Positions 1 through 64,000 of a stretch of 64,000 nt of DNA are shown here, in pieces; the stretch's first letter is position 1; each line of letters begins with the position of its first letter. Location: positions 1,504,001-1,568,000 of the forward strand of contig CAWGMQ010000006.1 in the NCBI GenBank assembly GCA_963823665.1. Direction: 5' to 3'. The position numbers and the translations under genes are program-made. The notes under the pieces are model-generated. The model did not search any database. It saw nothing but the letters and a program-made list of their open reading frames with translations, and was not told where the DNA came from. Source of the stretch: an uncultured Planctomycetota bacterium (GTDB lineage Bacteria; Planctomycetota; Planctomycetia; Isosphaerales; Isosphaeraceae).

Positions 1-2
1 CC

Positions 3-497
3 GGCTCGCTCTCCCGGGTGCACTCCAGGTTCCAGACCCCGGCCAACGCCATTCTGGCGCAGGGAATCTGGTCCATTCTGCTCACGATTGCGGGCACGGT
101 TTTGATCCTTGTGCCCCCTCCAGATTCCCCGGACGGGCTCGCCGGTCCGCTCGAGGTGGCCTGGAAGCGGCTGAACCAGACGCCGCTTTACGACTTGCTG
201 TACACTTACGTGATCTTCGGCGCCAATCTTTTCTACATGCTGGCGATCAGCAGTGTGTTCGTGCTTCGCATTCGTCGTCCCGAGCTGCCGCGCCCCTATC
301 GCACCGTGGGCTATCCCGTGACGCCGCTACTCTACGTGGCCGGCGGTATGGTGCTCTTGGGCAGCATGCTCCTCGACCACGCCAGCCGCGTGCAGTCCCT
401 GGTGGGCATCGGAATCATCCTCCTGGGCGTTCCAGCCTACTGGATCTTCCGGCGAGCCAACCGCGGTGACGAGTTGCTTGAGGCGGATATCCACTGA
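3..497 (+). CDS. APC-family amino acid permease, C-terminal part (truncated by window start)
   Basis: Hydrophobic TM segments with HSRFQTPANAIL and LRIRRPELPRPYRTVGYPVTPLLY, typical of APC permease C-termini. Confidence 0.85.
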   Translation, partial: GSLSRVHSRFQTPANAILAQGIWSILLTIAGTVLILVPPPDSPDGLAGPLEVAWKRLNQTPLYDLLYTYVIFGANLFYMLAISSVFVLRIRRPELPRPYRTVGYPVTPLLYVAGGMVLLGSMLLDHASRVQSLVGIGIILLGVPAYWIFRRANRGDELLEADIH

Positions 498-517
498 GCC
501 CATATGGCGGCTACGTC

Positions 518-575
518 TTCTTGCTCTTACTCGTACTCTTACTCATACTCTTTCTCGTAGTCCCACTCCTATTCA
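518..575. repeat. Degenerate hexanucleotide microsatellite (TACTCG/TACTCT-like)
   Basis: ttgctcttactcgtactcttactcatactctttctcgtagtc in the intergenic region. Confidence 0.5.
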
Positions 576-593
576 TCTCAATTCAACTGAAAT

Positions 594-623
594 GGCGGAC
601 GACACACGGAGTGTGCCTGCTAC
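594..623 (-). repeat. GTAG-type REP element; second copy near 4627-4655
   Basis: Minus strand reads GTAGCAGGCACACTCCGTGTGTCGTCCGCC; 4627 reads GTAGCAGGGACACTCCGTGTGCCGCCCGCC. Confidence 0.6.
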
Positions 624-629
624 GGAATC

Positions 630-835
630 CTAAGGCTTCGTCGCCCTCTCATCCAGCACGGGCGTCCCGCCTGATTCCTTGATCAACTTGGCCAGATCAT
701 CGTTCTCGCCGTCTTTCGTCAAATCCTGGTCCTTCTTCGCCAGCATGATGAGACCGATGCACATCTCGGCAGTGGTTGCTTCACCCCAGCGCACGACTTT
801 GGGCGGTGAATTCGGGTTCCTCGGATTCCCGGCTG
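630..835 (-). pseudogene. C-terminal remnant of a cytochrome c/Cu-monooxygenase-like protein
   Basis: GNPRNPNSPPKVVRWGEATTAEMCIG matches KNPKNPSKPPVEVRWGEQTTDEMCIG in the gene at 39034; no N-terminal part is present. Confidence 0.65.
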
Positions 836-1139
836 TGCACCTGCACGACGATATCGGCCTTCTTCCGCAACGAACTGCCGATACCGCCGTTCGTAAGCGA
901 ATGTGGTGTCCGACGCACACGATAGCACCCCGTTTGTTGTAACCAAGGGTTCGCGACCCGGCTCTCTTTAGTGTGGAGTATTATCGCGACTGCAAGCAGA
1001 GCGCGAATCTCCGCCCATCTCGCAAGGTTTTTCGACGTCCTCGGCACCTCATTGGCGAGCAAATGAGCCCGGCATTTACGACAGCTCGCAAGAGCTGGTC
1101 GGGTACGGGTTTACCACCGATTGTTCAGGGAGAAGCAGC

Positions 1140-2324
1140 ATGTTTCACAGCCTTCATTCATCGCGCCGCCGTCAGATGCACCCGTCCTTGCACACGCTCG
1201 AGGAACGCACGCTGCTGAATGCCGCGATGCCGCGACCTCCTGACGGTATGGCGGATCGAGCGGAAGTTTTTGACGCGAAGCCCAAACACCCGTTGCCGCC
1301 CCTTGTGCCGCTTCTTCCGGCATCACCATCGCTCAAATTGACCACGGTCCCCGCGAGTGGCGATGTGAACCCCTATGGATTGGCGGTCGTGCCCAAGGGC
1401 CGGTCGGGTGGTACGCTGGTCCCGGGTGAATACCTCGTTGCGAACTTCAACGACTCCCTGAATGTTCAGGGAACGGGGACTTCGATCGTGGCGATCAACC
1501 CGAGCGCGCCGTCGTCGCCCGCGACGGTCTTCTACAACTCGACTGCGAAGGGGATGACGGAAGCGTTCAACGTGGTGCGGCTCGACGGTGCCGATTTTGT
1601 GATCGCCGGCAATGTCCCCACCACCGACGGAACGTTCGGCACGATCGGAGCTGGCTCACTCCAGATCATCAACGCCAAGGGCCAGCTTGTGCAAACACTG
1701 ACGGATTCGACGCTGCTTGACGGACCGTGGGCCTCGGCAGTGAATGTGCAGGGTGACACGGCGCAGTTGTTCGTCTCCAACGTCCTGAGCGGCACGATCA
1801 CGCGCATCGACCTGAAGGGCGTGAAGAAGCATGGTCAGGTCAGCGTGAAGGTCGAGAGCATGACGCAGATCGCCTCGGGCTACACCGTGGCAGCAAACGC
1901 GGCGGCGGTCGTCGTCGGCCCTGGCGGCCTGGTATATGACGCGAAAAACAAGACGCTTTACGTGGCCGCGACCGGCAACAACGAGATTTTCTCCGTGCCA
2001 AACGCAGCCAGGACGCGCGTGGACAACGGGAAAGGCGGCTTGATCTATCAGGATCCGGCACATCTTCGCGGTCCAATCGGACTGGCACTTGCGCCCAACG
2101 GCGATTTACTTGCGACCAACGATGATGCCGTCAACGGCAATCCCAGCTTCCCGAGCGAGCTAGTCGAGTTCACGGCGACCGGCCAGTTCGTCAGCCAGCT
2201 CTCTCTCGACCCTGCCCAGGGGGCTGCTTTCCAGATTCTGGTGCAGGTGAGCGGTAAGACAGCCACACTCGTGTCGGTCAATGACGACACGAATACGCTG
2301 GATTTCCGGACGGCTACTTTGTGA
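1140..2324 (+). CDS. Secreted NHL/beta-propeller-like protein with planctomycete LE.R.LL leader
   Basis: RRR...LEERTLL leader; repeats NPYGLAVVP, GPWASAVN, GPGGLVYD, GPIGLALAPNGDL. Confidence 0.75.
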   Translation: MFHSLHSSRRRQMHPSLHTLEERTLLNAAMPRPPDGMADRAEVFDAKPKHPLPPLVPLLPASPSLKLTTVPASGDVNPYGLAVVPKGRSGGTLVPGEYLVANFNDSLNVQGTGTSIVAINPSAPSSPATVFYNSTAKGMTEAFNVVRLDGADFVIAGNVPTTDGTFGTIGAGSLQIINAKGQLVQTLTDSTLLDGPWASAVNVQGDTAQLFVSNVLSGTITRIDLKGVKKHGQVSVKVESMTQIASGYTVAANAAAVVVGPGGLVYDAKNKTLYVAATGNNEIFSVPNAARTRVDNGKGGLIYQDPAHLRGPIGLALAPNGDLLATNDDAVNGNPSFPSELVEFTATGQFVSQLSLDPAQGAAFQILVQVSGKTATLVSVNDDTNTLDFRTATL

Positions 2325-2371
2325 TCGATCGGCAACGCTCATCGATCCCATGGCGAGAGTCATTGCGCGAG

Positions 2372-2675
2372 CCCTTGTTCCGACGCGGAGCGTCGGAACA
2401 AGGGGAGAAGCGGAGACGCAGAGCGTCGGAACAAGGCCGCTTGAGCGAATCGTCGTTAATTCCTCGTACCGACGCTCCGCGTCGGAACGAACGTTTTCCA
2501 CGCTCTGCGTGTTCCCCTTCGTTCGCATGCCTCGCGTGTTCCTTCTCGTACCGACGCTCCGCGTCGGAACGAACGTTTTCCACGCTCTGCGTGTTCCCCT
2601 TCGTTCGCATGCCTCGCGTGTTCCTTCTCGTACCGACGCTCCGCGTCGGAACGGTCGTCTTTCATGCTCTGCGTG
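2372..2675. repeat. REP cluster (CGTC-type hairpins) including an 82-bp tandem repeat
   Basis: Perfect hairpin CCCTTGTTCCGACGC-GGA-GCGTCGGAACAAGGG at 2372-2404; 82-bp units start at 2463 and 2545, partial third at 2627. Confidence 0.9.
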
Positions 2676-2692
2676 CCCGCGAAGAGCGGCCG

Positions 2693-3229
2693 TCACATCC
2701 AGTCGACGATCACCGGCACGAGCGCAGGCAGCTTTGCGTAGTTCCGCGCGCTCGAATACCGCCAGTGAACCGGATCGTCAACGTAGCCACGCCTCACCGG
2801 ATTATTGTGGATGTATTCCAATTTCTGCCACATCGTGGCTTCGTCTGCGATCATCTTCGGGTGGCTTCCTTCTTGCCAGAGCTGATGCTCTCGATTTGTC
2901 TTGTGCGGCAGCTTGAAATGTCGCAGGATGTCGAGAGTCAATGTGCTGCCCGTTTCCTGCAAGCGGTCAATGATGCGACGTGCTGAATACGACTTGAAAT
3001 CCCCGACTTCTTTCGAGAGGTCTTCGCCCGTCGCGATCAGATGCAGGTGATTCTCCAGTATCACATATCCCAGCAGGTGCATTCGGTCACGATCGTGGAG
3101 GAATCGCCACGAGTCGAGCACAATTTCAACCAGGTCCGTTCGCGTGAAGACCGGTTGCCAGCCCACGATCGTGCAGGTGACGAAGTGCGGGTAGCCCGAC
3201 TCGCCGAACTTGTAGCGAGAACGACTCAT
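2693..3229 (-). CDS. REP-associated tyrosine transposase (RAYT, HUH/Y1 family)
   Basis: HFVTCT, HUH motif ENHLHL, DFKSYSA, LWQEG, YIHNNPVRRG, WRYSSA; REP arrays on both sides. Confidence 0.92.
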   Translation of the reverse strand: MSRSRYKFGESGYPHFVTCTIVGWQPVFTRTDLVEIVLDSWRFLHDRDRMHLLGYVILENHLHLIATGEDLSKEVGDFKSYSARRIIDRLQETGSTLTLDILRHFKLPHKTNREHQLWQEGSHPKMIADEATMWQKLEYIHNNPVRRGYVDDPVHWRYSSARNYAKLPALVPVIVDWM

Positions 3230-3427
3230 GTTCACATTCCTCAATGGCCTTCATTGAAGTTCTGTCGAAGCCCTGCTCTGTGTAGCGTGTTTTTGACCGG
3301 GCGGGTAGCGCGCAGGAAAAATGCAGAAGATGGTCCGACACACTGGTATACCACAAGTCGAGTGCGGGGGACGATGAACAGCACGCTGTCTTTCGGTATG
3401 TACGGTGCCGAGCACTGCTTGTGCGGG

Positions 3428-3602
3428 GACGCAGAGCGTCAAGAGCGGTGTTCCGACGCGGAGCGTCGGAACAAGGGGAGAGCGGAGACGCAGAGCGTCA
3501 AGAGGTGTGTTCCGACGCGGAGCGTCGGAACAAGGTCGTGTGAGCGACTGCTCCTCGTTCCGACGCTCTGCGTCGGAACGGCCGTATTCCACGCTCTGCG
3601 TG
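3428..3602. repeat. REP cluster upstream of the RAYT gene
   Basis: GACGCAGAGCGTC and GTTCCGACGCGGAGCGTCGGAAC hairpins repeated, last copy inverted. Confidence 0.9.
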
Positions 3603-3642
3603 GTCCGCACCGATCGGAGGGGTGCCGGGCAGCCCTGGCTAC

Positions 3643-4497
3643 TCAATCGATCGCCGCTTTACCCACAGCGCGCCAACCCGCCACGATGGCCGCGATCAAG
3701 TGCCCGAGCTTGGGGTGGGGCGGCTCGATATCGACCGGCAGGCCGTGTAAACGCAGCGTTTCCGACGTCGTCGGCCCGATTGAGCCCACCACTGTGTGTT
3801 TCTCCATCGCGGCACGGATATCGGCCTCGCGACCCTCGAGGGCGGCGATCGAAAGGAGATGCTCGATTTGCTGGGATGATGTGAACAGGGCGATTCCAAC
3901 CCGGCCCATCGCAAGCTCGACGATCGCTTTTCGCAGCGGCTCGAGATCTTCGGGTAGCGCCCAGCGATAGACTCGCACTTGCGTGACGGCCGCCCCGCGC
4001 AGCACCAAGCCTTCGACCAGCTCGGCGTTCGGAGCACCGTATTCCTGCACCGCAACCCGCAAGCCCTCGACCGGCAGTTGCTGATCGAGCAGACCGAGCG
4101 TCTCGTGCCAGGTATTCGGAGAAGGCACTTGGAAGTCCACTCGCGCACCCAGCTCGCGCAGGGCGGCGGTCGGCTTGGGCCCGCGCGCGACGACCCGCGT
4201 TTTTTCGAGCGCGCCAATCCAGCTCTCCCGCGGCATCCGGGTCTCGATCGCTTGCGCCAGGTAACGCACACCGGCGCCGGTCTCGAAGATAACGACGTCG
4301 AACCCGCCCACCGAGAGCGTCTGGGCGAACGCCGTGACCTCAGGGCTTTCACCCAGCGGAATCTCCCGTAGTGCGGGGGCGGCCAGCACAACGCCGCCGT
4401 TCCGGGCGATCATGTCCGCCACGGTCCCCGCCATTCGTGCTTCAAAGACGGCCACCCGCACGCCGGCCAGCGAGGGTGATTCGGACGGATTTGTCAT
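3643..4497 (-). CDS. hemD: Uroporphyrinogen-III synthase
   Basis: AVFEARM, APALRE, FETGAG, VARGPKP, VAVQEYG, VYRWALP, FTSSQQ, GSIGPTTS. Confidence 0.88.
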   Translation of the reverse strand: MTNPSESPSLAGVRVAVFEARMAGTVADMIARNGGVVLAAPALREIPLGESPEVTAFAQTLSVGGFDVVIFETGAGVRYLAQAIETRMPRESWIGALEKTRVVARGPKPTAALRELGARVDFQVPSPNTWHETLGLLDQQLPVEGLRVAVQEYGAPNAELVEGLVLRGAAVTQVRVYRWALPEDLEPLRKAIVELAMGRVGIALFTSSQQIEHLLSIAALEGREADIRAAMEKHTVVGSIGPTTSETLRLHGLPVDIEPPHPKLGHLIAAIVAGWRAVGKAAID

Positions 4498-4533
4498 GAT
4501 CAGTTCCTTGAATCTCGCTGGGTATCTTCATTG

Positions 4534-4657
4534 CCTCGGCCGAAAACGCCCTTTCGCGGAGCGAAAGGCGACCATTTTCACCGCCTCGGCCGAATACGCA
4601 CTTTCGCGGAGCAAAAGGCGACCATTGTAGCAGGGACACTCCGTGTGCCGCCCGCCT
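4534..4657. repeat. REP-like tandem pair plus GTAG REP
   Basis: Two copies of CCTCGGCCGAA.ACGC.CTTTCGCGGAGC.AAAGGCGACCATT followed by GTAGCAGGGACACTCCGTGTGCC. Confidence 0.7.
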
Positions 4658-4830
4658 TCCGCACAGGGAGGCGCGTTTATTCTAGCCTCTCACCCAGCTC
4701 GGCGGCGCTTTCTGATGACATCGATTCTTCGGCGCTACGGCTATCCGTCGCGTTTCCTGGTACGATCTCGAAAAGCTCGCCGCGGGCTGGGCCGCTAAGC
4801 GTGACTCTTACTCGATGGAAGGGAAACAAC

Positions 4831-5169
4831 GTGTTCGTTACGACGACATTCACGATCGAAGGCCACCAGATCGTCGAGTACAAGGGAGTCGTGCGCGGGA
4901 TCATCGTCCGCGCACCCACGATCACGCAAGGGATTATCGGCGGATTGAAGAGTATCATTGGCGGACAAATCGGTGCTTACGCCACGATGTGCGAGCAAGC
5001 GCGTCAGCAGGCGTATGATCTCTTGCTGGAACACGCCCAGGAAGTGGGAGCGAATGCGGTAGTCGGGCTGCGATATGAGAGTTCCGAGGTTGGAGGCAAG
5101 GCGGCCGCGGCGACGGAGGTGCTGTGTTACGGCACGGCGGTGGTGGTGCGTCCCAGCCGGGCGGTCTGA
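4831..5169 (+). CDS. YbjQ/UPF0145 family protein
   Basis: TTTFTIEGHQIVEYKGVVRG, GGLKSIIGG, GANAVVGLRY, EVLCYGTAV. Confidence 0.9.
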   Translation: MFVTTTFTIEGHQIVEYKGVVRGIIVRAPTITQGIIGGLKSIIGGQIGAYATMCEQARQQAYDLLLEHAQEVGANAVVGLRYESSEVGGKAAAATEVLCYGTAVVVRPSRAV

Positions 5170-5197
5170 CCGAAACTCACGCGTTGGTGCACGCGAC

Positions 5198-5815
5198 ATG
5201 CTCGACAACCTTGAGGAGGTCGATTGGAGCTCGCTCAAGCACGCACACGGCGTGGCCGCTGACGTGCCTGGGCTGCTTCGATCTTTAGCCTCGAGCGAAC
5301 CGAAGGTGCGCGAGGAGTCGATCTACGAGCTCTTCGGCAACATCTGGCACCAGGGCACCGTTTACCCGGCGACTGCCGCTGCTGTGCCGTTCCTCTACGC
5401 GTTGCTCACCGCTCCCGATGTGGAAGACAAGCCAAGCATTGCGCATCTACTCGCCTGCATCGCGGATGGTTCGGGTTATCTCGAGGTGCACGCCGCGATC
5501 GAACTCGGCGGCGTGACCTGGCGCAAGATCCTTAGCGACCAGGGCAGGTCGCTCGACGATGAGCTTGCCCGTGAGGCTGCGGAGATTCAGTCAGTCCGTC
5601 GGGCAGCGTCTTCTGGATTGCGCCATTTGCTGCCGTATCTCGTTGACGCGGAGAACGAAATTCGACGATCCATCGCGACTGCGCTCGGCAATTATCTTGC
5701 ACATTCAGGCTGGTCGTTACCGGCGATCGAGGCCGCTGTCGAGTCGGAGCAGGATGAAGAGGTCGTGGACGCTCTTGCGGAGAGCTTCACGCGCCTTTCC
5801 GGCCACCGCGCGTGA
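5198..5815 (+). CDS. HEAT-repeat-like protein
   Basis: VDWSSLKHAHGVAADVPGLL...NIWHQGTVYPATAAAVPFL; helical repeats. Confidence 0.7.
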   Translation: MLDNLEEVDWSSLKHAHGVAADVPGLLRSLASSEPKVREESIYELFGNIWHQGTVYPATAAAVPFLYALLTAPDVEDKPSIAHLLACIADGSGYLEVHAAIELGGVTWRKILSDQGRSLDDELAREAAEIQSVRRAASSGLRHLLPYLVDAENEIRRSIATALGNYLAHSGWSLPAIEAAVESEQDEEVVDALAESFTRLSGHRA

Positions 5816-5902
5816 TGTTCGCTCGTCGGGCTCGGGTCGCTCGGTGTGTCGACGGGCGAACCGACTGGAGTTCGATACGTGAATCCTGGGGCGGTTCGAA
5901 AC

Positions 5903-6368
5903 ATGACGCCACAGGAAGCAATCACCATCTGCCGGACGGCATGTCACCGAAAGCGCACGCTGGCCCGCGCCGCTCATCGCCTACCTCGATGATCCGGCAA
6001 ATGTCGGGCGCGGGTTCGACTGGGTTTGTGGTTGTGTCGCGGAGCTTCTCAGGTTTTACGGCAGGGCGACGCCTGAAATCATCGAAGCGCTATCCTTGGC
6101 TCGCCGGCACGCTGACCACGGTGGCGAACTGGAACGAATCGATCGAACGGCCTGGGTTTTCTGGGCCCGGCGCTCGATGGAAGACCCGGTGTTCACGGCC
6201 GTTGCCCAACTCCTGTTTGCACTCTCTCGGGGCGACCGCTCTGATCGTAATGGGTTCGCAGGTGCCTGCGCGACACCGATCTGCCTGCTGGAACGGCTAG
6301 AGTCTTGCAGCGGGGAAGTGCTGGATCGGGTCGTTGCGCATTTCTCGAGGTATGTTGGCGGGCGGTAA
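5903..6368 (+). CDS. Hypothetical protein, about 155 aa, apparent frameshift near 5965
   Basis: MTPQEAITICR.. joins an open frame APLIAYLDDPANVGRGFDW...RYVGGR; function unknown. Confidence 0.4.
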
Positions 6369-6615
6369 GCGGAGTTGTCGCGTTAGGGGCTTGACCCCTT
6401 CTGAATCAAGAACACGAACTCTGTGGTCAGCAGTGACGGCTAGGCGCGGCCGGTCGGAATTGCCAGATAGGATTCGGCGGTCGATCGCTCTGTGCGATCG
6501 GGCTTGCGCCCGAGGTTGGCGGACATTCGTCTCGTCCGAACCACGCACTCACGTGCGTGGTCACTGATCTCAATCTTCCGGCAGCCCCGCCTACGTGCGC
6601 GGTCACCGATCTCGA

Positions 6616-7858
6616 TCATTCGGCGGCACCGCCCGGCGCCAGCGAAACCCGCTCGAGCGCCATCCCGCTTCGTCCGATGAAGACGCCCTCCCACGCCCGG
6701 CTTGCGTGAGCCAGCGCCAGGGCACCGCCGAAGCCGCCGGCGATCGCGAAGACGAAGAAGCCGGCACCAAAGCTGCCGGTCATCTGCTTGACGCTTCCCA
6801 GAAGGTTCGGCAGCAAGAACCCGCCCAGGCCGCCGGCGGCGCCGATGACGCCCGTGGCCACCCCGATCTCGCTGGGAAATCGGTTCGGAACGAGCTGAAA
6901 CACGGCGCCGTTGCCCATGCCCAGAAGGCCCATCACCGCAAACAGCAAGAGCGTTGCCACGCCGAGAATCGGCAGCGTCGACACGGCGAGCACGGCGAAG
7001 CCGACAGAAATGTAGAGCAACGTCAGCATCCGCACTCCGCCCAGCCGGTCGGCAAGATAGCCGCCGACTGGTCGCAGGAACGAGCCGGCGAGCACACACA
7101 GCGTGGTGAAACCGCCGGCCTGCACCTTGGTCAGCCCATACTGGCTCAGGAAGAAGACGTTCAGAAAACTGGCCAGGCCGACAAACCCGCCGAACGTGAT
7201 CGAATAGAACAGGCAGAACCACCAGGTGTCACGCATCCGCAGCACGCCGGCGTAATCCGCCAGCGAGCGATGGCGCTCCCTGATTCGGACTGTCCCTGGC
7301 AAGAAAGACGAAGAGCAAGAGCGTCGCGACGAGCGGCACGAGCGCCAGGCCGAAGACAGTGTGCCAGCCCCAGATCTCCGCGAGCCGCGGTCCAACCAAG
7401 GTCGCCAGGGCCGTTCCGCTATTGCCGGCGCCGGCGATTCCCATCGCCAGCCCCTGATACCTCGGCGGATACCAGCGGCTGGCCAGCGGGAGCGCTGCCG
7501 CGAAGCTGGCCCCGGAGACGCCCAGCAGCAGGCCGACGAGGAGCATCTGGCCAAAACTGCCTGCCCATAACCAGCCCAGGAGGAGCGGAAGCGTCGTCAA
7601 GCACATTCCCAGAATGCCGGTGCGCCTGGCGCCCAAGTGATCCGCCAGAAGCCCCAGCACCAGCCGCAGCAGGGCGCCGCCTAAGAGCGGCACGGCCACC
7701 AGGAGCCCTTTCTGAGAGTCCGAGAGACCGAACTCCGGAACGATGAAGTTCGCCAGCGCTCCCGGGAGGATCCAGACCATGAAGCTGATATCAAAATAAA
7801 GGAATGCGCTGAACAACGTGGGCAGATGGCCGGCGCGGCGGAAGTCGCGAAAATCCAT
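6616..7858 (-). CDS. narK: MFS nitrate/nitrite transporter (NarK/NasA family), frameshift near 7265
   Basis: PTLFSAFLYFDISFMVW, GIAGAGNSG, YSITFGGFVG, GMGNGAVFQLVP, GAAGGLGGF. Confidence 0.9.
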
Positions 7859-7902
7859 AAACAAATCCTGGAAAATCAGATCAAATCAAATCAGGAAAGA
7901 TG

Positions 7903-10891
7903 TCAGCCGCAGCCGACCGTACATTGTGTCGCACAGGAAACGTCGATTGAATCGAGGCTCGCCACGTCCGCTTCTTCGGGCGCCAGTGCGAGAAAGACCG
8001 TTTCGGCCTCGACCTTGACCGGATAAACCTTGATCTGGTAGCTGTCGCCGCTGGTGCATTCGCCTGATTCGAGTGAAAACGTCTTCTTATGCAGCGGACA
8101 GGCAACCTTGGGCAGACCCTGGGAGTCGCCGATGATGCCGCGCGAAAGCACCATCTCCTGCTTGTGTGGACAGAGGTTCTGGCACGCGTACCACTGGCCG
8201 CGACTGGCGAAGCGAAACACAGCAATCTGTGACCGTCCGCACTTGACCGCGCGGCCGCCGTCGGAGGGGAAGTCGCAAACCCGGCCGACCGGCACCCAGC
8301 GGGCATTCACCGTCTCGTTCATCGCATGGGGCGGTGCGGGCCGCGGCGGTGCCAGTTGCTCGAGCGGAACGAAATCTCTCGGCCAGTCGGCTGGCCGCTG
8401 CTGGCCCCGTTCGGTCACGAACTCGATGCCCGGCTCGGCGAGATCGGTGTTGGCGAACTGCAGTGAAGAACCGCCGCTTCTCGGGGTCATTGACGACCGC
8501 CTTCCATTCGCATTCGTAGCTATCGACGAGCGACTGCAGCTGGCGCTCGAGCTCATGGGCGATCCCCAGCCGGTCGTTGATGATCACGTCCTTCAAGAAT
8601 TCGATTCCGCCTTCCATCTTTTCCAGCCAGACCGACGTGCGGGTGAGCCGATCGGCCGTCTGGATGTAGTACATGAGGAACCGATCGACGTATCTGAGCG
8701 CCGTATCCTCGTCGAGGTCGGCGGCGAGCAGGTCGGCGTGGCGGGGATGAGCGCCGCCGTTGCCGCACACGTAGAGATTCCAGCCCCTCTCGGTGGCGAT
8801 CAGGCCGAAGTCCTTGCTCTGGGCCTCGGCACACTCGCGGACGCAGCCGGAGACCGCCGCCTTGAGCTTGTGCGGCGCCCGGATGCCGCGGTAGCGCGTC
8901 TCGACCCGGATGGCGAATCCGACGGCAGTCCTGCACGCCGTAGCGGCACCAGGTCGAGCCGACGCAGCTCTTGACGGTGCGCACCGCCTTGCCGTAGGCG
9001 TGGCCGCTCTCGAAGCCCGCGGCGACGAGGTCGGCCCAGATATCCGGCAGGCGGTGCACCGGCGCTCCGAACATGTCGATCCGCTGGCCGCCGGTGATCT
9101 TGGTGTAAAGGCCGTATTTCCGGGCGATCTCGCCCAGGGCGATCAGCTTCTCGGGCGTGATCTCGCCGCCCGGGATCCGCGGGACGACCGAGTAGAGCCC
9201 GCCGCGCTGAATGTTGGCGAGGAAGCGATCGTTCGTGTCCTGAAGCGTCGCGAGGTCGCTTTCCAGGAGGTTTTCGTTCCACAGGCTGGCCAGGATCGAC
9301 GCCACGGCCGGCTTGCAGATCTCGCAGCCTTGCCCTTTGCCGTGCTCGGCGATCAGGGCGTCAAACGTTTTGACACTCTTGATCTTGACGATCTGAAACA
9401 GATCCTGGCGGCTGCGGGGGAAGTGCTCGCAGAGGTGGTTGCTGACCGTCTTGCCCATCGCCTTCAGCTCGGCCTTGAGCAGGTCGGCAACCAGCGGCAG
9501 GCACCCGCCGCAGCCGGTGCCGGCCCTGGTGCACGACTTGACTTGGGCGATCGTGGTGAGCTGCTTTGTGCGGATGGCCGTGCGGATCTGGCCTTCACTC
9601 ACGTTGTTGCACGAGCAGACCTGAGCAAGCTCACCGGCGCAGGCTGGTCCGGCAATACCGCCCGCGCGTCCGTGGCCGAGCAGCTCGCCCGGCGCCAGGG
9701 CCAGCGGCCCATCGCTCTTGAAGTGGCCAAGCAGCACGCCATAATCGGACGCGTCGCCGACCAGGATGCCGCCGAGGAGCCGCGTGCCGTCGGCGCTGGA
9801 ACAGCAGCTTTTTGTAGACGCCACGGAACGGGTCATCGTGGACGAGCGCTCGGGCGCCGAAAGCCTCGCCCGAGATGTCGCCGAAGCTGGCGACGTCCAC
9901 TCCCATCAGCTTGAGCTTGGTCGAGGAGTCGGCCCCGGTGAACGCCCGGTCGGCCCCAGCAAGGTTCGCAGCCAGCGACGTCGGCCATCTCGTAGCCGGG
10001 GGCGACCAGGCCGTAGATCATGCCCCGATGCAGGGCGACCTCGCCGATGGCGAAGATGTCCGGATCGCTCGTGCACAGCGAGTCATCGACCACGATGCCG
10101 CCCCGCGGGCCGACCTCGAGCCCGCAGGCTCGGGCCAGCTCGTCGCGCGGCCGGATTCCCGCCGAGATGACGACCATGTCGACCTCGAGCACGCCGCCGT
10201 CGGCGAAAGCCAGGCCCTCCACCTTGCCGTTGCCCAGGAATTCTTCGGTGCTCTTGTTGAGGTGAATCTTCACGCCCAGGCTTTCGATCTTTTCGCGGAG
10301 CGCCCGCGATCCTGCCTCGTCAATCTGGCGGGGCATCAGCCGCGACGCAAACTCGACCACGTGCGTTTCCACGCCAAGGTCGCGCACGGCCTTGGCGGCC
10401 TCGAGCCCAAGCAGGCCGCCGCCCATCACCGCTGCCCGGGTTGCCTTTGGCGAGTAGGCGAGGATCCGCTCCAGATCTTCGATCGTGCGGTAGACGAAAA
10501 TCCCTTCCTTCTCCACACCGGGAACACTCGGAACAAACGGAGCGGAGCCGGTTGCCAGCACGATGGCGTCGTAAGCGACCTCCCTCCCGCAATCGGAAAC
10601 GACCACGCGGCGCTCGCGGTCGATTGCCAGCGCGCGGTCACCGACGTGGAGCGTGATTCCGTTTTCGGCGTACCACTCCAGCCGGGCGAGCTGCAGGTGG
10701 CCGGCGTCGCGATGCTCGAAGTACTTCGTCAGATTCACCCGGTCGTACGCCGGGCGAGGCTCCTCGCAGAAGGTCACCATCTGGAGGCTGCGATCGACGT
10801 CGTATTCCACGAGCCGCTCGCAGAATCGATGGCCCACCATCCCGTTGCCGATCACCACGACACTCTTCCGCTCACGGTTCGGCGCGATCAT
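7903..10891 (-). CDS. nirB: NADH-dependent siroheme nitrite reductase NirB fused to a NirD Rieske domain; several apparent frameshifts (~9975, ~9810, ~8930, ~8465)
   Basis: [66 protein letters not shown], then in-frame CPHK...ACPLHKKTF. Confidence 0.9.
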
Positions 10892-10927
10892 CTGGTGCGG
10901 CTCCTCTGCGTGTTTCGCGAATTGTTG

Positions 10928-13187
10928 TCACGCCCGGAGATCCCGGTCCCGGCGCGCGGTCCAGCTCGCCCTGACTCGCACCGCGCAGGCCTTGTAAGCC
11001 GGCTGCCGTGACTCGGGGTCGAACACGGAATCGGTCAGACAGTTGGTCGAGCTGTCGTGCATGGGCAGGAAGAGCTGTCCCTGCGGTACGGTGGCCGTCA
11101 GGAGCGCCCGGACGCAGGCCCGCCCGCGGCGCGATTCGACCAAGACCCACTCTCCGCTGCGCGGCACGCCGAGCGCGGTCGCATCGGCCGGATGGATCTC
11201 GACGTGGGGCTCCTTGGGAGCAAGCTTCCGCAGCACGTCGGATTTGGCCGTGCGCGTCTGCGTGTGCCACTGCGCCGCACTGCCGCGACCGGTGAGAAGC
11301 TGAAACGGAAACTCGTCGTCCGGCGGCTCGGGGGTTGGTCGCGGCTCCTGGAAGAAGAACCGCGCCCGGCCGTCGGCGTGGTAGAAACGCCCGTCCTCGA
11401 AGAGCCGCCGCTCCGGTTCGCCTTCGGCAAGAGCCCCCGTGTACGGCCACTGGATCCCGCACGCTTCGTCGAGCATCCGGTAGTCCTCGATCCCGGTGAT
11501 GTCGCAGGGCATGCCGGCAGACAGCTCCTTGAGAATCTGGAAGACGGCCTCGGGCGATTCCCACCGCCTGAACATCTCGCCGCAGCCGTAGTAGTGGGCG
11601 ACGAGCTTGAAGATGTGGAAATCGGCCAGGGCCTGCCCCGGTGCCCGGCGCACTTTCTTGATCAGCCCGATTCGCCGTTCCGAATTGATGAACGTGCCAT
11701 CCTTCTCGCCCCAGGCGGCGGCCGGGAGCAGCAAGTCGGCGAGCGCGGCCGTCTCGGTCGAGTGGTACATGTCCTGCACCACCAGGAAATCGAGCCGGTC
11801 GAGCACTTCGCGCAGCCGTCCCTGGTCGATCCAGGAATGGGCCGGATTGGTCGCGATCACCCAGAGGCCGCGGATCTTGCCCGCGTCGAATTCCGTCCAG
11901 GATCTGGTCGTAAGCCCAGCCGGCCGTGGTGGGAATTTGCTTCGAGGGGATCTGCAGCACGCGAGCTACCTTGGCGCGGTGGTCTGGGCTCGAGAAGTCG
12001 TGCCCGCCCAGCAGGTTGGTCGTGTTCGAGAACAGCCGCGAGCCCATCGCGTTGCACTGCCCGGTGATCGAGTTGGCCCCCGTGCCGCTACGGCCGATGT
12101 TGCCCGTCAGAAGCGCCAGGTTGATGATCGCCTGGGCTGTCTTCACGCCCTGGTGGCTCTGGTTGACGCCCATCGTCCACCAGAATGAGACGCGTGAGCT
12201 CTCGCCGATTCGCGCTGCGGCATCGCGAATCGAAGAGGCGCTCAATCCGGTCTCGGCCGCGGTCCGCTCCAGATCGAACCGGCGCACAAAGGCCGCGAAG
12301 TCGTCAAAGCCTTTCGTATGGGTCTCGATGAACGGCCGGTCGACGAAGCCTTGTTCGATCAGGAGATTTGCGAGTCCATAGAGCAGCGCGAGATCGGTCT
12401 TGGGCCGAACGCTCAGGTGCAGCGAAGCGGCCATCGCCGTCTCCGTTCGGCGGGGATCGACGACGATGATCTCGGGCGAGTGACGGTTGCGCATCACCCG
12501 CTCCCAGAGCATCGGATGGGCGATGCACATGTTCGACCCGACCAGCACGATGCAATCCGATTCTTCCAGGTCACGGTAGGTGTAGCCGGGCGCATCGAAC
12601 CCGAACGCCTGCTTGTAGGCGACGGCCGAGGTCGCCATGCACTGGCGCGTATTGCCGTCCCCGTGGACGATTCCCATGCCGAACTTGGTGACCGCACCGA
12701 GCAGGGCCATTTCCTCGGTGGCGATCTGGCCGGTGCTCAGGAAAGCGACGGAGTCGTCACCGTGCGCGGCCTGAATGGCACGGAAGCGGCCCGTCATTGC
12801 CTGCATGGCCGATTGCCAGTCGGTCGGGCGCCTTATTCCGTCTTCACCTTTGAGCAAAGGAACCGTTGCCCGATCGTCCGCGTCCAGGACGGTCAAGGCT
12901 TCCCATCCTTTGGAACAAGCCACGCCGAGATTCACCGGGTGCTCGGACATCGGGGTCAGGTTCATGGCCTCGCCGTCGCGAAGGTGAATCGTGAGACCGC
13001 AGCCGGTCGAGCAGAAGCCGCAGACCACGCCCGTCGTCGCGTGCGGCGTCTTGTCGGCGGGAAGCTGTCCCAGGCCGAAGCGTCCCGGAGCGCGCCGCAG
13101 CTCGCGCGTCAACCGGCCGTCGCGGGCGCGGACCAGCGAGAAGGTGCGGTGCAACAGCGACAGACTGTTTTCTTCACCGGCCTTCAC
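10928..13187 (-). CDS. Mo-bisPGD nitrate reductase catalytic subunit (NasA-like), frameshift near 11885
   Basis: CGFCSTGC...CSKG Fe-S motif, NTRQCMA Mo-ligand Cys, [44 protein letters not shown] overlap with the upstream gene. Confidence 0.88.
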
Positions 13188-14896
13188 GGCATCCAGGCTC
13201 CGGGCATCTTGGGCCGGACGACAGCCGCGAAGAACAGGTACCGCTCGGCCATCTCTCCGGCGATCGAGACCGCCAGCGCCAGCACAGCCGCAGCCGCTCC
13301 TGCCGCCGCGCTCGCCGTCGCCATGGCGGCGACGGCGAGCAACGGCAGAACGACGCCTCCCACGACCCCCAGGAAGCGCCGCTTGGCGGCAGGACGCGCG
13401 AGCGCCCCGCCCAGGAGCCGAGCGGTGCCCCGCAAAGGCGCCAGCTCGGAAGTCGCGAAACCGCGGCAAAGCCTGTGCTCGAGCCAGAGCTTGCCGCATG
13501 AGGCGCCGATGAGCCCGATGGCGGCTGCCTCTACCAGCCAATCGGTGCTCGGCGTGCTCGGATGAAACAGGCGGGCAATTGCTCCCGCAGCCAGGGCGAT
13601 GGCGAGCCCGAGCACGAGCGACGTGCCCCCGAACTTGACGCCGCTCAGCGGCGCTCGCCAGAACGGACGCTGCACCACGTGGTAGATCAGAACCGAGCAC
13701 GCCACGCCCGAGACGCCGGTTGAGACAATCATCGCCACCATCGCGGCTCGCAGCCCCGGTGCGTTTGCGACTGGCGCCGGAGCGAGAAACACGAGCAAGA
13801 CGTGAATCGTGGCCAGCGCGGCGAACAGTCCGAATGCCAGCACCTCGCGACTGAGCCAGGAATGCCTGAGCCCGATCAGGGCGCGATATGCGTACTGCGG
13901 CCGGCCCAGGTGCGACACGCTTGCCGCCAGCCCCGCCCAGGCGAAGGCCAGACAGAGAGCGCTCTGCAAGTTGAGTGAGAATGAACCGGCTCGACCCATA
14001 AACAGCCCGGGCAGCTCCAGCGCAAATCCGCCCACGGAGAGCTGAGTGAGCACCAGCATGATGACGAGCGGCCAGTGGGCGTGATCCGGCTCGACGGGGT
14101 GGTCGTCCTGCGACGGCAAGCCGCCGGGCCGGCTCAGGTGCGTCGTGTGGTAGTGTGTCGCTGGAAGGGTATATCGAGGGTCTGGCGATTCGGGCAGGAA
14201 GCCGCCGGTCTCCGCCCGCCCGATGACTTCCGCGATGTCAACCACCCGGATTCGAATCGCCTCGTGCGGACAAGCCTGCACACAAGCGGGCGCCTCGCCG
14301 ACGGCAAGCCGCTCCGAACACATGTCGCACTTGCGGACGATGCCTTTGCCCGCGTGAAACTTCGGGGCGTCGTACGGGCACGCCATCGTGCAATAGCGGC
14401 AGCCGAAGCACTGATCGTCCAGATGCCGGACAATTCCGGTGTGCGGGTCTTTCTCGAAGGCATCGACCGGGCATGCGTGCAGACAGGCCGGTTCGACACA
14501 GTGGTGGCACGCGGAGGTGACGTGCTGGAGCACCGGCAAGGCCGGCATGCCGCCGATCAACAGGCCGACGTCACGCCAGGACTCCCCTTCGTCGAGCCCG
14601 TTCAACGTGTGGCAGGCCGCGACGCACGCCTTGCAACCCGAGCAACGATCCAGATCGACGTCGAATGCGAGCTGCTGTCCCGGCCCTGGCGCATCCACCG
14701 GCATGAGGGCCGAGTAGTATCGGCCCTGGAGCGGCTCCTTGACATCCGCGTGAAACTGCGCGAATCGTTCCACGGCAGTCAGGTCATGTTGCTCGCGGAG
14801 CAAATGACTGATCAAGCCCACATGCGGCTCGTACGACCAGACGGCGCCTTCCGGCGCGACCAGGGTTGCGGAAACCGTCGATCCACCCAAGCTCAT
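13184..14896 (-). CDS. DmsB-type 4Fe-4S ferredoxin fused to a DmsC/YnfH-type membrane anchor
   Basis: [43 protein letters not shown]; then [34 protein letters not shown]. Confidence 0.88.
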
Positions 14897-15266
14897 GAGA
14901 ACACCACTCCGGTGCCTCGTCCGCGGTCCGGACGAGCGGGGTTCCGGCTTCAAAGGTTGAAACGCAACGAGCATAGAAAGGAGCCGGGGAGAGGTGCCGG
15001 CCCGCAGCAACCGGCATGCGGTCAAAAGCAGGCCACGTGCCGTGCCGGCCACGTTGGCCTCCGATTGGCCAGATCCCTTCGGCACTCCGAAGGACTCCGA
15101 AGGTCAATTTCGGTAACCCACCAGCGAACTGCGCAAAACCGAAGGGTTGATGGCCCAAAGGCGACGGATGTGCTGCCTAAGAACTGAGCGAACTTGCCGG
15201 GATAGGGTGCAGATCGCGCAGTTAAATGGGGCTGTTCGTCAGGGGCCGCTCAGTTGGGACGGGGAG

Positions 15267-15914
15267 TCAGCCGGCCGCGTCTCGCTGGCGTTCTTTCTGA
15301 TCGCCTGCGGGCGGTTCGTGGGCGAGTGTCAGGCGGAGGAGATCCGCGAGCGAGCGGACGCCGAGCTTGCGCATGAGGCCGGAACGCCTGAGCTCGACGG
15401 CCCGGAGAGTGATGTCCAGGCGAGCGGCGATCTCCTTGTTTGGCAATCCCTGCTTGACCAGCTCAATGACTTCGCGTTCCTTCGAGGTGAGGTTGCGGAA
15501 TTTCGCCTGAACCAGCTCGCTCTTGGCGAGGCGGCTGTGGCGCTCGGCATCGTCCTTGATCGCTCGCTGCACCTTGTCGAGGAGGGTCTGACGGTTGAAG
15601 GGTTTTTCGACGAATTCCACCGCCCCGGACTTGATTGCGCGGACGGCCATCGGGACGTCGGCGTAAGCCGTGATGAAGATCACCGGCATTCCGGCTCCAC
15701 GTGCGACCAGCTCCTCGAAGAGGTCGAGGCCGCTGGTGCCCGGCATTCTCACGTCGAGCAGCACGCACCCGGGTCCATTCGGCGAGAAATCGCGGAGAAA
15801 GGCGGCGGCGGAGGCAAAAGTCTTGGTTCGGAGGCCGACCGTTTTCATCAGCCAGGCCAGCGAATCCCGCATGTCGGAGTCATCATCCACGATGTAGACC
15901 AGGGCATCCGTCAT
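15267..15914 (-). CDS. FixJ/LuxR-family response regulator
   Basis: VYIVDDD, LLDVRMPG, FITAYAD, FVEKP, LPNKEIAARLDI HTH. Confidence 0.92.
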   Translation of the reverse strand: MTDALVYIVDDDSDMRDSLAWLMKTVGLRTKTFASAAAFLRDFSPNGPGCVLLDVRMPGTSGLDLFEELVARGAGMPVIFITAYADVPMAVRAIKSGAVEFVEKPFNRQTLLDKVQRAIKDDAERHSRLAKSELVQAKFRNLTSKEREVIELVKQGLPNKEIAARLDITLRAVELRRSGLMRKLGVRSLADLLRLTLAHEPPAGDQKERQRDAAG

Positions 15915-17369
15915 GATTCTTCACCGGCAGCCGGCAGCGTGAACTGGAAGGTGGTTGCGACCCCAGGCGAGGACGTCACGGCGATCCGTCCCTGATGCGC
16001 CTCGATGATCGTCCGGCTGATCGCCAGGCCCAGGCCCAAGCCGCCGGCACGCGTGCTGAAGTACGCGTCAAAAACCTTCGTCAGACGCTCCTGGTCGATG
16101 CCCTCTCCATTATCAGTCACCAAGAAATCCACTTCGCACGAATTGAGCTGCCTGGTTTGTATAAGTACCATTTGGTTCAAGGGTTTCGTCACGGCGAGGG
16201 CATCGAACGCGTTGCGCACGAGATTGACAAGGACCTGCTGAATCTGCACGGGATCACCGCAAAGCCAGGGCAAATCATGTGCCAGCTCCAAAATCATGCC
16301 CACTGCTCGCAGGTTTGCCTCGTCCCTGAGGAGTTCCTTGACCTCTTCGACGACACGATTTGGCTCGAACCGGTCGTGCCTGGGCTCGTGCCGCGTGACG
16401 AACCGGCGGATCCCGTCGATGATCTGGCCGGCTCGCAGGGTCGCGGCGACGAGCTTTTCGAGAGCGAGCTTGACTTCATCGATGGCCGGGTCTGGCGCCT
16501 CGAGCTCCTGGAGGCAGCCCTCGGCGTAGTTGGCGATTGCGCCGAGCGGTTGATTGAGCTCGTGGGCGAGGCCTGTGGCCATCTCACCGATCGTGGTTGT
16601 CCGCGCCACGTGGCTGAACCGCTCGACGAGCGTTTGATGCCGCTCGGTGGCGATTTCCAGCTCGCGGGTCCGCTCTCGCACCCGGTCTTCCAGCTCGTCG
16701 CGGCGGCGGTGGAGCTCATCGACCTGGCGGCGAATGAGCTCGAGCGCCGGCCGCACGATGAACAGGCCGATGGCCGCCAGCGCCAGCAAGATCAGGCCTG
16801 CGACCACCCAGCCGGTCCAGAACATACGGCCGACGCGGTCGCGCGCCTCGCGCTCGAGGAGCCCGACGATGGCGTCCATCCGCTCGAGGTATTCGGACTC
16901 GGCGGCGAGAATGGTCGCGAGGTCGTCGGCCACGGCGCGACCACCGCGCGGCGATTGCCGGGCTTCTTTGATGATCCGGTTTGCCGCGTCTCGCATTTGC
17001 ACGAAGGACGGCTCCAGTCCATCGAGGGCCGACTGCACGGCCTTGCCATTGGCGGCCGGCAGCGACATCTCGCGATTTCCGTGGCGCAGGGCGTCGTGTG
17101 ACGTGGACCAGAGCGAGACGACCTGGTCGAGCTCGCGAAGGTGGCGCGGCCGGGTCTGGTCGTCGGCCCGCTCGACGGCGAGGGCGGCCTTGGCCAGTCG
17201 CTGGCTGAGCATCCGCTGCCGGCCGGCGATGTTGACGACGCGCGGATCGGTCGTCAATTGCAAGAGCGCCGGCTGCACCAAGAGCTGGTTTAGCAGGACG
17301 AGGAAGGCGATCAGTACGAGCGCCTGCGCGGTAGCGTCGCTTCAGTGAGAATCCGGGATCTACGTTCAT
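15911..17369 (-). CDS. Sensor histidine kinase with NarX/PilJ-like nitrate-sensing domain; frameshift near 17330
   Basis: P-box-like VNIAGRQRMLSQR, second TM, LAHELNQPL, QVLVNLVRNA, DNGEG, GLGLGLAI. Confidence 0.88.
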
Positions 17370-17589
17370 AAGAGGGTCTACGCGAGCTCCGTGTTGATCC
17401 AACACGCCTTCGCCGTGGTAGACGGCAGGGTCGTGACGCTCATCCCAATCGTACGGGATTCCGGCGCCCGCGATCGAGCGAGGAGGGTATCCAACGCCGC
17501 GGTGACTGGCGGTAGAGCAGTGACATTCCCTCTTTCAGTGACTGTCGATTTCCGACCTGCGTTTAAACTATCATTTCACAGGACGCGGC

Positions 17590-20500
17590 TTACGACCGGC
17601 GCCGGACTTTGGGCAGCGCGAGCTTGAAGATATCGACATAGTTCCCCGAGACGCCGCCGTCGGGATTGCTGTCGAGCAGGTTGCCGTCGAGGTCTTCGAT
17701 CCCACTGGCGGAGGTGCCGTTGACGGTGAGGCGGTACTTGACGCCGACACTGAGCTTCTTGCGGGGCAGGAGCGTCACCGTGTGCGTTATCGGGTTATAA
17801 GACGCCGATCGCAGGGCGACTTTCTTGTCGTCCTTGGTGCCAAACCGCTTGTCGGGACCGGCCGTGACCAGGAGGTAATTGGCGAGGTTCACCGCACTGG
17901 CGAGGTCCAGGGCCTCGGAGAAGGTCAGTACCAGGGGCGTCGTCTTGGCCTTGGGATTCGGCAGCAGCACGTTCGAGATCGTGGGCCCCGTCCGATCGAC
18001 AACCACGGCCCCGACCTGGACGCCGTCGGAGAACTCCGACGTGGAGATGGGGATCGCCTCCCCGCCGGGCCCCTCAACTAGCTGGGTGGCGGTCGTGAGG
18101 ACGTACTGACCGAGCGGCACGGCGATCGGCGACTGGAACGTGAACGAGGCGTTGCCGGCCGCGTCGGTGAGCACGTTGACGAAGCCGAGGAATTGCTCGC
18201 CCCCGCGGAGGATGCTTGGGCTGATGGAGCTGGAATAGAACTCGATCCGGAAGTAGGTGTTCGTGAGCGAGTTGAGGCTGCCGGAGACCGTCGTGCCGGA
18301 CGCGTCCGCGCCCGCCGACGCCAGCACGGGGTAATTCTCGAAGCCGTCGGAGGCGTTGTCGGGGGAGGCGTTGTTCGGCCGGACCCCTTCCGCACCGAGG
18401 TCGATCTCCGTCACCGTGCCGCTGGTCGCGAAAGCGCCCACGCCTTCGACCGCCCCGGTGGCCAGACGAGATAAGAAAGTTATCAATTTAAGCTTACTGA
18501 AATAAACGTTTTCTTTTTCATACACCTTCTCGATATTTATGAGCGCACGGTCGAGGAAATATGGTGCCTGTGGTGAGACTCTGATACCGAGCACAATTCG
18601 ATCTACAACAGATTGTCCTGCCTTCGAAAGCTGCGATGCGTCTTGACCGGGCAAGATCGCGTTGCTCTGTAGCCCGTCCGTCGTGCCGCCGGGCACATCG
18701 AAGAGGATTGCGCTCCCGACATTCGGGAGCGCGGCCGAGAGCAGCCGGTCGGCGCCCAGGACGTCACCTGCGATGTGGGTGCCCGTCGACCCGACGACGT
18801 AGATCCCATTGGCCCCGTTGCCCGAGATCAGGTTCCCTGACCCGGCGTCCTCGCCGCCGATCGTGTCGAGCGTATCATTGTTGATCAGCACGCCGTTCCC
18901 CGCGTTGCCGAGGGCGAGGAGGCCCGAGACGTCCGTGCCGATGAAGTTCCCCGCGATCACGACCCCGCCGTTCAGTGTGTTGACGTCAATCCCATCGCCA
19001 CCGAAGCGGTTGATCGCCAGGCCATCGATCCGGCTGTTGCTGGCGTCGTGCGAGCTGTCGAGGATCCCCACGTTCAGCCCGACGCCCGGCGCGCTCGTGC
19101 CGTCGAGCTCGATCTTCAAGACGGTGTTCAAAGCCCCGAGCGCCGGCAGGGTGTTCTCGAGGCTGCCGGGCTGGGAGTAGCCGTCGATGGTGACTGTGTT
19201 CTCAATCTGCGGCAAGTCGCTGCTGGGCAGGATCGAGAACCAACTGTACGGCCAGTCGGGGTCGATGCCGGCGATGTTCGCGTCGCTGGTCGCGGTCGTG
19301 ACGGCGATGTCCGCCTGGGACACCTGGCCCGCGACGCCGTCGTTGCGGTAGTAGAAGTGACGCGGGTCGGTGGCGGGGATGTCGAAGGTGATCGTGTGCG
19401 CGCCGGGCGTGAGGTTGGCGTTGTAGATCGCCTCGCGCAGGGTCCCCAAGCCGGTGTCGCCGGTGTTGGTGACGACGAAGCTAGGCCCGCCCAGGGCGGC
19501 GATGGGGGAGAACCCGGAGGTGCTGTTGAGCGGCCCAGAGCCGGTGTCGGTGATGTCGGTCGCGGTGGCGTCCACGAACGGCTGGCCGGCAGGCAGGGCG
19601 GGGAGGTCGGCCGTGAAGCTCGCGTGGCCATTGGCGTCGGTCGTCACGTTGAGCGAGCCGAGGAACGTCTGGCCTCCGCCGAACTCGCCCGGCGGTGCCC
19701 CGGCGAACGAACTCTCGTTGCGTTCGGAGTTGGCGAAGAACTCCAGGCGGAAGTTCGAGCTGGGCACGCTGTCGAGCACCCCCGTGACCTGCGTTCCGGG
19801 GCCGGAGGCGGCGACCGATCCCAGGATCGGGTAGTTCTGGATGCCGTCGGAGTCGGGCGGGGGGACGTTGAGTCCGCCCAGGGCGAGGTCGGGACCGTCG
19901 TTCGAGAAGATCGCGTTCTGGCTGATGAGGTTGCCGCCGGTGGCGATTACGCCCGCGGAGTTGAACGCGGGCGTGTCAATAGTGCCGTTGAACGCGATCG
20001 TGTTATTAGTGATGAAGTTGCCGCCGGCAAGGGCGTCCAAGCCGAAGTCGGCGTTGAACTCGATCAAGTTCTGCGTGAGCGTGACGTTCCCCGAGATATC
20101 CACGCCACTGCCGTTTCCGATGGCCAGCGTGCCGGTCACGTCCGTGCCGATGAAGTTGCCCTGGACCATCGCGTTTTCGCTGACCACCCCCGTGCCCCCG
20201 TTCCCGGAGATCACGTTGCCCGCCCCAGCCTCGGAGCCGCCCACGATAAAGCTGCCCGCCTCGCCCCCGACGCCTCCGCTCTGGTTACCGAGGGCTCGCG
20301 TGCCGGTGCGGTCGGTGCCGATCAGGTTGCCCTTCACCTGGTTATTGGTCCCGGACTGGTTCGTTGCGGAGTAGATGATGCCCCATTCGTAATTGGCCGA
20401 GATCAGGTTGCGGGCGGCCGGCGTGGTCCCGCCGATGGTGTTGCCCAAGGACCCGATCTGGATGCCGGTGGAGCTGCTCACGGGGAAGGCCGCCGTGCCG

Positions 20501-22689
20501 GAGACGTCGGGGCCGAGAATGTTGCCCTCGACCCAATCGTTGCCGGTGACCAGATCGATCTCGGCCCCTTGCGTGCGGTTGATGACCAGGCCCTCCACCG
20601 TGCTGTCACCGCCCGTGATCTGGATCAGGCCGTTGCTGAGCTCGCCGGCATTCTCACCACTGATCTCGATCTTGAGGACCGAGTTCAGGCCCTGGCCGAC
20701 GGGGTTGGTGTTGGCGATCGAGCCTGGCTGGGAATAGCCGTCGATGACGATCGGGTTAGTGATGGCCGGCAAGGGCGACGTGAGCTGGATCGAATACCAA
20801 CTGTGGGGCCAGTCGGGGTCGATGTCGGCGATGGAGGCATCATCCGTGGCGGTGGTCGTGGCCACGTCGGCGAGCGTGACCTGGCCGGAAACGCCATCGT
20901 TGCGGTAGTAGTCGTGGTTCGGGTCGTTCGCGGGGATATTGAAGCTGATTGTATGGGTGCCGGGAGCGAAGTTCGCGGCCAGGATGGCCTCGCGAAGGCT
21001 GTTGCCGGCCTCGGTCGTGCTGGTGACGGTGAAGGCGGCGTCCGAGACGACGGGGCTGGCGAACTGCGAGGTCTGGTCACCGGCGAAGGTGGTGGCGGTC
21101 GCGGTCACGAAATCCTGACCGGCGGGGGGGGCGTTGACGTCGGCGGTGAAGGAGGTCGCGCCGGCGGCGGCAGTGTGGAGCGTGATCGCGCCGAGGAAGG
21201 TCCGGCCCTGTTCGGTCCCGTTGTCCGCGAGCTCGCTGTTCGAGAAGAGCTCGATGCGGTAATCGGAGCTCGCCTGAGCACCGCCCAGCGAGCCGGACAC
21301 CTGGATGCCCGAGCCGGTCACGGAGACCGAAGTGAGTGCCGGTGACGCCGCGCCAATGATCTCGATCCCTGAAGAGCTGTTCGAGAAGATGGAGTTACCC
21401 AGGGCGATTCCTCCGCTGCCGTACGCCACGCCGACGTCATTGAAGGCGATCGTATTGCCGGTCCCCGGCGTGGTTCCACCGACGACGTTCCCGTCGTCAG
21501 GCTCGCCGCCGCCGAAAGGGTCACCGAATTCGACGCCGTCGTCCGCGTTCCCGAGCGGGCTCACGCCGTCGCGGGCAACGCCAATCTTGTTGCCCTGCAA
21601 GGCGTTGTCCACGGCGCGATCACCGAAGTCGATCCCGGCGAGGCTGTTGCCGGAGATGACGTTGGCCGAGCCCGGCACGGTGCCGCCGATCGTGTTGTTC
21701 GGGGCGAGGACGTAGACGCCGAAGCGGAGGTTCGCCAAAGCGGAGGTGCCGGCGGCGTTCGTGCCGATCAAGTTGCCCTGGACGATGCTTGCCGACGCCG
21801 CGGTGGAGTAGATCACGAGGCCATCGTAGGTGCTGCCCGAGAGCACATTGCCCGCGCCGGCCGCCGTGCCGCCGATCGTATTGTTCGGGGCGTTGTCGAG
21901 CGTGATGCCGCCGCCGTTCGCCAAGGCGGCGGCGCCGGCGGCGTTGGTGCCGATCAGGTTGCCTTGCACGACGTTGGCCGAGCCGCCGTCGATGAGCACC
22001 CCCGAGCCGGCGGCGTTCCCGGACGCAAGGTTTCGGTCCGCGTCGACCGTGCCGCCGATCGTGTTGTTCAGGCCGAGGACGTCGATCCCCTGCCCATCGC
22101 CCAGGGCCGACGTTCCGGTGGGGTCGGTCCCGACGAAGTTGCCCGCGACCGTGTTGTTGTTCGAGGTGACGAAAATGCCATCGCCGCTGAACTGATTAAT
22201 CGCCAACCCGTCGATCTTGCTGCCGGCCGAGCCCGCGCCCAGGTTCAGCCCCGCCGCCCCTGTGCCGGCACCGGTGCCCACGAGCTCGATCAAAAGCGTG
22301 GCGTTCAATCCCTGGCCGAACGGGCTGGTGTTGGGGGCGGAGCCCGGCTGGGTGTAGCCATCGATCGTCAGCGGGTCGGTGATCACCGGCAGTGGGGAGG
22401 TCGGCGCGATCGTATGCACGCCCGGGCCCGGAATGTCAAACGCGATGGTGTCATCAGTTCCATAGGCGCCGACGGCGACGACATCGCTGATGTTCTTGTG
22501 GCTGTTTTCCGCGGTGATCGCCTCGCGCAGCGTGACTACACCGTCTGTTGCACTGATCGCGTCTCCGGTGCTGGTCACGGTGATGAGGGCCATCAGCAGA
22601 CGATCCTCCATCGACTCCACCCGGGGACGGTAGGAGGACTCGCGGCGGGCGGCGGAACTCTTGTGGCGACGGCGCGGAAGGCGAAGCAT
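17590..22689 (-). CDS. Large surface protein (1699 aa) with parallel beta-helix and LREAI-type repeats
   Basis: RRR..VESMEDRLLM leader; three (T/S)LREAI modules; GN.IGT and NTIGGT repeats; basic C-terminal domain. Confidence 0.85.
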   Translation of the reverse strand: MLRLPRRRHKSSAARRESSYRPRVESMEDRLLMALITVTSTGDAISATDGVVTLREAITAENSHKNISDVVAVGAYGTDDTIAFDIPGPGVHTIAPTSPLPVITDPLTIDGYTQPGSAPNTSPFGQGLNATLLIELVGTGAGTGAAGLNLGAGSAGSKIDGLAINQFSGDGIFVTSNNNTVAGNFVGTDPTGTSALGDGQGIDVLGLNNTIGGTVDADRNLASGNAAGSGVLIDGGSANVVQGNLIGTNAAGAAALANGGGITLDNAPNNTIGGTAAGAGNVLSGSTYDGLVIYSTAASASIVQGNLIGTNAAGTSALANLRFGVYVLAPNNTIGGTVPGSANVISGNSLAGIDFGDRAVDNALQGNKIGVARDGVSPLGNADDGVEFGDPFGGGEPDDGNVVGGTTPGTGNTIAFNDVGVAYGSGGIALGNSIFSNSSSGIEIIGAASPALTSVSVTGSGIQVSGSLGGAQASSDYRIELFSNSELADNGTEQGRTFLGAITLHTAAAGATSFTADVNAPPAGQDFVTATATTFAGDQTSQFASPVVSDAAFTVTSTTEAGNSLREAILAANFAPGTHTISFNIPANDPNHDYYRNDGVSGQVTLADVATTTATDDASIADIDPDWPHSWYSIQLTSPLPAITNPIVIDGYSQPGSIANTNPVGQGLNSVLKIEISGENAGELSNGLIQITGGDSTVEGLVINRTQGAEIDLVTGNDWVEGNILGPDVSGTAAFPVSSSTGIQIGSLGNTIGGTTPAARNLISANYEWGIIYSATNQSGTNNQVKGNLIGTDRTGTRALGNQSGGVGGEAGSFIVGGSEAGAGNVISGNGGTGVVSENAMVQGNFIGTDVTGTLAIGNGSGVDISGNVTLTQNLIEFNADFGLDALAGGNFITNNTIAFNGTIDTPAFNSAGVIATGGNLISQNAIFSNDGPDLALGGLNVPPPDSDGIQNYPILGSVAASGPGTQVTGVLDSVPSSNFRLEFFANSERNESSFAGAPPGEFGGGQTFLGSLNVTTDANGHASFTADLPALPAGQPFVDATATDITDTGSGPLNSTSGFSPIAALGGPSFVVTNTGDTGLGTLREAIYNANLTPGAHTITFDIPATDPRHFYYRNDGVAGQVSQADIAVTTATSDANIAGIDPDWPYSWFSILPSSDLPQIENTVTIDGYSQPGSLENTLPALGALNTVLKIELDGTSAPGVGLNVGILDSSHDASNSRIDGLAINRFGGDGIDVNTLNGGVVIAGNFIGTDVSGLLALGNAGNGVLINNDTLDTIGGEDAGSGNLISGNGANGIYVVGSTGTHIAGDVLGADRLLSAALPNVGSAILFDVPGGTTDGLQSNAILPGQDASQLSKAGQSVVDRIVLGIRVSPQAPYFLDRALINIEKVYEKENVYFSKLKLITFLSRLATGAVEGVGAFATSGTVTEIDLGAEGVRPNNASPDNASDGFENYPVLASAGADASGTTVSGSLNSLTNTYFRIEFYSSSISPSILRGGEQFLGFVNVLTDAAGNASFTFQSPIAVPLGQYVLTTATQLVEGPGGEAIPISTSEFSDGVQVGAVVVDRTGPTISNVLLPNPKAKTTPLVLTFSEALDLASAVNLANYLLVTAGPDKRFGTKDDKKVALRSASYNPITHTVTLLPRKKLSVGVKYRLTVNGTSASGIEDLDGNLLDSNPDGGVSGNYVDIFKLALPKVRRRS

Positions 22690-22769
22690 GAGTATTTCCT
22701 CTTGGTGAGAGAAGACAACGACAGCGTCTTGTAAGGCGGTGGATTTAACGCGATTGCAGGAAGACTTTC

Positions 22770-25412
22770 TTACGACGGTCCGTCCTTCGCTCTTAGCTGG
22801 TCGGAGCGTTCGCGATCGGAACGAGCGCCGGCCTCGTCACCGCTGGCGGCGCGAGCATCGCCGCGGGCGCGGTAAATGTCGGCATCGCCGCGGCCAAGGG
22901 CGATGGCCCGATCGAAGTCGGCGATGGCGCGGGCGAAGTCCCGCCGTGTGGCGTGGAGGTTTCCACGGCGGACGCGGGCCTCGGCGTCGTCGGGGTTCAG
23001 GCCGAGCGCCGCATCGAGATCGACCAGGGCGCCGTCGAGGTCGCCCAGCCGGCGACGGGCCTCAGACCGGGCGCGGTGAAGCTCGGGGTAGCGGGTGGAG
23101 AAGCGACCGACAAAGGTCATGAGGCCTTTCTGGCGGGAGTCGAGCGCCCGGTCAAAGTCGGCGATCGCAGAGCGCAATTCGCCGAGCGCCAGCAATGCGA
23201 GTCCTCGATTCAGGGATGCCTCGACGTGGCCCGGGCTGAGCAGGAGCGCCTCGTCGCAGTCGGCGATCGCCCGCTTGTGATCGCCCCTCGCGGCGTGTAG
23301 ATACAGGGCGCGGCAGGCGCGGACCCAGGCGTTCGACGGGTCGAGTTGCAGGGCCGACTCGAAGTCGGCCTCGGCGACCTTGTGAAGGCCCGCGAGCGCC
23401 TCGACGGACGCCCGGTCGGCCAGCTTGATCACGTCCAACGGCGCACCTTCGAAGGCCCGCCCGTAGTCGGCCAGGGCACCCTCATACTCGCCGAGGTGGG
23501 CCCGAACCCAGCCCCGTAGGCGCAGGTAGCTCCGATTGTCGGGCGCGGATCGGAGCGCCTTTTCGACGTCGGCCAGAGCCCGTCCCGGTTCGCCTCGCAT
23601 CGCGAGAGCCAGCGCGCGTTCACCGTAGAAGTGGGGGACGTCCGGGTTCAGCTCGATCGCCAGGTTGAAGTCGGCCACCGCCCCGTCCAGGTCGCCCAGG
23701 TTATGGCGACTCGTGGCGCGATGATAATGGGACCAAGGCTCGCTCGGGACGCGGCGGATGAACTCATCGAGCTCGGCGCGGCCTCGGCCCCATTCGCCAA
23801 GCTCGTTGAAGGCCGAGCCGCGGTGGAAGTAGGCGTTCGTCAGACCTGGATTGAGCCTGAGCGCCTCGTCGCAGTCGGCGATCGCGCCGCGAAAGTCCCG
23901 GACCTTCAGCCGCGCGAAGGCCCGCGCCTCGTGCGCTGCGGCGTCATCGGGGGCGAGGCCGACGGCCGCGTCGAATTCGGCCAGCGCACGGTGCCAGTCC
24001 TCGGCCTTGGCGTACTCCCAGCCGTGGGCGATGCGGGCAGCGAAGGCCGCGGGAACCGGTTGCGGAGCGGCGGATGGGATCTTGGCCCGACGGTCGGGCC
24101 GGAAGAGGACGAGACCGGCGATGACGGCAGCGAGCGCGACGAGCGACGCCAGGGCGAGCGTCAGCCAAGGAACCTTCCGTCGGGCCTTGGAAGCGGACCG
24201 GCGTGCTGGCGCGGGGGCCGGCGGTGTCGGCCCTTGCAGCTCCGCCAGGCGTCCACGGAGCAGTTCTGCGACTTCGTCGGCGGTCGCGAAGCGTCGTTCC
24301 TGATTCTTCGCCATCAGCCGCCCGATCGTCGCGGCGAGCCAGTCGGGCGACTCGGGGTTCAATTGGCGAATCGGCCGCGGCTCGTCGTCGCAGACGCGAC
24401 GAAGGACTGCATAGGCCGAGTCGGTCGCGAACGGGGGCTCGGCCGTGGCCATCGCATAGAGGACGCCGCCCAGGCTGAACAGGTCGGATCGCGGGCCGAG
24501 AGCCTCGCCGCGGGCCTGCTCCGGCGACATGTAATTCGGGGTCCCTGCAATCGTGCCGCTCCGGGTCAGGCCAGGGTCGCTGGCCGCACGCGCGAGGCCG
24601 AAGTCGGTGATCTTGACGCGCTCGACGCCGTTCTCCAGCAGGATGTTCGCCGGCTTGATGTCGCGGTGCACCAGACCCTGCGCGTGGGCAGCCGCCAGGC
24701 CCGAGGCGACCTGCATGCCGATACGGAGGATCTCCTTCAGGCCCAGCGGGCCCTCGCGGTCGATCTTCTCCTGGAGCGACCTGCCCGCGACGAACTGCAT
24801 GATGAGGTAAGGGAGATCCCCCGAATCGTCGACCGCGTGAATGGTGACGACGTGCTCGTGGCAGACGGCCGCGGCTGCCCGCGCCTCGCGGAGGAATCGG
24901 CGGCGGGCCTCCGGGTTGTCGGCCATGGCCGGGGCGAGGATCTTGAGCGCGACAACGCGGTCCAGCGCGGGGTCCATCGCGCGGAAGACCTCGCCCATGC
25001 CGCCCCGGCCAACCCGCTCGATCACTTCATAGGGGCCAATCCGACCAGGCGATTCCGCTCGGTCACGAGGACCAGGCGTGGATCGTCCGAGTGGCGGCGA
25101 CCCGGCGACCGTCGTTTCCCCGGCCGGGGCATGCTCGGTCGTCTGGTTGGTGCTCGGCTTCCCCGGCAACTCGCTCTTCAAGCAGGCCAAGGCCGCCCTG
25201 AGCGCCGGACCGCGCTTCCCGCCAACATCTCCCGCGCCCGGCGTCAGTCCTCCCAGTATCTCGGCCTCGGAGAGGAGCCGGTCCAGTTTCTCCCGACACG
25301 GTCCGCAGGCGTCGAGATGCGCGACGAGCATCCCCCGTTCGTCGTCCGCCAGGGTTCCGGAGACCCACGCGTCGAGTCGTTCTATTTCGGGACAATTCTC
25401 TGCCAACGCCAT
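22770..25412 (-). CDS. Ser/Thr kinase with N-terminal zinc-finger (HxxxCxxC), TM segment and TPR repeats
   Basis: HLDACGPC, GRGGMG, VALK, HRDIKPAN, DFGLA, GTPNYMSPE; many TPRs. Confidence 0.92.
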   Translation of the reverse strand: MALAENCPEIERLDAWVSGTLADDERGMLVAHLDACGPCREKLDRLLSEAEILGGLTPGAGDVGGKRGPALRAALACLKSELPGKPSTNQTTEHAPAGETTVAGSPPLGRSTPGPRDRAESPGRIGPYEVIERVGRGGMGEVFRAMDPALDRVVALKILAPAMADNPEARRRFLREARAAAAVCHEHVVTIHAVDDSGDLPYLIMQFVAGRSLQEKIDREGPLGLKEILRIGMQVASGLAAAHAQGLVHRDIKPANILLENGVERVKITDFGLARAASDPGLTRSGTIAGTPNYMSPEQARGEALGPRSDLFSLGGVLYAMATAEPPFATDSAYAVLRRVCDDEPRPIRQLNPESPDWLAATIGRLMAKNQERRFATADEVAELLRGRLAELQGPTPPAPAPARRSASKARRKVPWLTLALASLVALAAVIAGLVLFRPDRRAKIPSAAPQPVPAAFAARIAHGWEYAKAEDWHRALAEFDAAVGLAPDDAAAHEARAFARLKVRDFRGAIADCDEALRLNPGLTNAYFHRGSAFNELGEWGRGRAELDEFIRRVPSEPWSHYHRATSRHNLGDLDGAVADFNLAIELNPDVPHFYGERALALAMRGEPGRALADVEKALRSAPDNRSYLRLRGWVRAHLGEYEGALADYGRAFEGAPLDVIKLADRASVEALAGLHKVAEADFESALQLDPSNAWVRACRALYLHAARGDHKRAIADCDEALLLSPGHVEASLNRGLALLALGELRSAIADFDRALDSRQKGLMTFVGRFSTRYPELHRARSEARRRLGDLDGALVDLDAALGLNPDDAEARVRRGNLHATRRDFARAIADFDRAIALGRGDADIYRARGDARAASGDEAGARSDRERSDQLRAKDGPS

Positions 25413-25429
25413 TCGGACCTCCCACGACA

Positions 25430-26056
25430 CTAGTCAGGCAGGCCGTCCTGCCGTGCCCGACCGATCTCTTCCCGCAGGCGCGCCAGCACGCGGCATTTGG
25501 CCGCATACACGGCTCCGATGCTCATCCCCAGGGAGGCCGACGCCTCGCTGGGGGCGCATCCTTCGACGGCGCAAAGCCAGAACGCCCGCCAGGTCGTGGG
25601 CCGGAACTCGTTGCGGATGTGCTCCGTAGCCCAGTCGAGCAGTCGCTGACCGAACGCTTGGTCCCACTCGGCCCCTTCGTCGCCCTCGTCGATGGCGTCT
25701 GCACTTCCGCTTTCCTTCGCTTCCAGGTGCTTGTGGACGTCCGTGTCGCCGGTCCCCCGGTCGCCGGGCCGTCGCCGACGCACGGAATCCAGGAGTTTCG
25801 TCCGCGTCACGGTGAAGAGCCAGCTCCGGAACGCCCCGCGTGACGGGTCATATGTGAATCGTTCGGCCGTGGCTGCCACGGCCCGGAGGACGTCCTGTGT
25901 CAGGTCGGCCGCGTCAGCGTCCTGGAGGCCGCGACGGCGGCCAAAGTCATAGACCAATGGACCGTAGATGTCGACGAACTCACCCCACGCCACGCCGTCG
26001 CGAGGGTCCCGGATTCGCGCCAGCAAGCTGGGCCGCGTGGGCGGCGGATCACTCAT
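25430..26056 (-). CDS. ECF sigma-70 factor (kinase-associated)
   Basis: TRPSLLARI, YGPLVY, DAADLTQDV, FRSWLFTV, AVYAAKCRVLARLR. Confidence 0.92.
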   Translation of the reverse strand: MSDPPPTRPSLLARIRDPRDGVAWGEFVDIYGPLVYDFGRRRGLQDADAADLTQDVLRAVAATAERFTYDPSRGAFRSWLFTVTRTKLLDSVRRRRPGDRGTGDTDVHKHLEAKESGSADAIDEGDEGAEWDQAFGQRLLDWATEHIRNEFRPTTWRAFWLCAVEGCAPSEASASLGMSIGAVYAAKCRVLARLREEIGRARQDGLPD

Positions 26057-26512
26057 AGAGGTTTGTCCTCAGGTGTAGTACGCAGGTTTTGGGAGATCTT
26101 ACGCGGCGCCCTTGATTTTCGCGGCCTGCGCGGGCGTCCGCAAGCGATTTGGTGAGGCGATGATCATCGTAAACCTTGATGCCGCCTGGGGAACGGGGGG
26201 GCGGGGCGATGTCGGAAATTCTCCCCGCGAATCAAGCGCAGCCCGGGCTGGCGGCCGGGCGAGTAGACTCGCGAGCATCAGCTCCTGAGCGCCGCAGGAA
26301 TCGCGTATTCTCCTGGGGAGGCCATGCGTAAGAGCCCGCTGCCGGGACCAACAAAGGCTGTGGCTTCATGCCCTCGCAGCGCGGAGGCCCGAGCGGGGAA
26401 AGACAGGCTGGACGAGTCGGGTCGAGCCCCGTGTTGGTCGACCAGGTTTCCGCCGTGATAATCAATCTAGCGCGGCGGCTTGATTCTCATCTTGATCGTA
26501 CTTGAGTGCGCA

Positions 26513-26608
26513 GAGCGCGACCGATGGCAACAAAGAGCCAGCGCAAGGAGGATCTGAAATCGAAGACCGGCGCGAGCTCAGGCTCCTTCCCGCTGGCGGA
26601 GGAAGTGA
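26513..26608 (+). repeat. Diverged 96-bp direct repeat of 34696-34791 (5' end of a small ORF)
   Basis: Manual ungapped alignment gives about 79/96 identities; encodes MATKSQRKEDLK..FPLAEEV vs MATKSRSKEDQK..FPLTEEV. Confidence 0.8.
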
Positions 26609-26626
26609 GAACGCAGGCCCGGCCTG

Positions 26627-27030
26627 TCAGACGGATCTCGGCCAGGGAAGGGTTGATGTATCACCGGGGTTCGTAATTGTCGCATCGACTGTTAGAGCTG
26701 CAAGTAGCACCGGCGTGTTTGCCGACGACAACGACACAGGATTGCCCGAGAACGTGGAGTCGTTTCCGATGAACGTGTCGTTCGGGTAGACCGTTAAAGA
26801 AGCAGCCCCTCCGACGCTAGAACTCACCTGCGCGAAGCTATCGCCTGCAAACACGTGTTGGCTGCTCGACAGATACGCGAAGGTCTGCGAAGACGAGAAT
26901 CGCAGTTCGTTCGGGCCTGTGATCTGAAGCGCGAACGCGAGATTGTTGAGAAGATCGGGATTCGTGGGGCTTGCGGTGCTCGCAAGCTCTACGTCGATCG
27001 TCCCCGTGCCACAATGCGCGATCGTCGCAT
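26627..27030 (-). pseudogene. Fragment of a secreted (PEP-CTERM-like) beta-sandwich protein
   Basis: S/T/N-rich GTGTIDVEL..FALQITGP..VFAGDSF..LLAALTVDA, lacking a signal peptide and C-terminal anchor. Confidence 0.45.
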
Positions 27031-27064
27031 TCCAAGAGCAACGCGAACGATCCACCAGCGCCGC

Positions 27065-29681
27065 TCATCCGAGCGAGAGCCCCGACCCAAGTTTCCGCCC
27101 CTTGGAGCGCGTGGCGAGCGTGAGGTCTAACGCAGTCACGGCGCCGTCGCCATTCACGTCAGCATTCAGCGCCGTTATCCCGGTTGGACTTGTAGCGCCG
27201 ATCGCGGCCGCGATGGAATTCAGATCATTGCTATCCACAATGCCGTCGCCAGTCACATCGCCGAGCAGGCGGTAGAAATAATGCACGGCTTCCTGCCCAT
27301 TCGGCAAAAACACATCGAGCTCGTAATAGCCGTCGCCAGCGGTCGTGTTCGCGTTGCCGCCCACGCCGTTCTGGCCAAAATCGAGCTCGATCGCATGGTC
27401 GATCACTGCACGCGCTCACGCCCGCAAGCGACACGGATGACTTGCTCGACGCGTCGCCATTGAGATCGTATTTGTAAAGTTCAATGTCCGGATTCGACGT
27501 TCCAACCGAAGCCACGATCTGTGTCAGCGCTCCTCCGCTCTGACGGTCGGACTCATTGAAGACGACGTCGAGATAGCGGATGTACGACCGCTCGATGGCG
27601 CCGTGCTCTACGACAAGGCTCGTCATCTGGAGCGCGGACGGCAGGGCGAAGGTCTCGGTCAAGCGCAGGTTGGAGGTCGCCGGAGGAGTCTGGATGTTGC
27701 CGGCGCCGTCGAGCCCAATGCTAAAGAACGAATAGGTGTGCTGCGTTCCGTCTGTTAAACCCTGGTAGGGAATCGTGGCATGCACATTCCCCTGGCTGTC
27801 GGGCGGTCCGGCCGGTATGGCCGCGCCGACTTGCGAGTACACGCCGGCGTCAACGGCCACGAAAATCTTGAAATAGGTCAATCCGCTCCCACCCGCATCC
27901 GCTCCAGTGATGCTAAGTGTGAACATGCCTGTGGAGGGATTGACAAGACTTGGGTTGGGGCCGGTCGTTCCGTCGACGGAGGTCACTGGCGGGGTCAGGT
28001 CTGGGAGGTACGTGCTTGCCTCGATCACTGGTTTCTTGACCTCAGTGTTGCCGGCTTTGTCCGTGGCGACGCTGTAGAAGGCGTAGGTCATGTTGCTTTG
28101 GCCGTCGAAGGTGGCTGAGGCGGTTTTGAGCGGAAGCGTGCCGACCGCCGGCGTAAGGGTCTGCCAAAGCGTCCATGGCCGGCCGTTAGTCGAGACATAG
28201 ACGGCAAATGACGCGACGCCGGAAGGTGGACTTCCTTCCGGGCCGGCTGGGTCGATACCGGTCACAGAGACTGTAAAGCTGAGACTGGTGCCTCGCTCCG
28301 GAAGGGGGCTCACCTGGCTCGCAGGCGGCGTGGTGTCCATCAGCCAAGACGTGGACATGGATCCCACGCCAGGGTCGCCGTCTTGGTCGTGCATGACGCC
28401 AGCATTCACCGATAGCATGTACTTACCCTGCTGCGCCGTCAGAGCCGGCAGATTCATAATCGCGTAAGTATATCCAGAAATATCTCCAGAAATGAGCATC
28501 AGCCCCAACTGATCGGTGGTCGCAATCGTCGCGCCATCGAGGGTGAGCGTCAATGCAGACGAGGATAGATCATCGATGCTTATCGGCTCGCTAAAGGTCA
28601 CGTCAACGACCGAGACCGGCGTTGTCCTTGGGTTGGGCAAGACATTTGTTATTGAGTTGATTGTCGCCGGTGAGTAGGCCACGGATGCGATGTTGTTGGT
28701 TTTGTCGGACTCTGCAATCGCGTTGTTGGGATCGAGTTCGGCGAGCAGATACTTGGCGTCCGGGGGTGCTGACTGAAGATCTTGCTGGTCGACATGCATC
28801 GTCTGGGGCTGACCGACCGGGGTCGTGCTGGGGATGGGAATCGGCGTCGCCGCGGGCTCGAGGATGGTGTCTTCGGTTGTCCCGCTGGCCCAGTAGAAGC
28901 CGGCGCTTGTGTCCTGAGGGAGCGCCGCGTAGTTCACCTGGTAGCCCAAGTCGACACCACCCTGTGAAGTGTTCCAGGTCAAAGAAGTCGCGACGAGGTC
29001 GGGATAATTTCCGACCATCAAGGTGAACGACCCGACGAAATCAGGATACCCGTCCGGGTTTGCATCATAGGCTTCGACACGATCGACACCGTACACGTAC
29101 GGATCGGCCCAGAAGAAATCTGTAAGCGTTATAGGCGTCCCACCATCATTGAAGGTCACGGTTCCAGCACCGGGGACACGAGTACCGTCGTTGAGGGCGA
29201 TCGTCCTCCCACTATCTGGGGAAAACGGCGGCACTGTCGAGTCGGCGCGAGTTGGGGCGAAGGCGGAGATTGATGGCAAGTTGCTTCCGCCAAAGAACAG
29301 GTTCAGACCCTCATAGCCTGTCGAAAGTCCGGGCTCGCCGAAGATCGTGAACATATTCTCGCCAGGCTGGAGCGGAATGTTGATGCTAGCCTGGGCATCA
29401 CTTGGCCCGTTGATGAACGGGCTTGTCAGCCCGTCGGGATTCCCATTCGGCGTACCAGGTGCGACGAAAAGGTCGTAGAATCCACCGGCGCCGGGAACTG
29501 TGTCCCATACCTGTCCGCCTGTTTCTGATCCGCCGGAATCGGTGCTGAACGAGAGCAAACCAGTCAGGTTTGTCAAAAGAGCACGTGCTTCGAGCGCCTC
29601 GAGGTGTGGATTCAACTGGGGTCGTCTCTTGGTGTGTCCCTTCGTAACCGACCGCGACTTCGCAGGTGAGAAAGCTGACAT
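27065..29681 (-). CDS. Surface protein with LE.R.LL leader, CARDB-like and Ig-like domains and a C-terminal dockerin-type domain; frameshift near 27410
   Basis: LEALEARALL; PDLVATS..DPNNAIAESDKTNN; DTTPP repeats; GDVTGDGIVDSND..ADVNGDGAVTALD. Confidence 0.8.
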
Positions 29682-29757
29682 CGCTGATGCCTCTCGATTG
29701 AATGTGTGACCGGCACAGTTTAAGGGTAAGCGAGTTTGGATATGCCTCCTTAAGTGA

Positions 29758-29785
29758 AGACAATGGTAAGTCAAATTCGTCACGC
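29758..29785 (-). promoter_or_regulatory. Putative ECF promoter GCGTGAC-N16-TGTCT upstream of the surface-protein gene
   Basis: Same boxes and spacing as 34030-34057; about 77 nt upstream of the ATG at 29681. Confidence 0.65.
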
Positions 29786-29881
29786 TCCTTCGGTGAATTC
29801 CTTGATATGGATGTATGCTTGCGCCGTGCGGGTCGAGACGGTCCGAGGTCTGCGGCGTCGCATTTCCGCTAGAGGGCTGGA

Positions 29882-32800
29882 TCACCAGCCGAGACCGACT
29901 TCGGCCAAGCGATGCTGGACTTCGTCCAGATCGCAGACGACGACGCTGCCGTCGGCGTTGCCCCAGGCCACTTGTCGGCCGTCGGGGCTGAACCGGGTCT
30001 CAAGGGAGCCCACCTCAGAATCAGTGGCGACCTGAAGCAAAGGCGACCTGAGCTCTCGGTCATAGATTGAATAGATCAGGCATCGATCCGCCGTTCCGGC
30101 GTGGGCGATCCCGAGCCAACGCCTTGCACCCGGGCTCAGGCATTTCGGGCCCTTGTCGAGGCTGCCTAACACCGCGCGGGTGGGCATCTCCAGCAGGATC
30201 GTGCGACCTTCGTCGCTGAAGCTGAGGACCTTGCCGGTCGGGTCGAACTGGAACGACATGCCGACATCCAGGCTTGCCCGTGATGGTAACGTCCAGAGTT
30301 TCTCACCGGTGACGGCATCGTAGAGGTTCATGGAACGGCTGTCGCCGTTGGGGCCACCGATTCCGCCGACCACAAAATACTTTCCGTCGGGGGCGGCCCG
30401 CGATTGATGGACGTGCCGGTTGAAGTCCGTGATGGTGAGGAGCGGTTCCTTCGGCCGGTCGCCAAGCAAGTTGCGAAGCCGCAGTACCCGCGGGTGATCC
30501 GCCGGGCTCGTTGAGCCGTCGGGCGCGGTCTTGCCGTCTCTCGTTTCCATACGGAGCAGCATAAGCTGGTTGGGCTCGCGGAAAACCAGCGTGTCCGATA
30601 AGCCATCGGGCAGAGTCCAGGCTCCCAGTTCCTCGCCCGTTTCGGTGTCCCACAGCTTCGCCTCACGGCCGGCGGAGAAAGCGAAGCGTCGCCCGTCGGG
30701 ACTGAAGGCCAGGGCGGAACTGTCCGCGACCAATCCCTGAGGACCTTCCAGCACGCCGCGAAGTCGGCCGGAACCCCGGTCCCAAATCGCGACTCGAAAA
30801 TCCTGGGAGACCCCCGCGACGAGCCGTCCGTCGGGGGAGAAGATCGTCTTCTCGACCTGCCCCCTCAGTCCACGGAGGGTGCGGATGCCACGTCCTTCCA
30901 CCAATTCGTAGACGTCGACGCCCCCCGGGTAACCGAAGGCGGCCCGACTGCCGACGGCCAGCCTCGTGCCGTCCGGCGAGAACGCCACCGAGGTCATGAC
31001 GTTTCTGGGGTCCAGTTCGAGGAGCAACCGTCCCGTGGCGACATCCCAGAGCCTAGCCCGATCCCGGCCCGCCGAGGCCAGGGTCGCACCGTCGGGGCTG
31101 AAGGCGATGGCATGGACGTCGTAGTGTGAGCCGCGGCAATACGTCGTCGGAACCCTCTTCCCGATGTCCCAAACCGTCACCGTGCCGCCGGCATCCCCGC
31201 ACGCCATCAACCAATGCGCCGGGGCGGTTGTCCGGCCGGAGCGACCGGGAACCGGGCCGAAGGCTATGCTCCGAATGGGAGTCGACCCCGAACCGAACGT
31301 CGCAAGAGGAGCAGACTCCGGCATCGACCAGAGTCGGATGTGCCCGGTCTCGTCCCAGGCGATGAGCAGGCTTGCATCCGGCGAGAAAGCGAGGTCAGCC
31401 GCTTGAAAATCGATCCTGGGCATTATTCGACCCGACGATGCCTCCCAGACGAGGAGGTTTCGCTTGCCCGCGGCCGGCTCCACCACCGCGCCGACGTAGG
31501 TCCCCTCGGGCGAGAGGGCGTAGGCCTTGAGCCTCGCTGCATCATCGAGCAACGGGAACACCCTGACCACCTGCTTGCCGGCATCCCAGAGCTGGAGCAA
31601 AAATCGGCCGGTTTTCGCGTCCCTGGTTGTCCCCAGTTGCAGGAGGGTCCCGTCGGCACGGAACGCGAACGGGCCCTCCATCGAGGGGCCTTGCATCTCG
31701 ATGTGGCCCGTCGTCCGATCCCAGGTCCTGAGTTTCTCCCCGCCTCCCCCAATCCACAGCCGTTTGCCGTCGGGATCGAACGACAGCGAGGATGTGGGGG
31801 TTGCCATCCGCTTAACCGGGCGGGCGTCGATGCCGATCAGCGTGGCGGCGACTTGCCGCTGGAACGAACCGGCGTCGCCGGGCTCTAGTCGCGCAGCCTT
31901 GCGGACCAGGCTCCAAGCATCGGCCGACCAGCCGGTGAAGTGGGGTGTCAGCCGAATGCGAAGGATTTGCTGCATCAACGATTCATAACGACTTTCTCGT
32001 GCCCGAGCCTCCGCCAGAGCCACGGCCGCGATCGCACGCCCCCGGGCCCGCGCGATCAAGATGATGCCGGCGGACAAGAACATGACCGCTGTCAGAAGGA
32101 TCGAGACGGCCGTCACTGCCGCACGACGATGTCGTCGTACCCATCGCCACGACCGATCCATGAGGCTTGGCCGTCGCGCCCAGATCGGCTTACGGTCCAG
32201 GAAACGCCGCAGGTCTTGCGACAACTCCTGGGCGGTGGCGTAGCGATCATCGCGTTCCTTGGCCATCGCCTTCAGGACGATCATCTCGAGATCGCGCGGG
32301 ATAGCGGGGTTTACCCGTCGCGGGGCCTTCGGTTCTTCCTCGACGATCCGTCGCATCAGGTCCAACTGGTCGACGCCCTCGAAGGCAGGCCGCCGTGCGA
32401 GCAACTCGTAAAGTGTTGCGCCCAATGAATAGATATCAGTCCGATGGTCAACCGCTACTCGACCGGCCTGGACCTGCTCGGGACTCATGTAACGGGGCGT
32501 GCCCGGCAACTCTCCGGTCGTCGTCGCGTGGGCTCCCCCCTGGACGTGTGCCAGGCCGAAATCGGTGATCCACACATTGCCCCGAGCATCGAGCAACAAG
32601 TTCGAGGGCTTGATGTCGCGGTGCACCACGCCCTGCCGATGGGCGTAATCCAGGGCATCAGCCGCCTGGAACCCCCACTGGGCCACGTCCCTGGCCCAAT
32701 GGCGAGCGTGCGCCGTGGCCCAGGACTGCGACGGCCCGGATCGCGACCCCGACGTCACGCCATTGCTGCAAGCGCCGTTGAACCCAGATGGTTCGTAGTC

Positions 32801-33347
32801 TGCGACGGGCTCGACCCGACCGGACTCCGGGATGGCCTTGATCAGTGCGACCAAGTTTTGGCCGTCGATGAGCTGCATCGTATAAAAGTGGACCCCCTGC
32901 TCGCAGCCGCAATCGACGATTGGCACGATGTGACGATGGCGCAGGAGTTTCGCCGCCGGGATCTCGACCTCAATGAACCACTTGAGTTGCTGAGGGTCCA
33001 TCGCCGCGGCCCTCGTCAAGACCTTGATGGCCACGCGGCGGCCCAGCGAGAACCTGCTCGGCCTCGTAGACGATCCCCATACCGCCCCTGCCCAGCTCGC
33101 GGAGGATCCGATAGTCCTCGAAGGTGGGAACGATGTTGCCCGCGAGGGTCCCGAGAGCCTTGTGGGCCGCGAGGAGGGGTGCCAGGTCATCGGCGTGCGC
33201 GGGGTAGTTGGCTAATAATTGCTCCGGATCGGCTGGGTGGCCCGCCTGGATACGTTCCAGAAAGTGGTCGAAGATGATTGTCGCCTCGATCTCCTCCGAG
33301 CCCGTGGCGCCGGTATCTTCGAGAGGCTGGTCTTCGTTGATAGTCAT
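29882..33347 (-). CDS. Ser/Thr kinase with WD40 repeats; frameshift near 33055
   Basis: ELGRGGMGIVYEAEQ / SLGRRVAIKVL, HRDIKPSN, DFGLA, GTPRYMSPE; repeated FSPDG. Confidence 0.9.
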
Positions 33348-33949
33348 GGCTCTTCCTGTAGCTTCTTCTTCAGTGCCTTCGCGGCTCGCGACAGGAGCTC
33401 GCGCGACGCCCCTTCGGTGCGGCCCATCCGTCTAGCGATCTCCCTGTGCGGGACAGTCTCCACGAAGCGCAAGATCAGCACTTGCTGGTAGTCGACCGGC
33501 AATGACCCCAGGGCGTTGGCCGTCAATACGGCCTGTTCCCGCCGCGATGCGTGGGCGCTGGGGGTGGACCCCGAGGCGGCCAGGGCTTGGTGGACCTCCT
33601 CACCGGCCCTTTCGAGTAAGACCTCCAGCGACCCCGGACGTCGGCCCGGTCTTCCTTGATTCTCGAGGAGGTTGAGCACGTGGTTCTTCAGGATTTTACG
33701 CAACCATCCGACCAAGGCCCGTTCGTCGCTCCCGTTGAACGTGGTGAACTTAAGGCACGCCTTGAGGTTCGTCTCCTGGACGACATCGGAAACGTCCACA
33801 GACGCGTGCGAGGCCGTACGCAGCAGGGAGGCCGCCATCAGTTTCAGGTAGGTATGGCATGAGTCGAGCAAACAGCCTATGGCGACGGTGTCGCCGCCCC
33901 TGGCTCGTTGCAAGAGGACGTCGAAGGACTCGTTACGATTTGCCAACAT
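33344..33949 (-). CDS. ECF sigma-70 factor, Planctomycetaceae type
   Basis: LLQRARGGD, DVSDVVQET, GWLRKIL, TPSAHASRRE, EIARRMGRT; ATGA overlap with the kinase gene. Confidence 0.92.
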   Translation of the reverse strand: MLANRNESFDVLLQRARGGDTVAIGCLLDSCHTYLKLMAASLLRTASHASVDVSDVVQETNLKACLKFTTFNGSDERALVGWLRKILKNHVLNLLENQGRPGRRPGSLEVLLERAGEEVHQALAASGSTPSAHASRREQAVLTANALGSLPVDYQQVLILRFVETVPHREIARRMGRTEGASRELLSRAAKALKKKLQEEP

Positions 33950-34029
33950 CGGCTGTCCCCTCGATCGTTGGTGGATACCTCTGTTGTGGCCGAGGAATCT
34001 CCTGCGAAACCGAATGGCCTCTCTATTAG

Positions 34030-34057
34030 AGACAGCCGCATGACGCAGTTGTCACGC
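34030..34057 (-). promoter_or_regulatory. Putative autoregulatory ECF promoter GCGTGAC-N16-TGTCT
   Basis: Plus strand AGACA-N16-GTCACGC, about 81 nt upstream of the ECF start; identical boxes at 29758-29785. Confidence 0.65.
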
Positions 34058-34114
34058 GCCGCGTAAGAATCATGGCGCCAGGAGAATGATTGAGTGCATG
34101 ACACGACGTCACTG

Positions 34115-34202
34115 CTCGGCAGGAGCCTCGCTCTCCCGACATTGAACAGCGCTCTTGTGAGGATAACGCACGCACCGCTCGGCAGGAGCCTCGCATTCCC
34201 GA
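34115..34202. repeat. Pair of REP-like repeats
   Basis: GCTCGGCAGGAGCCTCGCTCTCCCGA and GCTCGGCAGGAGCCTCGCATTCCCGA. Confidence 0.65.
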
Positions 34203-34706
34203 ACGCGCCGGCGCGTCTAACCGTTTTTTTTTTGTTACCTGGAGGGTCTCCCGGCTCTAGCGAGCCCCAGCCCGAGCAACAGGATCATCATGCCTGCAAC
34301 CGTGATTCGTAGGTGTGCCGCGGCCTCCTCCCTTCCCAGCGTGCCCCCTTGTCTCTGGACATGGCCGGCGGGCCCGCGGTTTGGGTTCCCGCGACCTTCG
34401 GCGACGATTGTACTCGCTGATCATGGAACGATACAATTCGTCGGGCCGGGGCGCTCATGGGCAGGCATCTGACAGGTGTGGGCGGCCCTGTCGCGCTTCT
34501 TTGCGCGGAGTCGTGATGGTGGCGATTGTCGGCGCCGTTTGTCGCGAGCGGAAAGGCGGCCCCACCGGCGGCGGTGGTGCTGGTAACCGGGGGGCCCTCG
34601 GCAATTCCACCAGTAAGTTGTAGAATTGAGTGCGGCAATCTGAGTACGCTGTGCACGACTTGGCCCGAACCAAGTGCGAGCCGTATGCCTCACGCGAGCG
34701 CGGTCG

Positions 34707-34994
34707 ATGGCAACAAAGAGCCGATCCAAGGAGGATCAGAAAACGAGAAGCGGGGCGACCCCGGGCTTCTTCCCGCTGACGGAGGAAGTGACGACCTACG
34801 AGGCGAACCTGGCGGAATGGTCCAATCGCGCGGGTCAGTTTGTCCTGATCAAGCATCGCGATGTTCTTGGGTTCTACTCGCGACACGAGGAGGCGCTCGA
34901 GGCTGGATATGAGCGACTCGGGAATGAGACGTTCTTGGTCAAGCAGATCTTGCGAGACGAACTAATCTACCAGGTCGGCCACGTCGAGCTCTGA
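34707..34994 (+). CDS. Small hypothetical protein (DUF5678-like)
   Basis: EEVTTYEANLAEW..GQFVLIKHRDVLGFY..EEALEAGYERLG..FLVKQI. Confidence 0.6.
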   Translation: MATKSRSKEDQKTRSGATPGFFPLTEEVTTYEANLAEWSNRAGQFVLIKHRDVLGFYSRHEEALEAGYERLGNETFLVKQILRDELIYQVGHVEL

Positions 34995-35411
34995 TGCCCC
35001 ACTTCACATTGGCCGAGATCTCCTGGCCCAGTGCACGTTTTTCTACAACGGGCCGCGTGGTGAATTGACGCTTTCGTGTTAAATCGCGCCATCAAGCGGT
35101 CATTGCGCGAAGACGGGTTTTTGTCCCCGATCACCTGTCCATTCTGTCGAGCAAGTCGCGGATCGCTTGCACGACGGCATCGTTATTCTTAGCGATGATA
35201 GCGACTGGCAGGCAACTTGCCCTGACCGATTTTGCCGGGTCGACCGCGCGGAAAAGCATGGTAGTGCCCGTTCCAATTTCTGACGTCCGTGTCACAATCG
35301 TGCAAAAAACGGACATCTCCCTGGAGGGCACGCCGGCAGGCAGGCAGGGGACGGGGCTTTGGGGGCAGCTCAAAAACACGTGTCCGCAGTTTAATCGAGG
35401 ACCTGGCAACG

Positions 35412-38400
35412 ATGGACGAGCAACCCCGCCGCGAATTCGAGGAGCTGGACATCGACCTCGCGCGCCGCATCGACGCGGCGTGTCGCCGCTTCGAGGCCGA
35501 CTGGCACGCCGGCGCCGGCCGCGGATCGAAGACTATCTAGTTTACGTTCCCAATAACGGCTGCGCGCCGCTTCGGGACGAGTTGGAGGCGCTCGAGCGGG
35601 AACTGCGGCAGGCAAGCGACGCGCACGCGCGCCAAGCTGATTCAGCCGCCGCGCAGGGCGAAAAGGAACTTCCTCCGTCGACGATCGCCGAAGCTGCGAC
35701 TTTGCCCCCCGGGGCAACCGGCACCGAACCAACGCCGGGCGCGCCAGGGCGCTCGACCCAACAGGAGACCACCAGCCATCCGCCGGATGGGGTCACTGCA
35801 AACCATGGCACGCTTCCGGGCGACACTCCGGCGCTCTCCAGGATCGGCTATTTCGGCGACTACGAGATCATTCGCGAGATCGCCCGCGGCGGCATGGGTG
35901 TGGTCTTCGAGGCGCGGCAGGTGAGCCTGAACCGGCCGGTTGCTCCCAAGATGATCCTCGCCGGCCAGCTCGCCGATCTAACCGACGTGAAACGGTTTTA
36001 CACCGAGGCTGAGGCCGCCGCCAACCTCGACCATCCGGGAATCGTGCCGGTCTACGAGGTTGGTCAGCACGAGGGCCAGCATTATTTCTCGATGGGCTTC
36101 GTGGAGGGCGGGAGCCTCTCCCAGCGCCTGGCGGAAGGGCCGCTGCCGGCGCGCGAGGCCGCCGCGCTCCTGCTGAAAGTCGCCGAGGCCATTGAATTTG
36201 CCCATCGCCGCGGCGTGATCCACCGTGACTTGAAGCCCGCCAATATCCTGCTTGATCCGAATGGGAATCCTCGAGTCACCGACTTCGGACTCGCGAAGAA
36301 AATCGAAGGCGACGGCGGTCTGACCGGCTCGGGCCAGATCATGGGTACGCCCAGCTACATGCCGCCTGAGCAAGCCGGGGGAAAACGCGGCGACGTGGGG
36401 CCGGCGACCGATGTTTATGCCCTGGGTGCGACGCTTTATGCCCTCGTCACCGGCCGTCCGCCCTTCCAAGCTGCCACTGCGATGGACACCGTGCTTCAGG
36501 TCATAAACGATGACCCCGTGCCACCCCGCCGTCTCAACCCGGCGATTCCGCACGACCTGGAGACGATCTGCTTGAAGTGCCTGGAAAAAGAGCCGGCCAG
36601 GCGGTATTCTTCGGCTCTGGCCCTCGCCGAGGAGCTGCGCCGCTATCTGGCCGGCGAGCCGATCCTGGCTCGACCCGTTGGACCACTCGAGCGAGCGCGG
36701 AAATGGGCCAGGCGCCGGCCCGCGGCAGCCGCTCTCGTGACCGTTAGCACGCTGGCGGTCATCGCGCTTGCGATCAGCGGATTCGCATGGTCGCTCCAGC
36801 TCCGCCGCTTCAATTCAAGTCTCGAGGCGGCCTACAACGACGTCAAGCGCGAGCGCGACGAGGCCGACAAAGAGCGGCAGCGAGCGCTCGTTCAGGAACA
36901 AATCGCGATTCGCCAGGAGTCACTCACGCGGCGTTCGCTTTATGCCGAACACATGAACCTCGCTCAACAAGCGTGGGAATCTGACAATGTCACGAGAGTG
37001 CTCGCGCTCTTGAACCAGCATCGCGGGGAGCCCGGTCGCGAAGACATCCGCGGTTTTGAGTGGTACCACCTCTGGCATCTCTCACACGCCGTTCGCCGCA
37101 CGCTCGGCGATCATCAAAACGTCGTAACCTCTGTCGCCTTTTCCCCCGATGGCAAGCAGCTCGCAACAGCCGGAATGGATCGGACCGTCAAGCTTCGAGA
37201 CCCGTCAACCGGCGCCGTGCTGGCCGAGCTGCCGGGCATCACGGAGCCGGTGCGGTCCATCGTCTTCAGCCCGGACAGCAAGTCGCTTCTGGTGGTGGCG
37301 GGTAAAAAAATCACGCTATGGGATCTGTCGACCAACCACGAGCGCGCGGCGATGCCGGCACAGTCGAGGATGGTCACATGCGCGGCGTTTGCGCCTGACG
37401 GCTCGACGATCGCCGTTGGCGGGCTCGGTCCGAACGTCTCACTGTGGACTCCGCCCAATGGCAAGATCGCCACGCTCACAGGCAAAGGAGGCTGGGTCTA
37501 TTCGCTTGCGTTTTCGCCCGATGGCAAGAGGCTCGCGGCGGGCGGAGCGTTTGAGGGAGCGGCCCAGTTGATCGTGTGGAACGTGGCCTCCGGCGCAAAA
37601 CGCGCGCTCAAGCGACGCGTCGATCCGGGCTCGTCGTCGCTCTTGCCGCCGGAAAATGTGCGGTCTGAGAACTTCCTGGTCGGCGTCGGAACGGTTTTTT
37701 CCGTCGTGTTCTCGCCCGATGGCCGGCTTCTGGGCGCAGGCTTCGGCAACTCGCCGGATACCGGACACGGAGAGTTTGTCGCGAGGCTTTGGGACGTCGG
37801 AACGGGCCAGGAGCGAGCGACCTTCAGCGGTCACGATCAAGCGGTGATGTCGGTGATGTTTTCCCCCGACGGCAAGACGCTGGCGACGGCTGGTCTCGAT
37901 GCAACCCTGCGCCTCTGGGACCCGGAGACCATCCGCAGCAAAGCCGTCTTCCGCGGTCATACAAACGGCATTATCTCGGCGGCGTTCGCCCCGGACGGCC
38001 AGACGCTGGCGACGGCAAGCCTCGACCGCACCGTGAAGCTTTGGGACGCGACTCCCGAACGCGAGCGCGACACCCTTTTCCGCGGGCCTGAATTCGGTGC
38101 ATCCGCACTCGCGTTCTCCGGCGACAGCCGCGTGCTCGCGGTTGGAAGCGCCGACGGAATGACAAGACTATGGGACGTCGCTACGAGCCGTCCGATCGGC
38201 TTGCTCGAAGGCACGCTGCAAGCGTCGGTGCTCGCCGTGGCGATCGCTCCCGACGGCCGAAGCCTCGTGACGGGCTGCAATGACCACCGCGTGCGGGTAT
38301 GGGATCTCAAGACCAGGCGATTGCTCAACACCGTCGAGGGGCACCATGATGCGGTCGCTTGCGCTGCGTTTTCTCCGGACGGCGCAATCCTCGCGACCGG

Positions 38401-39014
38401 AAGCGAAGATCACACTGTGATCTTGTGGGATGTGCCCACGTTCCGTCGTCGCGAGCTTCTTCGAGGGCACTCGAACGATATCACGTGTCTGGCCTTCTCG
38501 CCGGACGGAAGAATTCTGGCGGTTGCCTCCGGCAGCCGGATCGATCCGCACGATCCGGCGAAAGACCTGAGGCTATGGGACGTGGCCAGTGCGCACGAAT
38601 CCGCGTCGCCTGGGGGGTCCTGCTTCATCCATCACCTCGCTCGCGTTCTCACCGGACGGCCGGGTGCTCGCCGTCGCTTGCAACGAGCCGGCCTCAGTCG
38701 CACAGCTCTGGGATGTGGAAAGCCGCCGGATCCTCGCCAGCTTGACGGGTCACAAGGGCATGGTCTCGTCCCTGGCGTTTTCACCTGATGGTAAAACCCT
38801 GGCCACCGCCGGCTCGGACGCCCTTGTCAAGCTCTGGGACCCGATCACGGGCCAGGAGCGAGCGACTCTCAAGGGGCACACCGGTGCGCTCCGCTCGCTC
38901 GCCTTCTCGCCAGACAACACGGTGCTCGCCTCGGCGGGCGGCGCATCCACCCCGGATATCCTTCAGCCCGGTGAAGTTGTTCTGTGGCGCAGGCAGGGCA
39001 GGCCTTCAGCCTGA
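35412..39014 (+). CDS. Ser/Thr kinase with WD40 repeats; frameshifts near 35515 and 38610
   Basis: IDAACRRFEADW, ARGGMG, HRDLKPAN, DFGLAK, GTPSYMPPE, RGFEWYHL, more than 12 FSPDG/WD repeats. Confidence 0.9.
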
Positions 39015-40023
39015 CAATTGAGTCCCGATCTGATTACTCGGCGCCCCCGTGCTCCTTCGCGACGCGCGTGCGAAACCTCGCCGGCGCACGATTTTCGAGC
39101 CGCTCATCATCCCGCGTAAGCTGCAGGAAGCCGATGCACATCTCATCCGTCGTCTGTTCGCCCCAGCGCACTTCAACGGGCGGCTTGCTTGGGTTCTTGG
39201 GGTTCTTTGCCGAGTTGTCGAAGTGAGCGCCCATTTCGATCTTGGTGCCCTTGGGAATGGCGACCGCGGCGGCGAATTCGTACGTGCCCTGCCAGTTGAA
39301 ATCCCAGTCGTCGATCTTGATCAGCGTGCGCCGGGTGCCGTCGGGCAAGACCGCTTCCAGGACGAAATCTTTGCCGAGCCAGTGCATGTGGGGAATCACC
39401 GAGAGCAGATGAGCGTTGTAGCCGGCCGTCCACGTTCCCTTGACTTCAAAATTCGCTTCGCCCGGCGGGATGTTCAAACGCGGGCGCGCCAGCAACCCCG
39501 GACGCGGCGGCATCACGATTCCGGCCTGGAGCTGCTTGTCGATCGTTCCCTTGGCGAAATACAAGCCGATCGCCGATCGATCGCTTTCGGCCTTGCCGCT
39601 CTTGTGATAGTGAACCTGCAAGAGCACGTCGGCCCCCGCGGGGACGTAGCGGCCAACGCCTTTGGGCAGCTCGTTCGGCATCTTCCCCGGCGCCCAGCCG
39701 CTCAATCCGCCGGACGGCAGGAACGGTAGCCCGCCCGGCAGTGTGCCGTAGCCGGCGAACGTCTTGTAGCCCGGGCCAGGATCGCCCTGGTCGAGAGTGC
39801 GGGCGCACCCGGTCACGTCGAAGGCCGCCAGGATGTGATGCACCACCCTTGGGTTGCCCGGCCGGAAATCAACGGCTTTGACCCACTTTCCTTCCGTCAA
39901 GCCTGACGGAATCACGAACACACGGTGCTCGTCACGGCCTGCGGAATCAAGGGTGTAGGCCTCCGGTAGCTCGAGGACCAGATCCGGCGGGCCCAGCGCC
40001 CAGTCCGAGCTCCAGCTCTTCGC

Positions 40024-41588
40024 CTTTGTCCTTACCATCATTTTCTGGTGGTCATAGGTGCGCTTCCCCGGCCTTTTCCCGGCTTTTCTCGCTTCGCACC
40101 TGGTAATATCAAGCCAAGCCACACGCTGAGGTGGGGGGGAGGGATCGCGTTTCAACCGCCGGAGCCTCGGATGGACACCTTTCTTTCAGATGCGCAGACT
40201 TGGGCCATGACCCAATTCGCCACCACTGATCTTCATGACGAACGCCGTACCAAACGACTCGTTCTGTTGGCAACGCAGATCGCCGCAGATCCGTCCGGGA
40301 GTTTTCCTCAGCAAACCGAATCCTGGAATGATCTGAGGGCCGCATACAATTTCTTCGATTGTGAGGACGTCACCTTTCAAGCGATCGCCAGTCACCATTG
40401 GGAGCTTACCAAGAAGACAGCAGGTGAGCGTCAATTGATCATCGCAGACACGACCGAAATCGATTACGGGCCGTGCCGACAGGTCACAGGTCTTTCGCCG
40501 GTTGGTTCGGGTATCGGACAAGGCTTTCACCTTCACTCGGGTTTGATGGTTTCCCCCGAAGACGACCGGGTTCACGGCTTGGCCGGACAACTGATCTATC
40601 ATCGTCAGCGCGTTCGTAAGGGGGAGACGCGGACCGAACGGTTGCAGCGTGACGATCGCGAATCACAGATCTGGGGTGATCTTGTCATCCAAATGGGATC
40701 CCCGCCGTCGGGAACCTCCTGGATTCACGTAGTTGATCGTGGCGCCGACGACTTTGAGTTTTTCTATCACTGCCAGCAGACAGAAACCGAATGGGTGGCG
40801 CGAGCCAAGAGCCTGATCCGGATCATTATCACGCCGGAGAGCGGGGAAACGCCGCTGAAAGCCTACTTAGGGACCCTGCCGCGGGCTGGATGTTACACGC
40901 TCAATCTGCGGGCTCGCCCCAAAGCACCGGCTCGGACGGCCAAGCTGGTGGTCGCCATCGGGGCCTTACGGATGCCGACGCCGAAACTCAAAAGCCCATT
41001 TCTGAAGCAGGTCAAGCCCGCGGCGATCCCCATGTGGGTCGTCTGGGTGCGCGAGGTAGATGCTCCCGACGGAGTGGAGGCGATCGAGTGGGTGCTTTAC
41101 ACTTCTTTGCTGGTGGAGGATTTTGAAGATGCTATGGCGATCGTGGGGTACTACGGGAAGAGGTGGCTAATCGAGGAGTGGCACAAGGTCCTGAAAACAG
41201 GCTTTCAGGTAGAACGTCGCCAGCTCAAGACGTGCGATCGTCTCGAAGCCATGATGGGATTGATGTCTGTGGAAGCACTGCGGTTGTTCCAGTTGAAGGG
41301 AATGGCGCGGACAGCTCCCGAGCAGCCTGCGACCGAGGTGGTACCGCCCAAATACGTGATGATGCTGAAGGTGGTGCGCAGATTGACGCCCACGACAATA
41401 TTAACTGCGGGAGGATTTTTTCGGGAGTTGGCCAAGCTGGGAGGGTTCCTGGGCCGCCGCCACGATGGGGAGCCAGGTTGGATGACGATCTGGCGGGGTT
41501 GGGACAAGCTGCAGATCATGATCCGGGGCGCCGAGGCTATCATCGACGTATCTTCATCGGTATGATGAAGATGATGGTAAGGACAAAG
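40024..41588 (+). mobile_element. IS4-family insertion sequence, 1565 bp
   Basis: Perfect 18-bp TIRs CTTTGTCCTTACCATCAT / ATGATGGTAAGGACAAAG; TSD CTCTTCGC at 40016-40023 and 41589-41596. Confidence 0.95.
40171..41565 (+). CDS. IS4-family (IS50/Tn5-like) DDE transposase
   Basis: DERRTKRL, DTTE, VVDRGAD, YREK motif YGKRWLIEEWHKVLK, LGGFLGRRHDGEPG. Confidence 0.95.
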   Translation: MDTFLSDAQTWAMTQFATTDLHDERRTKRLVLLATQIAADPSGSFPQQTESWNDLRAAYNFFDCEDVTFQAIASHHWELTKKTAGERQLIIADTTEIDYGPCRQVTGLSPVGSGIGQGFHLHSGLMVSPEDDRVHGLAGQLIYHRQRVRKGETRTERLQRDDRESQIWGDLVIQMGSPPSGTSWIHVVDRGADDFEFFYHCQQTETEWVARAKSLIRIIITPESGETPLKAYLGTLPRAGCYTLNLRARPKAPARTAKLVVAIGALRMPTPKLKSPFLKQVKPAAIPMWVVWVREVDAPDGVEAIEWVLYTSLLVEDFEDAMAIVGYYGKRWLIEEWHKVLKTGFQVERRQLKTCDRLEAMMGLMSVEALRLFQLKGMARTAPEQPATEVVPPKYVMMLKVVRRLTPTTILTAGGFFRELAKLGGFLGRRHDGEPGWMTIWRGWDKLQIMIRGAEAIIDVSSSV

Positions 41589-42323
41589 CTCTTCGCCGGC
41601 GGCTCGTCTCTGGGATCGCCCTCGGGGCAACTCGCCTCGGCCCATGCGGCGAGTGTCTTTTTCTCGGCTTCACTCAAGACCCGTGCGCCCACGAACGGGC
41701 CTCCCTCGGAGGTCGAGGCGTGCCAGGGGGGCATAACGCGATCCTGAGTCACGCTCACGATATCGGAGGAACGTTTGCGCGCCTGTTCGTACGACAGCAG
41801 CGAAAATGGTGCCACCTGTCCCGGCCGATGGCAGTCCTGGCAGTGCTTCTGCAAGATCCGCACGACGTCGCGCTGATAGGTCGGAGCGTCGCCCGCGAGG
41901 GCAACCGGCCTCGCGTAGATGTTGGCCGCGACACAAACCAGAAACGGCAACATTCTTCGAACGATCTTGTCCATTCGCGGCTTTTCCAATACCGGCCTCA
42001 TCGTGATTCGCCCCAACGCATGGTGGCTGATTGAGTCGCAGTGAAACTTCTGCCTATCAATATAACCCCCGATCGCGACACTGGGTTTCACGTCCCGCGC
42101 CGATTCCTCAGTCGTACCCTTACACGGGTTTGATGAAAAGCGGGCCGTGCTGGCGAAATTCCACGTCGACGATTCGGCGTTTTCTGTTGCGCGACAGTTT
42201 TGTGATCGCGGCCGCCGGGACGGACCCCCCGTGGCCCCCCCTTCTGAAGGGGGGGAAACTTGGCGGGACATTCGCGGCGGGAAACCTCCGCTCCTCAATC
42301 TGGAAGTTTTCAACAGGCCACCC

Positions 42324-43739
42324 TCACATTGCCCCCATCGAGGACCGTCTCTGCATCAGATACAACGTCCTCCCGTTCCCAGTCACGCGCACCACGCTTA
42401 CGACTTCGAAGCACTCCGCCATACACCTCTCGAAGTGTTCGCGGTCGTAACGGTGATGAATTCCCCGCGTTCGCTGACTGAGGGAGACGGCCTGCGGGTC
42501 GTCTTCCGGAACGAATTCGATGACGAGCCACGGCGCGAGCCGATTGAAGAACGCAGCGACGTTTTCGAGCGGCTGGTTCCCCGCCAGCACAAGATGGTGA
42601 ACCAGGGCCAGTGCCAGGACCAGGTCGGGCCGCCCGCGCTCGAAGATCGAGGCGCGCTCGCGATTTTCCCAGCCAAAGGAGGGCGTGGGGTTTGCGAGAT
42701 CCTGAACCAGCGCGAGGAGCCGAGTCTCGCCCTTGTCGCGGGCCTGCACATAGATCCGATCGACACATGCCGCGTCCGATTCAAACGCGACGACGCGCCG
42801 GGAGAGCTCACAGGCCAGGAAGCTGAAGTAGCCAGTGTTGGCGCCAAGGTCCCAGACGGCGCCGGTTCCGGTCTGCTCGATCCACGCCTTGACGGTTGCG
42901 GACTTCTGTTCGAACTCTGCAGGCGTGTAGGAATTCTTGTCGTAATACGACTCCCACTCCCCGCGGCGGTGCTTCCAGCGCAAACCGCTGACCGTCGAAC
43001 GCAGACTGTCGACCAGCCCGAGCTTGGCGGCTTTGGTTACCTGCGCTGGTCGTGAGGCCGTCGTCCGGCCGGAATGGCCGCGCTGGAACGCCGAGTGAAG
43101 GTGCAGGTGAACCGCCAGGCCGAAGCGCACCATCGATCGCCACGGCAGAAGCCGTGCCGCAAGATCGATCGGCACGCCGTCCACGCTCGAACGCCAAAGC
43201 TGGCTGAGCCGGCCGTCAAGCAGACCTACCAGGGCCAGCGGCGCGAGGAAATGCTCGCAGAACTGCCGGTATCCCGCCCACGGCTCGCCGCGATCGATTT
43301 CGAACGAAAGCGTATCAATCAGAACTGGGCGCCCGCCGTGAAACGGGAAGTTGAACGCGCTGCAATCCTTGAGGATCATTCCGCGCTCGAGCGCACGGCG
43401 CTGAATTTCCAGCGCGGTGAGCGCGGCATCCTTAAACGCGCTGAAGCTCCATTCGCCGGGATACGAGATAAAGTCGACCCGCTCGGGACGGAGCGTTTTG
43501 TACGCCCGCTGGCGCTCCGGCGCTTCGCCGTTCGAGATTTCCGCGTGCGGAACGAGCAAGCGAGCCTGGACTAGTTCGTCATACAGGCCGCTTGACAGCA
43601 AGCGATCGTAGTGCTCCCGATAATCGTCGTTGACTTGCCGGCGCAGCTCGCCGTTGTGGGAATAGACAAATCCGGCGGGATCACGAAAGGAAACCGACGA
43701 GAGGGATCGCTCGTTCATGCACTGTGTTTTTTCAGCCAA
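42324..43739 (-). CDS. NoeA-like protein: kinase-like N-terminal domain plus class I SAM methyltransferase
   Basis: SFRDPAGF, ISYPGEWSF, LKDCSAFN, IDTLSF; VWDLGANTG, LALALVHHL, IEFVPEDD. Confidence 0.8.
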   Translation of the reverse strand: MAEKTQCMNERSLSSVSFRDPAGFVYSHNGELRRQVNDDYREHYDRLLSSGLYDELVQARLLVPHAEISNGEAPERQRAYKTLRPERVDFISYPGEWSFSAFKDAALTALEIQRRALERGMILKDCSAFNFPFHGGRPVLIDTLSFEIDRGEPWAGYRQFCEHFLAPLALVGLLDGRLSQLWRSSVDGVPIDLAARLLPWRSMVRFGLAVHLHLHSAFQRGHSGRTTASRPAQVTKAAKLGLVDSLRSTVSGLRWKHRRGEWESYYDKNSYTPAEFEQKSATVKAWIEQTGTGAVWDLGANTGYFSFLACELSRRVVAFESDAACVDRIYVQARDKGETRLLALVQDLANPTPSFGWENRERASIFERGRPDLVLALALVHHLVLAGNQPLENVAAFFNRLAPWLVIEFVPEDDPQAVSLSQRTRGIHHRYDREHFERCMAECFEVVSVVRVTGNGRTLYLMQRRSSMGAM

Positions 43740-43912
43740 GCTCCGTCACGAATCTGCCGGATCCACGACTTCACGAAGAACGACGAGCTGAGAAGACCCG
43801 CCAGCAGCACCTGCAACAACATGCTGCCGGACCCGGGATCGAGATAGCCCCAAGTCATTTGAAGGCTGTGGAAGGCGGAAGGCAATAGACCTGCGGAGAG
43901 CAACGTCATCAT
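43715..43912 (-). CDS. Small membrane protein, YLDPGSGS type
   Basis: GYLDPGSGSMLLQVLLAGLL; 3' end overlaps the methyltransferase and is uncertain. Confidence 0.65.
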   Translation of the reverse strand: MMTLLSAGLLPSAFHSLQMTWGYLDPGSGSMLLQVLLAGLLSSSFFVKSWIRQIRDGAWLKKHSA

Positions 43913-44054
43913 CTGTGTGTCACCATTCGAGAATCGACACCATCCTTGCTTAGCTACTATTTACGTAGGCGTCGCATGTGAATCTCATGTGCCGTGATTA
44001 AGAAAACTTCAGGAAAACCAGCCGTTCGGTCAATTCTCTGTCTCACGAACGGCC

Positions 44055-45704
44055 TCACTGACGTCTTGAAAGACGTATGGCTCCTGCCAGGTCGAAAAGA
44101 AACTCCGATCCACGAGGGGTTCGAGGCGCGACACCGAAATACGCGTTGAGAAGGATACGAAATGAATTCACTGGCGTGACTTGCTGGTAGAGGGCGTCGT
44201 ATCGCCTTCCCGGAAAATAGTATGCGTTAAGTATGGCCATGCGCTCCTTTAGATTCGTGTTGCGAATGTCGTGCGGATCAAGGTTGAGCTCCGAGCCGTG
44301 GTCGGATTGCAGAATGATGATCGGCGGCACATCCGAAGCGGCGAGCAAACGATCGATCGCTTCCTGGATGCGCCGGGTGATGAAGGCGGATTGGCCACGA
44401 TAGCCGGCGCAGAAACTGGCGGGATCGCGAAATCGACCGTTGATTTTCTCACCACTGTACGCCACGTACTTGCGATACTGCGCGCTCACGTCGTCGCCGT
44501 CCTCGCCGAAGACGAACGGAGGATGCGGACAGAACACATGAGCAAGCGTAAATGTAGGCGCTCGTATTCGGGGAATCTGGGGAAGCTGGTCAAGCAGAAA
44601 GAACGTTCGCTGCCGCGACTGCATGGTCCGGTCGAGGTGCGCGGGGTTGGGCCAGATGACCCTCAGCCAGGTGGTGTCGATCACCATTCGTTCGAACCCG
44701 TTCCAGTACCGCTGGGGTGAGAGATAGATGTCGGCCTCGGGGAATTCGGTCGGGTCGAAGCCTGTGGCGAAGGTGACGAACTTGTATCCCAGGGGCCTGA
44801 GCGTCTCGAGCACGTTGCTTTTGCCGATCAGATCCGACAGCTCGGTCTGATCGCGGCCGAGGCCCTTGACGAGGTTGTCGAGATAGCTGGAGTTGAGCGA
44901 AGCGGACAGCGAAAGCGGCGTCTGACAGTAGTTCGCCGTGCTCTCGCGCACGACATAAAATCCAATTTTCTCCAGGTGGTCGAGCAAAGGTGAATTGTCG
45001 AAGTTGAACAACGCCTTCATCACATCCGTCCTCGCGTAGCCGTCGAGAACGATGTAATAGATGTCCGGTAGCACTGCCCCCGCCGGCTGCGGCGGCAGTG
45101 CAAACGGCTCGGCTGCCCGGCTCCGGCGCGTTGCAGTCGGGGCTTTGATCGAAAGGATCTGGTAGACCGGCATGATCAGGAGCACGACCGAAAACAGATT
45201 GAAAAAGGTCGTGGCTACCCGGAAGTCTCGCTTGTTCTTCGCGAGGAAATAGGCCAGACCGACGAGCAAAAGCACCTCCGGGGCCAGCACAAGCGCGGGG
45301 TGAACGACCGTTCTACCGCGCACCCAGTACCCGCTCATCGACGTGATCAATTGTTCGGCCCAGCCCAGGACGAACTCGAACGTGAAGAAAAGCAAAATGG
45401 CGGCCGATGCGGCGATCGCGGCCTTTCTCGCGTCCTTGAGCAGCAAGCCAAGGACGAGCCACATCGCGACCGTGCCGAGGAGGGCGCCGGCGACAACCCG
45501 GATCGGGTCGCTCATTCGAACCTGGCCGGCATTCTGGGCAAAGAGCGCAAGGATCGGAAAAACAGCGAGCAACATCGGGTGAACTGGCCACCGACCGAAA
45601 CGACGACTCATCGCGTTCGATGACGATCCGACCGTTCCGGTACCGAGCCCGCTCGCCGTAACCCTATAAGGCGGTTCCATATATAGCCGCTTTTCGGACG
45701 TCAT
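44055..45704 (-). CDS. LTA-synthase/sulfatase-like membrane protein
   Basis: About five TM helices, then PDIYYIVLDGY, NYCQT, HVFCPHPPF, IILQSDHG, TPVNSFR; C-terminus may be frameshifted near 44125. Confidence 0.8.
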   Translation of the reverse strand: MTSEKRLYMEPPYRVTASGLGTGTVGSSSNAMSRRFGRWPVHPMLLAVFPILALFAQNAGQVRMSDPIRVVAGALLGTVAMWLVLGLLLKDARKAAIAASAAILLFFTFEFVLGWAEQLITSMSGYWVRGRTVVHPALVLAPEVLLLVGLAYFLAKNKRDFRVATTFFNLFSVVLLIMPVYQILSIKAPTATRRSRAAEPFALPPQPAGAVLPDIYYIVLDGYARTDVMKALFNFDNSPLLDHLEKIGFYVVRESTANYCQTPLSLSASLNSSYLDNLVKGLGRDQTELSDLIGKSNVLETLRPLGYKFVTFATGFDPTEFPEADIYLSPQRYWNGFERMVIDTTWLRVIWPNPAHLDRTMQSRQRTFFLLDQLPQIPRIRAPTFTLAHVFCPHPPFVFGEDGDDVSAQYRKYVAYSGEKINGRFRDPASFCAGYRGQSAFITRRIQEAIDRLLAASDVPPIIILQSDHGSELNLDPHDIRNTNLKERMAILNAYYFPGRRYDALYQQVTPVNSFRILLNAYFGVAPRTPRGSEFLFDLAGAIRLSRRQ

Positions 45705-45762
45705 GCATGTCGTCTGTTCTCATCGTCATCCGATCAATGCGATTCTAGCAGTCCTGATCTGA

Positions 45763-46668
45763 TCATTGCGACAACGGAATACCAGCCGGCCTATTTTCGC
45801 GAAATTGTGCCAGGGCATCCTCGATTGCCGGCTGCACGAGACCAGGCAGCAGCGCCCGCAAGCGCGTGGTGTCGAGGGACACGTCAGCGGGCCTCGGCTC
45901 GTGCAAGCGCGTGTCGCCGCGGCGGTTCGCCTGCACCAGATCCTGCGCGAGGCCGAGCGCGGCTGCGGCTCGCTGCATGAGCTCGAAGCGGCTCACGCGC
46001 TCCGGGCCGCCGGCGTGAACGATCCCGGTCGAGTCCGACTCCACAAGCCGGGCCAGGATCTCCGCGGCGGTGCCATAATCGAGCGGCGTTCGGAACTCAT
46101 CCTCGAAAAAGGCTTGCGGGCGTCCCTCGCGCAGGGCGGCGATCGCCTGGTCGAAGTACGATGGTTTCCCCTCCCCGCAGGGACCATAGAGCAGGCTGAG
46201 CCGGACGACCAGCCCTTGGGATGTTGTGAGCACGGCCGCTTCGGCGGCCAGCTTGGTCCGGCCATATTCCACGACCGGAGCGGCCCGATCGCCCTCGTGA
46301 TACCAAGATTTCGTTCCATCGAAGGCCAGATCGGTCGACGTGAAGACGAGCCGCCGGCTGTGCTTCCGCGCCCACTCGCAGAGAACTTCGGTCGAACGAA
46401 CATTGATGTTCCAGCCGAGAGCGGGCTCGAGTCGAACGTCGTCCGCACGGCTCATCGCGCCTGAGTGAATCACGGCATCCGGGCTCGCCTTCTCGATCGC
46501 CGACTGCACCGCCTTTGGATCACCCAGCTCCACTCGCTTGAGGGCTACTCCCGCTCGCTCGCCGCACGTCGAGCCGCTCCAGGCGGCGACCTCGTGGCCA
46601 TGATCGGCCAGCTTCTGGAGCAGGCGGGCGCCGAGCCGTCCGCTCGCTCCGGTTACGAGAATCTGCAT
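45763..46668 (-). CDS. SDR oxidoreductase, RmlD (dTDP-4-dehydrorhamnose reductase)-like
   Basis: ILVTGASGRLG, STDLAFDG, YGRTK, FEDEFRTP, RPADVSLD. Confidence 0.85.
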   Translation of the reverse strand: MQILVTGASGRLGARLLQKLADHGHEVAAWSGSTCGERAGVALKRVELGDPKAVQSAIEKASPDAVIHSGAMSRADDVRLEPALGWNINVRSTEVLCEWARKHSRRLVFTSTDLAFDGTKSWYHEGDRAAPVVEYGRTKLAAEAAVLTTSQGLVVRLSLLYGPCGEGKPSYFDQAIAALREGRPQAFFEDEFRTPLDYGTAAEILARLVESDSTGIVHAGGPERVSRFELMQRAAAALGLAQDLVQANRRGDTRLHEPRPADVSLDTTRLRALLPGLVQPAIEDALAQFRENRPAGIPLSQ

Positions 46669-46839
46669 GATCCTTAATTCCCTCCTGTCGCGCGCTTGTT
46701 CTTTGCAAGTCCACGCAAGACGCACACAAGCTCTGCCGATCTTAGGGCGACAGAGTCGGATTGGAAACACCTCGACATCCGAGCTCTCGCGCCCCCAGTT
46801 GCCCTGCGCAATAATGCCCACAACGAAGGACTAGCCCCG

Positions 46840-47739
46840 ATGAAGATTCGCGAGATTCCCCTGGACGACCTGGTTCTCGACCAGAACCTCAACCTGCGTG
46901 ACCGCCTCGACGATTTCACGGTCGAACGCTACGCCGATTCGTGGGAGCGTCTGCCGCCGATCACGGTTTACAATGTAGACGAGCGCCTGCTCGTTGCCGA
47001 CGGGTTCCATCGTCACGCCGCAGCGGTCATGCTCGGCAAGCGGACCATCCGCGCGGAGATCATCGACGGGACGTTCACCGACGCCCTCGACTTCGTCTCC
47101 AGCGTGAACCTTTTTCACGGCTTGCCCCTGACTCGCAGCGAGCGGCGCCGTGCCGTCGAAGTGAAGCTCAAGCTGCATCACGACTGGTCTGACCGTCGGA
47201 TGGCTGAAGAACTTGCCGTCAGCCGCGAGCTGGTCGCGAAGATTCGCCGCCAGTTGATCGAGGCCCACAAGATCCCCAATCTTCCCGGCAGGGTTGGCGC
47301 CGATGGCAAGCTGTACACTTCGGCTGGCCTTCCCAAGGATGCGGGCGAAAAGCTGCCGAAGGAGCCGCAAGTGCCCGTCGAAGAGTCGACGGAGCGCGGC
47401 AAGCGCGCCATGGGCGCGGCGGCCGCTCCGGCCCCACCCGCCAAGGGCGAAGCGCCCGCCATCGGCAAGACACCGACCCGAACTTCCGACAAGACTCCCC
47501 CGCAAATCAGTCGCGACGATCCCCGCTACATCGGCGACGAGCTTTCGGCCGAAGTCGGCGCCGTCGGCATCGACGAGATGCTGGAATTCATGGTCAACCA
47601 GATCAAGCAGTTGATCGACTGGACGCACGTGGAAGGCTTTCTCGACGCGTACAAGAGCGCGTCTGCCGGTCCCCGCGGGCTCTTCCATACGGCTGCCATC
47701 AAGCTGGCCGCGCGTGCCGATCAGCTTCGCCGGGCCTGA
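46840..47739 (+). CDS. ParB/Srx N-terminal domain protein with HTH
   Basis: LPPITV, VADGFHR, HGLPLT, WSDRRMAEELAVSRELVAKIR. Confidence 0.75.
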   Translation: MKIREIPLDDLVLDQNLNLRDRLDDFTVERYADSWERLPPITVYNVDERLLVADGFHRHAAAVMLGKRTIRAEIIDGTFTDALDFVSSVNLFHGLPLTRSERRRAVEVKLKLHHDWSDRRMAEELAVSRELVAKIRRQLIEAHKIPNLPGRVGADGKLYTSAGLPKDAGEKLPKEPQVPVEESTERGKRAMGAAAAPAPPAKGEAPAIGKTPTRTSDKTPPQISRDDPRYIGDELSAEVGAVGIDEMLEFMVNQIKQLIDWTHVEGFLDAYKSASAGPRGLFHTAAIKLAARADQLRRA

Positions 47740-47782
47740 TCGAGATTGATCGATCGGGACGGTGACAACCACTCGAAACCTG

Positions 47783-48998
47783 CTACACCAGCTCGCAGAA
47801 GACGCGGTCGGCAACGAAGACGCCTTGCGGCGTGAGTCTCACCGTCCGCCCATCGTCTTCGAGGTACCCCTGCGCCAGAAACCGCTTGATCACGCTTCCG
47901 GAGAGGAGGTCGAGGTCGTAGCCCGTTCGTAGCTTGAAATCTTCACGCTCGATGCCGGCCTTCGTGCGCCGCAGCATCAGCATGGCCGTCTCGCGCGCTC
48001 GTTCTTCGGGGCTGAGCTCTTCGTGCGGCCCTGTCGCACTCTGCCCGGCTTCCACCCGCCGCAGATAAGCGTCCAGGTCGCGGGTGCTGGTCGATCGAAC
48101 GCCGCGGAGGTATCGCGCTGCGCCACTCCGAAGCCGAAGTAGGCGTCATTCGCCCAGTAGACCAGGTTGTGCCGCGATTCCTGGCCGGGCCGTGCGAAAT
48201 TGGAGATCTCGTACATTGCCAGGCCCGCGCCTTCGAGCGTCTCGATCGTGGTCTCGTACATGAGGCGCTCGACTTCCTCGGCTAGCGGCTGCACCAGCCC
48301 GCTCTGCTTGCGCGCCCAGAGCGGCGTTCCCTTCTCGAAGACCAGCCCGTAGCACGAAAGATGCGACGGGCCGAGCGAAAGGGCCGTTTCGAGGTCGTTG
48401 CGCCACTGTTCGGTCGTCGAGCCCGGCACTCCGAAGATCAGGTCGAGCGACCAGCGCGCAAACCGCGGGCGGACGACCTCGAGCGCCCGATCAACCTCGG
48501 CACGGCCGTGCTCACGCTCGAGCACGGCCAGGAGGTCCGGCTGAAAGGACTGCGCGCCCAGGCTGATGCGGTTGACGCCGGCTTCTTCCAGCACGTCCGC
48601 CTTTTCCGCGTCGATCGTGCCGGGGTTTGCCTCGACCGTCCACTCGCCGCCGGGGGCGAGAATGAACCACTGCTTGAGGAAGCGGCACAGCGTATCCAAC
48701 TGAGATGCGGAAAGCCGCGTGGGCGTGCCGCCGCCCACGAAAATCGTGTCGACCTCCTGTGGTTTGGTGACGAAGGTCTCGACCTCGCGCTCGAGCGCCG
48801 CCAGATATCGATCGGCCTGATGGTCGACGCCGGCAAGTGAAGCGAAATCGCAGTAACCGCACTTGTGGCGCAAAACGGAATGTGGACGTAAACCGCGCGC
48901 GGCCAGCGCCACGGTGGCTCGATCACACGAACGGGCCCGGCGGCCACAGGATCACCGCGGTCGGGTTTGAGATCGGGGCGAACAAGCTCGTCGAGCAC
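47783..48998 (-). CDS. hemW: Radical SAM heme chaperone HemW; frameshifts near 48872 and 48122
   Basis: YVHIPFC-x-KCGYCDF, FVGGGTP, TVEANP, RISLGAQSF, YEISNFA, HNLVYW. Confidence 0.88.
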
Positions 48999-49023
48999 CG
49001 TTTCGACGCGCCCGGGCCGTTGT

Positions 49024-49401
49024 TCAGTATTCGTTGCCGTATCCGCCGCCCCCGCGGTAGCCGCCGCCTCCACCACCGCCACGATATCCCCCCTCGCCGC
49101 CGCCACCGCCACCGCCTCCGCCACGATATCCGCCCTCGCCGCCGCCACCCGGCGTGCGCGGCCTGGCTTCGTTGACGGTCAGCCGGCGTCCGTCGAAGTC
49201 CTGGCCGTCGAGACTCTCGATCGCCGAAAGGGCTTCGTCGTCGTGCATCATCTCGACGAACCCGAACCCTCGGCTGCGCCCGGTTTCCCGGTCCGAGAGG
49301 ACCGAGGCCGAAGTGACGACACCGTATTGTTCAAATAATTCCTGGAGCTGCGCAGACGTGACGGTGTACTTGAGGTTGCCAACATAAAGACGCTTCGACA
49401 T
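49024..49401 (-). CDS. RRM RNA-binding protein with Gly-rich tail
   Basis: RNP2 LYVGNL, RNP1 RGFGFVEM, VNEARPR, GGYRGGG repeats. Confidence 0.93.
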   Translation of the reverse strand: MSKRLYVGNLKYTVTSAQLQELFEQYGVVTSASVLSDRETGRSRGFGFVEMMHDDEALSAIESLDGQDFDGRRLTVNEARPRTPGGGGEGGYRGGGGGGGGGEGGYRGGGGGGGYRGGGGYGNEY

Positions 49402-49723
49402 CGCACTTGCCTGAGAAAGGCTCTCCACGACCTCTGCCGAAATCTACCCCAAAAAAACTATAAACACTCCGGCCCGACGCATCAACGACAAAATGCTGGT
49501 CAAAACGAAATCTTTCGGTATTCGCCCGGCGCTGCGACCAAGCACTCTGGCGCGCAATGATAGACACGATTTCCCGGCTCACGAATCCTGGAAACTGGTT
49601 TGCGTCTTCGTGCGTGGTTAGAATCGGGCCGGCGGGACTCCAAGCACGCCGGATCTGGTGACATTCGCCTGATCTCTGCCTCCTGACCAGCCTCCACGGA
49701 TTCCCACCAAGGGGTGAACACTC

Positions 49724-50950
49724 ATGTGTGGCAGTGCGCAACGGATCGCCGGTCTCGCGATCGCTCTGGCAGTCGGCACAATCGCGGCGAACGGACGCTC
49801 GCTCGCGGGTGAGTGGAGCGTCACGGTGCGCGCGGGAGACATCGACCTGGGCGAAACGCCAATCCTCGCCGAGATCCCCGGGAGCATTGCGCCGGGGATG
49901 TATGACCTTCTCGCGGGTTCCGGTGAAGTTCCGATTGCCGGACAGGTCTTTCAAGAGGGGCGAAAGAGGCTGCTCGCCTTTGTTCTACCGGCAGCCGAGG
50001 GGCCGAGGCCCGCGGCGCTCACGCTCTTGGCCCGCGCCAAGACCGAGCGCGAGCCCGGCAAGGGGCTCTCCGTCACGGCCCAGGGCAACAATCTCATCGT
50101 CAAGCTCGATGAGAAGCCGCTGACGGAGTATCGCGTCGACTCCGGAAGCAAGCCGATCTTCTTCCCGCTGATCGGGCCGACCGGCGACTCGTATACGCGT
50201 GCGTTCCCGATGCAGGCGATCCCGGGGGAAGACGATGATCACCCTCATCAGCGATCGTGCTGGTTGACACATGGAAAGGTGAACGGGATCGATTTCTGGT
50301 CCGAAGGTGGAAAAGCGGGCAAGATCGAAGAGACCTATCAGGGCTTGATCGCCAGCGGACCGGTGCTGGTTCGCCTGGTCACCCGGAATGACTGGCTCGG
50401 GCCCGACGGCAAACGAGTTTGCAGTGACGAGCGCACGGTCACCTTCCACCGCACGCGGGTATCGCGAACCATCGACTTTGAATTCACGATTCGAGCGTCC
50501 GACGGCCCCTTGACCTTCGGCGCCACGAAGGAAGGGATGTTCGGCCTCCGGGTGGCGTCGTCGATGGATGTCAAACGGAAGACCGGAGGCCGCATCACCA
50601 ATGCGGAAGGCTTGACCGACGACGCAGCCTGGGGCAAAGCCTCGCCGTGGGTCGACTACGTTGGGCCCGTCAACCAGAAGACGGTCGGCATCGCGGTGCT
50701 CAACCACCCCGGCAGTTTTCGCTATCCCACCGCCTGGCACGTGCGGACCTACGGCCTGTTTGCCGCCAATCCATTCGGCGGGCACGACTTCGGCGGGCAG
50801 ATGCCCGGAGACCACACGATTCCCAACGGCGGCACGATCTTGTTTCGATATCGCGTCATCCTGCACGAGGGCGACACCAAAACCGCGCGGATCGATCGCG
50901 CGTTTGCCGCTTACGCCACGCCGCCGGCGGTCGAGGTTGCCGAGAAATGA
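49724..50950 (+). CDS. Secreted PmoA-like/DUF6807 family protein
   Basis: Signal peptide; KPIFFPL, DHPHQRS, DFWSE, TKEGMFGLRV, WHVRTYGLFAANPFG. Confidence 0.75.
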   Translation: MCGSAQRIAGLAIALAVGTIAANGRSLAGEWSVTVRAGDIDLGETPILAEIPGSIAPGMYDLLAGSGEVPIAGQVFQEGRKRLLAFVLPAAEGPRPAALTLLARAKTEREPGKGLSVTAQGNNLIVKLDEKPLTEYRVDSGSKPIFFPLIGPTGDSYTRAFPMQAIPGEDDDHPHQRSCWLTHGKVNGIDFWSEGGKAGKIEETYQGLIASGPVLVRLVTRNDWLGPDGKRVCSDERTVTFHRTRVSRTIDFEFTIRASDGPLTFGATKEGMFGLRVASSMDVKRKTGGRITNAEGLTDDAAWGKASPWVDYVGPVNQKTVGIAVLNHPGSFRYPTAWHVRTYGLFAANPFGGHDFGGQMPGDHTIPNGGTILFRYRVILHEGDTKTARIDRAFAAYATPPAVEVAEK

Positions 50951-50954
50951 TTTC

Positions 50955-52620
50955 TCACCATTTCAGCGACAAGCGACTGTCGACGCCTTGCCCCAGTCCT
51001 TCGAGGTCCGATTTTCGCTCGTCGGGTGTCCTGGACTCGTCGAGGCACAGCCGAAGGGCGCTCGCCAGATCGCCCGCCCTGGCGCGCGCCGCGATGACCC
51101 GTTGCAGCGCGAATCGCTGATAGTTCTGGTCGTCGATCGACCGGATCGTCTTCAAGGCATCCGGAACGTGTCCGGCCATCGCCTGAATCTCGGCGAGGCT
51201 CGCGCTCGGACGCCGGCATATTCTGGCGGACGCCGGGTAATCTCGCGAGGTTCGGGTTGGGGCTGGGAGGATCCTTGACCGACAGACCGGCATCGGTCAG
51301 GGCTCGCGCGAATGTCGCCGTGGCGGCGGCGTGGTCGCCCGCCGCGGCCTGTGCCTGGGCGATGAGCGCGAGGCTTTCAGCCCTTCTGCCTGCCGTCGCC
51401 CGGCCCGAAATCTCTGACGCCGCCCGGACTGAAAGCAGCGCTCGGACCAGGTCGCCGCTGGCGACCTGGCCGCTGGCGATCTGGATATACCGGCCGTCGC
51501 GTCCCCGCATGTCCGGGTGTTCGCGCACGGAGCGAAATGCGTCGCGTAATGTTGCCCTGGCGCCGGCGGTATCGCCCGACTGAAGCTGCACGGTCGCGAT
51601 GCGGAGCAAGGCGTAAGGTTGGCCGTCTGTCATGTCGTAACCGGCGCGGGAAGGCCCTTCGCCGATCGCGATCGCCGATTGCTTCGCCGCCTCGAGATCA
51701 CCGAGGCGCGCCTGGGCGAGTGCCACATCACCGAGGCCGAAGTATGTCTGTTCGGCCGACTTCATCCTCGCGAGCCGCGTCGCGGCCTCTTGCACGAATC
51801 TTCGGGCGGCTTCTCGGTCGAGCGTCTTGGACGCAGCATCGGCGATTTTGCCAAGGACGTTTCCACCGTTCTCTCGCCCCACAGACCAACCGAACGCGGC
51901 TTCAAAGTCGCCGACGGCTGCCAGGGCTGCGGCAATCGTCGGGCGCACCCGTCACGGGCGTTGGCGATGTTGGTCGACGCGAAGAACTTCTTTGAGAACT
52001 CGAGCAGGAGCTCGACTGTCTTGTGTGCGTCTTCTCGGGCGCCGATCCCCACTTGCGTCTGCACGATTTCCGCCAGCGCGTCGACCACCGAGCGATCTTT
52101 CCCGAATTCGCCCGCGACCGCTGGCACCGCGCGGACGGCCCGCTCGAGCGTCGTGCGCGAGTCTTCCTTGAGGCCGCATTCGGCCTGCGCGTGGCCGATG
52201 CGCCAGAGGTTCCGCGGGCTAGCGTTGCCGCCGAAGCCTCCTTCGGCCTCTTTCGCAGCTTCGGCGAACGTGATGCGGGCTCCGTCCAGGTCGCCGGTTT
52301 TGGCCTGTGCAGTGGCGATTGCTGTCAAGGACCACGAGGACGGAACGGGCTTTGCCTTGACCAGCGCGACCGCCTCGCCTGATGCGCGACGGAGCAACTG
52401 GTGTAACTCTGCACGCGCGGGCAGCGCGACGAAGATGGGCGCGGACGGGCCGTTGGACGTCGGCGGATCGCGATGTTTCACGGCGGGCGCGGCGCTTTTC
52501 TGTGAGGCTGTTTGCGACGGAGCGATCGGGGTTCTCTTTCTGCGTCGCCTCAGAGGCGAGCGAAGCTGCTCCGGCAACGACCGAGCCGGCGAGCGCCAAC
52601 GCGACGACCGCGTCCGCCAT
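50955..52620 (-). CDS. Secreted helical-repeat (TPR-like) protein, several frameshifts, start uncertain
   Basis: Repeats AIATAQAKTGDLDGAR, DVALAQARLGDLEAAK, LIAQAQAAAGDHAAA spread over four frames. Confidence 0.6.
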
Positions 52621-52810
52621 CAGTTTCGTCCACCACACGGCTTGAACGCCCCTTCCGTCTGGGAGGCCACGGACGTCGAAACGGGTCCGGCTGGCGAGAA
52701 GATTGTCAAAGATACCGCGCACGATCGTGTCGAATGAAGGCCGTTTTCGGATGAGGCGGCCACGAGTCAGCCGTCCAATTGCGTTGCGAAACGTCGCGAC
52801 GTCTGCGATC

Positions 52811-52930
52811 TCAGGGATAGAGCCCCAGTAGCACCCATTGACGCCTCGCGGCGACATGGACCGGACGGTTCATCTGAAGAATGGCGACGGTAACTCGCCC
52901 CTCAGCCGTCAGTCCGATCAGGAGGCCAGA
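52811..52930 (-). pseudogene. C-terminal remnant of an HNH endonuclease
   Basis: Manual translation SGLLIGLTAEGRVTVAILQMNRPVHVAARRQWVLLGLYP*; no N-terminal CxxC/HNH core. Confidence 0.6.
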
Positions 52931-53272
52931 TGCAGTGCAGCAGTGCGCTCTCCCGCGCCGCGGATCTCGGCGTCGATGAGATGCTCCAACTCGGTCTGTT
53001 CATCGGCCGAGAGCGTCTCCCCGGCCTCGCGCAGAGCGCGATCGTGTCATGAGTTGTTCCAGTCGCTCGCATTGCTGGGAAGTGAAGAATCGATCCGGGC
53101 CCAGGTTGCGTACGATGATCAGGGTGGCGGCCTCCCGGTCGGGAAGTTGGTTCGTGAGTGCGTCGAGCGCCTCGCCGGCAGTGCGTCCCACAGCCTGATT
53201 TCGCGCCGTCACGGCCGGGAATGAAGTTCCGGTCTGTCCCGGCTGATCTCGATATATGACGACCTTGATCAT
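52918..53272 (-). CDS. Small conserved hypothetical protein (HNH-associated, antitoxin-like); frameshift near 53040
   Basis: GRTAGEALDALT, PDRFFTSQQ..RLEQLM, then EAGETLSADEQTELEHLIDAEIR. Confidence 0.6.
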
Positions 53273-53394
53273 GCACGCGCCCCAATTTCCATCCTCATCC
53301 CCTGATTGTTAGTTTACCGCGCTTTAGCTTGATCGCACAGCCTGCGCGGAAGCGGGACTGACGAAGCTGAGGCTGAGCACTCCCGAGGGAGTTT

Positions 53395-54024
53395 TCAGCC
53401 ACGTGCGTGCGGGGCCGCGTCATGCTTGGCCTTGTCGCGGCCGCCGAACTCCGCCGCGAGGAACTGACCCCACGCTTTCAAGGTGGGTGAAGTTCCGCGT
53501 TTCCGTTCCATCCCCATCTGTCCGTACGTCTGCTTCTTTCCTTCCGGCATGAAGATCGGATCCCAGTTGAATTTGTATTCGCCAAGGGCTTTCTCGGTGA
53601 CCTTGCCCCGGGTTTCGCCGCGGTGGACGCGGACGCGCAAGCCGTCGCAGTATCCGATCACCGAGAGGGCCGTTGCCTCTCGTGGCTCGCCGTCGCGCAG
53701 GAAACCGCACATCCGGTCTCCCACCGTTCTCCAGACGACCTCGCCGATACCGCCGAGCAAGCCGGGCGTGCGACCATCGCTCGAGCGCCAGGCGTCCAGG
53801 AGCAGACCGCCATGCTCCACCACGCACGGTCGCCTGACTTCCTTGTACGCCTCGAGAGCCTTGTGCCGCACAATGACTTCGATGTCGGGAAGCAAGAGAT
53901 CCTGGAGCACCCGCTTGATGGGGCAGATCTCGACTCCAAAGCGAGACTGGACGTCGTTCCGCTCGACGTAGTCGGCGACCTCGCTGATCTTGTACTGGTT
54001 GGCGGTTACGAAGTAGACCTTCAA
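53395..54024 (-). CDS. HAM1/ITPase-fold protein with degenerate active site (KomB-like)
   Basis: FVTANQYK, HKALEAY, PCVVEHGGL, GETRGKV, FNWDPIF, TYGQM, K-RGT-SPT; TTG start overlaps the SIR2 stop. Confidence 0.85.
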   Translation of the reverse strand: MKVYFVTANQYKISEVADYVERNDVQSRFGVEICPIKRVLQDLLLPDIEVIVRHKALEAYKEVRRPCVVEHGGLLLDAWRSSDGRTPGLLGGIGEVVWRTVGDRMCGFLRDGEPREATALSVIGYCDGLRVRVHRGETRGKVTEKALGEYKFNWDPIFMPEGKKQTYGQMGMERKRGTSPTLKAWGQFLAAEFGGRDKAKHDAAPHARG

Positions 54025-54830
54025 AGGAGTGACTCCAGAAACTCGCCGACGCTCTTGACGGGGTCGACCGGGTCCAATTCCAAAATGGAAACATCCCAGC
54101 GCGCCAGGAGCAGCCGCTGAATCTCACCGGTGCCGAAGGTTGTCAGGTAGGCACTCGGATAACGCTTCCCGTCGCGCCGTAACTGGAGCCTCAGTTTGTG
54201 CAATTTGTATAGCATATACCTTATGTTGATATCGCTCAAACTATAGCCGATGAAGAGAAGCGTCTTGCCGAGGATGTCGGCCCGCAGCTTGATGTCGATC
54301 GCGGATTCGAACTCGAGACGCTCGAAGAAACTCGATTCGGTGAGCACGAGGGTTGCATCGTCATCGAAGCTGCCGTGGAACTTCACCACGTGGGTTGCGT
54401 CGGGAGCCGACGCGGCGATGTCGTCGATGTTGGCGATCGTATGGCACCCGACGCCTTTCAGCTCGAATGCTCTCTCGATGATACGATCATAATTCGTTGT
54501 GTAGATGAGAGGCAATCCCATTTCAACCAGCGCGCCGTGCGCTCGAGATTTCTCGATCAGCTCGTTCGCCGGGTTGAACCGTCGGTCGAGCTCGCTGCGC
54601 AGCGGGCCGATTCCGCCCTTCTTGGCTACGTAATACTCGGCGAGCTGGCGCTCGTCGCCGTTCAGTTTGAAGACCTCAGGGTCATACCCGAGTTGATTGG
54701 CGATGATGCCGATCAGACTGGACCACGACGGCAGGCCCAGCGGCATCGACAGACCCGCGCCGATGAAGGGAATGAGTCGACGCTCTTCTCGAAGTCTGCG
54801 AAGCGTTTCTGACTCATCACCGAGTGACAC
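54021..54830 (-). CDS. Stand-alone SIR2-like NADase (KomC-like)
   Basis: PFIGAGLS..LPSW, IYTTNYD, VKFHGS, LLFIGYSLSDINI. Confidence 0.9.
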   Translation of the reverse strand: MSLGDESETLRRLREERRLIPFIGAGLSMPLGLPSWSSLIGIIANQLGYDPEVFKLNGDERQLAEYYVAKKGGIGPLRSELDRRFNPANELIEKSRAHGALVEMGLPLIYTTNYDRIIERAFELKGVGCHTIANIDDIAASAPDATHVVKFHGSFDDDATLVLTESSFFERLEFESAIDIKLRADILGKTLLFIGYSLSDINIRYMLYKLHKLRLQLRRDGKRYPSAYLTTFGTGEIQRLLLARWDVSILELDPVDPVKSVGEFLESLL

Positions 54831-55245
54831 TGCACGGTTTCCGCTGGAGGTAAAAACACAATTGCCCGTGTCGCCTCTCGCGAAGCGAGAGATGGCACGG
54901 GCAAAATCACGCCTCCGCCGGAATGCCGTTGAAGTGCTTTTGAGAACCCGCAGTTCAAGTGGGGAGTTGAGGGATGCTAAGAACGAAGTTCCTGGATGCC
55001 GCTCGAGGTCCCCGTCGGGTTAAATGTTGGTTCGCCAAAAGGACCACTTCTTATCGAACATGGCAGAGGCAGTGCCTGGTTAAACCAGACGGTGCTAATC
55101 TAACCGCAGCGCACGCGGTTGGCAATATGCCACCCGAAACGGTGCCAAAAATCACCGGAGCAGGCGCTGCATTGCGCACGATCGCAGAGCAGGAGGTTGG
55201 TCCTCCCGGGAGATTGCGAGAATACACCGCCGCCGGAGCTGCGCT

Positions 55246-56002
55246 TCACTCTGTGACATCACCGCGGAGCCGGCGGATCTGATCACGCAGCCGAGCGGCT
55301 TCTTCGTAGTCTTCGCGAACGACAGAGAGCTCGAGCTGCTGTTCCAGGCGTTCCAGCGGCTCCATCGGGCGTTCGCGCTTCACTTCGCGGCGCCAGTTGA
55401 TGAGCGACTTGAGCTCCGGCACATTCCTGCTCGCGATCCTCTTGCTTGTATTCGCGGAGAAACTTGCGAATCGCCTTGATGCCTGCGTCGATCAGCGCCA
55501 GCGCGGTCGGGTGATCGCTTTCCTTGAGTGCGATCGACGCTTTCGCCCGCGTGTACATCATCTGAACATAGGGGCGATACCTGTCAAATTCGATCTTGTC
55601 ACGCTGTCGCGCGGCGTACCGGCCCACAAACGCGAAGAGCCGGAGGTTGCGTAGCGTGTCGAGAGCCACGATTTCATATCGCTCAAGATGGAACGCGGAA
55701 AGATAGCGATGATAATACTGCAATCCCTCACGCATGAGCTGCGAGCAAACTTCGGGGCCGAGGGAGAAGGCGGAGCCGCGTTCGGCGGCTTCCTGGGCTT
55801 TGGCCTCATAAAAGTCGAGGAGCGATTCGTGTCCTTCGGGGCGTTCGCCGTCGGGGCGGCCGGTCGTCTCGAGCTGGATCAGGCCCAGGTCGATGCGCAT
55901 CTGGATTTTCTCGCGGCCGTCTTCTCCGGTGATGAAGCGGACCTGGAGCTGGTCCGGCTCGAACTCCCAGCCGTCGAGTAGGTGTTGTATGTCCTGGCTC
56001 AA
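55246..56002 (-). CDS. UvrB/UvrC-motif-containing protein; frameshift near 55420
   Basis: IQMRIDLGLIQLE..GRPDG; C-terminal LEQQLELSVVREDYEEAARLRDQI. Confidence 0.75.
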
Positions 56003-56181
56003 GCGAACGATCTCCCCTGGGGCTCACCGCGAGCTGATGAAGAGCTGCGCGGCGCGGGCCGTGAGCGAGTAGTCCCTTAACTATTGTATGCACCGGAGAG
56101 CGTGCTGCGCGGCCCGAAAAGAAAATTCCGAGCACGGGTGTGCTCGGAAGAAGGGCTTCGTCCTGGAATGAGAGCGGGAGC

Positions 56182-57282
56182 CTAGATGTCGTTATTGTCG
56201 TGGATCATCGGCTCGAGCTCTTTGGTGTTGCGTTCGACCGCGAGCACGATTGTGCGTTCTTCGCCACCGTCGGCGCTGGCCGCGACCGCGGGGATGATCT
56301 GGCGCGAGTCGGGCAGGCTGAATCGCACCGTGAACGACCCGTCGCTGCGCAGGTTGACGGGCTCTCCCTGCAGGGTGACGTGGGCGCCGGGCTCGGTAAT
56401 TCCGTACACGATCAACTCGGCGTCGATCTGGAAATGGAAGGCCCGCCCCAGCGGGACCAGCGGGGTCGTTGCCAGGTTCTGCAGGGATGCGCTGGCCATG
56501 GGGCGGCGCAGCCGCTCCTCGAACAGATCGCGCAGATCGATCGGCGAGAGGGGCTGGTGGGAGCCGTTGCCGTTTGGGCTCGGGTTATGAATCCGCTCGA
56601 ATTGTTTCTGCACGTTGCTCCAGTTTTCATCGAGCGCGTCGGTGACTCCGGCCCGGGGCGTGGTGACGACGTTGGACCGCGCCAGCACGTAGAATTTGCC
56701 GCGCCGGGAGACGTATCCGACGTCGACTCGATACGACCGAGGGGGCTCGAGCACGTCGATATACCAGTTGTTGACGCCACCGTGGATCGGGATGTCGCGG
56801 ACGTGGCGCTCGGCCGAGGAGGTAGTGTCTTCGCTGGAGACGTCCATCACTCGGAGGATCGGCCGGGCTTCGTGCCAGTCTTGCCCCAGGGCGGCCCGTG
56901 CGCGAGAGAGGGTCGTCCGGCTCAGCTCCCAGTAGGCGTGCAGCCAGTAGGAATCGCGGGTCAAGACGATGATCCGGTCCTTCTGGCATGCGTGATCGAG
57001 CGTATGGTCCGCCGGCGCCGCGGCCAGGTGGTTCGCCGTGCCGTTGGAGCCGCGCCGCATTGGCGGGGCCGGCACACTTCCGGGTTTCTTTCGCCGCGCG
57101 GCGCTCACGGCCGCAGGCCGAGCCTTTTTCTTTTTCGGACTCTTGGCAGGTGCCGGGCGCGAGCCGGAAAGTGCCCGGATCAGTTGGTCCTTCCTCATCG
57201 CGTGCCAGCCCGCTATGCCCTTGTCTCGCGCCAATTGGGCCAACCGCCTTTTATTGCATTCTTTGAGTGCCTCAACAGTCAT
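56182..57282 (-). CDS. DUF4912 domain protein with Rho-N-like N-terminus
   Basis: LAQLAR..GIAGWHAMRKDQLI; RDSYWLHAYWE, NNWYID, DAELIVYGITEP. Confidence 0.8.
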   Translation of the reverse strand: MTVEALKECNKRRLAQLARDKGIAGWHAMRKDQLIRALSGSRPAPAKSPKKKKARPAAVSAARRKKPGSVPAPPMRRGSNGTANHLAAAPADHTLDHACQKDRIIVLTRDSYWLHAYWELSRTTLSRARAALGQDWHEARPILRVMDVSSEDTTSSAERHVRDIPIHGGVNNWYIDVLEPPRSYRVDVGYVSRRGKFYVLARSNVVTTPRAGVTDALDENWSNVQKQFERIHNPSPNGNGSHQPLSPIDLRDLFEERLRRPMASASLQNLATTPLVPLGRAFHFQIDAELIVYGITEPGAHVTLQGEPVNLRSDGSFTVRFSLPDSRQIIPAVAASADGGEERTIVLAVERNTKELEPMIHDNNDI

Positions 57283-57810
57283 ACGGTGCCACTCCGACAC
57301 CCCCCGCTTTGCCCGAAGCGGCCACTACGAGGGATGAATGTGATTGAATGAGACATTCATCCGTGAGTGGACCGATCCGGAAGGCTCCCTGCTTCCCGGA
57401 CGTCAGCTATTCAGGAAGGGCGTGCCGGCCAGGACTGTGCCCCCGATGTGCGCATCAAAAAAGCGGCTATCGGGCCGGAAACTCCGGTCGTGATACCGCT
57501 TGCATCGCTCACGCTGGTGGCACTCTGCGCAACACTATCGCCATGACGGATCCCCGCGGTGAGCAATGTCGGTTGAGTCGAAGAGCGGCGGTCGGGGGAT
57601 TTAGCACTCGCTTCCAATCGCTGGTTATCAGATACCATATCGAGGCAAGGTCTGTCAATCGCCTATTTTCCCAGTTCGACGTTCAAATACGCACGTTTGC
57701 GGCATCGGTCGTTACAACCTCCCCGACCGGCTTCACAATCGCCAATCTCCGTTCAGTTTCGGACCTCGGAGTGACTTTGTGAAAAATTTCTCGAATTGGG
57801 GTCTGGCTTG

Positions 57811-57839
57811 TTGACATGGCGAGTTGTGCTCAGTATAAC
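57811..57839 (+). promoter_or_regulatory. Candidate sigma70 promoter of the atp operon
   Basis: TTGACA-N17-TATAAC, about 145 nt upstream of the first atp gene. Confidence 0.6.
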
Positions 57840-57982
57840 TGAACGCAGTTTGACCTCCCTCTACGTTCGGAGTTTTCCGGCTGTGCGAGGCTTTCCGGGC
57901 TGTTGCGGTCGGCCTGCCCCGTGGGCCGGAGTGACTCTGGCTCGGATCGCGGGTGCCGGCTCCGGGGAAGTGGGAGTCGCAG

Positions 57983-58312
57983 GTGGCCAAGCAGCCTGAG
58001 CAGCGATCGGCGCTTGCGGTCGGCATCGAGTGGTCCTCCAGGGTCACGACCGTGGCGCTGGGGTTCTCTGTACCGCCGGTGATTGGCTTTATCGTGGATC
58101 GATGGCTGGGCTGGGCACCTGTCGGAACTTTGGTCGGAATCGTGGTGGGCTTTGTGTCGGGTCTGCTCCAAACCGTCCGGCTCGCGAGCGGGCTGCCTGG
58201 AGTGAAGTCTCGGGGGACAGGCGGCTCTGGCGGGGCCGCGGATAGGACGAGGTCCGGCGGCCTGGAGATCCCGGATCGCCGGTCGCAGCCTCCCGGCCAG
58301 GATTCGGCCTAG
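57983..58312 (+). CDS. AtpZ/AtpI family protein
   Basis: Two TM helices, GFIVDRWLG; first gene of the atp operon. Confidence 0.75.
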   Translation: MAKQPEQRSALAVGIEWSSRVTTVALGFSVPPVIGFIVDRWLGWAPVGTLVGIVVGFVSGLLQTVRLASGLPGVKSRGTGGSGGAADRTRSGGLEIPDRRSQPPGQDSA

Positions 58313-58381
58313 TTCGTTTTATCGCTTGCTCAAAGCTTGTTTCGGCAACGTCGCGTTACACCCAAGAATGATCAGGGCTTC

Positions 58382-59206
58382 ATGGCCGAGCATTCAGCAA
58401 ATCCACTGGATCACGTCGTAGACCACGCTAGCATCGAGCTGCCGTGGTTCAGCGGGCCGCATTACGAGTTGAAGCTCGATATCCCGCCGTTGGGCGGGCT
58501 CCAGATCACGCGCTTCATGATCATGGAGTTGATCGCCGCCGTGCTGATGATCGTGATTCTGATCCCGGTCGTCCGGCACATCTCGCGGAACCACGTCAGC
58601 CGCGGCTGGTTCGCGAATATGTTCGAGGCGGTGCTTCTGTTCATTCGTGACCAGGTTGCGCGGCCGGCGATCGGCGGACACGGAGCCGACCGGTTCTTGC
58701 CCTATCTGTGGACTGTGTTCTTCTTCATCCTGTTCAACAACCTCCTCGGCATGTTTCCGGGGGGCGCGTCCGCGACGGGCAACATCAATGTGACGTTCAT
58801 CCTGGCGATCATGACGCTCGTCGTGGTTGTGGGTGCGGGCATGCGGGAGTCGGGCGTCACCGGGTTCTGGCTGGCGCTGGTGCCTCAACTCGATGTTCCC
58901 AAGATCCTCAAGCCGCCGCTCTGGGTTCTGATGTTTTTCATCGAGGTCGTCGGGCTCTTGATCCGCCATGTCGTCCTGGCCGTGCGTTTGTTCGCCAACA
59001 TGTTTGCCGGCCACGTGGTTCTTTCGGTCATTCTTGGCTTCACCCTCATGGCCTGGCCGTCGATCGCATTTTACCTGGTGATGCCTGTCAGCGTCGGCGG
59101 AGCGCTCTGTCTGAGCCTCCTTGAGCTGTTTGTCGCTTTCTTGCAAGCGTACGTCTTCACGTTTCTGTCGGCACTGTTCATCGGGTCGGCTGTTCACCCC
59201 CACTGA
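58382..59206 (+). CDS. atpB: ATP synthase Fo subunit a
   Basis: NNLLGMFP, LAVRLFANMFAGH, LELFVAFLQAYVF. Confidence 0.95.
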   Translation: MAEHSANPLDHVVDHASIELPWFSGPHYELKLDIPPLGGLQITRFMIMELIAAVLMIVILIPVVRHISRNHVSRGWFANMFEAVLLFIRDQVARPAIGGHGADRFLPYLWTVFFFILFNNLLGMFPGGASATGNINVTFILAIMTLVVVVGAGMRESGVTGFWLALVPQLDVPKILKPPLWVLMFFIEVVGLLIRHVVLAVRLFANMFAGHVVLSVILGFTLMAWPSIAFYLVMPVSVGGALCLSLLELFVAFLQAYVFTFLSALFIGSAVHPH

Positions 59207-59226
59207 CGTTAGGAGTTGAGATTCAG

Positions 59227-59547
59227 ATGAAGATGAAGTTGATCAAGTCAATGATCCTGGCCGGTTCCTTCCTCCTCGTGGCGCACAGCACGGCGTATGC
59301 CCAGACCGGAGCGAAGCCGGCTGCCAATCCATTTTCGGACCTGAAGGCCATTGGCGCCGGTCTGGTGACGCTTGGTGCGGCGCTGGGAATCGGCATGCTG
59401 GCCAAGGGCGCGTTCGAGAGTATGGCACGGCAACCCGAGATCGAGGCCAACATCCGGACGGCAATGATCATCGCCGCCGCCTTGATCGAAGGCTTCACCT
59501 TTTTCGCGCTCGCAATCATCATCCTTCAGGTTATCCAGGGGCAGTGA
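59227..59547 (+). CDS. atpE: ATP synthase Fo subunit c with N-terminal extension
   Basis: GAALGIG, ARQPE, AALIEG. Confidence 0.95.
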   Translation: MKMKLIKSMILAGSFLLVAHSTAYAQTGAKPAANPFSDLKAIGAGLVTLGAALGIGMLAKGAFESMARQPEIEANIRTAMIIAAALIEGFTFFALAIIILQVIQGQ

Positions 59548-59726
59548 CCGCGAACTCGCCGGAAGCGTGTTGCCCTCTGTCCCGACGAGACGAACACGGG
59601 TCCGAGCCGAGCGGCTCGCCCCCGTTCGTGGTGGAGGCGGCCGGCACGTTCGTCTCCTGACGCCTCTCATGACCCGGCACCGTATTCTGCCCAATCGATC
59701 CTGAAGCTTTCACTGAGTTACGACCC

Positions 59727-60440
59727 ATGCTTCGTTCATCACACGCGAGATTCGTCGTCGCGCTTCTTGGTGCTCTCGCCCTGGCGCTTGCCGGGAGTTC
59801 TGAGCTTCGCGCGCAGGACCATTCTCCCAAGGCGGCCGATCCTCACGCCAAGCTCGCCGAGGCGACTCCTGGCCACGCCTCGGGTGGTCCGGCTGCTGCC
59901 CCGCATGGCGACGAGGCCCCTAATCCCATGAAGGCGGAGCCGACCCTGGCGGTCTGGACCCTGGTGCTCTTCGTGATCTTGCTGGGCGTTCTGACCAAGG
60001 TTGCCTGGAAGCCCTTGATGCACGCGCTGCACGAGCGGGAGAAGCATCTCGAGCACGTGCTTCATGAAACCGAGCGTGCCCGCAACGAGAGCGAGATGCT
60101 CCTCTCCGAGCACCGCAAGCAGATGGCCCGTGCCGCCGACGAGGTGCGCAGCCTGCTCGACCAGGCGCGGCAGGACGGGCAGAAGACAGCCGAGCAAATC
60201 GTCAAGGCGGCCCAGACCGAGGCCGAGGGAGCCAAGCAGCGGGCCACCCGCGACATCGGTGCGGCCAAGGATCAGGCCCTGGCGGAGATCTGGGAGAAAA
60301 CCGCCGATATGGCCGTCTCGGTCGCCGGCCGGGTGCTCTCCAAGGAACTGACCCAGGATGATCATCGCAGGCTGATTGCGGCCGCGGTGAACGAGCTGCC
60401 CGCGGCACCCGGTGCCAACGGGCACGGAGGAAAAGGCTGA
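59727..60440 (+). CDS. atpF: ATP synthase Fo subunit b
   Basis: WTLVLFVILLGVLTKVAWKPL..ERE coiled coil. Confidence 0.92.
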   Translation: MLRSSHARFVVALLGALALALAGSSELRAQDHSPKAADPHAKLAEATPGHASGGPAAAPHGDEAPNPMKAEPTLAVWTLVLFVILLGVLTKVAWKPLMHALHEREKHLEHVLHETERARNESEMLLSEHRKQMARAADEVRSLLDQARQDGQKTAEQIVKAAQTEAEGAKQRATRDIGAAKDQALAEIWEKTADMAVSVAGRVLSKELTQDDHRRLIAAAVNELPAAPGANGHGGKG

Positions 60441-61034
60441 TGGCTGGTGCGAAAGGGGCCGAGGTGCACGAAGCTCCTGCCGAAAGCGGCGATTCGGCCG
60501 AGGTCGCGCACCGCTATGCCGAAGCACTGATCCACGCGGCCGAGGCCGAGGGAGCCGTTGACGAGGTTCTCGACGAGCTGGCGCAGCTCGAGGGCGACGT
60601 TTTGAAGCCCAACCCAAGGTTTGCCCAGGTGCTGGCGTCGCCAAGGGTTTCCACGGCCGAAAAGGACCGCATCATCGTCGATTTGCTCGAGGGCCGCGCC
60701 TCGAGCTTGCTCGTGCGGTTTCTGCGGGTGCTAAATCGCCATGAGCGGCTGGGATACCTGTCGGCCGTGGCGCGGACGGCGCGTGCCATCTGGGACAAGC
60801 GACACGCCCGGATACCGGTGCAGGTTCGCTCGGCGGTTCCGCTTGATGAAGGCCAGATGCAGAGCCTTCGTGCGGGGCTATCTCGCATGACCGGGGCGAC
60901 GCCGATCCTGGACGTTTCCATCGACCCGACTTTGCTCGCCGGCCTGGTGGTCCAGGTGGGTGACATCCGTTATGACGCGTCGGCCAAAAGCCGGCTCGCA
61001 CAGCTTCGCCAACGACTGATCGAAGGAAAGACGC

Positions 61035-62704
<1,670 letters not shown>

Positions 62705-62740
62705 AGCGTGACTGCGAATAGCGGTCGTGTGGGGAAGGGC

Positions 62741-62849
62741 CCTCACCCCGGCCCTCTCCCACAGGGAGAGGGAGCGAAAAGTTGAATTCGCAGACACGCT
62801 CTGAGCCGGAAAGGTTCCGGGGTTGCTGTAGGGTGGGTGAAACCCACCG
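62741..62849. repeat. REP-like elements between atpA and atpG
   Basis: CCTCACCCCGGCCCTCTCCCACAGGGAGAGGG hairpin and GTAGGGTGGGTGAAACCCACC. Confidence 0.7.
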
Positions 62850-62887
62850 TTTCGTATCGAGTTCGAGTCTAATCAGAGTCTGCTTCG

Positions 62888-63814
62888 ATGGCCAAAGCCC
62901 GAGCAATTATCAAACGCCGCAAGGCGGTTGACAACATCCGGAAGATCACCCGGACGATGGAGCTGATCGCGACCAATCGGTTCCGCAAGGCGCTCAACCG
63001 CGCCACGGAGGCCGAGGCGTTCACGCGGAAGATCGCCGAGCTGGTTGCGGACCTGGGCCAGACGAGCCAGGAAGCCCGGCACCCGCTCCTCGAGAAGCAC
63101 GACCCGGTCAAGAAGTCCGTTCTGCTGGTGCTGACGAGCAATCGAGGCCTGGCGGGTGGCTACAACGGCAACGTGCTGCGAGTTGCGCTGGCTCGATACC
63201 AGGACAATCAAACGGAAGGAATCGACACTTCGATCGAGGTCGCAGGCAAGCGAGGCATCGGCTATTTCCGGTTCCGGAAGCTGACGCCTGACGCGACCTA
63301 CACCCAGTTCGAGGACAAGCCGCAGTTTTCCGAGGTCGAGGTCCTGGCCGACAAGTTCATCAAGCTTTACGTGCAGGGATCGATCGACCGTCTTGACGTG
63401 GCGTTCACGCAGTTCGTCTCGGCTTCGCGCCAGACCGCGACGGTGCAGACGCTGCTGCCGATTTCGACGGCTGACCTTGGTCAGGCGGGCCCGTCCGTAC
63501 GGCAGGCTGGTGCGGCTGCCAAAACAGCAGAGCCGGCGGGGAGAGCGGCCGGGCCGGTTTCGTACGAGTTTCTACCGGACGCCAAGAGCATCCTCGAGGA
63601 GATCGTGCCCGTTTCGTTCAAGGTGAGGCTGTTCAAGTGCTTTCTGGACGCCGCGGTCAGTGAGCAGATCGCGCGCATGGTGGCGATGGGAGGGGCGACC
63701 AAGAACGCGGACGACCTCGTGAAGGCACTGAGCCGCCAGTACAATCGAGCCAGGCAGATGCAGATTACCCGCGATCTGGCCGACATCGTCGGCGGTGCGG
63801 CGGCACTCAAATAA
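62888..63814 (+). CDS. atpG: ATP synthase F1 subunit gamma
   Basis: KITRTMELIA, SNRGLAGGYN, SEQIARMVAM, YNRARQMQIT. Confidence 0.95.
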   Translation: MAKARAIIKRRKAVDNIRKITRTMELIATNRFRKALNRATEAEAFTRKIAELVADLGQTSQEARHPLLEKHDPVKKSVLLVLTSNRGLAGGYNGNVLRVALARYQDNQTEGIDTSIEVAGKRGIGYFRFRKLTPDATYTQFEDKPQFSEVEVLADKFIKLYVQGSIDRLDVAFTQFVSASRQTATVQTLLPISTADLGQAGPSVRQAGAAAKTAEPAGRAAGPVSYEFLPDAKSILEEIVPVSFKVRLFKCFLDAAVSEQIARMVAMGGATKNADDLVKALSRQYNRARQMQITRDLADIVGGAAALK

Positions 63815-63882
63815 TATTCACCCAGCGTGTTTTCCACCTGGAACCGAACGCTCAACATTAATAACCGTATCGCAAGGGATTC

Positions 63883-64000
63883 ATGATGGCCACAGCGACG
63901 ATGACTGGACGCATTTCCCAGGTGATCGGCTCGACCTTCGATGCCGAGTTCGAGGAGGGGCATCTGCCCAATATCTTTAACGCCTTGAAGGTCGAGGGCG
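63883..64000 (+). CDS. atpD: ATP synthase F1 subunit beta, 5' end (truncated by window)
   Basis: GRISQVIGSTFDAEF...LPNIFNAL directly after atpG. Confidence 0.9.
   Translation, partial: MMATATMTGRISQVIGSTFDAEFEEGHLPNIFNALKVEG

What the first reader, a model, noticed from the sequence alone, without database searches (positions are those of the whole stretch)
53395..54830. SIR2 + degenerate HAM1/ITPase operon: Kongming-like nucleotide-sensing defence module with no deaminase
Seen: a 269-aa SIR2 protein with intact motifs (GAGLS, TTNYD, FHGS, GYSLSD) is coupled by a TTGA overlap to a 209-aa HAM1-fold protein. No deaminase gene lies on either side, and the pair sits beside HNH remnants in a small accessory island. 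Known: the Kongming system uses adenosine deaminase KomA to make dITP, which a HAM1-like KomB senses to switch on the Sir2 NADase KomC. Inference: this is a two-gene sensor-effector variant that may detect a non-canonical nucleotide made directly by the phage or by an unlinked host enzyme, and then deplete NAD+.
Basis: partly seen in the sequence, partly recalled or inferred. Interest (0 to 1): 0.88.

Follow-up and report, generated by a model that had tools for sequence, protein, structure and literature searches.

The report
Two-gene Kongming-type NAD-depleting defence module
These two overlapping genes are a compact relative of the published Kongming anti-phage system: a dead ITPase-like nucleotide sensor paired with an NAD-destroying SIR2 enzyme, but without the deaminase that makes the alarm nucleotide, so what triggers it is unknown.

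Summary
The two ORFs are real. SIR2 (54021-54830, minus strand) matches solved KomC over its full length (E 4.8e-71). The HAM1 protein (53395-54024, minus strand) matches solved KomB best (E 1.2e-24) and has KomB's hallmark, the catalytic Asp replaced by His. This is therefore a KomBC effector module of the Kongming system.

It belongs to a lineage with reversed gene order (komC then komB, 4-nt overlap). I found 27 such loci in at least six phyla. None has an adenosine-deaminase-like ORF in the flanks fetched, and no third gene is conserved.

In this genome the pair lies in a 3.9 kb insertion, absent from a congener, directly after a candidate 6S RNA gene. The only deaminase-family hit in the genome is a split RdrB-like (RADAR) gene on another contig.

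The sensor keeps the triphosphate-binding residues but lacks the equivalents of E. coli KomB Q141 and R168, which contact the base. A second solved KomBC shares this pocket type, so the ligand may still be dITP.

No HNH remnants were found. KomA-less KomBC modules are already noted in the Kongming paper, so novelty is moderate: a new variant of a known kind, function untested.

The parts
54021..54830 (-). komC-like gene: 269-aa SIR2-family NADase effector with a GTG start. H152 and D200 correspond to KomC H146 and D194.
   Evidence: Pfam SIR2_2 3.9e-24. PDB KomC 8zsf E 4.8e-71 over residues 17-267. N113, D115, H152 and D200 are invariant in 13 aligned clade members.
53395..54024 (-). komB-like gene: 209-aa catalytically dead HAM1/ITPase-fold nucleotide sensor with a TTG start. 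N9, K12, E15 and K55 are retained, and His71 replaces the catalytic Asp.
   Evidence: Pfam Ham1p_like 3.8e-23. The best PDB match is KomB 8zsg at 1.2e-24. AlphaFold model pLDDT 87.4. VIA-align Z 24.5 to KomB 9v0g_A and 24.9 to human ITPase.
54021..54024 (-). TTGA overlap of the komC stop codon and the komB start codon (translational coupling).
   Evidence: ORF coordinates. The same 4-nt overlap appears in at least 11 related loci with unambiguous starts.
50951..54857 (.). 3.9 kb insertion relative to a same-genus genome. It holds komC-komB, a frameshifted copy of a 120-aa family gene and a frameshifted TPR-like gene.
   Evidence: In blastn against the congener, L053 7525-10854 matches window 58187-54858 and L053 11255-19001 matches window 50950-43252. 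GC profile.
54908..55072 (-). Context: candidate 6S RNA gene directly upstream of komC on the same strand.
   Evidence: Rfam RF00013, 35 bits over the full-length model, E 2.5e-4, below the gathering score of 46.4. The stretch is 73-89% conserved in family genomes. A promoter-like site lies at 55125-55097.
54852..54904 (-). Context: terminator-like hairpin and T-run at the end of the 6S candidate. The synteny break with the congener lies here, and the komC start codon follows about 22 nt later.
   Evidence: Inverted repeat I2 at 54862-54904. Fold energy -32.9 kcal/mol, z -5.2. Sequence read.
52918..53272 (-). Context, not part of the module: a copy of a small protein family that is usually 120 aa long and has no Pfam match. 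Here it is cut to 90 aa by a frame change.
   Evidence: 184 homologues, mostly 120 aa. Sequence read. No homologue lies beside the cassette in other loci.
50955..52620 (-). Context, not part of the module: a TPR-like repeat gene read in three overlapping frames (frameshifts or assembly errors). The end coordinate is approximate.
   Evidence: Overlapping minus-strand ORFs. Weak TPR_8 match. Reading it as one broken gene is my inference from the translations.

Best explanation
The pair is a KomC-KomB effector module of the Kongming family, in a compact two-gene form. By homology with the solved KomBC complexes, the HAM1-like protein should bind a non-canonical purine (deoxy)nucleoside triphosphate without hydrolysing it, because His71 replaces the catalytic Asp. 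The signal would then pass to the SIR2 partner, which destroys NAD+ and stops the infected cell from supporting phage growth. The operon encodes no signal-making enzyme. The alarm nucleotide must therefore be produced in trans, by phage enzymes, by host nucleotide metabolism or by another defence system. Shown: the homology, the retained catalytic and binding residues, the architecture and its recurrence, and the insertion. Inferred: complex formation, NADase activity, nucleotide activation and a role in phage defence.
For: KomC-like protein: phmmer E 4.8e-71 to solved KomC, full length. H152, D200, E175 and R183 align with KomC H146, D194, E169 and R177, which Li et al. 2026 (sections 9, 11 and 12 read) showed to matter.

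KomB-like protein: the best PDB hit is KomB. In 26 intact clade members, K12, E15, K55, E70, H71, W154 and D155 are each present in 26 of 26. A separate housekeeping HAM1 with the normal Asp motif exists elsewhere in the genome at 9.2e-57.

Recurrence: of 42 loci returned by the search for related loci, 27 carry KomC at 61-80% identity with komB directly downstream. In one of them komB is cut by the contig end, and two carry frameshifts. Their taxa span Acidobacteriota, Bacteroidota, Gemmatimonadota, Pseudomonadota and Planctomycetota.

No deaminase: 0 of 42 loci, and nowhere in the 64 kb window, in a six-frame adenosine-deaminase HMM search. The positive controls scored 1.8e-40 and 2.5e-65. 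0 of 108 nearest-neighbour ORFs match PF00962. No neighbour cluster is shared by more than 5 loci, and those clusters are lineage synteny.

Horizontal acquisition: a 3.9 kb indel against the congener, low GC, the cassette DNA in only 1 of 20 relatives, and a KomB-like match at E<=1e-15 in 0 of 400 other Planctomycetota genomes sampled.

A 210-nt soil-metagenome contig with no differences spans 54811-55020, so the komC/6S junction is not an assembly artefact of this record alone. It may come from the same sample.
Against: Nothing has been measured: no NADase activity, no ligand, no phage phenotype.

This clade does not sit in recognisable defence islands. Only 2 of 92 nearest neighbours hit a PADLOC model at E<=1e-8, and both are generic (a methyltransferase and a Ser/Thr kinase). 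Most neighbours are housekeeping enzymes. No close relative was found in IMG/VR viral contigs or in the phage collection.

Five residues that contact dITP in E. coli KomB are not conserved. In 26 clade members, the R8 equivalent is Arg in 3, H11 is His in 1, T66 is Gly or Ser in all, Q141 is Gln in 0 and R168 is Arg in 0.

No sigma-70-like promoter lies between the 6S terminator-like hairpin and the start codon, so how the pair is expressed here is unclear.

Surrounding genes carry frameshifts. The region may be decaying, or the assembly may carry indel errors.
Confidence: 0.7

Rival explanations
1. The sensor has a changed ligand specificity. It detects a non-canonical nucleotide other than dITP, made directly by phages (for example a modified purine dNTP), so no host signal synthase is needed.
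For: No linked KomA in 27 loci. The triphosphate-binding and catalytic-site residues are invariant, while the base- and 2'-contact equivalents differ from E. coli KomB: Q141 is Asn in 17 of 26 (His 2, Ala 2, Ser 2, Leu 1, Gly 1, Arg 1), and R168 is never Arg. KomB proteins from komB-komC-order loci keep FQWDC and S-x-R. Among the 150 best cluster representatives, 34 have this second pocket type, with a variable residue at position 153. Li et al. 2026 suggest that KomB variants may recognise other nucleotides (discussion).
Against: A solved complex titled 'Helical structure of KomBC Complex' (9v0g) has a HAM1 subunit with the same pocket features: E-H-G, F-H-W-D-P and S-P in place of S-M-R. This pocket type is therefore already called KomB. 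Two Mol. Cell 2026 papers on KomBC, known to me only from their titles in a reference list, name dITP as the activator. I could not link 9v0g to either paper. Position 153 is only moderately variable, ranking 59th of 189 by entropy.
Confidence: 0.3
2. The signal comes from an unlinked host enzyme. In this genome that would be the RADAR-like RdrB adenosine deaminase, which would supply inosine nucleotides to KomBC during infection.
For: The only PF00962-type match in the 16.5 Mb genome (29.9 bits) lies in ORFs matching PADLOC RdrB at 6.5e-26 and 4e-12, next to AAA-ATPase ORFs with a weak RdrA match. Section 11 of the Kongming preprint reports KomBC modules genetically associated with RADAR-like systems.
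Against: The locus is on another contig. Both the RdrB-like and the RdrA-like reading frames are split. 14 of 27 cassette-bearing genomes have no PF00962 match over the cut-off, although these are incomplete MAGs. I did not search those genomes for RdrB.
Confidence: 0.1
3. The pair is not a phage-defence system. It would be a stress or nucleotide-pool-quality module, or a toxin-like NADase kept in check by the HAM1 partner.
For: Housekeeping neighbours and almost no defence genes nearby. Not seen on viral contigs or in phage genomes.
Against: Close full-length homology to an experimentally proven defence effector. A patchy, cross-phylum distribution with 61-80% identity. An insertion with foreign GC content. 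Frameshifted copies in relatives, as expected for dispensable accessory genes.
Confidence: 0.1
4. The locus is a decayed Kongming operon that lost komA and is now inert.
For: Neighbouring genes in the island are frameshifted. The same-family copy in L034 is broken in both genes.
Against: Both ORFs are intact here, with all catalytic residues. The two-gene form with reversed order recurs in 27 loci, and a long branch (SH-aLRT 95, quick tree only) separates it from the komA-komB-komC type. No komA remnant appears in any six-frame search.
Confidence: 0.05

Closest known systems
Kongming system KomA-KomB-KomC of Escherichia coli (Zeng et al., preprint 10.1101/2024.12.20.629578, sections 4, 9, 11 and 12 seen; structures 8zsf, 8zsg, 8zsh, 8zsi, 9xvc; Li et al. 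2026, PMC13454610)
   Same: A SIR2_2 NADase paired with a HAM1-fold protein whose catalytic Asp is His. The N-K-E nucleotide-binding residues are retained, as are KomC H146 and D194. The two genes are translationally coupled.
   Different: There is no komA. The gene order is komC then komB, not komA-komB-komC as in the canonical plasmid loci L063 and L064. KomB is roughly 30% identical (29% in the structural alignment; 32-35% to plasmid KomBs). The equivalents of R8, H11, T66, Q141 and R168 are replaced. The host is a soil planctomycete, and the locus is not in a defence island.
Second solved KomBC complex (PDB 9v0g series, 'Helical structure of KomBC Complex')
   Same: Its HAM1 subunit has the same pocket type as the window protein (E-H-G, F-x-W-D-P, S-P). 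phmmer E 5.2e-24 and structural Z 24.5.
   Different: Its SIR2 partner is more distant (E 4.1e-56) than E. coli KomC. I could not see its organism, operon or ligand, because the papers are not in the library.
KomA-less komB-komC pairs on Pantoea plasmids (for example NZ_CP017591.1, locus L065)
   Same: A two-gene pair with no adenosine deaminase within 5 kb.
   Different: The order is komB then komC. The pocket is of the E. coli type (FQWDC, S-N-R). KomC is 44% identical. The pair is plasmid-borne, next to an integrase and IS elements.
Thoeris ThsA (SIR2-SLOG NADase)
   Same: It is the best PADLOC hit for the SIR2 domain (2.9e-31), and it is an NAD+-depleting effector switched on by a nucleotide signal.
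   Different: The window protein has no SLOG sensor domain: it has 269 aa, and the match covers only profile positions 20-211 of 478. There is no TIR (ThsB) neighbour. Sensing is delegated to a separate HAM1 protein.

Membership tests
Kongming (KomABC) anti-phage system | KomC: SIR2-like (PF13289) NADase with the catalytic His (H146) and D194 | tested here: met
   PF13289 3.9e-24. Full-length match to KomC at E 4.8e-71, with H152 and D200 aligned to H146 and D194. Both residues are invariant in 13 clade members.
Kongming (KomABC) anti-phage system | KomB: HAM1-like (PF01725) protein with the catalytic Asp replaced by His and the nucleotide-binding N9, K12 and E15 kept | tested here: met
   PF01725 3.8e-23. 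The V-E-H-G-G-L motif has His71, and N9, K12 and E15 are present. H71, K12 and E15 are each present in 26 of 26 clade members.
Kongming (KomABC) anti-phage system | komB and komC adjacent in one operon | tested here: met
   4-nt overlap. The order is reversed (komC first) compared with canonical loci.
Kongming (KomABC) anti-phage system | KomA adenosine deaminase (PF00962) encoded in the operon | tested here: not met
   None in the 64 kb window or in 42 related loci (positive controls). 0 of 108 neighbour ORFs match. The genome has only one weak match, an RdrB-like ORF on another contig.
Kongming (KomABC) anti-phage system | KomB residues shown to contact dITP in E. coli KomB (R8, H11, K49, T66, F140, Q141, W142, R168) | tested here: not met
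   The K49, F140 and W142 equivalents are kept (K55, F152, W154). The others are A8, Y11, G72, N153 and T181. Across 26 clade members there is no Gln at 153 and no Arg at 181. The solved 9v0g KomB shares this pattern, so the feature may define only the E. coli subtype.
Kongming (KomABC) anti-phage system | dITP-triggered NADase activity, filament formation and phage protection | not testable with these tools
   These need biochemistry, cryo-EM and phage assays.
Defensive HAM1 clade of Zeng et al. | His at the catalytic Asp position, and tight association with a KomC-type SIR2 | tested here: met
   The definition is taken from section 11 of the preprint.
Defensive HAM1 clade of Zeng et al. | Frequent location near known defence systems, prophages or plasmids | tested here: not met
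   2 of 92 nearest neighbours in 27 loci hit PADLOC at E<=1e-8, and both hits are generic. Only the two nearest ORFs on each side were tested, so this is a narrow test.
Housekeeping ITPase / RdgB / HAM1 | Catalytic Asp in the E/D-D-x-G-L motif and the S-H-R base-binding motif | tested here: not met
   The window protein has E-H-G-G-L and S-P-T. The genome's own housekeeping copy has D-D-S-G-L and S-H-R.
Thoeris ThsA | SIR2 fused to a SLOG/STALD sensor domain, with a TIR-domain ThsB gene nearby | tested here: not met
   The protein has 269 aa and is SIR2 only. The PADLOC ThsA match covers profile positions 20-211 of 478. No TIR family appears among the ORFs scanned.

The most novel reading that the evidence does not exclude
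The komC-komB clade is a free-standing innate sensor. Its remodelled HAM1 pocket recognises a non-canonical nucleotide that phages themselves make (a modified or damaged purine dNTP), with no host signal synthase. This would be direct pattern recognition of a viral metabolite, wired to NAD+ depletion. Changes at the base-contact positions would tune different clade members to different phage nucleotides.
Probability: 0.25. Interest if true: 0.75.

Novelty: new variant of a known kind. Interest (0 to 1): 0.4.

Why it matters
Kongming showed that a base-modified nucleotide (dITP) can act as an immune second messenger. The open question left by that work is what activates the many KomBC modules that lack KomA. 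This locus belongs to a clean, recurrent two-gene lineage with no linked candidate signal-maker and a different base-contact pocket. That makes it a good test case for two questions: do such modules read a nucleotide made by the phage or by general host metabolism, and is the ligand still dITP? The practical value is limited. The host is an uncultured soil planctomycete, and the general point that KomA is dispensable or replaceable is already in print.

Tried and rejected
Co-folding of the two proteins with 13-row alignments gave no verdict (score 0.17, mark 0.32). I do not count it for or against binding.

HNH remnants: none found in 49 ORFs of 50 aa or more between 49.7 and 58.3 kb.

tRNA as integration site: ARAGORN found none in 50-58 kb.

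Flanking direct or inverted repeats marking a mobile element: only short, chance-like matches, apart from the terminator-like hairpin. DNA homology to the same-family copy is confined to the coding region, 53447-54814.

Viral carriage: only two distant SIR2 hits (22-25% identity) in IMG/VR, from two search patterns. No hit in the phage collection.

RNA evidence: no RNA holder was listed. Only short soil-metagenome DNA contigs hold parts of the stretch.

Provenance of PDB 9v0g: no paper in the library cites the code. A 9v0g-like representative (P0135) has no plasmid match and no source name.

The 90-aa downstream ORF as a third component: rejected. It is a truncated copy of a common 120-aa family and does not accompany the cassette elsewhere.

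The DUF4440/SnoaL-like gene directly after komB is seen in only three Gemmatimonadota loci and reads as lineage synteny.

The careful maximum-likelihood tree did not finish within the time limit. Only the quick tree is used. The two frameshifted KomC rows, L017 and L034, were left out before building it.

Full report
**The observation.** On the minus strand, ORF 54021-54830 encodes 269 aa and ORF 53395-54024 encodes 209 aa. The TTG start of the second overlaps the TGA stop of the first by four bases. The first ORF matches Pfam SIR2_2 (3.9e-24) and the second matches Ham1p_like (3.8e-23). PADLOC (2023 release, which predates Kongming) recognises only the SIR2 domain, with ThsA, LmuA and Dsr as best hits, and finds nothing for the HAM1 protein. 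NCBIfam gives sub-threshold ITPase and Dsr matches.

**Identity.** Against all PDB chain sequences, the SIR2 protein matches KomC of the Kongming system over its full length (8zsf, E 4.8e-71). A second KomC-type chain follows (9v0g_E, 4.1e-56). ThsA and DSR2 are far behind. The HAM1 protein's best hit is KomB (8zsg, 1.2e-24), then the 9v0g HAM1 chain (5.2e-24), ahead of true ITPases. An AlphaFold model built from a 13-row alignment (pLDDT 87.4) aligns to human ITPase (Z 24.9), 9v0g_A 'Helical structure of KomBC Complex' (Z 24.5), and 9xvc and 8zsg KomB (Z 23.2 and 21.9). These scores are too close to separate.

The Kongming preprint (10.1101/2024.12.20.629578; passages and section 11 read) defines defensive HAM1 proteins by two features. 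His replaces the catalytic Asp (KomB H65), and the binding residues N9, K12 and E15 are kept. The window protein has N9, K12, E15 and V-E-H71-G-G-L. KomC H146 and D194, which are essential according to the preprint and to Li et al. 2026 (PMC13454610, sections 9, 11 and 12 read), align with H152 and D200. The genome also has an ordinary housekeeping HAM1 with D-D-S-G-L and S-H-R elsewhere. The pair is therefore a KomBC-type module.

**No deaminase here.** Pfam on 49 ORFs between 49.7 and 58.3 kb found no adenosine deaminase and no HNH domain. I built an HMM from eight adenosine deaminases and ran it on six-frame translations of the whole window, all 42 related loci and one control locus. It hit only the control locus. 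The same HMM detects KomA in two canonical plasmid Kongming loci, at 1.8e-40 and 2.5e-65.

In the whole 16.46 Mb genome (12 contigs, 92% complete) PF00962 has one weak match, at 29.9 bits. That match lies in ORFs matching PADLOC RdrB (6.5e-26 and 4e-12), beside AAA-ATPase ORFs with a weak RdrA match. This is a RADAR-like locus on another contig, and its reading frames are split.

**Relatives.** The search for related loci returned 42 loci. Twenty-seven carry KomC at 61-80% identity, and all 27 have komB directly downstream:

- In L022 the contig ends 60 codons into komB.
- L034 has frameshifts in both genes.
- L017 has one frameshift in komC.
- At least 11 loci show the same 4-nt overlap.
- 14 of the 27 have the full 8 kb on both sides; 13 are cut by contig ends.

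The hosts are Acidobacteriota, Chitinophagaceae, Gemmatimonadota, Burkholderiales, a gammaproteobacterium and Planctomycetota. Neighbour proteins do not cluster across loci, except for lineage synteny in Gemmatimonadaceae and Chitinophagaceae.

None of the 108 nearest-neighbour ORFs (31 loci) is an adenosine deaminase. Most are ordinary metabolic genes. Only 2 of 92 neighbours in the 27 loci hit PADLOC at E<=1e-8, and both hits are generic. Of the 27 host genomes, 13 have a PF00962 gene over the cut-off somewhere and 14 have none; these are MAGs of unknown completeness.

**Other architectures.** Canonical plasmid loci read komA-komB-komC. Pantoea plasmids carry komB-komC without komA. A Mesorhizobium plasmid and four Bacillaceae chromosomes carry a KomC-like gene with no KomB. 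In a quick KomC tree (37 rows, with L017 and L034 left out as broken), a long branch with SH-aLRT 95 separates these other architectures from the komC-komB rows. The careful search did not finish.

**Genomic setting.** A same-genus genome is collinear on both sides but has about 400 nt where the window has 50951-54857. Besides komCB, the insertion holds a TPR-like gene read in three frames and a truncated copy of a common 120-aa family. GC drops to 0.57-0.59 over komCB.

The right-hand break falls at the end of a candidate 6S RNA gene (54908-55072). It scores 35 bits over the full-length Rfam model, which is below the gathering score, and it is 73-89% conserved across the family. It has a promoter-like site upstream and a strong hairpin with a T-run at its end. 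komC starts about 22 nt after the T-run with no promoter-like site in between, so expression by read-through is possible but untested.

The cassette DNA is found in 1 of 20 relatives (77% identity, coding region only). KomB-like proteins at E<=1e-15 are found in 0 of 400 other sampled Planctomycetota genomes. A 210-nt soil-metagenome contig identical to 54811-55020 bridges the junction. It may come from the same sample.

**The pocket.** Li et al. mapped the dITP contacts in E. coli KomB. In 26 intact clade members:

- The K49, W142 and D143 equivalents are invariant.
- The F140 equivalent is Phe in 17.
- The Q141 equivalent is Asn in 17 and never Gln.
- The R168 equivalent is never Arg.
- The H11 equivalent is His in 1, and the R8 equivalent is Arg in 3.

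KomB proteins from the komB-komC-order loci keep F-Q-W-D-C and S-x-R. A library-wide search found 1348 relatives at E<=0.001, of which 9 are at E<=1e-30. I sorted the best 150 by motif:

| Group | Count |
|---|---|
| Housekeeping-like (Asp at the catalytic position) | 54 |
| E. coli pocket type | 50 |
| Window pocket type (E-H-G/A, no Arg) | 34 |
| Partial or unclear | 12 |

This sorting rests on one alignment and is approximate. It may correspond to the 'two major clades' of defensive HAM1s mentioned in the preprint, but I could not see that figure. The solved 9v0g KomB shows the window's pocket type. A different ligand is therefore possible but far from shown.

**Verdict.** It is best filed as a compact, KomA-less, reversed-order variant of the Kongming effector module. 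The mechanism is inferred by homology, and the source and identity of the trigger nucleotide remain open. Published text already states that KomBC persists where KomA is missing or replaced, so the surprise is moderate. The scan has noted Kongming copies and one other remodelled-pocket KomB in other genomes, but nothing similar in sequence to this one.

Noticed in passing
window 54908-55072 (-): Candidate 6S (SsrS) RNA gene. It scores 35 bits over the full-length Rfam model, below the gathering score of 46.4, and is conserved at 73-89% identity in many genomes of the family. A promoter-like site lies upstream and a strong terminator-like hairpin at its end. The komCB insertion begins right after it.
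   Followed up: partly
window 55246-56002 (-): A gene for a protein with a C-terminal UvrB/UvrC motif is split by a frameshift into 239-aa and 58-aa ORFs. The same-genus genome has it intact at 251 aa (L053 9710-10465). This is either a real mutation or an assembly indel.
   Followed up: partly
window 50955-52620 (-), approximate: A TPR-like repeat protein gene inside the insertion reads through three overlapping frames, so it has several frameshifts.
   Followed up: no
window 52918-53272 (-): A copy of a small protein family (usually 120 aa, no Pfam match, 184 homologues, some named from Isosphaerales or Isosphaeraceae). It is cut to 90 aa by a frame change near its C-terminus. Paralogous stretches exist elsewhere in related genomes.
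   Followed up: partly
L046 4985-10348 (G000 contig C11, about 661-666.3 kb): A RADAR-like locus. ORFs match RdrB (788 aa plus 117 aa, split), preceded by AAA-ATPase ORFs (505 aa plus 375 aa) with a weak RdrA match. It holds the only adenosine-deaminase-family hit in the genome.
   Followed up: partly
L030-L033 (Bacillaceae chromosomes) and L066 (Mesorhizobium plasmid): KomC-like SIR2 genes (44-47% identical to the window's) with no KomB-like ORF in the flanks fetched (8 kb for L030-L033, 5 kb for L066). In Bacillaceae they sit between a MerR-family gene and a phasin-like gene. These look like orphan effectors.
   Followed up: partly
L065 (Pantoea stewartii plasmid NZ_CP017591.1): A komB-komC pair with no KomA within 5 kb, next to an integrase and IS66 elements. 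95 Pantoea plasmid records matched KomC, but only this one was inspected.
   Followed up: partly
whole genome G000 and congener G001: The genomes are very large for Planctomycetota: 16.46 Mb in 12 contigs, and about 16.1 Mb.
   Followed up: no
proteins P0149, P0165, P0166, P0186, P0192, P0220, P0256: HAM1 relatives of 455-482 aa, probably HAM1-SIR2 fusions of the kind the Kongming preprint calls candidate type 4. The SIR2 part was not checked.
   Followed up: no
L020 9328-9948, L024 1448-2068, L029 6217-6837: A DUF4440/SnoaL-like gene lies directly after komB, touching or overlapping it, in three Gemmatimonadota loci. It is probably lineage synteny.
   Followed up: no
window 51410-51481 (-): A weak Rfam RT-15 match (26.6 bits against a gathering score of 82), inside the TPR-like gene. 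It is probably chance.
   Followed up: no
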